A DNA stretch of 63,645 bases, filler included, from Reticulomyxa filosa (Eukaryota; Protista; Foraminifera), in NCBI GenBank assembly GCA_000512085.1. It is 19 parts of 19 records of this genome, joined end to end, with 100 filler letters (N's around TTAATTAATTAA, not from the genome) between each part and the next. Parts side by side here need not be neighbours in the genome. Positions count along the whole stretch, not along the records: positions 31,158 to 32,423 come from ASPP01003115.1; 18 more parts are not named here. One strand, written 5' to 3'. Position 1 is the first letter of the stretch, and the number at the start of each line of letters is the position of its first letter. Under the pieces are notes generated by a model. The model had not been told where the DNA came from. It worked only from the letters and a program-made list of their open reading frames with translations, and did not search any database. A program made the translations under genes and the position numbers. Shown piece by piece: positions 1 through 63,645 of the stretch.

Positions 1-130
1 TTTTTTTTTTTATCCCAATTTTGTCCCCATGACATTTCTTTCGACTTGATTCAATTTATTTATTTATCCAAATAAAAAAAAGTCTTTTTTTTTTTGTATG
101 TATGGAAGTAAGTGTGTGTATTGAAAATAG

Positions 131-3100
131 CCGGGACATCTGATGCGCGGCATGTGTGACATGTTGATTGGTGGATGTAAAGATAACTCAACGCCAAGCG
201 AAAAAGACAAATTAAAATGGTTGAATGACAACTTTGGGAAGTTTACATCTGCGGCGTTCACGAAGGAAGACCTGGGCGAACTCATGCGAATTTGTCGTGG
301 AATCAATGACTATGGACGATCTGATGTCGATGTTGAATTAGATGAAAATGGTGTGTCTTATCAAAACAAACAAACAAAAAAGTAAAATGAATTTTTTTTT
401 TTTTTTTTTAAAAAAAAAGGTGCAATCGAAAATGTGAAGTGGGAAGACGACGACGAAGAACCATATGAACTCCGTGAAAAAGACGACGAAGGAGAAGACA
501 GCGGGGACGATGCATTTGCGTCGTTTGAAGACCCCGATCGAAAGGAACGTGAGAAGCAACGAGGAGAACAAGCCAACCAACAATTAGTGAGTAACATGCC
601 AGTGGACGACGATGACGATGTCGACATCGTCCCAGTGAACAACAATGAGACCGATAAGCGAGAGGACGCCACTAATGTGGACCGTGCCAAACGAGAGCCT
701 CCCACCAAAAGCAACACTGACAATGAAACCAATGAAAGTGACAAAAGCAAACGCATGGACGTGGACGGAGAAACAGTCAACACTAACACGCCAGACATGA
801 GTTTGAGCGCTAGCAAATTTGAAATCTCTCCAAAAGAAATCGATGCGCACTGGCTTCAACGAAAAGTCAGACAGCACTTTAAACACTTGGACGACCCTCT
901 CACCCTTTCCGAAAAGTTGTTGAAAGCCTTAGATCAAAGCAATCCAAGAAAAGTCGAGGAACAATTGGTTGCTTTAGTCGAGTTTAGTTGTCTGTATTTT
1001 CCACACTTGTTTTTTTTTGTTTTTTTTTAATATACACATATGGCATATATGACAACACATACAGTACATAAACATATATATGTATATATATATATATATG
1101 TGTATATACATATGTATGTATATGTATTACATCATTTTTTATTTTCTTGTGAATGCAGATATCAAGACTGGGAATTTTCGAAACAATTATTACGCAACAA
1201 AGACATAATTGTGTGGTGCACAAAACGCAAACGTGCAAAGGATGCACAACAGCTGCAGGAGATTGACTCGCACATGGCCAATGACCCAAAGCTGTGCATG
1301 ATATTGGAAGAGCTCGAGCGTACCCATGGTACGGCAGAGGCACGTACGAAGCAGTTTGTGCACACGATCCACCGGGAAGCCAAAACGCTGAAGCAGCAGT
1401 TTTTGAAACAGCAGCGAGGAGGAGGAGGAGCAGGAGGAGCAGGAGCGACAGGAGGTGGGATTGGCGTCGGAGGAGACGAGACTGCCGCCACTAGTGGCAC
1501 GTCCAACAATGGGACTGCCACTACGCCAAGCAGTGCCAGCATGGATACTGACGCAGCTTTGGCAGCGGATGAAATCGAAGAAAGTCAAGGGATTGAAGTC
1601 GAAAGCAAACCCGAGTTGTCTGCGATAGATGTAGCCACAACTGCGAAAAAAAGCGCAGTGCGTAATGAACCCGTGTATGGCGCGCCCAAAGATTTAAGCG
1701 ATCTTGCACATTGGAGTAAGACTCACAACAGTAAAAGCATGTTGGACTTGGAAGGTTTGTCATTTGCACAAGGCGGACATTACATTAGCGAAACGAGTTG
1801 GAATTTGCATGGAGGAAGCAAGTCCATCCAACACAAGGGCTATTTGGAAGTGATTGTACCTGCATTGCAAAATAAAAACAACACGCAGATTCCGTTAGTA
1901 CCGATTAGTCAGATTGACGAATGGGCACAAGCTGCGTTTGTGGATGATAGCAACGAGTCGGATGGAGATAACAGTAACGATTTTGTTCCGCTGAAGTCGT
2001 TGAACAGCATTCAAAGTCAATGCTATGAGTTTGCGATGAAACGTCCCGAAAACATGCTGCTGTGTGCGCCGACAGGGGCCGGGAAAACCAACGTGGCGTT
2101 GTTATGCATTTTGAGAGAGATTGGATTGCGAAGAAATCCAAAGACAGGAGAAATTGATAAGAATAGTTTCAAATGTGTATACATTGCCCCAATGAAGTCG
2201 TTGGTGAGAGAAGTGGTTTTGAAATTTACGCAAAAGTTTACAAAGCCTTATGGAATCAAAGTGGCGGAAATGAGCGGAGATCACATGTTGACACAGGAAC
2301 AGCTGTTTGATACGCAGATCATTGTGACGACCCCGGAAAAATGGGATGTGATGACAAGAAAAGGAATGGATCGCACGTACACGGCCTTGGTGAAATTGAT
2401 AATAATTGACGAAATTCATTTGTTGCACGACACCAGAGGTCCTGTGTTGGAAGCCATTGTGGCCAGAACACATCGCCACATTGAGACTTCGATGGACCAT
2501 ATTCGATTGGTGGCGTTGAGTGCGACATTGCCCAATTACAAAGACGTGGCATTGTTTTTGAGATGTGAAAGTGACGGAATTTTCTACTTTGACAACGGCT
2601 ATCGTCCCATTCCATTGTCGCAAAGGTTTGTTGGTGTCACGTGGAAACGCGCCTATCGTCAGTACCAATTGATGAATGATCTCTGCTACGACTACGTCAT
2701 GGAACAGATGGCCAAGAAACAACAGGTCATTGTATTTGTTCATTCGCGAAAGGAAACCATGAATACATGCAAGTATTTGATCGGCAAGTGCGAAGAGAAC
2801 ACTTGCTTGGACAGAGTGTTAAGTGACGACAGCGGGGAAATGGAAATTCTGCGCACCGAGTCCAAAAATGTTGTGGACACCAACCTAAGTGATTTACTGT
2901 GCAAAGGCTTTGGCATTCATCACGCTGGTATGTCTCGAAGTGACCGAGTTTTGGTGGAGGATTTGTTTCGTGCTCGAGTGCTGAAGGTGCTCGTCAGTAC
3001 GTCCACCTTGGCGTGGGGGGTTAACATGCCCGCACATGCTGTCATTATCAAAGGCACCCAAGTATACGACGCCGAAAAAGGCAAGTGGTGTGAACTGAGC

Positions 3101-6100
3101 ATGTTGGATGTGTTGCAAATGTTTGGTCGAGCAGGCCGACCTCCATTCGACAGCTATGGTGAGGGTATCCTAATTACCACGCATCCGGAGTTGAAGTATT
3201 ACATGCCATTGTTGAACGAACAAATGCCAATTGAATCCCAACTGTTGCAAAAATTACCCGATATTTTGAACGCCGAAATCGTGTTGGGAACAGTCCAGCA
3301 CTTGAAAGAAGCCGTGGATTGGCTGAGTTATACGTACCTGTTTGTTCGCATGTGCAAGAGTCCAACCATTTATGGCGTGTCCAATGACGTCTTGCAAAAT
3401 GACAAGTATTTGTTGCAACGAAGAATTGACTTGCTTCACACGAGCGCCATCATTTTGGAAAAGTGTCACATGCTCAAATACGATAAAAACACAGGATACT
3501 TTCAAAGCGCGGATATGGGAAGAGTGGCAGCACATTATTACATCTCGCATGAGAGCATTGAAACGTATAATGAGTACTTGCGACCGACATTGAGTGATAT
3601 TGAAATATTGCGAGTGTTTAGTCTTAGTGGGGAATTTAAATACATTAGCGTGCGAGACGGTGAAAAAGATGAGTTATCGAAATTGATCGACAAAGTGCCG
3701 GTCCCAATCAAAGAGTCGATGGAAGAAAGCGCTAGCAAAATCAATGTGTTGCTGCAAACATATATTGCGCGATTAAAACTTGATGGATTTCAATTGATTG
3801 CCGATATGTGCTATGTCACTCAATCTGCCGCGCGTTTATTCCGCTGTTTGTTTGAAATGGTGTTGAAGCGCCAATGGGCACAGGTGACCATGCGAGTGTT
3901 GACTTTTTGCAAAATGATCGCCCATCGAATGTGGAGCATTGAAAGTCCTTTGCGACAATTCAACGCGATGAGCAGTGCCCCTTGTATCCCCAACTTGTGC
4001 ATCCAAAGATTGGAACGAGCAAACATGTCTTGGGAAGGCTATCTGCGCTTGAAGGCAGAGGAAATTGGCGAGTTGATTCGAATGCAAGAATTGGGCAAAT
4101 TGGTGTACAAATACATCCACGCCATCCCCAAAATGGAATGCAAAGGATTGGTGCAACCCATTACACGAAGTGTGATTAAAGTGGATCTGTCCTTGGTTGC
4201 CGACTTTGAATGGATTGACGAATTCCATTACAACTCGCAAGAGTTTTGGATCTTTGTCGAAGATGTCGATAGCGAGCATATTTTGCATTACGAGTACTTT
4301 ATTTTGAAAAAAAAGTTTTTATCCAACGAACATCATCTTTCATTCACAATTCCCATCACGCATCCATTGCCTCCTCAGTACTTTATTCGAATTGTCAGTG
4401 ACAAATGGCTCGGAAGTGAGACGGTATTGCCCATTTCCTTCCGCTTGCTTATATTACCGGAAAAGTTCAAACCCGCCACCGAGCTGTTGGATCTGCAGCC
4501 CTTGCCCATCAAGTCGATGCAACTGGAACAACCGCTGTTGCAATCCATCTTTCCATTCGACTACTTTAACGCCATTCAAACACAAGTGTTTGGTAATTTG
4601 TATCGATCTGCCGAAAACTTGTTGCTATGTGCGCCCATCAATAGTGGCAAAATCACTTGCGCGGAAATTGCACTGTTGAAAAACGTCATCGAGTTTCCCA
4701 ATTGCAAAGGAGTGTACATTAGTCCAATCGAAGAGATTTGTCGCTATCGATACAAGCAATGGAAGATTAAATTTGAGGACAATAAATTTTTGGAAGAGAA
4801 ATGCAAAGTCGTTTTGACCACAGGAGATCGCAATTTGGACTTGAAAAAAATTGAAAGTGGACGAATCATTGTCACCACCCCGGAACATTGGGATAACATT
4901 AGTCGTCGTTGGCGCAGCCGTCCTGTTGTTCAAAGCGTCAGTGTTATCGTCTGTGATGACTTGCATTTGATCGGCAGTGGTCAACAAGGTGCAACCTATG
5001 AGATGGTCGTATCGCGAATGCGCGCAATGAAGGAAGAGTTGAAAAGTCCTTTACGTATGATCGGATTATCAGTACCTATTGCAAATGCATCCGACTTTGG
5101 TCTTTGGATCGGAGCCCCTTTATCACATATTTACAACTTTGAGCCCATGGTCCGACCTATTCCAATCAATATCCACTTTGAAGTGTCCGATTTGAACAAT
5201 GTCGAGTCTCGACACATGTACTTCTTAAAGCCTTGCTATTTACATATCACTCGCTATTGTCCAAAGGGACGTGTTATCATATTTTGTCCTTCCGCAAAGC
5301 ATTGTCGTCGATTGGCTGGTGACTTGTGCGCATATGCTGCCAGTGACATATCTCCACATCGTTTCCTTCGTGTTAACAAAGAGGATTTAATGAAAGACCC
5401 ACACTGCAATGATATCAAACATCATAAAGAACTTTGGGAGTGTGTGAGTCGAGGCGTGGGATATTTGACCCCGTACATGGACGAAAAGAAAAAACAAGCC
5501 GTTGCCAGATTGTTCCGCAATGATTGTATTCAGCTGCTAGTTGTCGAGCACTCCTTGTGCTGGAGTTTGGACGAGTACGATACATTTGACGACAAGTCAC
5601 GTGAAAACGAGCGCGGAAGTGGCAAAAAAATGGAAGCGTCGATGGTCATCATTATGGACACACAGTATTATAATGGATTGTATCATGAGTATGTGGACTA
5701 CTCACTGCCGGAGGTCATTCAAATGATGGGCAAGGCCAATCACAGCAATAAAATGCAAGGTGCAGTTCGTTGTGTCGTGTTCTGTCACTCGTCAAAGCGA
5801 GCCTTTTTAAACAAATTCTTGACTCATGCTTTCCCTGTGGAAAGTGCCTTGGAGGCATTCATTGACGATCATTTGAACGCGGAAATTGCTCAAGAATCGG
5901 TCAGTGATGCCAATGACGCTATCGACGTGCTGACATGGACCTATTACTTCCGACGATTGACCAAAAATCCAAATTACTATGGATTAAAAGGAGTCACGGA
6001 CGTGGAACTCAGTCAACATTTGTCCGAGCTTGTGGAAGAGTCTTTAACATCCTTGTACAACGCCAAATGCATTCATGTGGATGAAGAGATGTCCGTGGAG

Positions 6101-7239
6101 CCTTTGAATTATTCGCTGATTGCGGTGTATCATTACATGAGTTGTCACACTATCGAAAGAATGCACAATCTCATAACGCCCCGAAATCAACTTGCTGAAT
6201 TGCTGAGTATTATTGCAGCGGCGGTAGAGCTCGAAGATATTCCAATACGCAATAACGAAGAGTATGCCATTGAAAAAATGTCCAAACATTTGCCCCTAAA
6301 AATTCCACTTCAATCACGCTACACCGACACTTCCACCAAAGTGAACGTATTGCTGCAGACGCATTTTATTCGTCGTCCGCTTCAAGGTGCCATTCGCTAT
6401 GATCGCACTCAAATATTGAAGAAAGTGTTTCCAGTGGCTTGTGCTTTGGTAGATATGGCCTCGAGCAAAAAAGTGTTAGTCCCGACCTTGCAAAGTGTCC
6501 ATTTGTGTCAGATGATTGTGCAGGCCGTCCTGATTGGTGACTCACCCTTGTTACAATTGCCACACTTGACTTATGACAAAGTGGAAGTGTTACGAAAGCA
6601 ACACAAGATTGAAGACATATTCGATTTAACGGAAATGGGAGACCACGCAATGAAAGTATTGAATAACCTTGGTGTCACTGCAAAAGAATGCGCGGATATT
6701 GCAAATGTCACAAATGTCATACCTAATGTTGGATTAGAGTGCTTCGTCTTGAATGACCAAAACGAAGTAAAGGCAGGTGAAAAGCTACAATTAGTAGTTC
6801 GAGTTGAAAGAGATGACCCCTTTGAAGAGGAGAGCAGCGACAGTGATGATAACAAACAAAATGAGCAAAAACAAAAATCACGAATTCAAAAGAAAAAGAA
6901 AAACTTTTCACGCCTCCGTCTGTATTTGCCCCTCGCTTTCCATTGAAAGAAAAACAAGAAACGTGGTATGTTATTATTGGAGATACCAAAGCCAATCGAT
7001 TGTTTGCAAATAAACGATTCACAATGGATCGGCTCTGGAAAGATTTAACATTCGAATTGGAAGTCGGCAATAGTAGTGACGCCCATGAATGGGAAGTCCA
7101 CTTGATGTGTGATAGTTATTTGGGATGTGATCAAAAAGAAACTGTCCGCTTCAAAGTGTTGGAAAATAAAGCAATGGACGTTGATGGTCCTGACGACCAA
7201 CACACTCTCCCCTCGGAACATAACGAAAAACAAAACTAA
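131..7239 (+). CDS. SNRNP200: U5 snRNP 200-kDa Ski2-like RNA helicase Brr2 (5' truncated, introns ~351-419 and ~982-1158, frameshift near 6866-6900)
   Basis: N-terminal plug-like exon, PWI-like IDAHWLQRK, Walker A CAPTGAGKT, DEIH box, SATLPN, HHAGM, LQMFGRAGRP, Sec63 units, a second degenerate cassette (CAPINSGK/DDLH), and C-terminal FAPRFP..ETWYVIIGD...CDSYLGCDQ. Confidence 0.97.
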
Positions 7240-7356
7240 CACCAGAAAAAAAAGGTTTTAAAACATTACTTTTTTTTCTGTTTTGTTATTTCCATTTACT
7301 TAATAATCACAGTGTCTGCTAAACTATTCACTTTTTATGTCAAAAAAAAAAAAAAA

Positions 7357-7456
7357 NNNNNNNNNNNNNNNNNNNNNNNNNNNNNNNNNNNNNNNNNNNN
7401 TTAATTAATTAANNNNNNNNNNNNNNNNNNNNNNNNNNNNNNNNNNNNNNNNNNNN
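7357..7456. other. Artificial contig spacer (N44-TTAATTAATTAA-N44). First of 18; the others start at 9507, 11110, 21316, 24161, 27700, 28993, 31058, 32424, 35727, 43775, 44951, 46399, 47572, 48945, 55850, 58486, 62507
   Basis: Identical 100-nt linker with stops in all six frames, flanked by N runs; gene context breaks at each one. Confidence 0.98.
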
Positions 7457-10400
7457 AAACTTCAAACTTCAGTCCCACAGGAAAATCCAACTGGTCATTC
7501 GTTACAAAGCGATACGAGCCCTTCACCGATATGAACACTAATTCGATAATTTCGTTTTCGTGTTCATTCACACAATATTTGGAAATTCGCGTCGACTCGT
7601 TAATCGTCCAAAATACAAATACATCAAATTTCCAATCAATCCAGTGCTGCCATGACGATACACCGACGGTTTTGGGATTTTTCTGTTGGGACATTATAAT
7701 AACACTCCTCTTTTATCTCGTTCTTTTTTTTTATAAATTTGATTGGGTGCACAACAACAGATCACGTCGTATTACATTTCTCTCATCCAAACAAAAACAC
7801 ATATCCACACTTATTTGAACAGATACAAAGCACTCGAACATGCATCATTTCAACTGTAGGCAACATGTCATCATCGATAAGTCCTATTGTTCAGCAACAA
7901 ACATTGAGGTTGGAAGTTACTCTCGGGTATTGTTGTGTCTGATTCGAAACTTCTTGTGTGAAAAGAACGGAACAAAAAGCAGACATGACAATACTGTAAA
8001 ACTGTCCACTAGATATCATTTCCGTTTTCGTCCGTTCTAATTGTTTTTTTTTTTTTGTATAGGTCGGTTTGTAACTGTTTTGTTTGTTCAAAAAAATTTT
8101 GAACAAAAAATTATTTCCGTCAACTTCAAAAATTTGATTATTTCATACGTATTATTGGAGGAATCTTCAATTTTATTATCCACATTATCTTGTGTAAAAT
8201 CTTGCACATTATTTTCATCGATTATGGAATGACTTGATATATTTATTTCACTCGTTGTTTTGGTTACACTTTTGAACTTTTGGACACCTGGCTTAATTCA
8301 TCGTATGGGTCGTCAAGCGAGCAGATTGATGGTATTTGGTAAATCTTTACTTACTATCAAAGAATTACTCGATCAGTGGAACAATGACAATATCGTGCAT
8401 ATGGAGTGTCATGGCTCATTCACACCATTGCAATACGCCGATAAAATTTCATTATCGATGCATTCCGTTGCTATTATCATTACCATTATTGCTGGGGATT
8501 CACTTCAGCACAAATAGTAATATTAACAACAACAGCTTGCTCATTCCATTTGCACCCTTTAAAGGTCTATTCAAAAATTTCAAGAAACACATAACACATA
8601 CGTATAAATAAATAATAAATATACGTTATAAAGATGTTATATATTAAATATGTACACATAAAAAAAACTTTTTCAAGCAATGGACCCAAGAACGAGTTAT
8701 ATAGCCAGGTAACAGGAAAGAGATAGGCACACAAATGACAAATGAAATACCTTGAGCTCTTGTATTGGAATGCGCGCGCTTGTTTCAATGATAATGCTTC
8801 TTATCAATTATTCCGTTATTTGGAACAATTAAACTGTGGCTTGAAGGAAAGCTAGTATCACTGAAAGTCTCTTCCCTAGATCTACTATTTCTTGAGTGGA
8901 GGTCTTGTCAGCAGCCACTTCTTTGAGATGATAACGATGATAGGTGATACTAGATAGAGGAGAGGTGCTCGAGTGCTGGCATAAAATATTACACTCAGCA
9001 GGGCCCAGAGCCACCAACACATTGCAAATATTCAACTTTTGTTTCGTTCGGCAAATGATAGAGCAACTTTTGAATCGTTGATCCATTTGTCAATTGGCAC
9101 GACCTTGTTGTTGTTCTTGTAATGAATGGCGCAACAACATTAGCTATCTTCCGCGCGCAAACCAATAGCAGTGGCACCCAAGTATTGGAGCACACAACAT
9201 CAGTCCAATGTCTTGAATTAATTGACAAATGAATACAGCAGAACGTGGACTGCGTTATTGTTGTCGTGTCATCGTTATCATTATCGCTGGCACTGCGCTT
9301 GACATTGTTACATCCATCCAATAGCTTTCATTGATCGTCACACTATGTGAAATTAGTCCATATTAAGAATGTGCAAAGTCGCCATTTGTTGATGTAAAGA
9401 GCCATAACCAAAGGAACATCGTCAAACAAATTGGAGCCACAATGACATCGAGAGAATTGTTCCATGTGAAAGTGGCTTACTCGACCGCAATAATGTGATT
9501 ATTTATNNNNNNNNNNNNNNNNNNNNNNNNNNNNNNNNNNNNNNNNNNNNTTAATTAATTAANNNNNNNNNNNNNNNNNNNNNNNNNNNNNNNNNNNNNN
9601 NNNNNNAGGGCTGTTCATTTTTTTATTCAAAAAGTAGATCAAGACTGACGTTTTTTACCTCCTATTACAATATCTGCTGTTTGAAGGCAAATCTTTTGTT
9701 TCATTGTCTTCAGCCTGGGTGTGTGACACTTTTGTTTAGTTTTGCGTTGCAACGACAGCAACTCAGCACACATCAAAAAAGACTTGCATCTCGTAAATAT
9801 TTGTTCTGCAAGCAATTGAGTAATAATTTCCTTACAAATGGAAAGAAGTGCAATGATTTATTTCATGCGAAGATTACTTCTTTCTCTGTGAATATGCTTA
9901 TGGAAGAATAATAAAGAAAAAACAATGTATTTCAAGCGTAAAAAATTGACAAGACCAATGTTTTGTGAAAACACAATACAAAGAAACAAGGGTTACAATT
10001 TTGACTGTCGACAGAGCTTCTGTCTTTTCGAGTGTTCTTGTTCTCTCATTCCGTTGTACTTTATCAACGATTAGGAATGCTCATCAAAAACGTTGGTTCA
10101 ATTATTCGTTATAAACGTAAATACTCCAAAACGCGAAAAAGCGTATTTTCAAATCACATTTCAAATAAAAAAGGATCGATAGTATCAATGTGGTCAAAAT
10201 AAATACATATTTTTGCATGTCACGAAAATCAGCTATTGATAACGCGTTCACTAGTTTCCAACTGTAGCAAAACCGTACTTGTGAGAAAATCATCGCATGA
10301 TATTTTTTTTTCAATAAGAATTAAAAACGTGTAAAGAAATTTGATATATTGATTTGCGAAAATATTGAATATTAAAATTGAACTCGTGCTAATATTTTGT

Positions 10401-10789
10401 GGTGATAATACTGCACGATAAAAAAAAATATTTTCATTAAAAAATTAGCAAAATTTTGCCCTGGGACACCAAGGTGTAATTGTTCCTTGTTCAATACGTC
10501 GCAGTGACCACATCGCCCACTCCTTTAATATTATAAATACAACTGGTTGATTTAATTTCCCCAAAGCGATCTTGAGCGTAGTTGTTGAAGAATCATTCAT
10601 TTTGTTCAAACCTACTATTAGTTGTTCAATTACTAACAAGTAGCATAATCGAGCATGCTGTCGAGTTTGTCCTTGAATTTCTCTATTTTTTTTTTGTTTT
10701 TTTTAAAGATAAAAAAAATTATTATATCTTTTTTTTTCACACAAACATACCCTTTTGTGGCTTCCTTTCGCAATTGATATTTTAAATTT

Positions 10790-11030
10790 AATAAAGTTTA
10801 ATTTGAACACAACTTCTATGGATTTGAATCGTTCAGCACCAAAGGTAATGACTTGGCCATCAGGAAATTCGTAGTTTTGTTCCAGTTCGCTGGAGGTGTC
10901 AGCTTTCGTCAATTGGTCATCATAGTCTAAAGCAACATGGGACAATTGTTACTTAATGTCCAGTACAACTTCCTTCTCGGCGATTATTGTGAAGGAATAT
11001 TTTCTTTTCATCAATATTTTTCCAATTGTC
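10790..11030 (-). pseudogene. Actin pseudogene fragment
   Basis: KILMKRKYSFTIIAEKEVVLDIK*QLSHVALDYDD...ELEQNYEFPDGQVITFGAERFK resembles actin [33 protein letters not shown]...YELPDGQVITIGNERF; in-frame stop, short fragment only. Confidence 0.88.
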
Positions 11031-11853
11031 CAGTCTTGTGCTCGACGACGTAAACCACATACTTGCCAATCAATCACTTGATCTTTTTTGATTGTTGGCT
11101 CAATTGTTANNNNNNNNNNNNNNNNNNNNNNNNNNNNNNNNNNNNNNNNNNNNTTAATTAATTAANNNNNNNNNNNNNNNNNNNNNNNNNNNNNNNNNNN
11201 NNNNNNNNNAATAAGATATTTGCATATGATAAAACAAAAATTAAATGTCATCACATTTTGATGTTACACAATTAATTTCAAATTCCAAAAAATGTTGACA
11301 ATGTAATTTTAGTTTTTTAATTGTTATATTGATAATAATTTTTTTTTTAAAGCAATGCCAATTGTTAAATAATAAATATTTTAGCCAAGAAAAAAATACT
11401 TTTTTTTGCTTGTTTAATTTTTGAGTAATGAAAATCAAGTTTTTATACGTTGAAATGCCCGCTTCGTTTTAACAGGTAGATAAGTTTTTGCTTTTTATCT
11501 AATGTGTCACAATTGCTGTAAACTTATTTGAAAGAACTACTATTCGAGTTATATTCCGCAATTGCCTTGTACTTTTCATGATAGAAATGACCACACTTGG
11601 AGATCTTCTAACAAGCAACTTGTTTAATATGCTTCTGATGCATGGAAGCTTAGCTTTGATTTTTCATTGAAATTTTTAAATCTTTAACCCTATCTAATGT
11701 AGGAATTTCAAACAAATTCTTTTTGTGGAGAGCGAGTCTTGTTGTTTGGGTTTTTAGTTAGAACTCTACTGTTTCATTATCGTATATAAAATAATATTCT
11801 GTTTTGCATTCTCGTTACGTTTGAAAAGGATTAAATTGTTTGGATTGAAGAAC

Positions 11854-13286
11854 ATGTCGGATTCAGAAAAGTGCTCACATAAACTTGCCATTGCAAAATG
11901 CAAACTCGTATGTTCACTAGTTCGAAATCATCAGGTTCAAGAATAAATGACCAATATCACAAAATAAAATTAGACCATTGATATGATTAAACTGGCTCAA
12001 CGTTTTGTCGAAGGCCTCTTAACCTCGCATATGGACTATTTGCATTTTCTCGAAGGTTGTTTTTTTTTGTCAAAAGTCCGGCTGCAAAACGAGAGGCAAA
12101 ACAAAGTTTTAAATTTTTTTAATAGGAGAGGATACAAAAGTGGCAGACGAAGACAGGCCTGTCGCGCCCGTAAACGAGAGTGCAGAAAGCAAAGAACTTT
12201 CAACTTCAATACCTTTGGAGAAAAGTAAAAAAAAAAAGAAAATTTCAGGAACAAAACAAAAGGGGGACCGGAACAAAAACAGTGCATTAAAAAAAAAAAA
12301 AAAAGGAGCAAACGAATCGATGGAATCGGAAACATCAAAAAAGAAAAAAAAGAAAAAAAAAGTTGGCACAAGTGTCCAACGGAAAGAACCAGAAAAAGTG
12401 AGTGACACGTCTGTTGAGGTATTAAAGCCAGAAGAAACAAGCGGAAAAAAAGACAAAAAACAAAAGTCGAAAAAAAAGAACAGCAAAAGCAAAAACAAAA
12501 ACAAAACAAAAAAAATAAAAAGTCCGAATCACGAAACCACTTCCAAAAAAAAAAAAAAAAAACCAAAAAGTCAAAAAAACGAAGTGACAGGCCAACCCAA
12601 GCAAGTGATAGCATATCACATCTTTCTCAAAGAAAGAATAAGTGAAATGAAAGTGACAGATCCAAACAAAAAATTTTCTGAAAGAATACGCACAATTGCA
12701 CAAGAATGGAACAGAATGAATGCAGAGAGCAAGCAGCCATTTCAAGACAAGGCAGTTGTAGCTAATAAACTGCTTAATGCAACTACCCTTATTGAAGACA
12801 CTCCCAAGTTAAATACACCGACATCCAACAAGAAACGTCCCCTGTCTATCCTGAGCAGTGAAGACGTTCTTCTTTCCGCGGTTAATGCTAATGCCGATGA
12901 TAACATCCAAATTAGTTCAAGTTCACCAATAGTGCCAAACCCATCAGAGCCGAGGAGAATACATACTCGTGGCATTAAACATTTGCGGCCGAATACTATC
13001 AGTTATAACAACTTTCAAGAGAAGGGAGTTTTTTTATTATTATTATTATTGTCTTGAAAATGTTTATGCTTGGGGGAAAAATAATGACGATACAGCTGAA
13101 ATATCAGAGGCTGCGAGACTTAGTGATAATGCTTCCAAAATAAACGCTACGGAACTTAGTGACAGTGAGTTTGAGGAACCTAAAACAGAAGACGAAACTG
13201 AAACTAGTGTCTTCTCTGATCATCAGTCCTCACAAGATTCAGAGAAAGAAATTCTTAGTGATGAACAAGAACTTAGTTTGGCATAA
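11854..13286 (+). CDS. HMG-box protein with Lys-rich N-terminal half and acidic tail (multi-exon)
   Basis: PKQVIAYHIFLKERISEMKVTDPNKKFSERIRTIAQEWNRMNAESKQPFQDKA is an HMG-box signature (~12597-12770); ATG at 11854 and exon boundaries approximate. Confidence 0.8.
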
Positions 13287-13731
13287 GCAATATTTACAAC
13301 TTTTTTGTATCATAATTTTTCATTTAACTTTCTTTTGTTCTTTATACTTGGTTCTGCGGGGCCATTCTTTTAAAGTTGTTCCCAGAACTTGCCATGTTGT
13401 TATTATTTCCTCCAAAATGGGAAGGAGATTTGTGAACTCGAAAATATCAGCATGCAGGTGTACTGTTCTCTTTTTGTATTTTAATTTAAAAAAAAAACAA
13501 AGTCTAAACTGACTTTGTTTTCTGCATGCTGGCATTTTTATTGCAATATTTTTTTTTTTTTTAAGTTTTCGGAATTACCAATTTCTTCACCAGAATTATT
13601 ATAATTGATTTATTGCTTTTTTTTTTGAAAGAGTTAATAAGAAAAAATTCGAACGATTAAATAATGGGGAAAAAAAAAAGATAACGAAAAATTATTGACA
13701 CTGTACTGTAAATTTAATGCCATCATTAGAA

Positions 13732-15957
13732 TCAGATCGTTCGACAACGACACTTTTTGATACCAACTCGTGTTTGTTGCACACGAAACATTTGTTGTTT
13801 TTGCATGTTCGGATTATTGCAGGCAATCAATTGATTAATCTTTGTTTGGTTGACACAATGAAGTAATTGGCATTGCACACTGAAATCGGTAGTGCAACTG
13901 CCACGCGACAACAATTGGCTAAACAGATGAGGTAAAATGATACCCTTCCATTGAACCATGTATTGTTGGCTTTGACTGCGACTATCCTTGCCGCAGACAA
14001 TAGCACTACTTTGGACTTGTTTGAACATACAATTCAAAAATGGTTGATCACTGATTAACCAGGGGACTTCTCTTAATTTTTTGGCTGGCCTCATAAACTC
14101 TTGCACAAAATAGTTGAGCCACTCGCTAAAAAACTTTTGCACGTTTGCAAACCCATTGATGATGATTCCTTTGTTCTGCTTTTCAAAGCTCTTTTTCACC
14201 AAGCTTTTTGCTGCAAGAGCTGTGCCATTGTTACTCACTCCACGCAAGCGAATTCCATTCGCTTGCAGTTCTCCAAGATCGGTGTCGTCATCCAGTTCTT
14301 CATCGTCATCACCCTCGCCCTTTTGCTTTTTCGTGTTGGAAACATCATCACTGACACCTCCAGTCATCGGTTTGTCCGGCTGCGAACAAACGCTTTTTGA
14401 ATTAAAAAAAAATATATACGTATATCGACAAACACAAAAAATAAAATAAAATAGACCTTTTTTTTCAACGCATACATATGTGTATGTATACACATACATG
14501 CGTTTATATATACATACATATATTTGTTTGTTTGGCAAAAGATTGATATAACTCGAGAGGAGTTTCAAATGGGATCTTTGCTTTTTCCAGCCTAGCAATA
14601 AGATTGGGATAAGGAGAATTCAAAACAACTTGTGGAATCAGCCATTTGTCGGCATCGTCATTGCTCGGCTTGAAATGAAACAAAATGACCATATCCGTGT
14701 GTGCAATGTAAATACACCTTTGCAATTTGTCGTTGCTTTTATTTTGTATGTTGTCGTTTATAAAGGACGTATAACAGTGTCTGAATGCCTCCAGCCATTC
14801 GTAGCATTGGTGTTTGTATTTATTCCAAATACACTTGCCGGGGTCACTAATTTCGTTTTTCGTTTTCGCGACATCATTGGAAAAATCTCCTTTGTGATCA
14901 TTCCTTTGGACGTCCGAAAACAACGGCGGTAAGTTTTTAAAGTAGTATTGCTCCAATACTTTCCACAGCTCAGAGTTTTGTGGATTGTAACGATCGAAAC
15001 TGCTTGGATACTCATAGTAACGTATACCTTCGGGTTTCGACCATTGTTGTGACATCATGTCTTCTAGTTTTTTGCGATCATTGGTCATTATCCGTAATGT
15101 TTGTTTTATCGAATAATCCATAATTTGGTATTGTGCACTTTTGAAGACGTATACGTCACTGTCAATGTGATTCAATTCGTTGTGCTTGTCATTACTACTA
15201 CAAAGTGATCCATAATCATTCCATGTCCTACACTCTTTATTGCTTTGAGCAATGCCTGGCATTGTGTTTTGCGGATATATTGGCATTTTTTTTTTTATTG
15301 GTTCTTGCATCGTGTTTGGGTTGTGTATGTTTACCATCTGTTTGTTGCACTCCATCCTTTGACATATAATCACATCAACAGCAACAATAACAAAATCAAT
15401 AACAAAGTGAACAAAAAAAAAAAAAAAAATCTTCAAGCAAACACAAACTGTTTGATGCCACTGCTTTGTTGGTCTTGAACAGCAAAAAGTGCAGAGTTAC
15501 ATGTTTGTGAAGACGTGTCAAGCAAACTGGAACTGTCGTTATTGTGGACATTGTTGTTTTCTTTGTCAGCATTTTGACCTTGCGAACACTGACCGTTTTT
15601 CTCAACGTTGACATTGTCCGTTTTCAAAAAACGACTGAAATTTATATCTTGTCGCTCTTCGAGTTTTTTGTGACTATTATTCCAAGGCCGAAAAGAGCTT
15701 TCGGCTATTCTACCTTGTCGAGCTGGACTATATGAGGCAAACAATTGCATCATGTTCGAACAACCATTTTCATTTTTTTCAATTATATCTTGTCCAATTT
15801 CTGTGTCTTCATTCAATTGCACAGGATTACAAGAACTTTCATTCCAGGGAACATCTTCCGCGGATTTTTTCATAGAATTTGTGTTTTCAACGGCCTGTGT
15901 CCGCGAACGCGACATGGCAAGCCTCTTTCTTCTAATGGCGGTAACATTTCTGGACAT
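13732..15957 (-). CDS. DONSON: DONSON (downstream neighbour of SON / Humpty dumpty) homolog, 3 exons
   Basis: Motifs colinear with DONSON: MDYSIKQTLRI (~DWSIKTRLLF), WLEAFRHCY..CIYIAHTDMVILF (~W..SF.SLY..FYV....FTVLF), LEKAKIPFETPL (~MRNEGIEFSLPL), VPWLISDQPF (~PPTLLSPVAF), WKGIILPH (~ITGPIMPH). Confidence 0.72.
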
Positions 15958-16403
15958 TGATCGATTATTGACGTTGTTTAATTTATTAACTGATGGGCCT
16001 GCTAAAAAAATTAATTAGCAGCCAGAAAAAAACGTTTGCTCTCCTTCAAGACCAAAGTTTTTGTACTGTTTTGTTTTGAAGGACACAACAAGCCTTCTTT
16101 TTCTGTTTTATTTTTAATTAAAACTACTAACACTTATTATTAGCTTGCTATATCAAACTTCATTACTTGTACAAAATTGTTTGCTTCAGCTGACTAAATC
16201 AATTGCCATAAAAAATGTAATCACTTTTGCAACTTTTGCCACCTTTCGATTGATATGATAAAAAATTGTACTAATACATTATGATAAAAGTTAAAAATAA
16301 ATTTTAGGACATTTTTTTCCTTGTGGTTTTCAATCTTAATCTTTCTAAACAGTTAAAAAAAAAAGAAGGGAAATCCCGACAAAGAAAGTTTTTGTTGATA
16401 AGG

Positions 16404-18894
16404 ATGAAAAATCAAGCATTTCCGGTGAACGATTTGCAAGAAGCCGAAAGGGCGATAAATAAAGTGGCAGAACTTGCCGCTCTTGTTCAGACTCGTTCTT
16501 GTCCAAGTGACGCACAATTTAGTCCGGAGCCGTGCAAATCCGATCCAAGTGCAAAAAGTAAAACACAAAACAATGTGCAAGATTCCCTAGCGACGATGCT
16601 TTGGAATGAAAAAGAAGAGTCGCGTCTGACACAAGCAGACAACAACAAAAACGACAATAGCAATAACTCGAAGGAGATGTTGCCTTCTTCTATTAAATCC
16701 GAGCAGAAAGAAGAGCCATGGAACACATCAATATCGATCGATATAAGCGAAGCGCCAGTGCAGCAAGCGGAAAAGGATCCAAAACATGTAGCGGACAATT
16801 TTTGTTTGACGATGTCTTTGCCGTTGCCAGGCAAAAAATATCCGGAGTGTCATTACCATCATTTCATGAATGGATCTCAATCCCTTCAAAATGTGCACAC
16901 CCAATCCGATAACAACAGTCCGACTCCCTCTAGCCGTTCCTTGAGAAACCTGCTGAGGGCAAGAAAGAGATACGCATCGATGGCAACGTATACAAAGATG
17001 CCTAGCTACGATTACGACTTGCTCATCCAAGGCCTGGATGAATTAAAATCAGCTCTGCGTCATGGCTTATTTATAACCCCACTTGCCATGATGTTTCGCT
17101 CCACTCCACATAACAATAACAATAACAATAACAATAGCAACAATAATAATAATAATAATAATAATAGCAATGGCAATGCTAACAATAATCAGCACACAAA
17201 TTACCAATATCATCGACAAACCTCTACAAATTCTCATTCGACTCACATGCAATCGCCCTTACACGGCAACAATCTTATTTATTCACCAAACATGTTTTGT
17301 GTATACGTATTATGTGTACGTGTGTTTTTTCCTCAAATAAAAGTCAATCTCCCCCTTTTTTTTTTCCCAAATAAAAAGAAAAATTATTATTATTATTATT
17401 ATAACAATGATAATGTTGATGGATTATATTGACAGTCCGCAAAGCGACCTCAGTGAAACTCCCCAGCAAGAGCGTCAATGGGGTGAGGAAAACGAAATAA
17501 CGCGGGTAGCGACAATCTGTAGCAATAATTCTATTGACAGTGACGATCGATATCAATATATCAAAAGCGATGACGGTGGAGGATTAGTACAGATTTCGTT
17601 GTTGTCACCTCCGCAACAGTCGCAGATAGCCCTGGCGTCCACACAGGACCATCTACAGCAGCAGCAACAACAGCAACAACAACAACAACAACAGCATCGG
17701 CATCACTATCATCATCGCTTCAATCACCATCATCGTAGCAACAGCAGCAACACTTTGCATCCAATTCATGAAAATCTGAACGTTCGTCCACTCAGCAAAT
17801 CTATGGACGAACAAAAACAAGAAGAAATGGAAACGCCCACAAAAAGCCAAAATGCATCCACAAGCCAAGTCTCGTTCAACTTTGCAGCCAAGACGGCAAA
17901 CCAAAGCGGCGATGAGACAGAGATACATAATGAGGGTGGGAGTAGGCAAAGTTATTTAAAATTACACAAAAAAAAACGGAAGAATTAAATAAACATGTAT
18001 ACATACATAAGTATGCGTAATGCACGTATACGATATACACATTTTGTTGGTGGTACATGAATATCAGTGAAGGAGAACAAAGGATTGAGCAGTGCAAAAG
18101 AGTTGCTAGCGAACCAAACGAATGATCAAAAAAAGTGAAGAAGAGCAAGAGCAGAGCAATGGCAACGAAGGATTGACTGTTGTCATCCACGACAACACGA
18201 GCGCTCCTACCACTCCCCCAAACAGACACCTGCTGAGTCTAGAAGAGCCCGTTCACGTGTTGTTGTACCATGATGGAAGTGACAAAGAAGACAACAAAAT
18301 AACACAGTTTTTTTTTGTTTTTTTTTTTTGAAAAGCTTAAAAACACAGACTTTATTAATAGTTGATCATTCAATTATTTTTTTTTTTTTTTTTTTTTTGT
18401 CTGTGCCAAGGGGGGCTCATGGTGAAGAACCAAAAGTGGAAAACGGAGTGACGATAGGGCGAGAAGGAACAGAGTCGGCAATCTCAACACAAGAACAAGC
18501 ATGCAATCCGATAGGCATGTCGCAGACATATGATGGCATTCACAGCCGTGATGTCATTGCATTTGATTCTTGCAATGCAATCGTTGTGGGCACGCAAAGC
18601 AACTGTTCGATCCTTTCTGTTACCAAAGGGAATCATGTCCATATCAAACGCGACATTACTCCGAAAGATGTTTTCACAATGCACAAAGAAAGCTCTTTGT
18701 GTCAATTGCACCCGCAGCACACTTCGTCTTTCTTCGCACGCGTGATCAGTCGTTCTGATGTCCAACATAAACATAACAGCATGGCCCCTTTTTTGCGCAA
18801 ACGATTTCGATTCACTACTTTGTGCTTACTTGTCTTGGTCGCCTTAATTGTGGGTTTTATTGTTGGTTTTCTTGTCAATTACTTTTGTCTTTAA
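16404..18894 (+). CDS. Hypothetical low-complexity (poly-N, poly-Q, His-rich) protein with a C-terminal transmembrane anchor, multi-exon
   Basis: Consecutive + ORFs separated by GT-AG AT-rich introns; ends RKRFR-FTTLCLLVLVALIVGFIVGFLVNYFCL*. Confidence 0.65.
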
Positions 18895-19487
18895 TAATGA
18901 GACTTTTGTGTTTTTTCTCTTCCGCTTGTACGTCCATAATTTTTTTGTTTGTATTTTTAATACAGCTGTTTCTTTTATTGTTTTCAAATGTTTTGTTTTT
19001 AATTGGTACTAAAAAAAAGTAAAATACAACTGATTTTTTTTAAGCAAAAAAAAAAACAGGCTCATTATTTGGAGCGGTTCACATCCACACATATTTCTTT
19101 ATTGAGTCTTGCGAAATTGTTAAATGTTAATCAACTGTCTAAAAGGAGAGCTGTTGAGATGCATTACAAAATTAACAAAAAATTTGACCACAAATCTTCT
19201 CGTCCACGAGAAACTACAACGAGTGCAATTCTCGAGAACATTGATAATTTTATACGAATTATTTATATTATTTTTTTAATGTTACCACAAAAAAGAAAAT
19301 GTTACTAAACAAATTAATCAAATTTTTAATACGATCGGTGTAAAATACAAGATGGAAAATATAATAGTTAATTTTATTTGGTCATGTTATCGCAAAAAAC
19401 TAAAAAAAAACAGCTTGACTTCAAAAAAAGTGGAGCCCTCTTGTGAACTTTTTTGAAGACGGAACATTTTCTCAAAAAACCTGGGAA

Positions 19488-20555
19488 ATGTCCTTGGCAG
19501 AAAATAACGACTTAACTACGAAATCTGGTAGTGAAGAGACTGATAATTTTGTGAGGATCCAAAATGATAGACTTTTGGCAGGATGGGCGTTGTTAAGAAA
19601 CAAAGTGTTCCGAAACTTACCAACAGATCTAAAAAAAGAGATTTTGCGATATATCGCAGAAGATTATATCGTGATTGATATTTTTAATATTTATGAACAA
19701 CTACAAATAGACTTGAAATATTTGTTGTTCACATTATTGGACAAAATTGAGGTAAAATTAGTGTCAGTGACTTGCAAAGACCGAATTCTATCGAACAAGG
19801 ATTACTCTCGAATCAAGCATAATAAACAAATCACAGACAAATTAGAGGACATAAAATTCAACTTCTCTGCAAATCAGTCCAAAGAGACTCCATGTTTTGC
19901 TCCAATGCCTTTTGAGGCAATTGTTCGACAAATGAATCGTGCCACTACTATACAACAGTTTTTTTTTTTTACAAAGGCCTATAACGTATATAAAAACACG
20001 CACGTGCACACATGCGTACGTACACAAGCTATATTTGTAATTTGATCTGCCTCTTCATGTTTGTTCACATCGTTTTTTATGTATGTGTATATGTGTGTGC
20101 GAACAAATACTCGTCCCCAAAGAGATAAACACAACGCATATAGCAAAAAAAAATACAAAACAATGGACAATATTTTGGGAAAACTAAAAACTTTTGTAAA
20201 TGCAAATGAAAAATCTCCGAGGCTTTTGAACAGAATTGTATTTTATCTCGGAAAAATTTGGCGCTCAATAGGCATGTAGATCATTTTTTTTTATTTATTG
20301 TTATTGTATATGTCAACCCATTTCTTTTTTTTTTTGTCTCTTCACCTCTCCTGCAATAAAATAGTGTTAACAAGAGCCAACACCGAAGATTTATCCGTCC
20401 TTGCATCTTCAGAGAGTAAGTCATCTCTTGAAGTAACACAAGACTTTCACATAGAATCATTTGACAATGGCGTGTATTTGTCACTTGATGACGTTCTACA
20501 AGGCTATTGGCATTTGAGGCCATTTACATCGTACATAAACCGTCTTGTGAGCTGA
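19488..20555 (+). CDS. Hypothetical protein, multi-exon; possible F-box-like motif
   Basis: ORFs 19443-20045, 20061-20279 and 20298-20555 linked by intron-like AT tracts; FRNLPTDLKKEILRYI resembles an F-box start. Confidence 0.5.
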
Positions 20556-21415
20556 ATGACTTATATGTAGAACTGCTAGAGTACGGCATACGCTGTCATC
20601 TTACGTTTTACATTGAACCACTATTTCTTTCCTTTTAGTACATTCAGCAACATTTGTGTGCAAATTTTTGTCAGTCATTTTAAACAAAGTCGCAATGTTT
20701 TTAAATAAAATTTTGAAATTTTAATTTTGTTTAACTTTTCAAAAATTCGTAAAAAAATGAAATCATTTCATTTATTGAAAGTTAGGCTCATGACATTGAC
20801 TCAAAAAAAATTTTTGAATAAATGAAGGACTAGTCTGGAACTTCGAAGTTGGGGGAACAAGCTTTTTGAAAAAAGCTGTTTGTTTTTTTAATTTTGTTGC
20901 GCGCTTGTCCGTTGTAATGTTTGAAGCTGTTTTTTTATAGCTTCAGTCAAAAGCGACATCAGTAAGCCGCAAATTCTTTTTTTGCATATTTAGCGGTGTT
21001 TCGCGTTTTAAGATGACTGTTATTTTTTATCTTTTTCCAAATTTGAGATAATGAAACTGTTTTTTAAATGATGATCGTTTTTCATCGACAACATTATGAA
21101 TCAAACATATAGCTGTGATATAACTCGACAGTCTGAGTTTTTAAAATTCTTTTTTTATTTTGGTTGGTATTGAATAAAATAAATTGTGTTGTTTTGAGTA
21201 AAAATAGCTGAAGTGGCAATCAAGCTGGAACTCACTTGTTCCATGTAATACAGTAAGATAAAAAAGAAAGTTGAAACCTAAAATGCCAACTTATAGAGAT
21301 GATGTGTTTCTCCATNNNNNNNNNNNNNNNNNNNNNNNNNNNNNNNNNNNNNNNNNNNNTTAATTAATTAANNNNNNNNNNNNNNNNNNNNNNNNNNNNN
21401 NNNNNNNNNNNNNNN

Positions 21416-23164
21416 AAAAAAAAAAAAAAAAAAGAGGATACCTGACAATGAGCGGGACAATTAATTCTCGCTTGGAATCGACCGACACTTTTTTGACAAT
21501 AATGTCGATATTGACAATGACATAATAAAACAATTGAGGAGGGATTTGCTCACCGAGCAGATAGGGTTGAATCGCCGGTTGGATGACCGTACGAAAGTCA
21601 TCTGCACTCAACACCTCAGTCATTTTAAAAATTGACGGCATCACTGCCAACACTAAGCGAGAGTCTTTCATTTGCAATAGCAAAGGTGGTAACACTTTTG
21701 TTCTAAGTAGCATCGGTTCAAACTGTTCTATCACCTATGGAATGCAAGTTTTCAACAAATACATATATAATATGTATACACATTTGTTTTAAAAGGGTTT
21801 TTTTTTTTTTTTTTTAAAAAAAAAAAGTTCATTCCTCCCCCTTTTAAAAAAAAAAAAATAAATAAATAATAAACTCTTGGCAAATTCTTTAAAAAAGCAA
21901 TTCGAGAGGCTTCTTCTTTTTCCAACAACTTTTCCAAGTATAGCAACACTCGCAACACCGTGTCGGCAAAATATTTGCAAGAGCAAAAGCTTTTGATATC
22001 CGTTCGTTGGCCGGCTTCGATTTGCAACAACCCCCTGAGCCCATCGACCAAATCGTTTGGAATGCCTTGGGTGTGAAACCCATGAGTGGACCACTCATTG
22101 ACCGCTCGGCGGTATTCGTCTTCGCTGGTGATGGACTTATCTCGTCGTATTCCGCTTTTGTATCGATGAATCATGTAGGCGATTCTGCCAATGCTGAATG
22201 CGTCCGACTTGGCCGTTATCGCCTTCGTTCGAATGTATTCTGGCGCGAGGCAATCCAAGCTAGGATAGTACGGCAGCTCATTTGTCTTTATAAAGTCATA
22301 TTTCTCGCGAATATTTATTTCCTCCGTTTCAACCGATATATGTTCTCTAAATGGAAAACCAAACTTTTTTATTTTTTTAACAAAAAAAAAAAAATTTTGC
22401 GAAATTTCGCACAAACGTGTATGTGCACAAAAAAAAAAAAAAGTTAATACACAAAGCATAGGTCATATAACTTATACATATTATATATATATATATATAT
22501 ATAATATGTATAAGTTATATGATTCATAACTAATTTCCAATCCCCACTTTCGGTGATATAAATATTACAAGGGTTAATGAAACCGTGAATCATATGGGCA
22601 TCTCGATGTAAAAATAAAACGGCTTCACACAATTCACTCAGTCCCAATTTGATTTCCAAATCTCCAAATTTGTGCTGCTTTATCAAAGGGTCCACATTTT
22701 CACTGCTCTGATTTGAATTGGTTCCGTCGCCTCCACCACCACCACCACCACCACTACCATTTGACTCTTTGCTACCTGCGTTGCTACCTCCACTACCGTT
22801 CGACCCACACAAATGGGGACCATAGTCACCCAAGTAGTTACTTAGACTACCCAACACATGCTCAGCTACAAATACAATCTCGTTTCGATCCTCCAAATAT
22901 GGCTTGTTGTTTGTTTGGTGTATTTTTTAGGATATAAGGGTGCTTTATTTTGTAACAGCGATCCACGCTTTGCTTAAATAATTCAAAGTATCTATCATTG
23001 CGCAAATTTTTCGGTATTGACTTTTTGTCCAACCAAAATATTGTCACTTTTTGCTGATTCGACTTCTGCTTAGCTTGAAACAACCGCCAACGAAGACCCA
23101 AACCACCAGTTGCGCTTGGTTGCTCGCTTATGTCCTCATATTCCTTTTTTAATTGATTCCCCAT
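21416..23164 (-). CDS. SCYL2: SCY1-like (SCYL2/CVAK104) pseudokinase, 3' truncated, multi-exon
   Basis: MGNQ start, GGLGLRWRLF, KIKHPYIL, FVAEHVLGSLSN, LEIKLGL..LCEAVLFLHRDAHMIHGFINPCNIYITESGDWKL..FGF, PSLDCLAPEY, followed by HEAT-like helices. Confidence 0.9.
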
Positions 23165-23633
23165 GTCTGCAGTTTTTTTTAATATATAATCAAAAGTTCT
23201 TAGTTTTAACCTTTTCTTTCTTGTGGTGTGAGGTCTTTGTCCTTTTGTACTCATTTTTTTTGATGAGCACATTATTTGATATTATTACAATTTTGAGTTT
23301 TGTAGCGCATGTGGCGTTGAAGAATTCTTTTTACACGAATGACAGTATTTATAACAAGCACTTGAGCAAAAGGATATCTCCATAACAACAAGACACTTTT
23401 AAAAACGATGAATTTTTGTTGAAACATTTTGATTTTTTTAGGCGTCATTAATTAAAACAAAGCAAACAATCAAAAAATCTCAAAACATGCAATGTTCAGT
23501 CCTTGAGTTCAAAAATCAAGACTTTACTCTCAAAAAGGGGGAAAAATAACTTTCGTACAAACAAGTGAAAGTTTAAAAAAGACTTGTAACAATGGCAAAA
23601 AAAAAAAAAGAAAAAGAATAGAATGCATTTTTA

Positions 23634-24053
23634 TTACTTATAAAAAGTTTTCAATTTAGCAATGACTTGCTCGAGATTGCCTTTGTATTGGTTAAGCAAT
23701 ATCAAATTGAATTTTCTATTTCGGTATCCAATTCTCTCCAATTCGTCCAATTTTTTTTTGGTGTCTTCGTCGATGTTTTTGCTGATATGACTCGCTTCCA
23801 TGGGGTTTGCGTCTTGTGTTGAAGGCTTGTTTACTCGAACATCGTTATTAGCGGGGGGTGTTAAAAACTGAAATAAATCCCTCACTTGTTCTTCGTCACT
23901 GTTATGATCTTCATCTTCATTGTGGCCTTCGTTGCTCGAAGTGTTTGCAGCAGCAGTATTCTTAACCGTAGTATCGTGAAACATTCCATTGCCATTCGTC
24001 AAGCTTGGCAATACGTTTACATCATCTGAGGTTGCTTTCCACACATAACACAC
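23634..24053 (-). CDS. C-terminal exon of a UBA-domain protein (NBR1/p62-type UBA)
   Basis: KLDELERIGYRNRKFNLILLNQYKGNLEQVIAKL is a UBA-like helical bundle; 5' part lies beyond the contig end. Confidence 0.7.
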   Translation of the reverse strand: MCYVWKATSDDVNVLPSLTNGNGMFHDTTVKNTAAANTSSNEGHNEDEDHNSDEEQVRDLFQFLTPPANNDVRVNKPSTQDANPMEASHISKNIDEDTKKKLDELERIGYRNRKFNLILLNQYKGNLEQVIAKLKTFYK

Positions 24054-24290
24054 GCATATAAAATATACAAACTTTATGTTGAGGGCAATGTATCACACCA
24101 AAACTAGGTCACTTTTTTCCCCTCCCCCCCCTTTCTTGTCTCTTCTTTTTTTTTTTTTTTNNNNNNNNNNNNNNNNNNNNNNNNNNNNNNNNNNNNNNNN
24201 NNNNTTAATTAATTAANNNNNNNNNNNNNNNNNNNNNNNNNNNNNNNNNNNNNNNNNNNNATAGATCCCACATTTTTACGTGATGGACAT

Positions 24291-25115
24291 ATGACAAATG
24301 CAATTGGGTTGTTTTGTGAAAATAAAGAGCCGACATATTGTATATGTGAAAGCAAGACATGGAAATCTTTTCGGGTAGCATTTAATCTTAGTAAACAAAT
24401 TCGATTTGATAATAATAGTAGAAATGAAGTAAAAATGAAACAGTATAGTAATTATAATATTTCATTAATAAAAGACCTCAAGGAACAAGTGGATCAATAC
24501 ATTAAAACTGGGATAATCGATAATCGTTTTTTAAAAATAGAGCATAAAATTTTAACTTATGATACAGAAATTAAATCTGATGAAAAAAAAGATACGGAAA
24601 AACAATTTTTAGAAACTTTACCAAAAAAATGTGATGAAAATAGCAAAGAAATTAAAATATTGAAGGAAACAATTGAAAATGATAAAAGAAAGATGGGACA
24701 ATTGGTGGATGACAGAAACAAAAAAATCAAAGAAATGGAAATTGCAATTCAGAATCTTAATAAAAAAATTAAAGACAAAAATCAAGTATCTTCAAATATT
24801 AGCTTATCAGATGAAAGTATTATGTCATTTCTGAAAAATCAAATAACTTTTTGGCAATCTCAAATGGTTGATGTCCAAAGTGAATCCAAACAATTGAAAA
24901 ACGAAAATGTATATCTTCGTGATGAAATTGAAAACTTGAAAGAAAAAATTCTAAAGATAAGTAGCATTAATTACGACGTTACAAGTAAAAGAAAAAAGAG
25001 AAAGCTTAGCGATATGGAGCCAAGTGCAAATTTGTCTGACGAATTAGCTTTGGATCATCAGTCTGGTGGGCCAGTACAAAAAAAATGCAGACATGAACAA
25101 TCTGAACAAATTTGA
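24291..25115 (+). CDS. Hypothetical coiled-coil protein (probably 5' partial)
   Basis: 274-aa ORF with K/E-rich heptads and a basic KRKKRK motif. Confidence 0.6.
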   Translation: MTNAIGLFCENKEPTYCICESKTWKSFRVAFNLSKQIRFDNNSRNEVKMKQYSNYNISLIKDLKEQVDQYIKTGIIDNRFLKIEHKILTYDTEIKSDEKKDTEKQFLETLPKKCDENSKEIKILKETIENDKRKMGQLVDDRNKKIKEMEIAIQNLNKKIKDKNQVSSNISLSDESIMSFLKNQITFWQSQMVDVQSESKQLKNENVYLRDEIENLKEKILKISSINYDVTSKRKKRKLSDMEPSANLSDELALDHQSGGPVQKKCRHEQSEQI

Positions 25116-25261
25116 TATATATATATTTTTTTTAAAACAAAAGAATTTGATGGCACAATTAGGTAAAGATAGTGGACGTGGTATTTAAAATGTTCAAATT
25201 TTGAACAAAAAAAAATGAATATTGATTATTTCGTGAATTTTAATATAAATATAACAAAACA

Positions 25262-25426
25262 TGCAGTATTATGAGTACATGTTATATAAATTGTTATGCG
25301 TACCTGTTATTAATTGTAATGCGTATCTGTCATCAACTGCTATGCGTACCTGTTATCACGTACCTGTTCATGTTTACCTGTCAATGCGAACATGTTGTGC
25401 TTACCTGCTCATAGCCCTGTACTGCA
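25262..25426. repeat. Degenerate tandem array (core ATGCGTACCTGTTA, ~8 copies) bounded by TGCAGTA/TACTGCA inverted ends
   Basis: Read directly from sequence. Confidence 0.7.
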
Positions 25427-25934
25427 AAGATTAAACCTGATAGTTATGTTATTATATTTATTATATATTTTTATTTTAATTTTATTTTGTATTTTTATTT
25501 TAAAAAAACAAATTACTGTTAACTAAAAAATAAGTGCAAACTATATTTCTACAGCAGTATTTGCCTTTGGAAGGCGATGCAATAAACTTGCAGCATCTAT
25601 CAGATGATTGGGTTCGAATCACAAACACTGCATTATATAAGAAAAACATCCAAATCAATCGATATATTTGCATAATAGATTATACACTACTTATATAAAC
25701 AAAAAAAACATTATTGCATATTCAATAAATGACAGCAAGTAACAAAATTGAAACAATGAAAATTTGATGGCATAAAACAACGAAAGAAAATATAAAAATA
25801 TAAAGAGTAAAGGCAAAAAAAAAATTGAAAGGTTAATTAACAGAATAGTGGAAGTAAAAAAAAGGATATAATGATTTTATTAATTAGTTTTATCATCAAC
25901 CAAATAATTAATTAAAAAAAAAAATAATATAATT

Positions 25935-26370
25935 TATCCCCAAATATAAATTTGACCATTTTTTGAAGCATAACATAAATGAACATTATGATCATCTTTT
26001 ACTCTTTTCTTTTTCAATGACGCAAATGTAAGACAAGATATTCCATTATCTTATCTATAGTCTTCTTTGATTATATACAATTTATTCTTATTTGATCGAA
26101 TATCCCACAAAATAACACTGTGATCATATGATCCAGATAATATTGTATCCACACAACCAATATTCACTAATTCATTTGGTCCCTGTTTTAAACTAGATAT
26201 ATATTTTGAATGCCTTTTGAATGTATTTAATAATTTTTGCGTCTCAATATCATACCTACAAATACTTTGATCAAATGATCCAGAACAAAGTTATATCCAT
26301 TGCCACCAATTACACCAATATTATTATTTTTGCTATTATTTTGCAATTGTGAAATATCAATACATGTTAT
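25935..26370 (-). pseudogene. WD40-repeat pseudogene fragment
   Basis: IGVIGGNGY..CSGSFDQSIC, TILSGSYDHSVILWDIRSNK-type motifs with frameshifts and stops. Confidence 0.75.
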
Positions 26371-27256
26371 GCGCATTGTAGTGATAAAATTGCTGCAAAT
26401 GCAGCAGTTAACTCAAGCCCAAACAAGTGACAAATTGTATCAAAACTAAACAGCTCAGCGAAAGCCAAGTTATAGTCAACTACTATTTATTCAATAAAAA
26501 GATAATAATAAGAAATGTTCAAAAGAAAGACTGCAGACACACTGGTTCGCAAACACACAGATTATACTCGAGCAAATAGCTGTTGATTTTTTTCTTTGAT
26601 TAATAGTGTATATTTCATATATGTATGTTTTTTATTTATTCAATTAGTTTGATTTGAACACAATTTAATTTAATACGCGATATCAGATTATGCTATGTTA
26701 AAATTTATATCATTTGACTATTTTTTAGACTAAGTATTTGTACATAAATAATTTGATAATTTTAATTGTAAAAATCATAAGTCGTAATAACAACTTGTAT
26801 ACAGATCCTTGAAACACTTTTTTGTCGGAAAAAACTCAGGATTCAGATAATATATATGCATAGTGTTTCACAAATTCAACAATTTGTAAATGATTGCAAT
26901 ATGAATATTATTTACAAAAGTTTAAACATAATATAAGTTTTTCATTTTGCTAAACTTTATGTTCAAATTTTGTTTTCTGCAAATAATAAATAAAAAATTT
27001 AATTGTATTATATAAAATAGAAATAATTTTAAGGATTCAAAGAATAATCGAATACCTGGATCCTGAATTTTATTTTCTCACAATGACTATAATATATAAA
27101 GCATCATGATATAATTATAATTGATTATTATGAAAAAAAAACTCAGAATTATGTATCAAAATCCCCGGACTGTGTAAAATTGTCAATATCATTATCATCA
27201 TAAAAAATAAGTAATTTGCTATTCATCATTTGATAAGTATATAAGTTTTTTGGATT

Positions 27257-27699
27257 AGAATGCCCAAGATGAATTCGAAATATTAAAAGGGCATGATGGT
27301 AAAGTTAATGGCATTGAATTTTCATCATTTAATGATGGTAAATATTTGTGTTCAGGATCTGCGAGCAAACATGTTCGTTTATGTGATGTTGGAACATCAA
27401 AATTATTAAGTACTTTCAAAGGACATATACAGTGGGTAACAACGGATCAAAGGGATTAGAAAGTACTATATTATCTGGATCAAGTGATTTCAGTGTATGT
27501 TTGTGTGATATTCGAACTAGTAAAATTATTAACATATTCACTGGACATAAAGCTATTTCTTATGATATTGAGTATTCGCCATTTGTGAATATTGTATGTT
27601 ATTTGTCATATGATCATACAATTCGTTTTTGGAGTACTAAAATGAATATCAAGAACATTGTATCAATACAAGTAAAAATAAAGATAATGGCATTAAATG
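27257..27699 (+). pseudogene. WD40-repeat pseudogene fragment
   Basis: LKGHDGKVNGIEFSSFNDGKYLCSGS, STILSGSSDFSVCLCDIRT..FTGH, YDHTIRFW; frameshifted. Confidence 0.8.
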
Positions 27700-28339
27700 N
27701 NNNNNNNNNNNNNNNNNNNNNNNNNNNNNNNNNNNNNNNNNNNTTAATTAATTAANNNNNNNNNNNNNNNNNNNNNNNNNNNNNNNNNNNNNNNNNNNNG
27801 CAGGACAGATAATAATTGAATCTCCAAAAATTTTTGTTTGAAGCTTCGAGTGCTTATTATTAATAAAACCAAAAAAAATGAAACAAGCAAAGGAAGAAAG
27901 CGCAAAAAATAAAGAACATTGCCCAAAAATTATTTCTTAAAAACAATAACAACTCTTGTCCAATTCAATCACGTGACATTAAATGTGATTTTAAAGGAAA
28001 ATTAAATATTTAAATAATCATTTAATCAACGAATTCAATTTGGTCGCAATCATATCTAGTTCAACCACAATTTAAACGTACATCACATTTCAATAATGAA
28101 ATTATATTTTGATATAGTAATTCAATTATTACAATCCATGAGACAAAAAAATTGAATTGAAAGATAATCGAATGAACAAATGTATCGTCAAGCAAACATT
28201 GAAATAATAAAAAAAAGTTTTAATGATAAAGAATAACAATAATTAAATCATTGGAAGAAAATAATTCCAAATTGACCCAATATTATCAACAATTACTTCA
28301 AAAACTAAATCTTTAACACAAACAAAAAAAAATAATCTT

Positions 28340-28992
28340 ATGAGTCTTTTATTATATTATCAAGTGGAAACAACGCTCCGACTTTGTGGAACGCTCGGGT
28401 CGCATTTTGAAAAAGGGCGCCGAGTTTTTGAAAGCCAACAACATCTCCAAGGAGACGGTGATCAACGCCACGCTCAAGAACAGCGACTTTATGACGACGG
28501 TGAAACAAGTGATATCGCAAATTCGCGATTCCCAACCTCGAACGAGCACTTTGTCATTGGAACTAGGGGACTTCCGTTTCCCCGTGTTGAATCAGTTGCT
28601 GGAATTTGCACAGTCGTACAGTCACTACTTGGAGGTGGTGCAATCGCAGAAAAAAACAGCACATTTGTTCCTCGCGAACGGAACTCCCTTGTTGGTGACC
28701 AAGTCGCCGACACAATTGAAAGGCGACATTGTGAATGAATACAACAGCCTTCGAGCCCGGTACCCGGAAGCATCGCGCGCGTGTATTGTGATACATTGCA
28801 GCCAATGGTCGACACGGTTGTGACGACCAAGTCGGCGAGTGAGTTGATTGCATTGTTGCAACAAGCATTTAATGTGCAACACAGTGCAATGAACGCACAT
28901 GCGCAATCGTCGCCCAATGAAACGCCGATTGCCAATGTGAATATCACCTTGTCTTTTTCTTCTTCTTCTTCTTCTTCTTCTTCTTCTTCTTC
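28340..28992 (+). CDS. Hypothetical protein, split by two apparent frameshifts (~28410 and ~28780), 3' truncated
   Basis: GC-enriched coding-like island after an AT-rich 5' region; three overlapping + ORFs join into one plausible protein. Confidence 0.5.
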
Positions 28993-29092
28993 NNNNNNNN
29001 NNNNNNNNNNNNNNNNNNNNNNNNNNNNNNNNNNNNTTAATTAATTAANNNNNNNNNNNNNNNNNNNNNNNNNNNNNNNNNNNNNNNNNNNN

Positions 29093-29311
29093 TGTAATAT
29101 GTTCTGAGTCATTTGATAAAACAATTCGATTTTGGGATATTCGATCAAACAAGAATGAATTTAATGTAATGGAAGTAAATGAAGGAGTAATCTGTCTTAA
29201 ATTTACAGAATTAAAAAAGAAAGTAAATGACAATGAACAAAAATTAAACGGTGATATCTGCGTGAGTTTATATTATGGTTCAAATGAAGGTCTAATTTGT
29301 GTTTGGGGATG
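29093..29311 (+). pseudogene. WD40 protein C-terminal fragment
   Basis: FDKTIRFWDIRSNKNEFNVMEVNEGVICLKF...YGSNEGLICVWG*, paralogous to 45240-45462; may be the 3' end of an intact gene. Confidence 0.75.
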
Positions 29312-29729
29312 AATACATTAATAAGAGTTTGTTTTGAATGAATATTTACACCAAGTAAGTAAAAATAGAACTAATAATTATTTTCACCACATTTTTTTCA
29401 AGTCAATTATTTTATTATTATTGATCAAAAAGCAAGTATTAAATTTGGATGAATGAAAGACTATACTTCAATCTACACCACTTAACTTTTTTATTATATT
29501 TCTGTTTACATATGCATTATTTGTTGCAATTTGAAATATTAATGTCATATTCTAGAATATCACATAATCTATATAAACTAATGACAATTACGCCTTACAA
29601 AAAAAGAAATGTTAAAAAAATTGAAAAATTTAAATTGGATATTTCACCTTATTGTTTTTATTTTTGTTGAATCAATAAAAAATAGTTGATTCAAATAACA
29701 TTTTAAAGTCAGTTATTACCGACAAGACA

Positions 29730-31049
29730 TTACCATCAAATTCTTTACTTAGCAATCCAATTTCGTTTGTAATCTCTTTTTCCAAAAAGCATAAGTTTTC
29801 ACTGGCTTCAGCAAATTCTCCTTTTTCCATTCATTCTCCTACGTGCCAATGTACAAACGCTCTCTGTAAGTACATAATATCATACTTTTGTGCAATGCGC
29901 TTACTAAATACTCGCGAAATGCACGTGTTATTTGCTATCATCACTATATTTTTACTAAATACTCCAATATCATTAGATTCCAATGTTATTGCTTGTACCT
30001 CGTTTAAGCATACTCAAAACCAGTTTAGCACCACTCGACAATGCAATTTTATTGTTGGATTTCAACCATTGGACCGTTGCATTTGCTTCTTTCGATTTTA
30101 AGTTACCACAATAATTTAAGGAAACGGCAATATATTTATCTTCAGCGGGATCAAATTCAGTTTATTTCACAAACCAGTTCACTGGCTTAAAGCAATCATC
30201 GATAATTTTTTGGATATCGTTTGGCGCTGTTGATACATCAACTTTTGGAATAATTGTACTCATTCCGGTAGTCATGAAGGTAAACGATAGAAAGTGACTA
30301 AGTTCGTTTTAAATTCATTCAACTCTACGTTCAATTCACCTCTAAATCACAAAGATGCTGCCATTGCGGAGATAACCTTCGAAATTAATTTGTTCAAGTT
30401 ATTCACGTCCGGTTTCGCAATTCGCCATTGCTTTTGACAGATCCCGTAAATGGTCCCGTTGTCCATCAATAAAGAAACTTCATTGTGTATATCTTAAAGC
30501 CAACTTTTGGCTTCTTTCTATAATCAACCGCCAAACGTTCCAATATTAAGGTGCTCAACCCTGATCAAGTGCCTCCGCCTACACTGTGTCCAATTACAAA
30601 GCCCATTACGATGTCACAGTTGTCAACAAGTTTTCTCAATCTGTCATTCACTTTATCTATTATTTATTTCCCGATTGTATAGTGACCACGAGCAAAATTG
30701 TTTGCTGCGTCCTCTTTCCCATGGACTAAAACTCAGGAGAAGATTACAGCAAAAGTGCCGTTTTTTAAATCATCAATTACGTTCGGTCCCAAATCAGCTT
30801 ATTTTTTCTTGGAGTTATACTTAACACTGAAAAACTATTCTCCAATATAGCACTTAACTGCAAGATTATGATGAACAAATTGTCCACTACCTGTTTCTTC
30901 AAAGAAGACCTTAAAGAGTCATCCTTTCCTGCGTTCTCTTTTCTTTTGCCACTGTTATCAATTGCGTGTTCTGCGCAATATTGTTCCCAGATGGCGTTTC
31001 CTAGTTGTATGCCGGCTTGGCCGACTTCAATTGTGAGAACTTCTCTCAT
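29730..31049 (-). pseudogene. Divergent alpha-tubulin pseudogene
   Basis: [28 protein letters not shown] start, GKEDAANNFARGHYT, C-terminal [38 protein letters not shown] (alpha-type); many indels and stops. Confidence 0.92.
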
Positions 31050-32021
31050 TTTATTTGNNNNNNNNNNNNNNNNNNNNNNNNNNNNNNNNNNNNNNNNNNN
31101 NTTAATTAATTAANNNNNNNNNNNNNNNNNNNNNNNNNNNNNNNNNNNNNNNNNNNNTTGGGTTGTGGTGCTCATTGTAACATTACATATGACATACACG
31201 AGTTGGTAGCTGACACTTCAAGCTTCAACGAAACACAATGCTAGCTATGATGGAAAAATGGCAAATTTAATGAGTAAGGCATTTTGCATTTACTTTATCT
31301 ATGTCCACAAAGGAATGAAAGAGATTGCTATGCAAATTATTGAATGCTATCACAAAGAAATAATACACAATATTTCCACAGTGCATAAGAATATTACATA
31401 TGCATATAGTTAGCATACAATGTCCGAGAAGATCTTTTTGATATAATGAGCTGCGAAAATGTAAGTCTGTGTATATGTATATGTTTCATTTGTTTAAAAA
31501 CAAGCTTTCGAAGAATAAGAGAAAAGGTTGAACTTATATGGTTTGTGTAAATGAAAACACAGTTACATCATTTCACTTAGTTTGCAAGTGGACAATTGAA
31601 ATATAGTTATTCAATTTGTGCATAAGAATCTTGGAAAAAGGAAAAGGACAACATGTGTGCAAATGATCGATTATATGTTAAACCAGCGTTGAAATAAATA
31701 ATTTCATATGATTTTATCTAAAGAGAAAGATATATGACCTAGAATTATCATTTTCAAATTTTTCAATTTAAATTAATAATAAATTTATAAATACAATTAC
31801 AATTCTAATTTATTCTAAAAAAACTAAAACACAAATGATAGAAATCCAATACTGCAAAATCAGGACAAGAATATCCAAGTTAATGCCACACTATTTCAAA
31901 CAAACAAAGTTTGTAATTGTGATTGCAAAAAACATAATAGACAACAATCAAGCATAAATCGTAGAAAGATAAATAAAACTTGGAATCAAGCGAATATCAA
32001 TCGTTGGACGGCCGTTGAATA

Positions 32022-32335
32022 GTTGAGTTGACCACATTAATGAATATTGCAAGCCATCACAAGATGGTGCTTGCACACCCCCAATATAATCAACTGTAGA
32101 CCAGTAAGAAGAGAAGAGGGGGGGGGGGTGGAATAAAGGGGATGCAACGCATCCCAAAGCTAGTCTATATCTATTAACCAAGCCATATGGCCGGTAATAG
32201 ATAAACCGCTTTAAACTGAAGTTGTTGTAATGTCGCCCACATGAGTGGACTCTTTCACCGCAGGACTGGTGCTATCAACAACTTCAAACGACGCGAATAT
32301 CGCATCGTATCTACTGGTCTACAGGAACGCTCAAC
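32022..32335 (-). ncRNA. Candidate structured non-coding RNA of unknown family
   Basis: Seven nested helices visible, including perfect 13-bp (32094-32106/32312-32324) and 11-bp (32217-32227/32276-32286) long-range stems; most A-C mismatches on + become G-U on -. Confidence 0.5.
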
Positions 32336-32523
32336 AATATCGAAGACAAAACACTAGTAGCCACTTTCCGGTATCCATCACAGGAATCACATCACCACCA
32401 TAGATTACATCCAATTGATCATGNNNNNNNNNNNNNNNNNNNNNNNNNNNNNNNNNNNNNNNNNNNNTTAATTAATTAANNNNNNNNNNNNNNNNNNNNN
32501 NNNNNNNNNNNNNNNNNNNNNNN

Positions 32524-32762
32524 TTGACTGATTGTGCCATTGCAAAATTTGACATTTCCAAACTTTTTATATCTTTATTCGTTGCTGCTTTTTTCAAACG
32601 TGTTACTCTTATTATTTCATTTAGATATCTTCGAATTACTATGAAGCAATCATCCATTTGTTCTAATAATATTTGTTGCATTGCTATTTCTTGTTTTTGT
32701 ATTACTTCTTGTTGTTGTTGTCTTTGCTGTTGCGAAGTTGAACTAGACCAAATTCTGGACAT
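32524..32762 (-). CDS. Hypothetical protein, N-terminal part; paralog of 33062-34219
   Basis: QQILLEQMDDCFIVIRRYLNEIIRVTRLKKAATNKDIKSLEMSNFAMAQSV is near-identical to the N-terminus of the neighbouring gene; truncated by contig end. Confidence 0.75.
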
Positions 32763-33061
32763 CTTTTTTTCTTTCAAGTTGCAGAATCAAAATGCAAAAT
32801 TACACCAAAAAAAGCTACACGTTTTCAACCTTACAACTTTTAAACAAACTGAAAAAGGGAGTATCAAAAAATAAAAATATTCATATTTTTTTCAAATTTA
32901 AAACTACTTTCTTTTTAATAGATGTAATAATTTTTAATTTTAATTTTAAAAAATATCAGTTAAAAAAAAAAAAAAAATGATAAAAATTTATACTTTTGAT
33001 AAATGAAAAAGTTCTTTGAAACTCCCATTTTTAGTTTGTGTATTTTGCAAATCGAAAAAAG

Positions 33062-34219
33062 ATGGAAAATTGTTGTCCACAACAACAAACAGTACTACAA
33101 AAACAAGATAGAGCAATACAACAAGTATTACTAGAACAAATGGACGATTGTTTCATAGTGGTTCGAAGATATCTAAATGAAGTAATAAGAGTGAGACGCT
33201 TGAAAAAAAAAGCAACGAATAAAGATACAAAAAATTTACAAATAACAAATTTTGCAATGGCACAATCGATTAATCTTTTACAAATTAGTTTAAAAGATTG
33301 TTATAATAAAAAAAGAAAAGGAGCCATACAATTAGCTCAAGCAAAATTAACAAATTTTGATTTAAAATTGAATTCATTGATAAGAAATTTAGAAGATGAA
33401 GAAGAAATTGAAGAAATTAAAAAAAGAGTGACTCCAATTCGTAATAATTTAATTCGAATTGTAAAGAATGAATCAGTTGCATTAAATCCTGGACCAAAAT
33501 TAAATGAAAAAAAATTTAATGAAGATACTGTTGGAAACATTTTAGATGCTAATCATGAAAAAAAGAAAAATAATACAAAAAGTGCTGTGAATAAATTATT
33601 ATCAACAAAAACAAAATATATGGACAAAAGTTCAATGATGTTTGATATCGATCCCAATTGTCTGGATGATACACATTTTTCTCCAGAAGAAAGAGAAGAA
33701 GAAGATGATGATGATAATAATGATGAAACAGAAGGAGTAAAAAATAATAGTCCAGATTTTGATCAAGAAACTATTGAATATCCATTTTTTTCTACTGGCT
33801 CCAAAAATCATTCTACAAAACATAATAAACAAAATAATAAAATGGATATTGAATGTGATAATACAATGTCACAATCTGATTTGGATAAAGATAAAAAAAA
33901 TGGAGTTGATGATGACTCTGAAAATATATTATACAGTGATGAGAGATCACAAACTGGTTGGGAAGATTATTTTAATCAAGATGTAAACAAAAATAAATGC
34001 TTTAATTTTTTCACCAAAAACAAACAAGAAATGGACACAAATGATGATGGTGATGATGATAGTGACAATAAATGTGATGATAATTTTATGTCATTACAAA
34101 ATAGGTGGGATCATGGTAAAAAAGATATTGGACAAGATAAAAATCATGAAGGAATGAAAAGTAATAAGAATGGCTCTAAAAATACTGATAAAAGAACCAC
34201 AAAAAAAGGAAAAGAATAA
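33062..34219 (+). CDS. Hypothetical protein: helical N-terminal domain plus D/N/K-rich disordered tail
   Basis: Intronless ~385-aa ORF; the conserved paralog next door supports coding status. Confidence 0.75.
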   Translation: MENCCPQQQTVLQKQDRAIQQVLLEQMDDCFIVVRRYLNEVIRVRRLKKKATNKDTKNLQITNFAMAQSINLLQISLKDCYNKKRKGAIQLAQAKLTNFDLKLNSLIRNLEDEEEIEEIKKRVTPIRNNLIRIVKNESVALNPGPKLNEKKFNEDTVGNILDANHEKKKNNTKSAVNKLLSTKTKYMDKSSMMFDIDPNCLDDTHFSPEEREEEDDDDNNDETEGVKNNSPDFDQETIEYPFFSTGSKNHSTKHNKQNNKMDIECDNTMSQSDLDKDKKNGVDDDSENILYSDERSQTGWEDYFNQDVNKNKCFNFFTKNKQEMDTNDDGDDDSDNKCDDNFMSLQNRWDHGKKDIGQDKNHEGMKSNKNGSKNTDKRTTKKGKE

Positions 34220-35563
34220 AAAATGGATTATACGTACGGATATTTATTTTTTCATGTATACATTTTTTGTGTAAAATATTACAAATGTATAAAAAAATTA
34301 CTCCATTTTTTCTCAACGTATATCTGCTTTTTTATTTATTTGTGTTTATTTTCCATCTTCTACATTGTCATCTTTTTTTAAATATTAAAATAACTTAGTT
34401 AAGTTTTCCACAAATGATATGACAGAAATACATTAGTATCTTCGTCAAGATTTGATTATCTTTTTACAATTACATTTAGCAAATCCAATGATTCATTTTT
34501 TTTGGTAATAACCCAAATATTATAATATAAAAAAAATTAAATTATTTCATGCATCACAAACTTCAACAAAAGTTTTTTTGAGGTTTTTCCTCTAATTTTT
34601 TTCTGAGATCAAAAGAAGATAAGCTTATTAAACCAATACGAAAGAAATGGAAATGAAAGAAACTCTTTTTGCTGAAGAAGTAAAAGAAATTTCAAGATAA
34701 ATTGGCTACACTATTTGATGGACATCTTTGTGAAACATTTGAGGAATATACAAAAATTTTAGTCTGTACGATCAATTAGCAGACTTATCAGATGATATAT
34801 AGAAACGTGTAATACTTGGTATGTTAGAAGAAAATATGTCATCAACAGTAACATGACAATGGTTTTTTTTTTTTGAGAAAAAAAAATAAAATTGAAATGA
34901 AAATATTTGCAATCCTCGTATTCAATCGCATATGATTAATATAATGATATTCCATATCCTTGTTTTGATAGCAAATTATATCACAATTGCAACAACTTTG
35001 CAATGATAATAAACAAAATGGTTGATTGTAAATCACATTGGAGAAAATTGCAACAGATTTTGTAATGTCATGTTTGTAATTCAATATACTTGCTCCGTTT
35101 TCAGTGTCAATTGTTATTGCTTTGAAACGCAAGTCCGTTGAAATGTATCACTCAACGGATGTCGATGTTCTTTTGGCTACAATATTTATTGCCGTTCACA
35201 CATACATACATACACATATACGTATCATTGTAATATATACATATATACACACATATTGTATTTTTAAAAGAAGTTAAAAAAAAAGGCGTAGATCGAGCAT
35301 CTAGAAAGGGATATGTAAAAAAAAAACAACATACGCACACATACAATCAAATGATGTTTTCAAGAAGGAGCAACGATGACCGTGATCAACCGGTTCCGAA
35401 GTAACAGTGTTACTAACCAGTCTGTGTCGTACACACGGCACCATTCCAACTTAGGTGACCTTCGTTGGTTTCAAACTAATTTCTTGAAATGTGGATTCTG
35501 AATTTCTTGTTTCGTTTTTTGTTTTTTTTAATGATTAAATGATTGCATCAACACATATACATA

Positions 35564-35700
35564 TACAGTATATTGCAAAAAAACTAGCATACCTAAATGG
35601 CATTATATGAAGAGAATCGATTTTCTACATGAAAAATAAAGATTTAAAAAAAAAATATCTACTAATATTGTAGTTTTTAAATATGAAATTGGTTTTATAA
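35564..35700 (+). mobile_element. Degenerate terminus of a putative Tc1/mariner-type element or MITE (copy 1)
   Basis: TA|CAGTA...TGCAAA...CCTAAATGGCA...ATCGATTTTCTACATGAAAAA...AAAAATATCTAC, shared with 46091-46245. Confidence 0.5.
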
Positions 35701-35826
35701 TAAGTTTTTTCTATGTTGATCAAAAANNNNNNNNNNNNNNNNNNNNNNNNNNNNNNNNNNNNNNNNNNNNTTAATTAATTAANNNNNNNNNNNNNNNNNN
35801 NNNNNNNNNNNNNNNNNNNNNNNNNN

Positions 35827-35863
<37 letters not shown>

Positions 35864-37068
35864 TTGGAATAACAAAAGGAACCACTATAATAACAACAGC
35901 AACAGGAACAGATACAGAAACAGACGCATCCCCGACGATAAAGAAAAGGCCGACAGGAACATTCCAAACGTCGCCGACACAACTTTTGCTGACAGATCAA
36001 AAGGCGTACCGCTTGCAAATTGTGCGTAAGATTGAGAAGATGGAGCAGATGTTGCAGATGTCACAGACGTCGAATATGCTGACGGCGAGCGTCGACGAGC
36101 AGAAGGAGGACTTGGCGGAGACGATCCATCAATACTTGTACAACGTATACAATGGCGAAGAGAAGCTGTTGGAGAGTATCTTGCACGGGCACATGGACGG
36201 GTTGGTGGCGCTGCACAAGTCGGAGTCGATCCTAGAATGTCTGGACCACGATCACAATCATCACATGTTAAAAGCCAACATATCGTCGGTGAGACAGTTT
36301 GCAGTGAATGTCGTGGCATGCGTGAAGCGTATGAAATGTCCGTTCCCACTTACCAATCACGATTACATATTATTGCAGCACGTGCTGAATCGTCAAAAGA
36401 CGGTGCTGTTCACCAACAAAACAATGACGCCAAAGGCACGCAATCTTCATATCTTGCAACTAATGAATTGGGTGGAAAGTGAAACCACCAACACTTTGCA
36501 ACTCAAAACCTCACATAAAAAACAGCTGTTTTATGTCATTCGCGAATACTTGGAACAGACTCCCGACAAACACGATTTGCTGCTTCAGAAAATCATTGGC
36601 AAAAAACACAACAATAATGACCTCACTCTACTCTCCGGCACGCGCAAATGGTGCGTCGCTGTCATTGCCAAACTCACCGACACTCCAATCTCGGTCACAC
36701 TCGACTCCTTTGATCAACGTCTTCTCGACAACTTGTGCAAGTTTGATATCACTTTTTGCTATCACTTTCCTATGCACGATAACAATGCCAACGATGAGGT
36801 CAAGTCTGATCGCAATGACACACTCCGACCTCTCATGCTACAACATAGCACCTCCGCCTTCTTGCCCCATGTCACGTCCTTGGAACCATCCACTTCCAAT
36901 GTCCTCAGTCCTGTCTCCATCCCCGCTTCTCATCTCTTCCCCAACTCCTCACAATCCGTTGAACTCGTCACTCCTCAAAATCATCCTCCGCCACAACTGT
37001 CCACTGACTTGCCCCTCATTGCTGATCTCCAAGATCCGCAAGTCATCACCGTCTCTAATTCCAATTAA
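35827..37068 (+). CDS. Hypothetical protein (5' partial), helical domain plus Pro/Ser-rich tail
   Basis: 360-aa ORF with coding-like composition; no recognisable motif. Confidence 0.6.
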
Positions 37069-37652
37069 TTCGGGGGGATTACGTACTTGTGCTCGACTTC
37101 ACCACAAAAAGGGGAGCGACTTTTTTTTTTAAAAAAAAAAAAAAAAGGAATGGAATTGCTTTCTTTTCTCCTAATTTTGGGGTTTACTTGTGTATTCTAG
37201 TTTGTTTGTTTTTCTTTTTGGGAGATAAAGCCTTTTGTACTTTCATACTAACATAAAAGAACACTTAAAAATATTTCTTTGTTTGTGCTCAAGTATTTGT
37301 TATTCAAATTAAAATTCTGTTAATAGTTGTTTTTTTTTAAAAAAAAAACAAGGGACGAATAAAAAGAAAGACTCAACTTTTGTAATAATTATAAGAAGGC
37401 TTTCTTTCACACATCAAAAAAAAAGTACGCATTCCACAGCTCTTAATCAAAAGAAAAGCCTTTTCCATCATCCAAATTCAAAAGGATTTTTGGCAACCAA
37501 TCCGTGGTGATATTTTGCAACACAAAGAATAGTGGACTTTTTTCACAATATTCTTCACAAAAAATTTTAGTATTGCTTTGATTATTTTCTTTTTTTAAAA
37601 AAAAAGACTATCGCAATTATTATTGTGTATTGCGCTTTACTGTTAAGGCACC

Positions 37653-38956
37653 ATGTCAGTTTCTCAGTCATCAGGAGGTCTGATATTAACAAATGAAGGA
37701 CCAGCATTGGCTCGCTCCGTATATCACCGAGAGACGATTATTGGAGAGAAAGATCATCGTTTGGTGCGTGTTTCCACATTTCTTGCGAACCTGTCGCTGA
37801 TTTTGGATACACTGATAATTCCAGGTCTGGGGATAGCAATAGCAGTATCGATTTGGGTTCTGTATAGCAGTCCTCGCGACCTTTACAACGCAATCGACCC
37901 GGATTTTATTTGCAAGTGTAACTACAATGGCCAAGGGCAAACCCAGCAAGACTGTGAGTGTCCAGATTATTCCGACGGAGGACAATACACCAAAGTAAAA
38001 ACCATTTTAGTCTACGGATTCATGTTTCTCCCAGATTTTTTGATGGGCGCATATATGTTTGGGATTGGCGCCTTGATCTGTATTTACATGGTATTGTACT
38101 TGTTGCTATTTCTTGGATACAGTTTGGTCGTCTTTTGCTTCCGTTGTTGTGGTTGCCAAGTGCCATGGAGCATCCAAACCTTTGATAAGAAATTCAGGCT
38201 GTTCATGTGCTGCAACCAGTATCAAATGGCCAAAGCACATCAAAGCTTTATTGAACAAGGTAAGAAAGAAGCACTGTGTAATACTAACAAAAAAGGGGGG
38301 ACCGAAAAAAAAAAAGAGAAGAAAGGGGTAAAATTTTTTTTTTTTGAAATCCCCATGGTAAGTTTTTTTTTTTTAAGTTCTCCTCTCCCCCCCTTCTTCA
38401 ATCATATACAGATTTCACTATCGCATACACCCCCCCTTTTTTTTTTATAAAAAAAAAAGTTTTTTTGCAGAACATGTACATACATATGTATATACGTTTA
38501 ACTTGATTCATTGAATATATTCGTCGACGTGTAATATGTTGGACAGGCTGCAGTGGTCGTTGGTGCGAAGACTTTTGGAGCTGCGAGCTGTGGGACCAAT
38601 GCTTGGTTTGCTGCAATGGGAAAAAATGGGTGTACCTATTGTGGCTGTTGACGCGCGCGTTGGCAGCTACCACATGTATTGTGTTTTTAGCTTTGTACCC
38701 TGAATTAAATTGCAACTGTCCCTTGACGAATAACAGCGCAACTCTTCGGGACAAACACTATGACAGAAAATGGGAAGATTTATTACCTGCAACAAGGAGC
38801 TGCGCAGCTGCGTATATGTCGTTGGTCATTATGCTGATTGTCTTTCGATGGGTCATCATTTGCTTGCTTCGCAAGGTCACCATTATGCCCAAGTTGGAAG
38901 TGTGGGCTTTCAAATATCTGTGTGTTCAACCACCTGAAGCCAAGTATTTGAACTGA
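37653..38956 (+). CDS. Multi-pass membrane protein with Cys-rich loops (2 exons, intron ~38260-38546)
   Basis: Several hydrophobic helices; CKCN..CECP and CNCP loops; Cys-rich juxtamembrane segment. Confidence 0.7.
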
Positions 38957-39460
38957 AACGAAATACAAAAAGATATGGAGGGAAAAGTGCGAAGGGTGCT
39001 CTTTGTAGATGTTTATTCTTTTGCTCTTCTTTCCTTTCTCTGTTCTCCTCTTCCCTCTCTCCCCTCCCTTCCCTTGCCATTCATCTCTTTTCTCGTTCAA
39101 CAGTTCCCTTAAGCAAACCAAATGTGTCACTTTTCAAAACTGCAATACAACATTTTTGCACTTTTGTACTCTTAAACAAACGTGAAATAAATAATGGAGA
39201 AAAGTGACCATGTTACTGCATAATTATGTTATACTTTAATTCATTTTTCTCGAACGTCAGTTAAAAAAAAAAAAAGAATACATCAGTCGATTGCAATACC
39301 TTTCTTACGCAATATTATGTTAAATGTGAAACATACAACAGCTTTATTTGGGAATATTTTACAAAATAAATCTAATTTACAACTTAATTTATTTTTTGCA
39401 CCTTTTTAAAAAAAAAGGTGCCGTCTTGACTATATTGAATTATCAATATCTAAAAAAATT

Positions 39461-39999
39461 ATGTCTCGCGCAGATTTTGAAGATCTTGACGTTGAAATTG
39501 ATGATCATTCTGGAAAACGCAAAAAAGGAGACGGTAATGTAGCACGCAAAGGAAGGGGTCACGAGCGCAGCGAAGATCCGTTTCACTATACAAAATCGGG
39601 TGCTTTTGAAAGTGTTCCCCATGACAAAGAAGACCAAGACGTTCAAAGATGTATGCAATTGTTATTTTTTTTGTTTGTGTGCCTCTTCAAAGTTGCGATG
39701 TTGCGTTTAAAATAAAGACAAAAATACACATGAAAGCTGTAGAGGGATACGTGTTATTTGTTCGTGGGATTCACGAAGAAGCCAAAGACGATGATGTATA
39801 CGAAGTATTTGGTGAGTACGGACACATTAAACAATTACACTTGAACTTGGACCGCTTAACCGGGTTTGTCAAAGGATATGCATTGATTGAATATGCAACA
39901 TTCAAAGAAGCCAAAAGCACAAAAGACAATTTAGACGGTGCAAAGATTCTGGGAAGAGAAATCACTGTTGACTGGGCTTTCAAAAAACCTCCTCATTGA
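39461..39999 (+). CDS. RBM8A: Exon-junction complex RRM protein Y14 (RBM8A/tsunagi), intron 39651-39736
   Basis: RKGRG motif; spliced QRSVEGYVLFVRGIHEEA...FGEYGHIKQLHLNLDRLTGFVKGYALIEY...VDWAF. Confidence 0.95.
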
Positions 40000-40438
40000 A
40001 TATATCATCATTTTAAATGTTTTTTTTTTGCTACTGAACAAGCCAAATCTTTGTCCCTCCAAAAAACAAAAAAGCAATCCAATATGATATTTAATGACTG
40101 AAGGAACAAGGATACGAACGAAGATTTTTAAATCAAACAAACTGTTGCAAATAATGAAATAAATTATAATAATTTCAATATCCTTTTATTGTGCGATTTC
40201 TCTCGTTTATCGAATTTTTTTTAAAGAAAATAATTAATCATAGATTCTCGCAACTTGCCATTTTTAATATTAAACAGAAACTAAAAACAGATAAAAGTGG
40301 TTCATATAACATATCCAAGATATTTCTTAGTGCGCCTGCTCTACAAAGAACCACTTTACTGTGCTGCGAAACAGAAGAGGAGTTTTTAAAGAGGGGGAAA
40401 CATTTCAAAGCAAAATATAAAAAACAAACTACGCAAGA

Positions 40439-43400
40439 ATGAATGCAGCAAATTTGCGCATATGTTACGACGACGAGGTTGAAATGTCAGACGGAAGAAA
40501 AGGAGCAGTAAAATATATAGGGCACACAGACTTTTTCCAGGACGAACGTGGTTTGGGGTTGAGTTAAAAAGTGGCGATGGCAATCACAACGGAAAAGTGA
40601 GAAATCGAGTGTACTTTTCTTGTCAGCCAAATTACGGAGTATTTGTGCAGGCCAGAGAAATTACAACAATTTTGAAAAGTATGAAAACGTCGCGGCTACA
40701 CGCATGTAGCAAGGAGAAAGAGAGAGCTGTGAAAAAAAAGGGAGAGAATCAAATGAACTTCGACATTTGTTCTTTTGCTAATTTGTGTGTGTGTGTGTAT
40801 AAATGAAGGAAATGAGCAATTACCGGAAATAGCAATAAACGAATTGGTACATGTAAACAACTATGGGAAGGGACGCGTGCGGTTCATTGGGCAAACAATG
40901 TTCGACGAGACTGGGATATGGTATGGAATCGAGTTGGACAAAGGTGACAAAAAGGCGAAAAAGGGGAACACAAACGGGAGTATCGACAATGTGGTATACT
41001 TCAAATGCGACAGCGAATGTGGGGTATTTGTGCGATCAAACCAATTAAAAATTCAGGGGAACAATGGTATTTTTTTTTTTTTGGTTGGTACATTTTTTTT
41101 TTTAAAAAAAAAAGGGGTTTAAAAAAAATGGTTGGCATTTATAATCGATCATACTATCGCACAAAAGTAATAAAATGATGTACATAACAAAAAAGGGGGA
41201 AGGAGGGAGGGATAAATTACGTTCTGTTCATTTGATTTGTTAATTAATTAAATTTAATGTAATGTAATAAAATAAAATAAAAACAGAAAACAAAGAAAGC
41301 AAAGAATCACTAATCAAGCGGACGTTTTCAGGAGTGGGCATAATGAAAAAGCTCCCCGTGTTGAAATCTCGCAAAGTGGAAACGACGGAAAGTAATAGCC
41401 AGGTCTCCGCGGACAGTACGCCAGTGAGCTGCGTGCCTGCAAAGATAGCAGTGAGGGTGGACACCAGCAGGTCGCATTCGGCGCACAGTGTCGCGCAAAC
41501 GGTGTCGTCGCCACTTTCGAATAAAAGCAAAGAGATGACACAATCGAAGACAATTGAGGAAGAAGAAGAAGAGGAAGCAAAAGAAGTAGAAGAAGAAGAA
41601 GAAGAAGAAAAAGAAAAGAAAGAGGAGGAGGAGGAGGAGGAAGAACAAGAAGAGCAACAAGAAGAAGAAGAATTACAAACGTCACCGACAGAGGCTAGTA
41701 CACCAAGCTCATTAGTGATCAAGCGTAGCGTGAATTCCACTCCTTATAGTCGGCTGAATTCGAGACTGTCGTCTTCGGCTCACACGAGTGTAATTGAACC
41801 CTCATCTACATCCACGTCCACATCGATGTCAGGGAGAACGGGGACGGGGATAGCAGTGGGGTCCGGAGTAGGAGCAGGAGCAGGAGCAGGAGCAGGGGCA
41901 GGAACAGGAACAAGCACAGGCACAGGCACAGGAGCAGGAACAGGGGGAAATACAGGGGTAGGGACAGGGTCTGGGATGACACCCTCTTTTCTCAGTGAGT
42001 CGTTTCAGTCGTGGTCGAAAAAGAGACAAGACTCGTTGTCGACGTCTTCCAAAGACGCCGAGTCAGTGATCAAAAAGGCCCCACCGATTCTCCATCCGAC
42101 CACGATCACACTTTGCTCCTTACCCGATGAAGACGACGGTCGAAGCGATTGCGACTACGACCACGGATGCAGCAAAAATGCAGCCCGTCGGTGTCCACAT
42201 CATCGCATTTATGACGATGACGATGAGGACGATGATGATAGAGATAGCGATGATATTATTTCTGCCGCCTCGTATTTGAATAGACGCATATCTACTTCGA
42301 CAATCGCATTGAGTCGTCGTAACTCTGAGTTTTCTTGCGGTTTCAAGCCGACCATAAGTCCAAAACGAAAGAGCGGTCAATTTGGCGTCTTGCAACAACG
42401 ACTACAAAAACAACAACAACAGCAACAACAACAACAACAACAGCAACAACAACAGCAGCAGATTAATGCACAAAAAAGAAAATCCACCATCTCGTCTTCC
42501 AAAGCCTGTCGCCATGAGTCCATCAGCTGTGAACATGACAATAGTCATGCCTGCGAACTCAAAGCTAAACTGCAACAGCTCAAACTTAAAACCAACGCCA
42601 ACAGCGTCCCTAGTGACAAGAACAAGAACAAGGACAAGGATAAGGACAAGAATGCCAGCACTGGCAGTGACAACGACGCGAGTCCTGGGAAAAAAAAGAA
42701 AGCGACAAATCCCAAAACCTGCCATAGCAAGTCCATCGTTATTCCAAAGACGGCCGAAAAACCCAAGCTTCCCAAACAAAAGCAGAGTGATGATGCTTCA
42801 AACAACGGCAAACACGACCCCCCGAAAAGCCCAATGACTCAAAAAGTTCAGCCCAACAAGTCCCTCGCCAAGTTGTCTCGCACCGTCAAAAAAAGTGACA
42901 AAGATGAAGATCCTCAAAAAATCACTTTGAAAAAACACAAACGAAACAGCGAAAATGCATGTTACAATCGCTGTAAAATGGATACTGCCACTCTCAATAG
43001 CAAACTTCTCAAAGGTTTTTATTCACATGCGTATATAATTATATCCAATAATATATACATATATATGTATAATAGTGTATCTGAGTGTGTGTGTGTGTGT
43101 ATGTGTTGTGCATTATGTGGATAGTGAACATAAAGTCGTCGTCCGTCACCATTTTGAGCCAACCGAATGAACAAGAAAACAACCAAAACACTTGTTCCAA
43201 GAAAAAAAGCCCCATTCCTCGCGCGGACCAAACTTCCAAACGAACGTCGGAAAGTTCCGAGTGGAAGCAAGCTGATCTATCACAAGACAGTGCTAACGTG
43301 AAGGCCAACGACAGCAGTGCATCTCCGTCAAAGACAAAGACGGGCAAATCCAAGAAAAAAACGAAAACAAAAACAAAAGACAAAACCAAGACAAAAACTA

Positions 43401-43651
43401 AGACGAAGACCAAGACGAAAACGAAAACCAAGACAAAGTCAAAGGCAAAAACTAAAACGAAAGGACAAGCAAAAACCAAGACAAAGACCAAAACCAAGAC
43501 AAAAACCAAAACAAAGACAAAGACAAAGACCAAAACCAAAACCAAAACCAAAACAAACAAAGAAAAAGCTCCCCTGAAAAAGCCGCGGCCAATGGAGCAA
43601 CAGAGAGCCAAGCGGACAGCAAATCAAGAAGCTGTTCCACCACGATCTTGA
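40439..43651 (+). CDS. Protein with two N-terminal CAP-Gly domains and a long low-complexity tail (poly-E, GA/GT, poly-Q, KT repeats); multi-exon, one frameshift at ~40535
   Basis: WFGVELKSGDGNHNGKVRNRVYFSCQPNYGVFV and GRVRFIG..GIWYGIELD..GNTNGSIDNVVYFKC..GVFVR. Confidence 0.85.
43361..43560 (+). repeat. Coding hexanucleotide repeat encoding (KT)n
   Basis: AARACN repeats translate to >30 Lys-Thr-type units. Confidence 0.9.
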
Positions 43652-43729
43652 ATGAGAGCAACAAGAAGCAACCAATCCGTCATACTCAAGCTCTTCGTAT
43701 TAGTACCAGTTTATTTTTTAACCAAACTT

Positions 43730-43769
<40 letters not shown>

Positions 43770-43874
43770 TTTTTNNNNNNNNNNNNNNNNNNNNNNNNNN
43801 NNNNNNNNNNNNNNNNNNTTAATTAATTAANNNNNNNNNNNNNNNNNNNNNNNNNNNNNNNNNNNNNNNNNNNN

Positions 43875-44950
43875 GCAGAGTTTCCATCCAACGATATCAG
43901 TATTTATTCTTGTGTCGGCTAACTCCACTTCACAAATGGTGAGTTATTCGAATATGGAAGCTTTGCAGTTGTTTATTCCAATGTGGTCAATTTTCCATGC
44001 CAATTTCCATAGTCGATATCCCAACGTTAAATCGTGATCTGGAAATTTCTCACTCAATCTCACACAATTGGCTGATCACGTTTACAGTATCATATGCTGT
44101 CGAATTCATAACTCCAAGAATTCTACACATTGATATTCTTTGAATCCTTTCTAATCTTCGTTTGTGACAATCAGCAGCATCATTCCAAAATACACATGCA
44201 TATTCCAATGATGGCCTGATAATTGTCTTATATAATATATTATGCACACTCAAAATTGTCGGGAATCCACAATCAATCCCAAATACTTGACCATGATCTG
44301 ATTGTTCATCTTTGGATACTTGGCTTTATTATTCTTTTTGAATGTAATAAATTGTGTCTTATCGAGTGCCAATAATTTCCATATGGATGCTCATAATGAT
44401 ACATTATCCAGACTTTGTTGTAACGATAATAATTGGTTTCCCATTTCAATTTTATCACTGGTATAAATAGATGTTCATAATACAACATCATCTGCAAACA
44501 TTCCACATTGGATTGTATGTTGAACTGCTTGTGTGATGTCATTAATGTACAACGGGAATATCAAATGATATAATGATGAACATTGTGGTACTGATAGAAA
44601 ACTATCCAACAACCAATACAATTTTCCTTTTAATCCAAATTCATGTCGCATTTTATATCTTAATCCATCTCTCTAAACACTATTATATGCAAATGAAATA
44701 TCCAATCTGCATACGTGACAGCATTGTGATCGAAGATAGATTCCGTCAGTCTAAATAACAACTTCGAAGTGTTATGCCATGACTGGCAAATACTGTGATC
44801 TCGATCACAATTTGGGCATATATCAAATTCTAAAGCTCAAGCAAATTTATTATAGTATTTGGTTATGAATATCATCTATACCTTGTGCTTTATTCGTTAT
44901 ATGTGCCACTTCTTCTTCTGTTATTTCAAATTGATGATACTCATCTTGTT
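43875..44950 (-). mobile_element. Decayed non-LTR retrotransposon (LINE) reverse transcriptase remnant
   Basis: AQGIDDIH (~APGPDGI), FPLYINDI, GMFADD, LYKTIIRPSLEYACVFW..LERIQR; multiple stops and frameshifts. Confidence 0.88.
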
Positions 44951-45050
44951 NNNNNNNNNNNNNNNNNNNNNNNNNNNNNNNNNNNNNNNNNNNNTTAATT
45001 AATTAANNNNNNNNNNNNNNNNNNNNNNNNNNNNNNNNNNNNNNNNNNNN

Positions 45051-45462
45051 TTGGATTAGGAGTGTAAAATATGGATCAAATGAATTAGTGAATATAATAT
45101 TATCTGGATCAAATGATAAAAGTGTTCGTTTGTGGGATATTCGATCTGGTCAGCAAATTCAAGTGTTCAATGGACATACAAACTGGGTTCGTACTGTTGA
45201 ATATTCACCATTTGTAATAAAGAATAGTAGTGGTAATTCAAATGTGATAAGTTCCGGAGCAGGTGATAAAACAATCCGTTTTTGGGATATTCGTTCAAAT
45301 AAGAATGAATTGCATGTGATGAAAGTAGGTGAAGGAGTATTATATCTTAAATTTATAGAATTAAAAAGGAAAATAAATAACAATGAACAAAAATCAAATG
45401 TTAACATTTTTTTTAACTTATGTTACGGTTTAGCCAATGGCTCAATTTATGTTTATGGATGA
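45051..45462 (+). CDS. WD40-repeat protein, C-terminal part
   Basis: ILSGSNDKSVRLWDIRSGQQIQVFNGHTNWVRTVEYSP...GDKTIRFWDIR. Confidence 0.88.
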
Positions 45463-46090
45463 ACTTATATGAATGCAGTTTTTGATTTATCAGTTGTTTT
45501 TTTTTAGTGAAAAGACATTGACAAGGGCTTATTTTGATTTTCATTTCAATTTATTCAATTTAAAATTTGGATTGTTGTAAATTCTTTAAAGTCTTTTCTT
45601 TAAAAAAATTCATTGAGTCAAGTTAACAAGAATACTTTCTCCAATAATTTACCTTCAATTCTTTCCTTTTTTGATGAGTTGTAATCTCTTTCAAATTTTT
45701 CCTTCGAAACATTATTAAATATACAACATAAAATATGTTGAAGAATGTTTTTTCAACATCTTTATTTTCAATTTAATTTGATATATGTGATGAAAACACA
45801 AGGAACGATTGTCCAGATTGGCTTCTTGCTAAATTTTCTCTTTCCAATAATTAATTGTAATAATTAAGAAACTGGAATTATTTTAGACAGTCAGCATTTT
45901 TGCGTAAAAGAATTATGTTCAGTTTTTCGTGTTTTTGAAAAGAAAAATTGATTAAATTGTTTTCAACAGAGTGTACATTTTCTTTGACAAAGAACAAAAA
46001 TATTTGAAAGTTAATTTAATGTTTTGCACACAATTCATACTCTACAATGTCAAATTTGAATTGTTGTTGTACACTAGAATGTATTCAATA

Positions 46091-46245
46091 TACAGTAGAG
46101 TGCAAAGTAAAGTTGACCCCTAAAATGGCACCTTATAGAGATGATCGATTTTCTACATGAAAAAACAACATTCAGACATAATTTTTTTTTTAAAAATATC
46201 TACGAATCGTGTATTTTTAAATATCATTTTGAATTTAGTTTTTAT
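46091..46245 (+). mobile_element. Terminus of a putative Tc1/mariner-type element or MITE (copy 2)
   Basis: TA|CAGTAGAGTGCAAAGTAAAGTTGACCCCTAAAATGGCA; homologous to 35564-35700. Confidence 0.55.
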
Positions 46246-46559
46246 TACATCTTTACTAATTATTTCAATATTTATCATTTATTTTTCTTTTCTTTTTTTA
46301 GCTCAATGTAGTTCGATATTTGAGTTTTTAAATTATTTTTTTGAAAATTGTAAAGTGGTTTTGCTTTGTAGTGTTAGGACCTGTTTATGCATGTAACANN
46401 NNNNNNNNNNNNNNNNNNNNNNNNNNNNNNNNNNNNNNNNNNTTAATTAATTAANNNNNNNNNNNNNNNNNNNNNNNNNNNNNNNNNNNNNNNNNNNNAA
46501 AAAAAATGGAAAATCGCACATTTTTATGTTATTTTGTTTTTTAAAAAAATATATAATTA

Positions 46560-47571
46560 AGAACATGATCAGCGGAGCCTCCCAAGCTGATGTTGCTTTA
46601 TTGATGGTCCCTGCAAGCAAAGGTGGTTTTGAAACTTCGATCGCAAAAGGAAACCACAAGAAAGGGTATGCATTGTTTTGTAAAAGGGAGTAAAAGTGCA
46701 AAAAAAAAAATTCGCAGTAATTTTCTTACCTTAAAAATGTTTTGGATAATAAAAATATAGAAATTCAAGGACAAACCAGACAACATGCTCGATTGTGCCA
46801 CTTGTTGGGAATTGAGCAGTTGATAGTATGTGTGAACAAAATGGATGATCCTTCAGTCAACCACGCTCAAGATCGCTTTGAGGAAATCAAATCAAAAGTC
46901 GAGAAAATGTTAACAAAGATCGGATACAAAACGAAAAAAACCCATTTATTCCAATGAGTGGATTTAAAGGAGAAAATTTGACAAAAGTAAGTGAAAACAT
47001 GCCATAGTGGAAAGAATTTTCAGTCCAGATTGAAAAACATACCGTTACTGGTGTAACATTGATTGATGCTTTGGAGAAAACAGTCGGTCAACCAAAAAGA
47101 CCAATAAAGAAACCATTCCGTATGCCAGTCAGTGGTGTTTATAATATTAAAGGATTGTGTGATATGATTACTGGGCGTATTAAATAATGAACAATTCCAC
47201 TGGTATCCCTGCTCGTTTTTATCCAACGAACGCAACTGACAAAGCATTTTCCATTGAAATGCACCACAAAACAGTCGACAAAGCCAAAGCTAGTGGTGTA
47301 AACGTGAAAAATTTGAAAAAGGAAAATATGCACACACTGGTGATGTGGTGTGCATTGATGACCCTGCTGTAGATTATAACCCACCAAAACAAGCAGCCAA
47401 TTTACCGCTTTGGTATTTGTTCAAGATCATCCAGAACAATTGAAAGAATCAACTAATGACGAAAAAGGCAACTATAAAGGAGGATTTACCCAATCGATTC
47501 ATGTCCGAACTGATAAAACTTCTTGTCAAATGTTGGAAATCAAATGTAAAATGGGAAAAGCAACAAACAAC
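46560..47571 (+). pseudogene. EFL: Elongation factor-like (EFL) pseudogene
   Basis: [46 protein letters not shown] (EFL-type insertion), VNKMD, PFRMPVSGVYNIKG, VFVQDHP; in-frame stops and frameshifts. Confidence 0.88.
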
Positions 47572-47810
47572 NNNNNNNNNNNNNNNNNNNNNNNNNNNNN
47601 NNNNNNNNNNNNNNNTTAATTAATTAANNNNNNNNNNNNNNNNNNNNNNNNNNNNNNNNNNNNNNNNNNNNAAAAAAAAAAATAAATAAAAATATATATT
47701 GCTCTTTTTTTTTTTTTTTTTTATTGCTACTAAATATATCTCAATGTTTGATTGGTACCTCTCACACAATATATTACACTCAAGTCTCGCCCGTGTCCAA
47801 CAGAGAACGC

Positions 47811-48206
47811 ATGGAATCGAACACCTCCGACTCCGAACAACTGTTCACCAACAAACGCCAGGAAACAGCGGGTCTGACCGACGGAGACGATGCCGTGGCT
47901 CGGGACATGGATCTTCTTGTAACCACGGCCGAGGAAGGGGAACGCGACAGAGGGCCCACCAGAACGGAGCAGGATGGTCCGGAGGGCGCCGGGAACGAAG
48001 GTGGAGAAGATACTGCTATGTCTGCGTTGGCTCAGTTGGGATTGTATGAGCGATATCACTCCGTTTTTGAACAACATGGAATCACTGAAGAAGCCTTTGA
48101 CAACTTAACCGAAGCTGACTTGGAAAGCTTATTCCCACGAGTGGCCGATAGGGCCAAATTCAGAAGGTACTTAGCCACTAGAGGCGACACCACAAACAAG
48201 ACGTAA
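47811..48206 (+). CDS. Small SAM-domain protein (start uncertain)
   Basis: LAQLGLYERYHSVFEQHGITEEAFDNLTEADLESLFPRVADRAKF is a SAM consensus. Confidence 0.8.
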   Translation: MESNTSDSEQLFTNKRQETAGLTDGDDAVARDMDLLVTTAEEGERDRGPTRTEQDGPEGAGNEGGEDTAMSALAQLGLYERYHSVFEQHGITEEAFDNLTEADLESLFPRVADRAKFRRYLATRGDTTNKT

Positions 48207-49044
48207 ATTCATTATCATTCATAAAATTAAATTAACAAAACAAAACAAAACAAAACAAAGTAGCAAACAATATTAGTATTACTTGGTTGGCTGTCCTTTG
48301 AGTCCTTTTTTGTTTTCCTCTCTTTGTATATTGATGATTGCACATTGCTGCATTCTTTTTTTTCCTTATGTCGCATACATACATTTTCCACGGCTTACCT
48401 CTTTTCTTTTTCCTGTTACTGTTGTGCTTTTTTTCCGTATGCTGTTAAAAGATTTTAAAAAATAAACTATTAAACTATTAGAAGCAACACCCCATTTATT
48501 TCAAAACGGCTGTAAACTGTTCTTTATTTTCATTTTTTTCTGAAGATAATTTGTTCAACCGTTCAAAGTGATTTGATTTCAGTAAAGTAAAAAACCCCTT
48601 TTCAGAGTTTTTTTTAAAATGATGAAGATGGAATTATAACTCTTGAGCAATTTTACGACCAAGTCGCTGATAGTGACTCACCCTGCGAATTAAAATTGAA
48701 CTTGTTTGTTTTTGGCAAGAAAGAATGTTGAAACTTGGCTGGTTCTCTCGTGACAGTTTTCAGGGTACTGCCGGTCATTATCCAGGGACTGATTTATCCA
48801 CAAGTCAAATCACCAGTTTCCACACTTTTCATAAAATAATGCATGTTGGTTTTTTCAAAAAAAAAAGATGGAAAAACAAATGTGTAAGAAACAGAGAAGC
48901 AAAGAAAAAAAATAGATAGATAAAAAAAAAAAAAAGGAAAGAGGNNNNNNNNNNNNNNNNNNNNNNNNNNNNNNNNNNNNNNNNNNNNTTAATTAATTAA
49001 NNNNNNNNNNNNNNNNNNNNNNNNNNNNNNNNNNNNNNNNNNNN

Positions 49045-52000
49045 TTCCTCTTCAAACAGCGCAAATGATGCTGTTGGAAACAAAGGCTTTTGCTCCTCTT
49101 TTTTTTGCTCCCCACTAATGTCTTTATCACTCGGCTGCTTTTGTTCTGGAGTCGTAGTTGTCGCACTCGTGCCTGGTTCGCTTGCACTTGGGTGGTTCAA
49201 ATTGGCCTGTGCTTTTTGGTGTTGTGTTTGCTTTTCTTTATAACTTTCCATTTTGAAGTCCACTTCTTCAAAGCTAAACCAATAATTCCATTGTTTCAAC
49301 AGCTGCGCAGCAGGTCCCATCCAACGTAATGCCAATGGTTTAATTGCATTGGCGATGACACGCACTCGTTCTGATAGGATTCTCAAATCATTGCTGCTCA
49401 ATTTCTCAATTGCAGTTTTTCTTTTGAATGAAGGACTCCAATTTTCTTTGTCCCCTTCAATGCCGACGTTATGTTCTTCGTCGGTATGAAGTGAAGATAT
49501 GTTGGCCTGTTGTTGACAATATTGCCTCGCCAAACTGGCAATGCCACCATGTTTGATCATTGCCGCTTGCACTGCTCGTACTGCTCGCTTCCATTCTCCC
49601 ATAAATTTTGGATTCACCATAAATCGTCCTTGTTGCTTCTCAAACATTTCTATCAACGCATTGGTATAAGGCTTGCCTTCAATGTAATCCAGCAAAAAGG
49701 ACAAATTGGCTTTCAATTCCAACGACGCTGACCGCGGAGGCGATAAAGTGGAATCAAAGGATAAGTCTTTACTCAATGACGTATTTTCGATGGTAGACGG
49801 GTCTTCCAAGCCCAATGACAATAATCCATTGCATGCCACTTTTTTCAATTGGTCCTTTGTATACGTCGAGTCTGCCATTGTGCTGTCACCTGGACCATCA
49901 CTGGCATTATGTATGGAAGACACTCCAGAAGATACATCTTTGTGATCCGGAGCCGCACCAAACTCCTTTGATAGAGAATCCAAAGCATCCATTTCCATAT
50001 CCGAGCTGTTCAAATAAGGATAAAAGTCTCGATCGTGTGATGTCGTTGGCTCTCCACGAATCAAACTGGCACACAGTTTGGCAAGCAAACCACTTGCAGT
50101 AGCTGACATATCCATAAGCCATGGCAGTACGTTTGTAATAACACCTTGCGCAACAATTCGAAAGCCCCAACGCGTTTGACGATTGCCCTTTTCACGCTGC
50201 GATCTCGCAGACATAGTAAGGGTGATAGAATTGGAAGGAATCAACATACTCGAACGTGGCCACGATTGTCGAGGCGGTCCATAAAATGAGCCATTGGGCA
50301 CCAATTCTTCAGATGACGCATTTTCGTCGAAAAAGACTTGTAGCATATCCATATTGCTAACCGTGGAACAACGTGGATCAAATGTCAAGCGAATGCTATC
50401 AGCGTGCGGGAAAGTGACAGTTTGTCGGAAGATTTGAATGCCTGCAGGATAAGGATGAGATGTCTCCAATACTTGAATTTCGGAAGTCAGTTCGCCAGTT
50501 ATCTGTCGAACAAACCTTTGATCATATTTGGACATATTGGGTAGCATTTCATTTAATCGGTTCAATTCTCGAACGAAACTCCACACGCATGGAATCAATG
50601 ACGAAGCCAATCCTTTGTTCACCACTATTTTGTCACTTCCAAGAGCGGTTAACAATGTTGGTAATAACGATAACAAACTTAATCGCAAACATTCGGTGAA
50701 CTCTTCCTCTTCTTCGTCGTCAATTTCATTGATATCTTTATCTTGTCCTTCTTTCTTGTCGTCAGTCAATTTGTCTTTGGCCTCTTTCGCTTTGTCCACT
50801 TCAGCAGGTACAGATGTTCCTTTTTTCTTTTCTTGCTCTTGTGCTTGTGTGTCCGACTTGTTCTTGTCGGCTGCAGATGCTACTTTGCTTTTGAGGTATT
50901 CCGTTTGTTCTTTGATAATTTGCGTCGTTGCAGACAACAAAATGGAAGCAAATTGCAGAAAACGTACAAAATAGCTTCGCTCGGTCTCCTCCATCTTTTT
51001 TTTTATTTCTTCATTGACTACGGCTAATGTCTTGTCAGGAATAAGCAGTCGCGATTTTAGTATCAAATCCTTCTGCAATCCTGCCAACAGTCGGATCGCA
51101 CTCTGTTCCGATGCACTCGACACATTCTCCAATCCCAATGTGTTTATCTGCATTTTTTATTGTTTGAGAGGTATATGTTATTTAATATATATGCACATAT
51201 AATTGATGCACATATATGTGTAAATAGCTTAACGTATTGGCTGACACAAAATTCGATCAATTCTTGCAAAACATTGACAGAATGATGCTCAGAGGGACTT
51301 CGTGCGAGTGATCTTGGATTCTTCATGTCCGAAGAGGTTTCATTTGTTTTCGACTCTTTTTCTTGTTTCGAGTCGGAGGAATAGCTTTGCATGGTGGTGA
51401 TCAGGGCATCCTCTGCGCGTTTGAGCATCGATTCTCGTGGCAACAACATATCTGCCAAATCGTCTTTGGTAGAAAAGCGATCAAACAGTCGCAATAACAC
51501 TTGTTCATAAACCTCTTTTTGGGAATACCCTTTTGTCAATTTGTGAATAGCAGCTCCATATTTTTTGGCTTTCTTTTTTCGACCTGGTTTTCTTCCTTTT
51601 TCGTGATGTTCTTTCGTTGCTTTTCCATGCCTTGCTTTTGCATCCTTCTCGGCACTTATTTCTTGTGACTGCGATCTGCGCATTTCCAATACCTTGTCTT
51701 TGCGATGCAGACTTACGGCGGCAATGATATCGGACAAAAATTTCAATTTATTTTCGGGCAATGGATACATGACATCAAATGCGCGAATCAACGTTTCAAT
51801 AGCCTGTTCACGAATCTCATCTATTCCGTCTGTTTCCTCATTTTTCTCACCACAAAAATCAATCACCCCAAATGTGTCTTCCCATTTCACACGTGCACCT
51901 ACTGCTTCTTGTCCTGTTATTGCCCCTACTTGTGCGTCCGTCTTCTCCTCCTTCACTTCATTCGTTTCAATTGTTTGTGCTTCTGCTTTAACATCACTTG

Positions 52001-55000
52001 CTGTATGTTTGTCTTCTTGGAGTGGCTCCAATACCGTCAATTGGAGTGAGGATGCTTTATCTCGACGAGGTAAGGTTGAAATATCAAACAAAATGACATC
52101 CAACAATAACGTTTGGATTTTGTCCAATCCCGGGAAATATGGAATTTCAATCTCTTTCGGAGCTTCTTTATCTTTGTCTTTTTCAACAGTTGTTTGCTCA
52201 GGATTGGTGGAACCAGTCTTTGATTCTTGTTGCTTTTTATCTTTATCTTTATCTTTTTCTTTTTCTTCTTTTTCTTTTTGCTTTTGCTTTTCCAAAAGCT
52301 CTTTTTGGGCCTCGGCTTGCTCGACCTCTTGTTGAATGGATTGGTGTATTTGCTGGATGGTCATGTGTTCATACTTGACAAAGTCTTTGTCTTGATGCCA
52401 CTGCGCTCGTTTTTCAAAGACAATTCCAAAGGCTTCCAAATGCACTTTGAGCATTTTGAAAAGGATTTTCAGGGCATACGTGACTCTGGAGGCGTCTTCG
52501 AACGAGGAGGTGGTTTTGAAAATGTGGAAGAAATACTGGATGGAGTGGTGGATTTGATTGAACGTGGCATTGGACAGCTCAAAAGTATACGAGAATAAAT
52601 TGACATAAGGATTGATGACAATGGGTCCATGTCCACACAGATGTTCAAAGTCTGTCTGCAAAATGGCTAAAGGGATCAATTGGAAATATCCCCCCTGATT
52701 GGTTGCTTGATTGTGATAACAGCCAAGCAATGAATGATCGGACATGATCACTCCCACATATTTGACATTGTGTTTGCCGTGATAGGCCTGATCAAATTCA
52801 AATTCAAACAGGTATGAGTCTCCACTTTCCAACTCCGTCACCATGTCTTGGACAAATGCACTACCGTTGGTGTGTTGTTTATGTTTGCGCAGTTTGTCAC
52901 GGAATACCACAAATGGACTATTGCTCATTTGCGTCTTGTCATGTTTGAATCCACCACGGACTGTAAAGCTGCCCATAGTATCACGTCCCACTCCGCGAAT
53001 GCGACCGTTTGAAAAGCGCAATTCGCAGTTTATTTCATTACCTTTGGTCTTTTCCTTTATCAAGTCGTTCATGTCCATTTCCACCCATCCACTTTCATCC
53101 AATTTCGACAACGACACTTTGGCCTTGCTTTTGTCCGTCGCTTTCTTGTCTTTCCCTTCCGTCAATTCGTTTAAGTATTTCGTCAAATTATTTGTTGCTG
53201 TCGTCAACGCCATTGGCTCCGACCACCACCCTTGCCACATTCCATCAGGGATGCGCTTCAGTATCACATACGCTCGCAATCGATGTCGAAACATTTTCAA
53301 AGGCAGTTCCGGGTCTTTTGCTAACAGTGCATTTGTTAAATGTGCGGGCGTCATATACATCTGATTCAAGGCTTCTTCGTTTTCGTTTTCTTTGTTATTG
53401 TTATCATCTTTGTCTTGTTCTTGATTTTGATCTTGATTTTGATCTTGCTCTTGCTCTTGCTCTTGCTCTTGTTGTTGATCTAAAAGGACATCTTTATTGT
53501 TCTCTTCTTTCTCTTTTTTAGACTTTTCAAAATAGACATCAATATCCAAATATTGAGATGACTCCTTTGGTATCAAAAGATCGTCTTCCAATAATTTTTG
53601 CTTGGCCTCTAATTCCTCAACCGCCTTCTCTTTGATCATTATCTTTTCTTTCTCTTTGTCAGGCTCACTGGCAGACTCTTCTTGGTCTTCTGGACGCTCT
53701 TCATTTTCCGTTTCGGTTGCGGAGATGTCTTCGGATGATAAGAACATATCATGCGCTTGCGGTGATTTGCTCTTTTTGGACATTGGCTTTGCAGCCTTTG
53801 TCGGTGGCAGCAATTTGTTATGATAGGGAACACCCACAATCCGACAAAACAAAAACTTGGTTTGTTCGTGAGGGTCAGTTGGATACGCACTCCATTCTTT
53901 TATCAACTCCTTTATTTGGTTTATTTCATTCTCCAGAGCCAGTTTTGCCGAATCCACGGACTCTTCCGTTTTCGCAGGTGGCTGCACTTGTGTCTGTTCA
54001 TTCGCGTCGTTCTTCTTTTCGTCCGACTGATCTTCCACAGTGGTCGTCGCTGGAGAAGCGACGGCAGAGAGAGGAGCCTCGGATTGGATGGTCGAAATCG
54101 CAGATGTCGGTTGTGACGGCAATTCAGAGTCGGTTTGTTTCGTTAGTGCCGAGGCGTCGTTTGTGGTCGGATTGGATTCTGTGAGCGGGACAGACGCCTT
54201 TTCAGTGAGCACCTGCAATTTGGACGTGGCTTCAGGAGAGGACATTGTTGTTTCAACCGAAGTCACAATTTCCGCTAGTAAGGGAAGTTCTGTTGTTGCT
54301 GTTGTTGCTGTTGTTGCTGTTGTTGCTGTTGTTGCTGTTGTTGCTGCTGTTGTTGCTGTTGCTGCTGCTGTTGTTGTTGCTGTTGGTTCGGTGGTGCTGA
54401 CATCAGTAGCAACAGAGGTTGAAGTAGTGATTACATGTGGAATCATGGAAGACGGTGTGGTGACGGACGTATCAGGCTCTTCCTTTTTCACAAGTGGACT
54501 CGTATCCTCTTCTTTCTTCGATGACTTTTTAATTTGTTTGACCTTCTTTGTAGGGTCGCGTTTCTTTTTTGTTCGTCTTTCGTGCACTTTTTTCTGAAGC
54601 TCGTCTCCTAATACCGTCTTGCGCGATTTGGGCCTTTGCAAAGTGCGTAGTCTTTGCTCGAGAAGATGCTTCTTGGCTGTAATGTCCTTAAAGATTTGGG
54701 TCCAATCGAAACCGATGGTGGTGAGTCCCTTTTCCAATTCACGCCAAGTCAGATCGCCACTGTGTTGGGCGTCCATGACTTCAAAGACTTGACGGGCCAA
54801 TTCTTGAGCTGCTGCTTTCCTCGCTTGGTATTCTTCCGAGTCAATTTCCACATTTTCGCTGGCTGCTTGTTCGACAGTCTTGGTTGTCGCTTCCTTTTCT
54901 TCCGTCTTTGCTGGCTCTTGTTTTTGCGAGTCGTGTTGTGGTCTTTCCTTTTGCTTTTTTTTCTTGTGCTTCAGTTCTTCCTCTTGTCGCAGCTGCTCGA

Positions 55001-55849
55001 TCATTCGTTTCTTCGAGTGTTCAACGGCTTCTGCCAAAGGAGGCATTGGATTTGTTATGTTTCTGGAGTTGCAAAAAAAAAAAAAAAAAAAAAAAACATG
55101 AAAGGAAATATTAAGAATATTCAAAAGTAGTAAAGATAAAAAAAAAACAAAAACAAAACAAATGTCTCAAAAGCCTATGAATATTTCCCAACAACAGCAA
55201 GGCGACATCTCTTGGCTGCACAACTTTTTTGTAGGCGAAGGAGTGCAAAATCTTTTCAGAGGATCCCGGTAAGAAGGCATACAAATCGGGGTCAAATATT
55301 TTGTATTCTTCCGAGCTGTACTTGTGCGTTAGCAATGCCATTAATGTCTCACAAATATCTCGCTCTCGCTGCTCTTCTTCCGATATTTTCACGTTCTTTG
55401 GTCTCATCGCTTCTTTGCTTTCTTTTTCATCTCCTTTGGCTTCTTCTTTTTCTTTGTCTTTGTTTGGTTCCGTTACTTTGTCTTTTGGTGGTATTACTAC
55501 TAGTTGTGATTTAGCTTGTTCTGTTGTGGTTGTGGCTGTGGTTGTGGTTGTGGTTGTGGTTGTGGTTGTGGCTGTCTCTGGTGATATTTTGGAAGTCGTT
55601 GCGGTTTGATCGACCGTGGAATCGACATCAGTTTCGGATGAGGCTTCAGACTCAGTGGCTGACATAGACGTGTCGGATGTGTTTCCTCCAGATGAAGACG
55701 ACTCATTGTCACTTTCCACGTCTTGTTTTGCATTTCCACTGGGTGCTTTCGTTTCTTGTTCTTTCTGTGCGTTTTCTTTGCTTGGCTCACTTTGGGATAG
55801 TTCTGTCTTTTCTTCTTGCTTTTGAGATTGTGATTGTGATTGTGATTGT
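49045..55849 (-). CDS. Giant protein (partial at both ends) with EF-hand, beta-rich domain and CUB-like ETSHPY domain; probable HECTD4/ZZEF1/MYCBP2-like E3-ligase scaffold
   Basis: VFEVMDAQHSGDLTWRELEKGL (EF-hand); ETSHPY..VTFPHADSIRLTFDPRCST..D.LQVF..WP...RWGFR; introns ~51150-51234 and ~55070-55185; no HECT/RING seen in this fragment. Confidence 0.7.
54289..54385 (-). repeat. Coding 9-bp minisatellite (ACAACAGCA)n encoding Thr-Thr-Ala repeats
   Basis: Read directly from sequence. Confidence 0.85.
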
Positions 55850-55949
55850 NNNNNNNNNNNNNNNNNNNNNNNNNNNNNNNNNNNNNNNNNNNNTTAATTA
55901 ATTAANNNNNNNNNNNNNNNNNNNNNNNNNNNNNNNNNNNNNNNNNNNN

Positions 55950-56614
55950 AAAAAAAAAAAAAAATTTTTGTATATCACATTATACATGTACAAAACTTGT
56001 TTCATTTTGCGCGCAAAAATGGATAACAAAACAAGAGAAACGATAATATCATAGACTGGGATCAATGCCACAGCAATAAACCCTTGCGTAGAATAACTTG
56101 CGGCGGTGCACAAACGAACCTTTAAGTGTGTCGTTTCAAAAATCTGCACTTTCACGCTGACCAAAAAGAACACCTGCAATACCACATACATCATTATGAT
56201 CACGATGCTCAATATCCTCAGCAAGATTAGGTTCATTTGATACACACTTCGTGAAAATACATTTAAACGCGTTTTCAGCAACAAATATAAACTACACTTA
56301 CTCAAACCGTACCATACAAAATATATATTGTAACCAACTATACAGGGGGAGCTGCTTTCGCTTGCAAATTTCACTGGAAATATCCAATCTGTTCTCCATG
56401 TCCATGCACCCAAACACACACAAAACCCACACATTATCGACATCACACAAAATCCGTGCATTTTTCCGAATGGCGATGTTTTCGATCTCCAAGCCAAGTA
56501 AGTTCTAACTAGTAGCCACACGTGTATACATGTCCCTATTAACCCTGATATCACCATTCCCAATACAGGCCAATCCTCCCAATGCCCAACATTTGACCCT
56601 TCAGAAGAGGACAT
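55950..56614 (-). CDS. 7TM GPCR-like receptor (3' truncated)
   Basis: Five TM helices visible; Cys at the top of TM3 (PCIVGY..), Arg at the TM3 end (KTRL), ECL2 Cys (RLC), TM5 Pro/Asp. Confidence 0.7.
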
Positions 56615-57175
56615 TATTTCTTTTTCTTAAATTTAAAAGTGTGTTCGTTGTTTTTCTGTAAAAAAAAAAAGTCTCTTCTTGGGACTGGCGAATACTCACT
56701 AACGTATTCATATAACAATGTAGAATGAATTATGAATTTTGCTTTCAGGTGATTATGAATAGTTTTGATTATGAATCAATAAAAAAAATTCTCGTAAAAA
56801 ATTAATAAAGAGTGATGGAGGAAAAAAAAAAAGAAAAAATGATTCAGAAAGTTCTATTGATTTTCCTAAATGAAGTACATAAATTAGGTATGTGTAATGT
56901 TTTTTTCAGGAATATTGATGAGTTGCTGTTACCAGCTATGATTGAGAGGAAAAGGAACAAACACAAAAATCTATACACAACAAAGGACCTCACCTTAGTG
57001 AACATGCTCATACAATAAATTGGTTAAAGGTCATTTTTTTTAATGGGTCATATTTGTTTTGTTTCTTTATATCGAAATGAATAGTGTTGATGGACAGGGA
57101 TGGACGTGTTGCATTTGAGTTGAATTTGTTATATTTGAATTTGAAAAAAATGTTTTAAAAAAGTGAAGTGGAATA

Positions 57176-58400
57176 TTAGTCGAAAAATTCTTTGTCCTCC
57201 CCGTCTTGTACTTTCAAGGATTGGGCTCTAGCTTGTTCTTTGTGATGTTCAAAAATATTTTGGACAGTCTTGTTACGGAAGTGAACGGGGATGGAGTTAT
57301 TTAAATCATCATTTTCATCTTTGACGGAGTTGGTAGTGTGCACCATATTTGAGCGCGAGGGTTTTCGCAGCATTTGTGGTTCCAAGTTTTTGAATTTTAT
57401 ATAATCACAGCACAGCCAAGATTTGAGTTTGTGCATTGCCGATTTGCAGCGAAACGCGACATATTGTGGACAAGTTTTGATTTCGCTGACTTCACCGTCA
57501 TCAAATTGGTACGTTGCCAATGATATCAAGTCTTGGTGGATTCGCAAATCACTTATTCCTTTATTTTCATCATACATTTCCTTCAGTGATATTTTCCCGC
57601 TTTTGCTGTCAGCACGTTCTTCAAAGGCCACTGTGCATGCAACATATTTAAGTGGATGTGTATACGTATCGGCAAAATTTTTTTTTTTTTACGTATAAAA
57701 TATATATATATATGTATAATTATTATACATGGATCAATTAAGATTTTGAATGGAAGCCAACTAATGAGCAGTTGTTTGGTATTATCTTTATCTTCAATTT
57801 TCAGTAGCACTTCATCAGAGTCCATCCACAATTTCTAAGAAAGAGAGGGGGAGGAAGATTTTTAAAAATATATATATGCATATACACATAATTTTTTTTT
57901 CCTCAAAACTTTTCGTTATGGCTGTTTCTCTCCCCCCCCCTTCTCCATACGTATACACACACACAAAAAAAATAAAAAATAAAAAAATTAGACTTTCGAC
58001 TCGAGACGTCGCTTCCACGCAGCATAGATGAAAAACACCAAATGAAAGGTGATCCACAAGACATCGAACAAAACCCCCATGATGAAATCAAAGTTGTGAT
58101 GAAGTTTTCGACGGAACCAATGGACGCGGTCGATGTCGCCAAAGACGGCGGACTCCACCACCACCAAGGAGACAAAGAGAAAGCTGCCCAGAATGTAGCG
58201 ATGCAAGATGGTGAGATACGGGATTTTCGGCAGTTGTTCGTACACGACGTATTGCAGCGCGACCTGCGCTAACACCAAAGTCGTCGCGTAATTCAGCCGA
58301 CTTCCCAAATAATTGCCATCCATTACAAAGCACATTAGCGACATCAAATTGATGAACATGAAATAGAATACAATTTGCCAAAAATATACGCTCCATTCTT
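57176..58400 (-). CDS. Pentameric ligand-gated ion channel subunit: TM domain plus long post-M4 extension (5' truncated, multi-exon)
   Basis: M1 YFWQIV..LMSLMCFVM, M2 SRLNYATTLVLAQVALQYVV, M2-M3 loop LPKIPYLTILHRY, M3, short M3-M4 loop, M4. Confidence 0.82.
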
Positions 58401-58407
58401 TCATCAT

Positions 58408-58438
<31 letters not shown>

Positions 58439-58585
58439 GCATATATGTATAATATTGTATATTATCAAAAAAAAAAAAAAAAAACNNNNNNNNNNNNNNN
58501 NNNNNNNNNNNNNNNNNNNNNNNNNNNNNTTAATTAATTAANNNNNNNNNNNNNNNNNNNNNNNNNNNNNNNNNNNNNNNNNNNN

Positions 58586-58592
58586 ATATACA

Positions 58593-58633
<41 letters not shown>

Positions 58634-60669
58634 TCATGTATATGTCCTCTCTTATGTTTGTGTATGCATGTGTGTGTGTGACAACGAAACTGATTCATTT
58701 TGTGACTCAAAATTTTTAAGCTGGACTTCCAAACGAGCATTGAGTTGAGAAAGTGAATCGCATTTTACTTTGGCCTCATCCAACTTTGTTTCCATCGAAC
58801 GCAAGTTTTCTTTCAGCTCTTGCACTTCTTTGCCTTTTTGTTGCAAATGCGATTCCAAGTGTTCCAACTTGGTGTCGCGGAGCGATACCTCATTGCGCAG
58901 ATTTTGTTCTGCCAGTGAAGTCTCCCATTTCCTGTTCAAAGTCATACACATATACATATATGTAAGTAAATATGTATGTATGTATATATGTAATGAATTT
59001 GGAAGTCCTTGCCAAAGTGTTTATCATGTTGTTGTTGTTATTGTTGTGTTGTTGTTGTTGTTGTTACATTTGATCCAAGCGTGAGTGATCTTTTGACAAC
59101 TCTTGCTGCAATGAAGCATTTTTATCTCTCAATTCATCAATCTGCTGTTTCCATGTTTGCTCAGTCAGCAGATCAGTTGTGTTGGGTCGATTGTCCCGGT
59201 TTGCAAAAGGTGAGTGTTCATTCGGCGATTCGTTTAACTGGTGATTCATTTTCAGTTGGTTGGACAATTGTTCAGTGAAACGTTCTAACTCTTCTTTTTG
59301 CTGAACCAGCAACTTCATTTCATTTTTTAGGCTATTTTCAAAAACAAAACAAAACAAAACAAAAATTAATAATGATGATAATAGCGATCATGATAGTTTT
59401 ATTCATTAGCAATGTGTCATTGTTTGCATAGCAAAGCCAAACCTGTCACATTTGTTTTTCAAAAAAAGCTTTTCGTCGTTTGCAAGTGCGAGCTTCATTT
59501 CGTAGTCTTTGTACACTTTGGATTGATTTTCTTGTAAATGGTGAAGGCGTTCGGCCATTTCATTCAAACGCTTTTCCGAGTCCATACTCGCCTCTTCGGC
59601 CAGTTTATTGTTGTGTTCTTCCAACAATCGAATGTCTGCCCGTAATTTGTCGTTTTCGGATTTCAACACGGTCACTTCAATGTTGTTTTTATTGTCGGAC
59701 TGATTGATCAATGTATTTAATTGTTGTTGGTAATGCGCGATTGTTTGTTGATGCTCAACGCACTCTTTTTTCCAATCGCCTTTTTCTGTTGCCATTTGGA
59801 CCAACTGTTCCGATATGTTTCTCGACTTCATTACATATTCATCCAACTCTTTTATACTGTTGCCCTTCACCTTCACCCGATTTAAAAGTGCGGCCATCAC
59901 CTTTTGCATGTTTACCAAAAACATTTGTGTTCCAATGTCCAATAACACCGACCGTTTTTTTTTTTCAACCCAAAAAAAAAAAAAAAAAAAATGTATACGT
60001 AACTATAAATACAAATATAAACATAATGACAATCATATTTATTTATATGTGTGTAAAGTTCAAACAAAACTTGATTGTTTTCAAAAGGTTTTTCTCGCAA
60101 TAGTTTTAATTCACATTCAACCTCCGACAACTTGGCTTGAATAATTTGCTTATTTTTGATTTCTTGTTCCAGCGCTTGAGATAACGTTTTACAATTTTCG
60201 GACAATCGGTGGTTTATTGTTCTTAATTCGTTTTCGACTATAGATTGTTGCGATTGAGTTGTTTGATTGGTTGTCGTCTCTTGCTCCAAGGCATGAGACA
60301 TTGTTTTGCAGTTTTCCGACAAGCGTTGATTCACTGCTCTCAATTTGCTATTTTCTTCTCGCAATTTTGTTTTGTCTTCTTCTGCCTTTTGTTTTTATTT
60401 TTATTTTTTAAGTGCTTCTTTTTCAACATTTTTTGAACTCACTCTCCAATTTCAATCATTTTCTATGCTTCAATAATACACAAAATAACTGTATTAAAAA
60501 GATCAACATAGGTCTTCAGATCATGAGCGTATTCAGCAGTCTCTGTTTCTGCTACTTTTAGTAGTTGTGCCTGCAAATTTTGTTTAAAGACGTCTTTTTT
60601 TTTCATTTCATCTTCTAGCTCTCTTATGCGAGCATTCAAGAGACTGGAATTATTTTCTTTGTTATCCAT
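58586..60669 (-). CDS. Long coiled-coil protein, multi-exon, 3' truncated
   Basis: Successive minus-strand ORFs with E/K/Q/L heptads separated by AT-rich introns. Confidence 0.7.
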
Positions 60670-61390
60670 GGCCTCTACAAATTAACACCCACTGATTACT
60701 GCAACTTAGCGGTAAATCTTGGGGGAAAAAAATATATTAAAAATCCTTTGTTTTTGTTGCTTTGAGTACAAGAAACCAACGTCACTCAAGTTTAATTAAT
60801 ACCAATTTCAAATGCCTTGCATATAAAATATATGTAGAAACTGAACAGAAAAAGAACTAAAGCCTAGGACATAAATTTTTCGTGGAGAGAAAGTTTCCAA
60901 AATTATTTGATGATTTATGCATGATGGATTGTAAAACAAAAATGAAGATTTCAAGGAGTACTTTATATATGCTGAAGCGTTTTTCAGCCTGTTCGAAACA
61001 AAATTTTTAAAAAATTTTGAATTATTCCTTATCAAACTCAGCAAACTACATTTCAAATTTTTAAAAGCAAAAACAGCAGGTGCTAAGACAATGCATTTTA
61101 GTTTTTTGTAAAAGCAAGAAATAGGACAGATAGCTCTTTTTTTTATTTACAGAGCTGTTTTCTAGAAAAAAGTATTCAAAAATTATCTAATGCACGTTAA
61201 CATCCATATATTGCACATTGAATGTATTTCCGTGTCATGCTGGCTTTACTTGATGAGGAAAAAACACACAAATACAACAACGAACTGTATCCACAATGAA
61301 AAATCAACAAAAGACCAACCAAAGCAAAAGTAGTGATATTGGGAAAAAACCCAATAAGGCGCACGATATTTTGTGAAGAAAAAATCGAAG

Positions 61391-62383
61391 TCATTTGGCC
61401 GAAGGTTTGAGCATTGTAAAAGAACATTTCAAGTTCTCGTCTACAGACATAACACTACCACAATTATCAAATTCACCACAATAATTGGGAGCCGAAAAGA
61501 TAGTGACCAGTTTACGTCCAGCAAAAAACTCATATCCATCTTCAACAACCTGATGCGCACGACAGACTAAATCAACTTTAAATCCTTTGCAAAACGAATC
61601 AACCACATCGGGGCCAAATATATACGAAACCCCACGCTCCGACTCTGCCCATCCTACTATTTGTTCCGGATCGGCCCATAATAAATCGCATAGTAACCCT
61701 ATTTTTTTTTAATAGTCACATTTGCATTTTTTTTTTTTTTTTTTGAAGAGTCAATAAAAATGTTTTGACTTAAGTAGGAAAAAATAAATAAACAAATGAA
61801 AAACATTTCATTGATACCAGTATCTGGGACCCCTGTAGGTCGGTGCAATTTTTTGATTTGTTCAAAATTTTTAAGTTCTGGTGATAGCCCCCCGTGCCTT
61901 TTTTTAATATATACATATGCATTACATGTTGAGAGGGGGGAGGGGGAGGGTTATACATGAATCGGAGTTAATCGGGATGCGAATCAAATTCGCACAAACG
62001 AAAAAAAAGTAATTTGTTCATATTTGGGGACAAACACCAGGATAGGGAGAGAGAAAGATGGAAAAATAAAACAAAACAAAACAAAACAAAACAAAACATG
62101 GTAAATATTTTGTCGGCAACAATTGCAGCAACAGGTAGACAGTTGAAACAGTCAGTAAATCTTTTCCACAAACGAGGTGTGTATCGACGCTTGCATTCAT
62201 CATAAAAGCCATAAATTCTGTTGATAGAAGCACATTCATGATTCCCACGGAGAATAAAAAAATTTTCGGGATATCGAATTTTGTATGCCAACAACAAACA
62301 AATTGATTCTATACTTTGCTTCCCTCTGTCAACATAGTCCCCTAAAAATAGATAATTCGCACTTATGTGTTTGCCTGGGTACC
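61391..62383 (-). CDS. PP1: Serine/threonine protein phosphatase PP1 catalytic subunit (5' truncated, introns ~61897-62097 and ~61700-61816)
   Basis: [80 protein letters not shown]. Confidence 0.95.
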
Positions 62384-62626
62384 CTGTTAAAAAAAAAAAA
62401 AAAAAAAAAATCAATAGCAGTTAATTTTTGTACTTCTTTCAATACACGTATCTGTCTGCAAGTTTGTGATGTTTTTAACCCCTTTTTTTTTTTTTTTTTT
62501 TTTTTTNNNNNNNNNNNNNNNNNNNNNNNNNNNNNNNNNNNNNNNNNNNNTTAATTAATTAANNNNNNNNNNNNNNNNNNNNNNNNNNNNNNNNNNNNNN
62601 NNNNNNATATATACATATATGTACAT

Positions 62627-62686
62627 ATATATATATGTACATATATATATATGTACATATATATATATGTACATATATGTATATGT
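62627..62686. repeat. AT-rich intronic tandem repeat (GTACATATATATAT-like units)
   Basis: Read directly from sequence. Confidence 0.8.
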
Positions 62687-62751
62687 ATAATTTATTTATA
62701 AACGTATACGTATTTTCCGATTTGTTTAACGTATACTACATTACTCTTTAG

Positions 62752-63645
62752 TTATGTCTATGCAATGATTCTAATGCATTGTGGTGTAAACTCGCTGGTG
62801 TTCATTTGGGGAATTGTCGCACTCGACTTGGGCTTGAGCGAGGTAGCGTTTGGCTTTGTGTGGCTGTTTCGACAAATGTGCTCGGCGGTGTCCAGCATAC
62901 TGTTGCCGTACTTGGCGGATAATCGCAAGTGGGGGTTTGACACGATGATGTTGGTGTGCAGTTCAATGACGGGACTATTCTTGCTATTGTTGGCAGTGTC
63001 GCAATTGTTGCAGCATCGTAGTTACTTAGCGTCACAGCTGCTGTTTGTGATTTGCTTTGGAGGACTGGGACTGTTCGGTTCGACGAGTGTGCTGGCCAGT
63101 CGTTTGTCCAGCAAAATATTGGACCGCGAAAATGCGCTGGACTATCACGCGTATATCGAAGTGAGCGAACTCTTGCCTTACACTGTCGGAGTGTCCGTAG
63201 TCGGAGCTATGGTTACGTATCTGAATACGTACTACTACCCCTTTTTTGCATGTTTGCTCATGGTGATCTTGTCCTTCTGCTTCACTTTGATCTGGGTTCG
63301 TCCGTCTTGGAAAGACTTTAACGACATCAGTGATCACACCACTCGCCATATCGAAATGACGAGCATGAATGTCAATATTTATATGACCAACGAATTGGAC
63401 CTGTTCCAGCCCTTTGATGCCGAAAAGGCCAAGTCGGTGGATCTGCTGTCGCCCCATTTGGATCGCATCTTGTCCAATCCCACGTTACCGTTTCCAAAAG
63501 AAAATGAACGTCAAACAAGTGGTGAGCCTGGCTCCCTTGGCAGCAGCAATCGTCCTCATGGATTTTCGATCAATCGCGAAGTCAGTGGAGGAGGAGGAGG
63601 AGGAGGAGGTATGGTTGATCAAAATCGAAGAAAACCAAAGCAAAA
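62752..63645 (+). CDS. MFS-type transporter exon (6 TM helices plus cytoplasmic loop), open to window end; absent from the ORF track
   Basis: After the TTTAG acceptor: YVYAMILMHCGVNSLVFIWGIVALDLGLSEVAFGFVWLFRQMCSAVSSILLPYLADNRKWGFD... (motif-A-like LADNRKWG), no stop before 63645. Confidence 0.7.

What the first reader, a model, noticed from the sequence alone, without database searches (positions are those of the whole stretch)
32022..32335. Unannotated, highly nested structured-RNA candidate (minus strand favoured)
Seen: a GC-richer island in a contig with no credible gene, forming a hierarchy of helices. An outer GTTGAG(32022-27)/CTCAAC(32330-35) stem encloses a hairpin at 32048-32075 and a perfect 13-bp stem, CTGTAGACCAGTA(32094-106)/TACTGGTCTACAG(32312-24). 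That stem closes a multiloop containing a purine tract (32107-38; polypyrimidine on -), hairpin GGGATGC-aac-GCATCCC (32139-55), a long hairpin at 32156-32212, and hairpin 32288-32308. It also contains a perfect 11-bp stem, TGAAGTTGTTG/CAACAACTTCA (32217-27/32276-86), which closes a 3-way junction (CCAC/GTGG and CACC/GGTG hairpins). Several A-C mismatches on + become G-U wobbles on -, which suggests selection on a minus-strand RNA. I could not match hammerhead, twister, pistol, HDV, SRP, RNase P/MRP, snRNA or TTAGGG-telomerase-template motifs by eye. Inference: a novel ncRNA, an IRES-like or ribozyme module, or the structured UTR of a retroelement or endogenous viral element.
Basis: partly seen in the sequence, partly recalled or inferred. 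Interest (0 to 1): 0.8.

Follow-up and report, generated by a model that had tools for sequence, protein, structure and literature searches.

The report
Folded RNA cargo in miniature transposon
A 314-base stretch in a protist (likely foraminiferan) genome is predicted to fold into an unusually stable branched RNA on one strand and has matching ends with a 4-base repeat on both sides, so it is likely a small gene-less jumping element carrying a structured RNA that matches no catalogued family.

Summary
Nine stems checked by coordinate are present. The minus strand folds at -127.9 kcal/mol (z -8.5, 0 of 100 shuffles), the plus strand at -104.8 (z -5.2). It has the lowest energy against 362 same-length control windows. 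The minus fold has 15 G-U pairs and no 1x1 mismatch; 0 of 450 neutral-decay simulations reached this strand bias. New here: the 3' hairpin is longer than reported (32093-32028, 29 bp, 8 G-U), and the 6-bp terminal stem is flanked on both sides by AATA (stem plus 4-nt repeat in 27 of 200,000 flank shuffles, a post-hoc test). It also stops a 64-codon open frame at its first bases. No Rfam family matched, no credible ribozyme, SRP, RNase P/MRP or telomerase motif was found, and no homologue appeared among 79 fetched loci, phages or plasmids. No host genome or sequencing run was available, so copy number, covariation and expression are untested. Best reading (0.4): a non-autonomous transposon moved by an enzyme encoded elsewhere, whose minus-strand transcript is likely a selected protein-binding scaffold. 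Rivals: an orphan cellular ncRNA gene, a DNA-only palindrome element, a Helentron-type element, or an integrated RNA replicon.

The parts
32022..32335 (-). Whole element, 314 nt, predicted nested RNA fold
32330..32335 (-). 5' arm of the terminal 6-bp stem (candidate terminal inverted repeat)
   Evidence: probability 0.98 alone, 0.53 with flanks
32022..32027 (-). 3' arm of the terminal stem
32018..32021 (+). AATA, left copy of the candidate 4-bp target-site duplication
   Evidence: sequence; chance test
32336..32339 (+). AATA, right copy of the candidate target-site duplication
   Evidence: sequence; chance test
32311..32324 (-). 5' strand of the 14-bp core-closing helix (13 Watson-Crick + 1 G-U)
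32094..32107 (-). 3' strand of the core-closing helix
32288..32308 (-). 9-bp hairpin with a triloop
32216..32287 (-). 12-bp helix closing a three-way junction with hairpins 32271-32256 and 32250-32235
32156..32212 (-). Long bulged hairpin, 24 bp, 3 G-U
32139..32155 (-). 7-bp G+C-rich hairpin just 5' of the single-stranded tract
32108..32138 (-). 31-nt predicted single-stranded pyrimidine tract with C11; its CACCCCC could pair with GGGGGUG at 32082-32076 as an alternative pseudoknot
   Evidence: -13.4 kcal helix against +10.5 to open the competing pairs, loop costs not counted
32028..32093 (-). 3' long hairpin, 29 bp, 8 G-U
   Evidence: its lower half is absent from the DNA centroid
31828..32022 (+). 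64-codon open frame whose TAG stop uses the element's first base; possible interrupted exon or pseudogene, no relatives found

Best explanation
The 314-nt stretch is likely a small non-autonomous transposon, with short inverted ends and a likely 4-bp target duplication, whose minus-strand transcript is predicted to fold into a nested scaffold that selection has likely preserved. Shown: the stems, the strand bias, the 6-bp end complementarity, the AATA repeat on both sides, and a 64-codon frame that stops at the boundary. Inferred: a DDE-type transposase or integrase encoded elsewhere recognised the ends and inserted the element into an exon-like sequence. Inferred: the element is transcribed on the minus strand, and its RNA binds a protein of the parent element. 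The closest worked-out logic is that of Fanzor-type transposons, whose end repeats and target duplication form part of a guide-RNA scaffold; I give that specific partner about 0.1. The 31-nt pyrimidine tract would be the exposed protein- or nucleic-acid-binding handle.
For: Fold z -8.5; 96 of 111 minus pairs have probability above 0.9. 15 G-U and 0 1x1 mismatches. The observed strand difference of -23.1 kcal/mol was not reached in 450 neutral-decay simulations (most negative -21.4). The G-U-rich lower 3' stem holds with RNA but not DNA parameters. A terminal stem of 6 bp or more arose in 4,456 of 200,000 flank shuffles, and 27 of those also had a 4-nt or longer flanking repeat. The chance of a given frame staying open for 64 codons is 0.0095, and removing the element plus one AATA leaves an 85-codon frame across the junction. 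PMC10711439 (passages read) describes TIRs and TSDs forming part of Fanzor1 reRNA scaffolds.
Against: No second copy or empty site was seen: none in the window, and the host genome is not held. Six bp is very short for a terminal repeat, and the stem has only 0.53 probability in context. The junction tests were designed after seeing the data. The host frame is ambiguous: other removal lengths also leave open frames (93 codons for 316 nt on plus, 53 for 314 nt on minus), and the codon model is weak (upstream frame score negative; 3 of 6 control stretches had a positive frame). Three of 362 control windows show a strand difference as large, and 7 of 450 simulations did so in the opposite direction. 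No transposase lies on the contig. Text searches of two Fanzor supplements found no Reticulomyxa, Foraminifera or Rhizaria.
Confidence: 0.4

Rival explanations
1. A stand-alone cellular non-coding RNA gene of an unknown or extremely diverged kind, with the AATA repeat a coincidence. A telomerase RNA is the most notable sub-case (about 0.04).
For: The outer frame (5'/3' end pairing, core-closing helix and long 3' stem meeting at a three-way junction, plus a hairpin 5' of a C-rich single strand) resembles plant telomerase RNA as described in PMC8287931 section 29. That paper could not support any rhizarian candidate (passage). The length of about 300 nt is typical of such RNAs (recalled).
Against: None of five common telomere template hexamers on minus. 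No room for a pseudoknot 3' of the single strand inside the core. No Rfam hit to E 10 for SRP, RNase P, MRP, U3 or snRNAs. No GNRA/UUCG loop in the predicted hairpins, no Sm, C/D or B-box motif; first T4 run 44 nt downstream and no upstream TATA match. Does not explain the flanking repeat.
Confidence: 0.2
2. An ordinary MITE built of nested DNA inverted repeats. The RNA fold is a by-product, and the wobble bias comes from strand-biased mutation.
For: Most stems are perfect Watson-Crick, so both strands fold, also as DNA (z -6.2 and -4.9). The loops are not typical tertiary-contact tetraloops. Unchecked earlier notes describe bacterial elements of this type.
Against: 15 G-U with no other mismatch; 0 of 450 symmetric-decay simulations reach the bias. 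A branched three-way junction is unusual for duplication-derived palindromes (own knowledge).
Confidence: 0.17
3. A non-autonomous Helentron (HINE/DINE-1-like) rolling-circle element whose displaced single DNA strand folds. The 13-bp stem would be the subterminal inverted repeat and the 3' hairpin the terminal palindrome.
For: A 13-bp asymmetric inverted repeat, TT one base before its 5' arm, a hairpin tip ending 27 nt from the 3' end and an internal simple repeat fit part of the description in PMC4067079 (passages).
Against: The 3' arm is 72 nt from the end (38-60 described). The 3' flank is not TT. HINEs make no target duplication, which leaves the outer stem and AATA unexplained. The G-T-rich stem is unstable as DNA.
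Confidence: 0.12
4. An integrated copy of a viroid-like or satellite RNA replicon, or a non-coding RNA of one of this host's endogenous DNA viruses.
For: About 300 nt, branched, both polarities fold, ends complementary. Unchecked notes report endogenous viruses in this genome. A weak Pfam Pox_E10 match lies at 31270-31485 on minus (E 1.5e-4, below the cut-off).
Against: No ribozyme found. The E10-like frame has no real relatives (one search gave one repetitive protein). No homologue in the viral scans.
Confidence: 0.08

Closest known systems
Non-autonomous TIR/TSD transposons (MITEs)
   Same: Short, gene-less, complementary ends, flanking direct repeat, appears to interrupt an open frame.
   Different: Terminal repeat only 6 bp; the interior is a branched fold with one-strand G-U bias; copy number unknown.
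Fanzor1 non-autonomous transposons with reRNA (PMC10711439, passages)
   Same: TIR plus short TSD element in which the ends could be part of a folded RNA.
   Different: No Fanzor gene here; the whole 314 nt is folded rather than a three-stem right-end RNA; no rhizarian name found in two supplements.
HINE / DINE-1 non-autonomous Helentrons (PMC4067079, passages)
   Same: 13-bp asymmetric inverted repeat, 3' stem-loop, internal simple repeat.
   Different: Spacing out of range, no TT at the 3' side, apparent TSD, highly structured interior.
Plant-type telomerase RNA (PMC8287931, section 29)
   Same: End pairing, core-closing helix and long 3' stem at a three-way junction; hairpin 5' of a C-rich single strand.
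   Different: No recognised template, no pseudoknot 3' of the single strand inside the core, no TATA or adjacent U-run.

Membership tests
MITE / non-autonomous DNA transposon | Terminal inverted repeats | tested here: inconclusive
   6 bp perfect; 2.2% by chance alone
MITE / non-autonomous DNA transposon | Target-site duplication | tested here: inconclusive
   AATA on both sides; 27 of 4,456 stem-bearing shuffles; no empty site available
MITE / non-autonomous DNA transposon | No coding capacity | tested here: met
   No Pfam or PHROG family over the element in six frames; no homologue of the 107-codon frame
MITE / non-autonomous DNA transposon | Multiple dispersed copies and a partner transposase | not testable with these tools
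   Genome not held; no copy in the 63.6-kb window
Fanzor/TnpB right-end RNA | Linked or trans-acting Fanzor protein in the host | not testable with these tools
   None on the contig; names absent from two supplements
Fanzor/TnpB right-end RNA | Pseudoknot between terminal bases and an apical loop (TnpB, Fanzor2; absent in Fanzor1) | tested here: inconclusive
   By inspection the last 5 nt do not match any apical loop listed; a different 7-bp alternative helix exists
HINE / Helentron | 12-15 bp subterminal inverted repeats, 3' arm 38-60 bp from the end | tested here: not met
   13 bp present but 72 nt from the end
HINE / Helentron | T-rich insertion site with at least two T at each end and no duplication | tested here: not met
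   The 3' flank on minus reads TATT, and a 4-nt repeat is present
Telomerase RNA | Template of more than one telomere repeat | tested here: inconclusive
   None of five common hexamers (recalled) on minus; the host telomere repeat is unknown to me
Telomerase RNA | Pseudoknot 3' of the template within the core | tested here: not met
   The single strand abuts the closing helix
Telomerase RNA | Core-closing helix, long 3' stem and end pairing | tested here: met
   Predicted fold
SRP, RNase P/MRP, U3, snRNA and other Rfam families | Covariance-model match | tested here: not met
   0 at gathering; only chance-level hits at E 1-10
Self-cleaving ribozymes (hammerhead, HDV-like, twister, pistol) | Conserved core and topology | tested here: not met
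   No CUGANGA. HDV descriptor: 0 rows on plus; 11 on minus, all ending outside the element, G-U-rich and lacking the conserved L3. No Rfam hit
Functional structured RNA (any) | Covariation among homologues and a transcript | not testable with these tools
   No homologue; no run listed

The most novel reading that the evidence does not exclude
A new class of mobile structured RNA. The RNA has a telomerase-RNA-like frame, and its exposed C-rich tract serves as template or handle for a reverse transcriptase or RNA-guided enzyme of the host or of a parent element, which copies it and inserts it with a 4-bp duplication.
Probability: 0.12. Interest if true: 0.85.

Novelty: new variant of a known kind. 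Interest (0 to 1): 0.5.

Why it matters
My searches listed no paper on structured RNAs or small mobile elements of Reticulomyxa or other foraminifera. If the element is a mobile RNA scaffold, its copies would lead to an undescribed RNA-protein system, either an RNA-guided nuclease or a reverse transcriptase. If it is a single-copy gene, it is a concrete candidate for an orphan rhizarian ncRNA. One BLAST of the host assembly separates these cases. If it is a DNA-only palindrome MITE, it is ordinary.

Tried and rejected
Rfam at gathering (whole window) and at E 10: chance hits only. ARAGORN: none. Host genome: not held. Sequencing runs: none was listed; this is no evidence either way, and no reads were laid. 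blastn against phages and plasmids: no match. Pattern scans: viral 0, 19, 0 and 5 loci; metagenome 4; prokaryote genomes 0 and 51. None of the 79 loci is homologous (best nhmmer E 0.74). Protein searches of flanking or overlapping frames found nothing usable; one search gave one repetitive protein. The Pox_E10 match is below the cut-off and is treated as chance. Group I/II intron: no R/S element match, and no domain V/VI pattern by inspection (consensus recalled). Spliceosomal intron or Introner: the element ends in AC, not AG. LTR solo or TRIM: the purine tract is on the less-folded strand, and there are no direct repeats. IRES: the next AUG opens only 6 codons (inspection). Assembly foldback artefact: such artefacts give one long perfect palindrome (as in L001-L004), not a branched fold with wobble bias. 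The bacterial promoter/terminator scan was at chance level. Earlier findings by sequence and by relatives: none. The supplement of PMC8287931 could not be read; it may bear on rhizarian telomerase-RNA candidates.

Full report
Setting. The window is a string of short contigs joined by N linkers; the finding lies on the 1,266-nt contig 31158-32423. The other contigs carry eukaryote-style genes. Unchecked earlier notes name the host as the foraminifer Reticulomyxa; I did not verify this. No whole genome is held and no sequencing run was listed, so copies, covariation and expression could not be examined.

Observation. The nine stems I checked are at the stated coordinates. As RNA, the plus strand folds at -104.8 kcal/mol (z -5.21) and the minus strand at -127.9 (z -8.53), with 0 of 100 shuffles as good in each case. 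On minus, 96 of 111 pairs have probability above 0.9; on plus, 60 of 97. Of 365 windows of 314 nt, 3 overlapped the element and were dropped. Against the other 362 it lies 5.7 SD below the GC regression, and the best control energy was -109. A 150-nt scan did not rank it in the top 20 of 806, probably because short windows cut its long-range helices (inference).

Anatomy (minus strand, 5' to 3'). A 6-bp terminal stem; 5 unpaired nt; a 14-bp helix closing a multiloop that holds a 9-bp hairpin, a 12-bp helix with a three-way junction, a 24-bp bulged hairpin, a 7-bp hairpin and a 31-nt unpaired pyrimidine tract; then a 29-bp hairpin (32093-32028) directly against the terminal stem. CACCCCC in the tract could instead pair with GGGGGUG in the 3' hairpin (-13.4 against +10.5 kcal/mol, loop costs not counted); this pseudoknot is unproven.

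Strand and molecule. The minus fold has 15 G-U pairs and no 1x1 mismatch. I converted these to Watson-Crick pairs and let the stems decay symmetrically: in 3 x 150 simulations none reached the observed difference of -23.1 (extreme -21.4), though 7 reached that size in the other direction. Among control windows, 3 of 362 show as large a composition-corrected strand difference. With DNA parameters both strands still beat shuffles (z -6.2 and -4.9), but the G-T-rich half of the 3' hairpin leaves the centroid. I infer selection on a minus-strand RNA; strand-biased mutation is not excluded.

Boundaries. AATA lies immediately outside both arms of the terminal stem (32018-21, 32336-39). In 200,000 shuffles of the flanks a stem of 6 bp or more appeared 4,456 times, and 27 of those also had a 4-nt or longer flanking repeat; the test was designed after seeing the data. 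With flanks included, the stem has probability 0.53. A plus-strand frame is open for 64 codons up to a TAG completed by the element's first base (0.0095 per frame). Removing the element plus one AATA leaves 85 open codons across the junction, but removing 316 nt leaves 93, and removing 314 nt leaves 53 on minus. The codon model only weakly prefers the upstream frame, and it has no relatives. These signs suggest an insertion but do not prove it.

Search for identity. Rfam gave nothing at gathering and only E 1-10 hits. Recalled motifs for hammerhead, Sm, C/D boxes, B box, group I R/S and the RNase P 3' region were absent from the element. Isolated matches (an MRP-like GAAAG..TCC at 32256, A-box-like strings) lacked their partners. 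The HDV descriptor gave no credible fold. Six-frame Pfam and PHROG scans gave only a sub-threshold Pox_E10 match 540 nt away, with no real relatives. Seven pattern scans fetched 79 loci, none homologous (nhmmer best E 0.74). Phage and plasmid blastn found nothing. These collections hold little eukaryotic DNA, so the blank says little about foraminifera.

Mechanism. I commit, at 0.4, to a non-autonomous transposon with 6-bp ends and a 4-bp duplication, inserted by a DDE-type enzyme encoded elsewhere, whose minus transcript is a selected protein-binding scaffold. Insertion, enzyme, transcription and binding are all inferred. The nearest described logic is Fanzor1, where TIR and TSD form part of the reRNA (PMC10711439, passages). 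The supplements of that paper and of PMC10530073 hold none of the three rhizarian names searched, so I give that partner about 0.1. Rivals: an orphan cellular ncRNA (0.2), whose outer frame resembles plant telomerase RNA (PMC8287931, passages and section 29) but lacks a template and core pseudoknot; a DNA-only nested MITE (0.17); a HINE-type rolling-circle element (0.12; PMC4067079, passages); an integrated replicon or viral RNA (0.08).

Literature. Ten searches, seen as listings, showed no paper on this element or on structured RNAs of this host. Passages of the Replitron preprint (10.1101/2022.12.15.520654) mention only a Rep protein from R. filosa. Subscription journals, including the host's genome paper (recalled, not seen), were not searched, and the supplement of PMC8287931 was unreadable.

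Verdict. The structure is real, non-random and strand-biased, has insertion-like borders, and belongs to no family I could test. Function and mobility are unproven for lack of homologues. Interest 0.5; new variant of a known kind.

Noticed in passing
L065:270-585 (CAXXTS010000001.1, Acidaminobacter MAG): Strongly folded multi-hairpin insert of about 300 nt between dnaK-like and dnaJ-like frames (names recalled from the translations), with an internal AGTGGTTTAGC repeat; no Rfam hit at E 0.1; unrelated to the window element.
   Followed up: partly
L001:410-810 and L003:1370-1770: Near-identical non-coding foldback palindrome of about 400 nt in two metagenome contigs.
   Followed up: no
window 31270-31485 (-): 72-codon frame with a weak Pfam Pox_E10 match (E 1.5e-4, below the cut-off); no relatives found, likely chance.
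   Followed up: yes
window 62607-62756: AT/ATGT microsatellite, the only other comparable folding outlier in the window.
   Followed up: yes
window 1031-6946 (+): 1,971-codon frame that looks like a Brr2-type spliceosomal helicase (recalled, not tested).
   Followed up: no
viral loci L005, L013-L015, L017, L019, L020, L023: A shared 67-nt stretch closed by a 10-bp inverted repeat in eight viral contigs; not related to the element.
   Followed up: no
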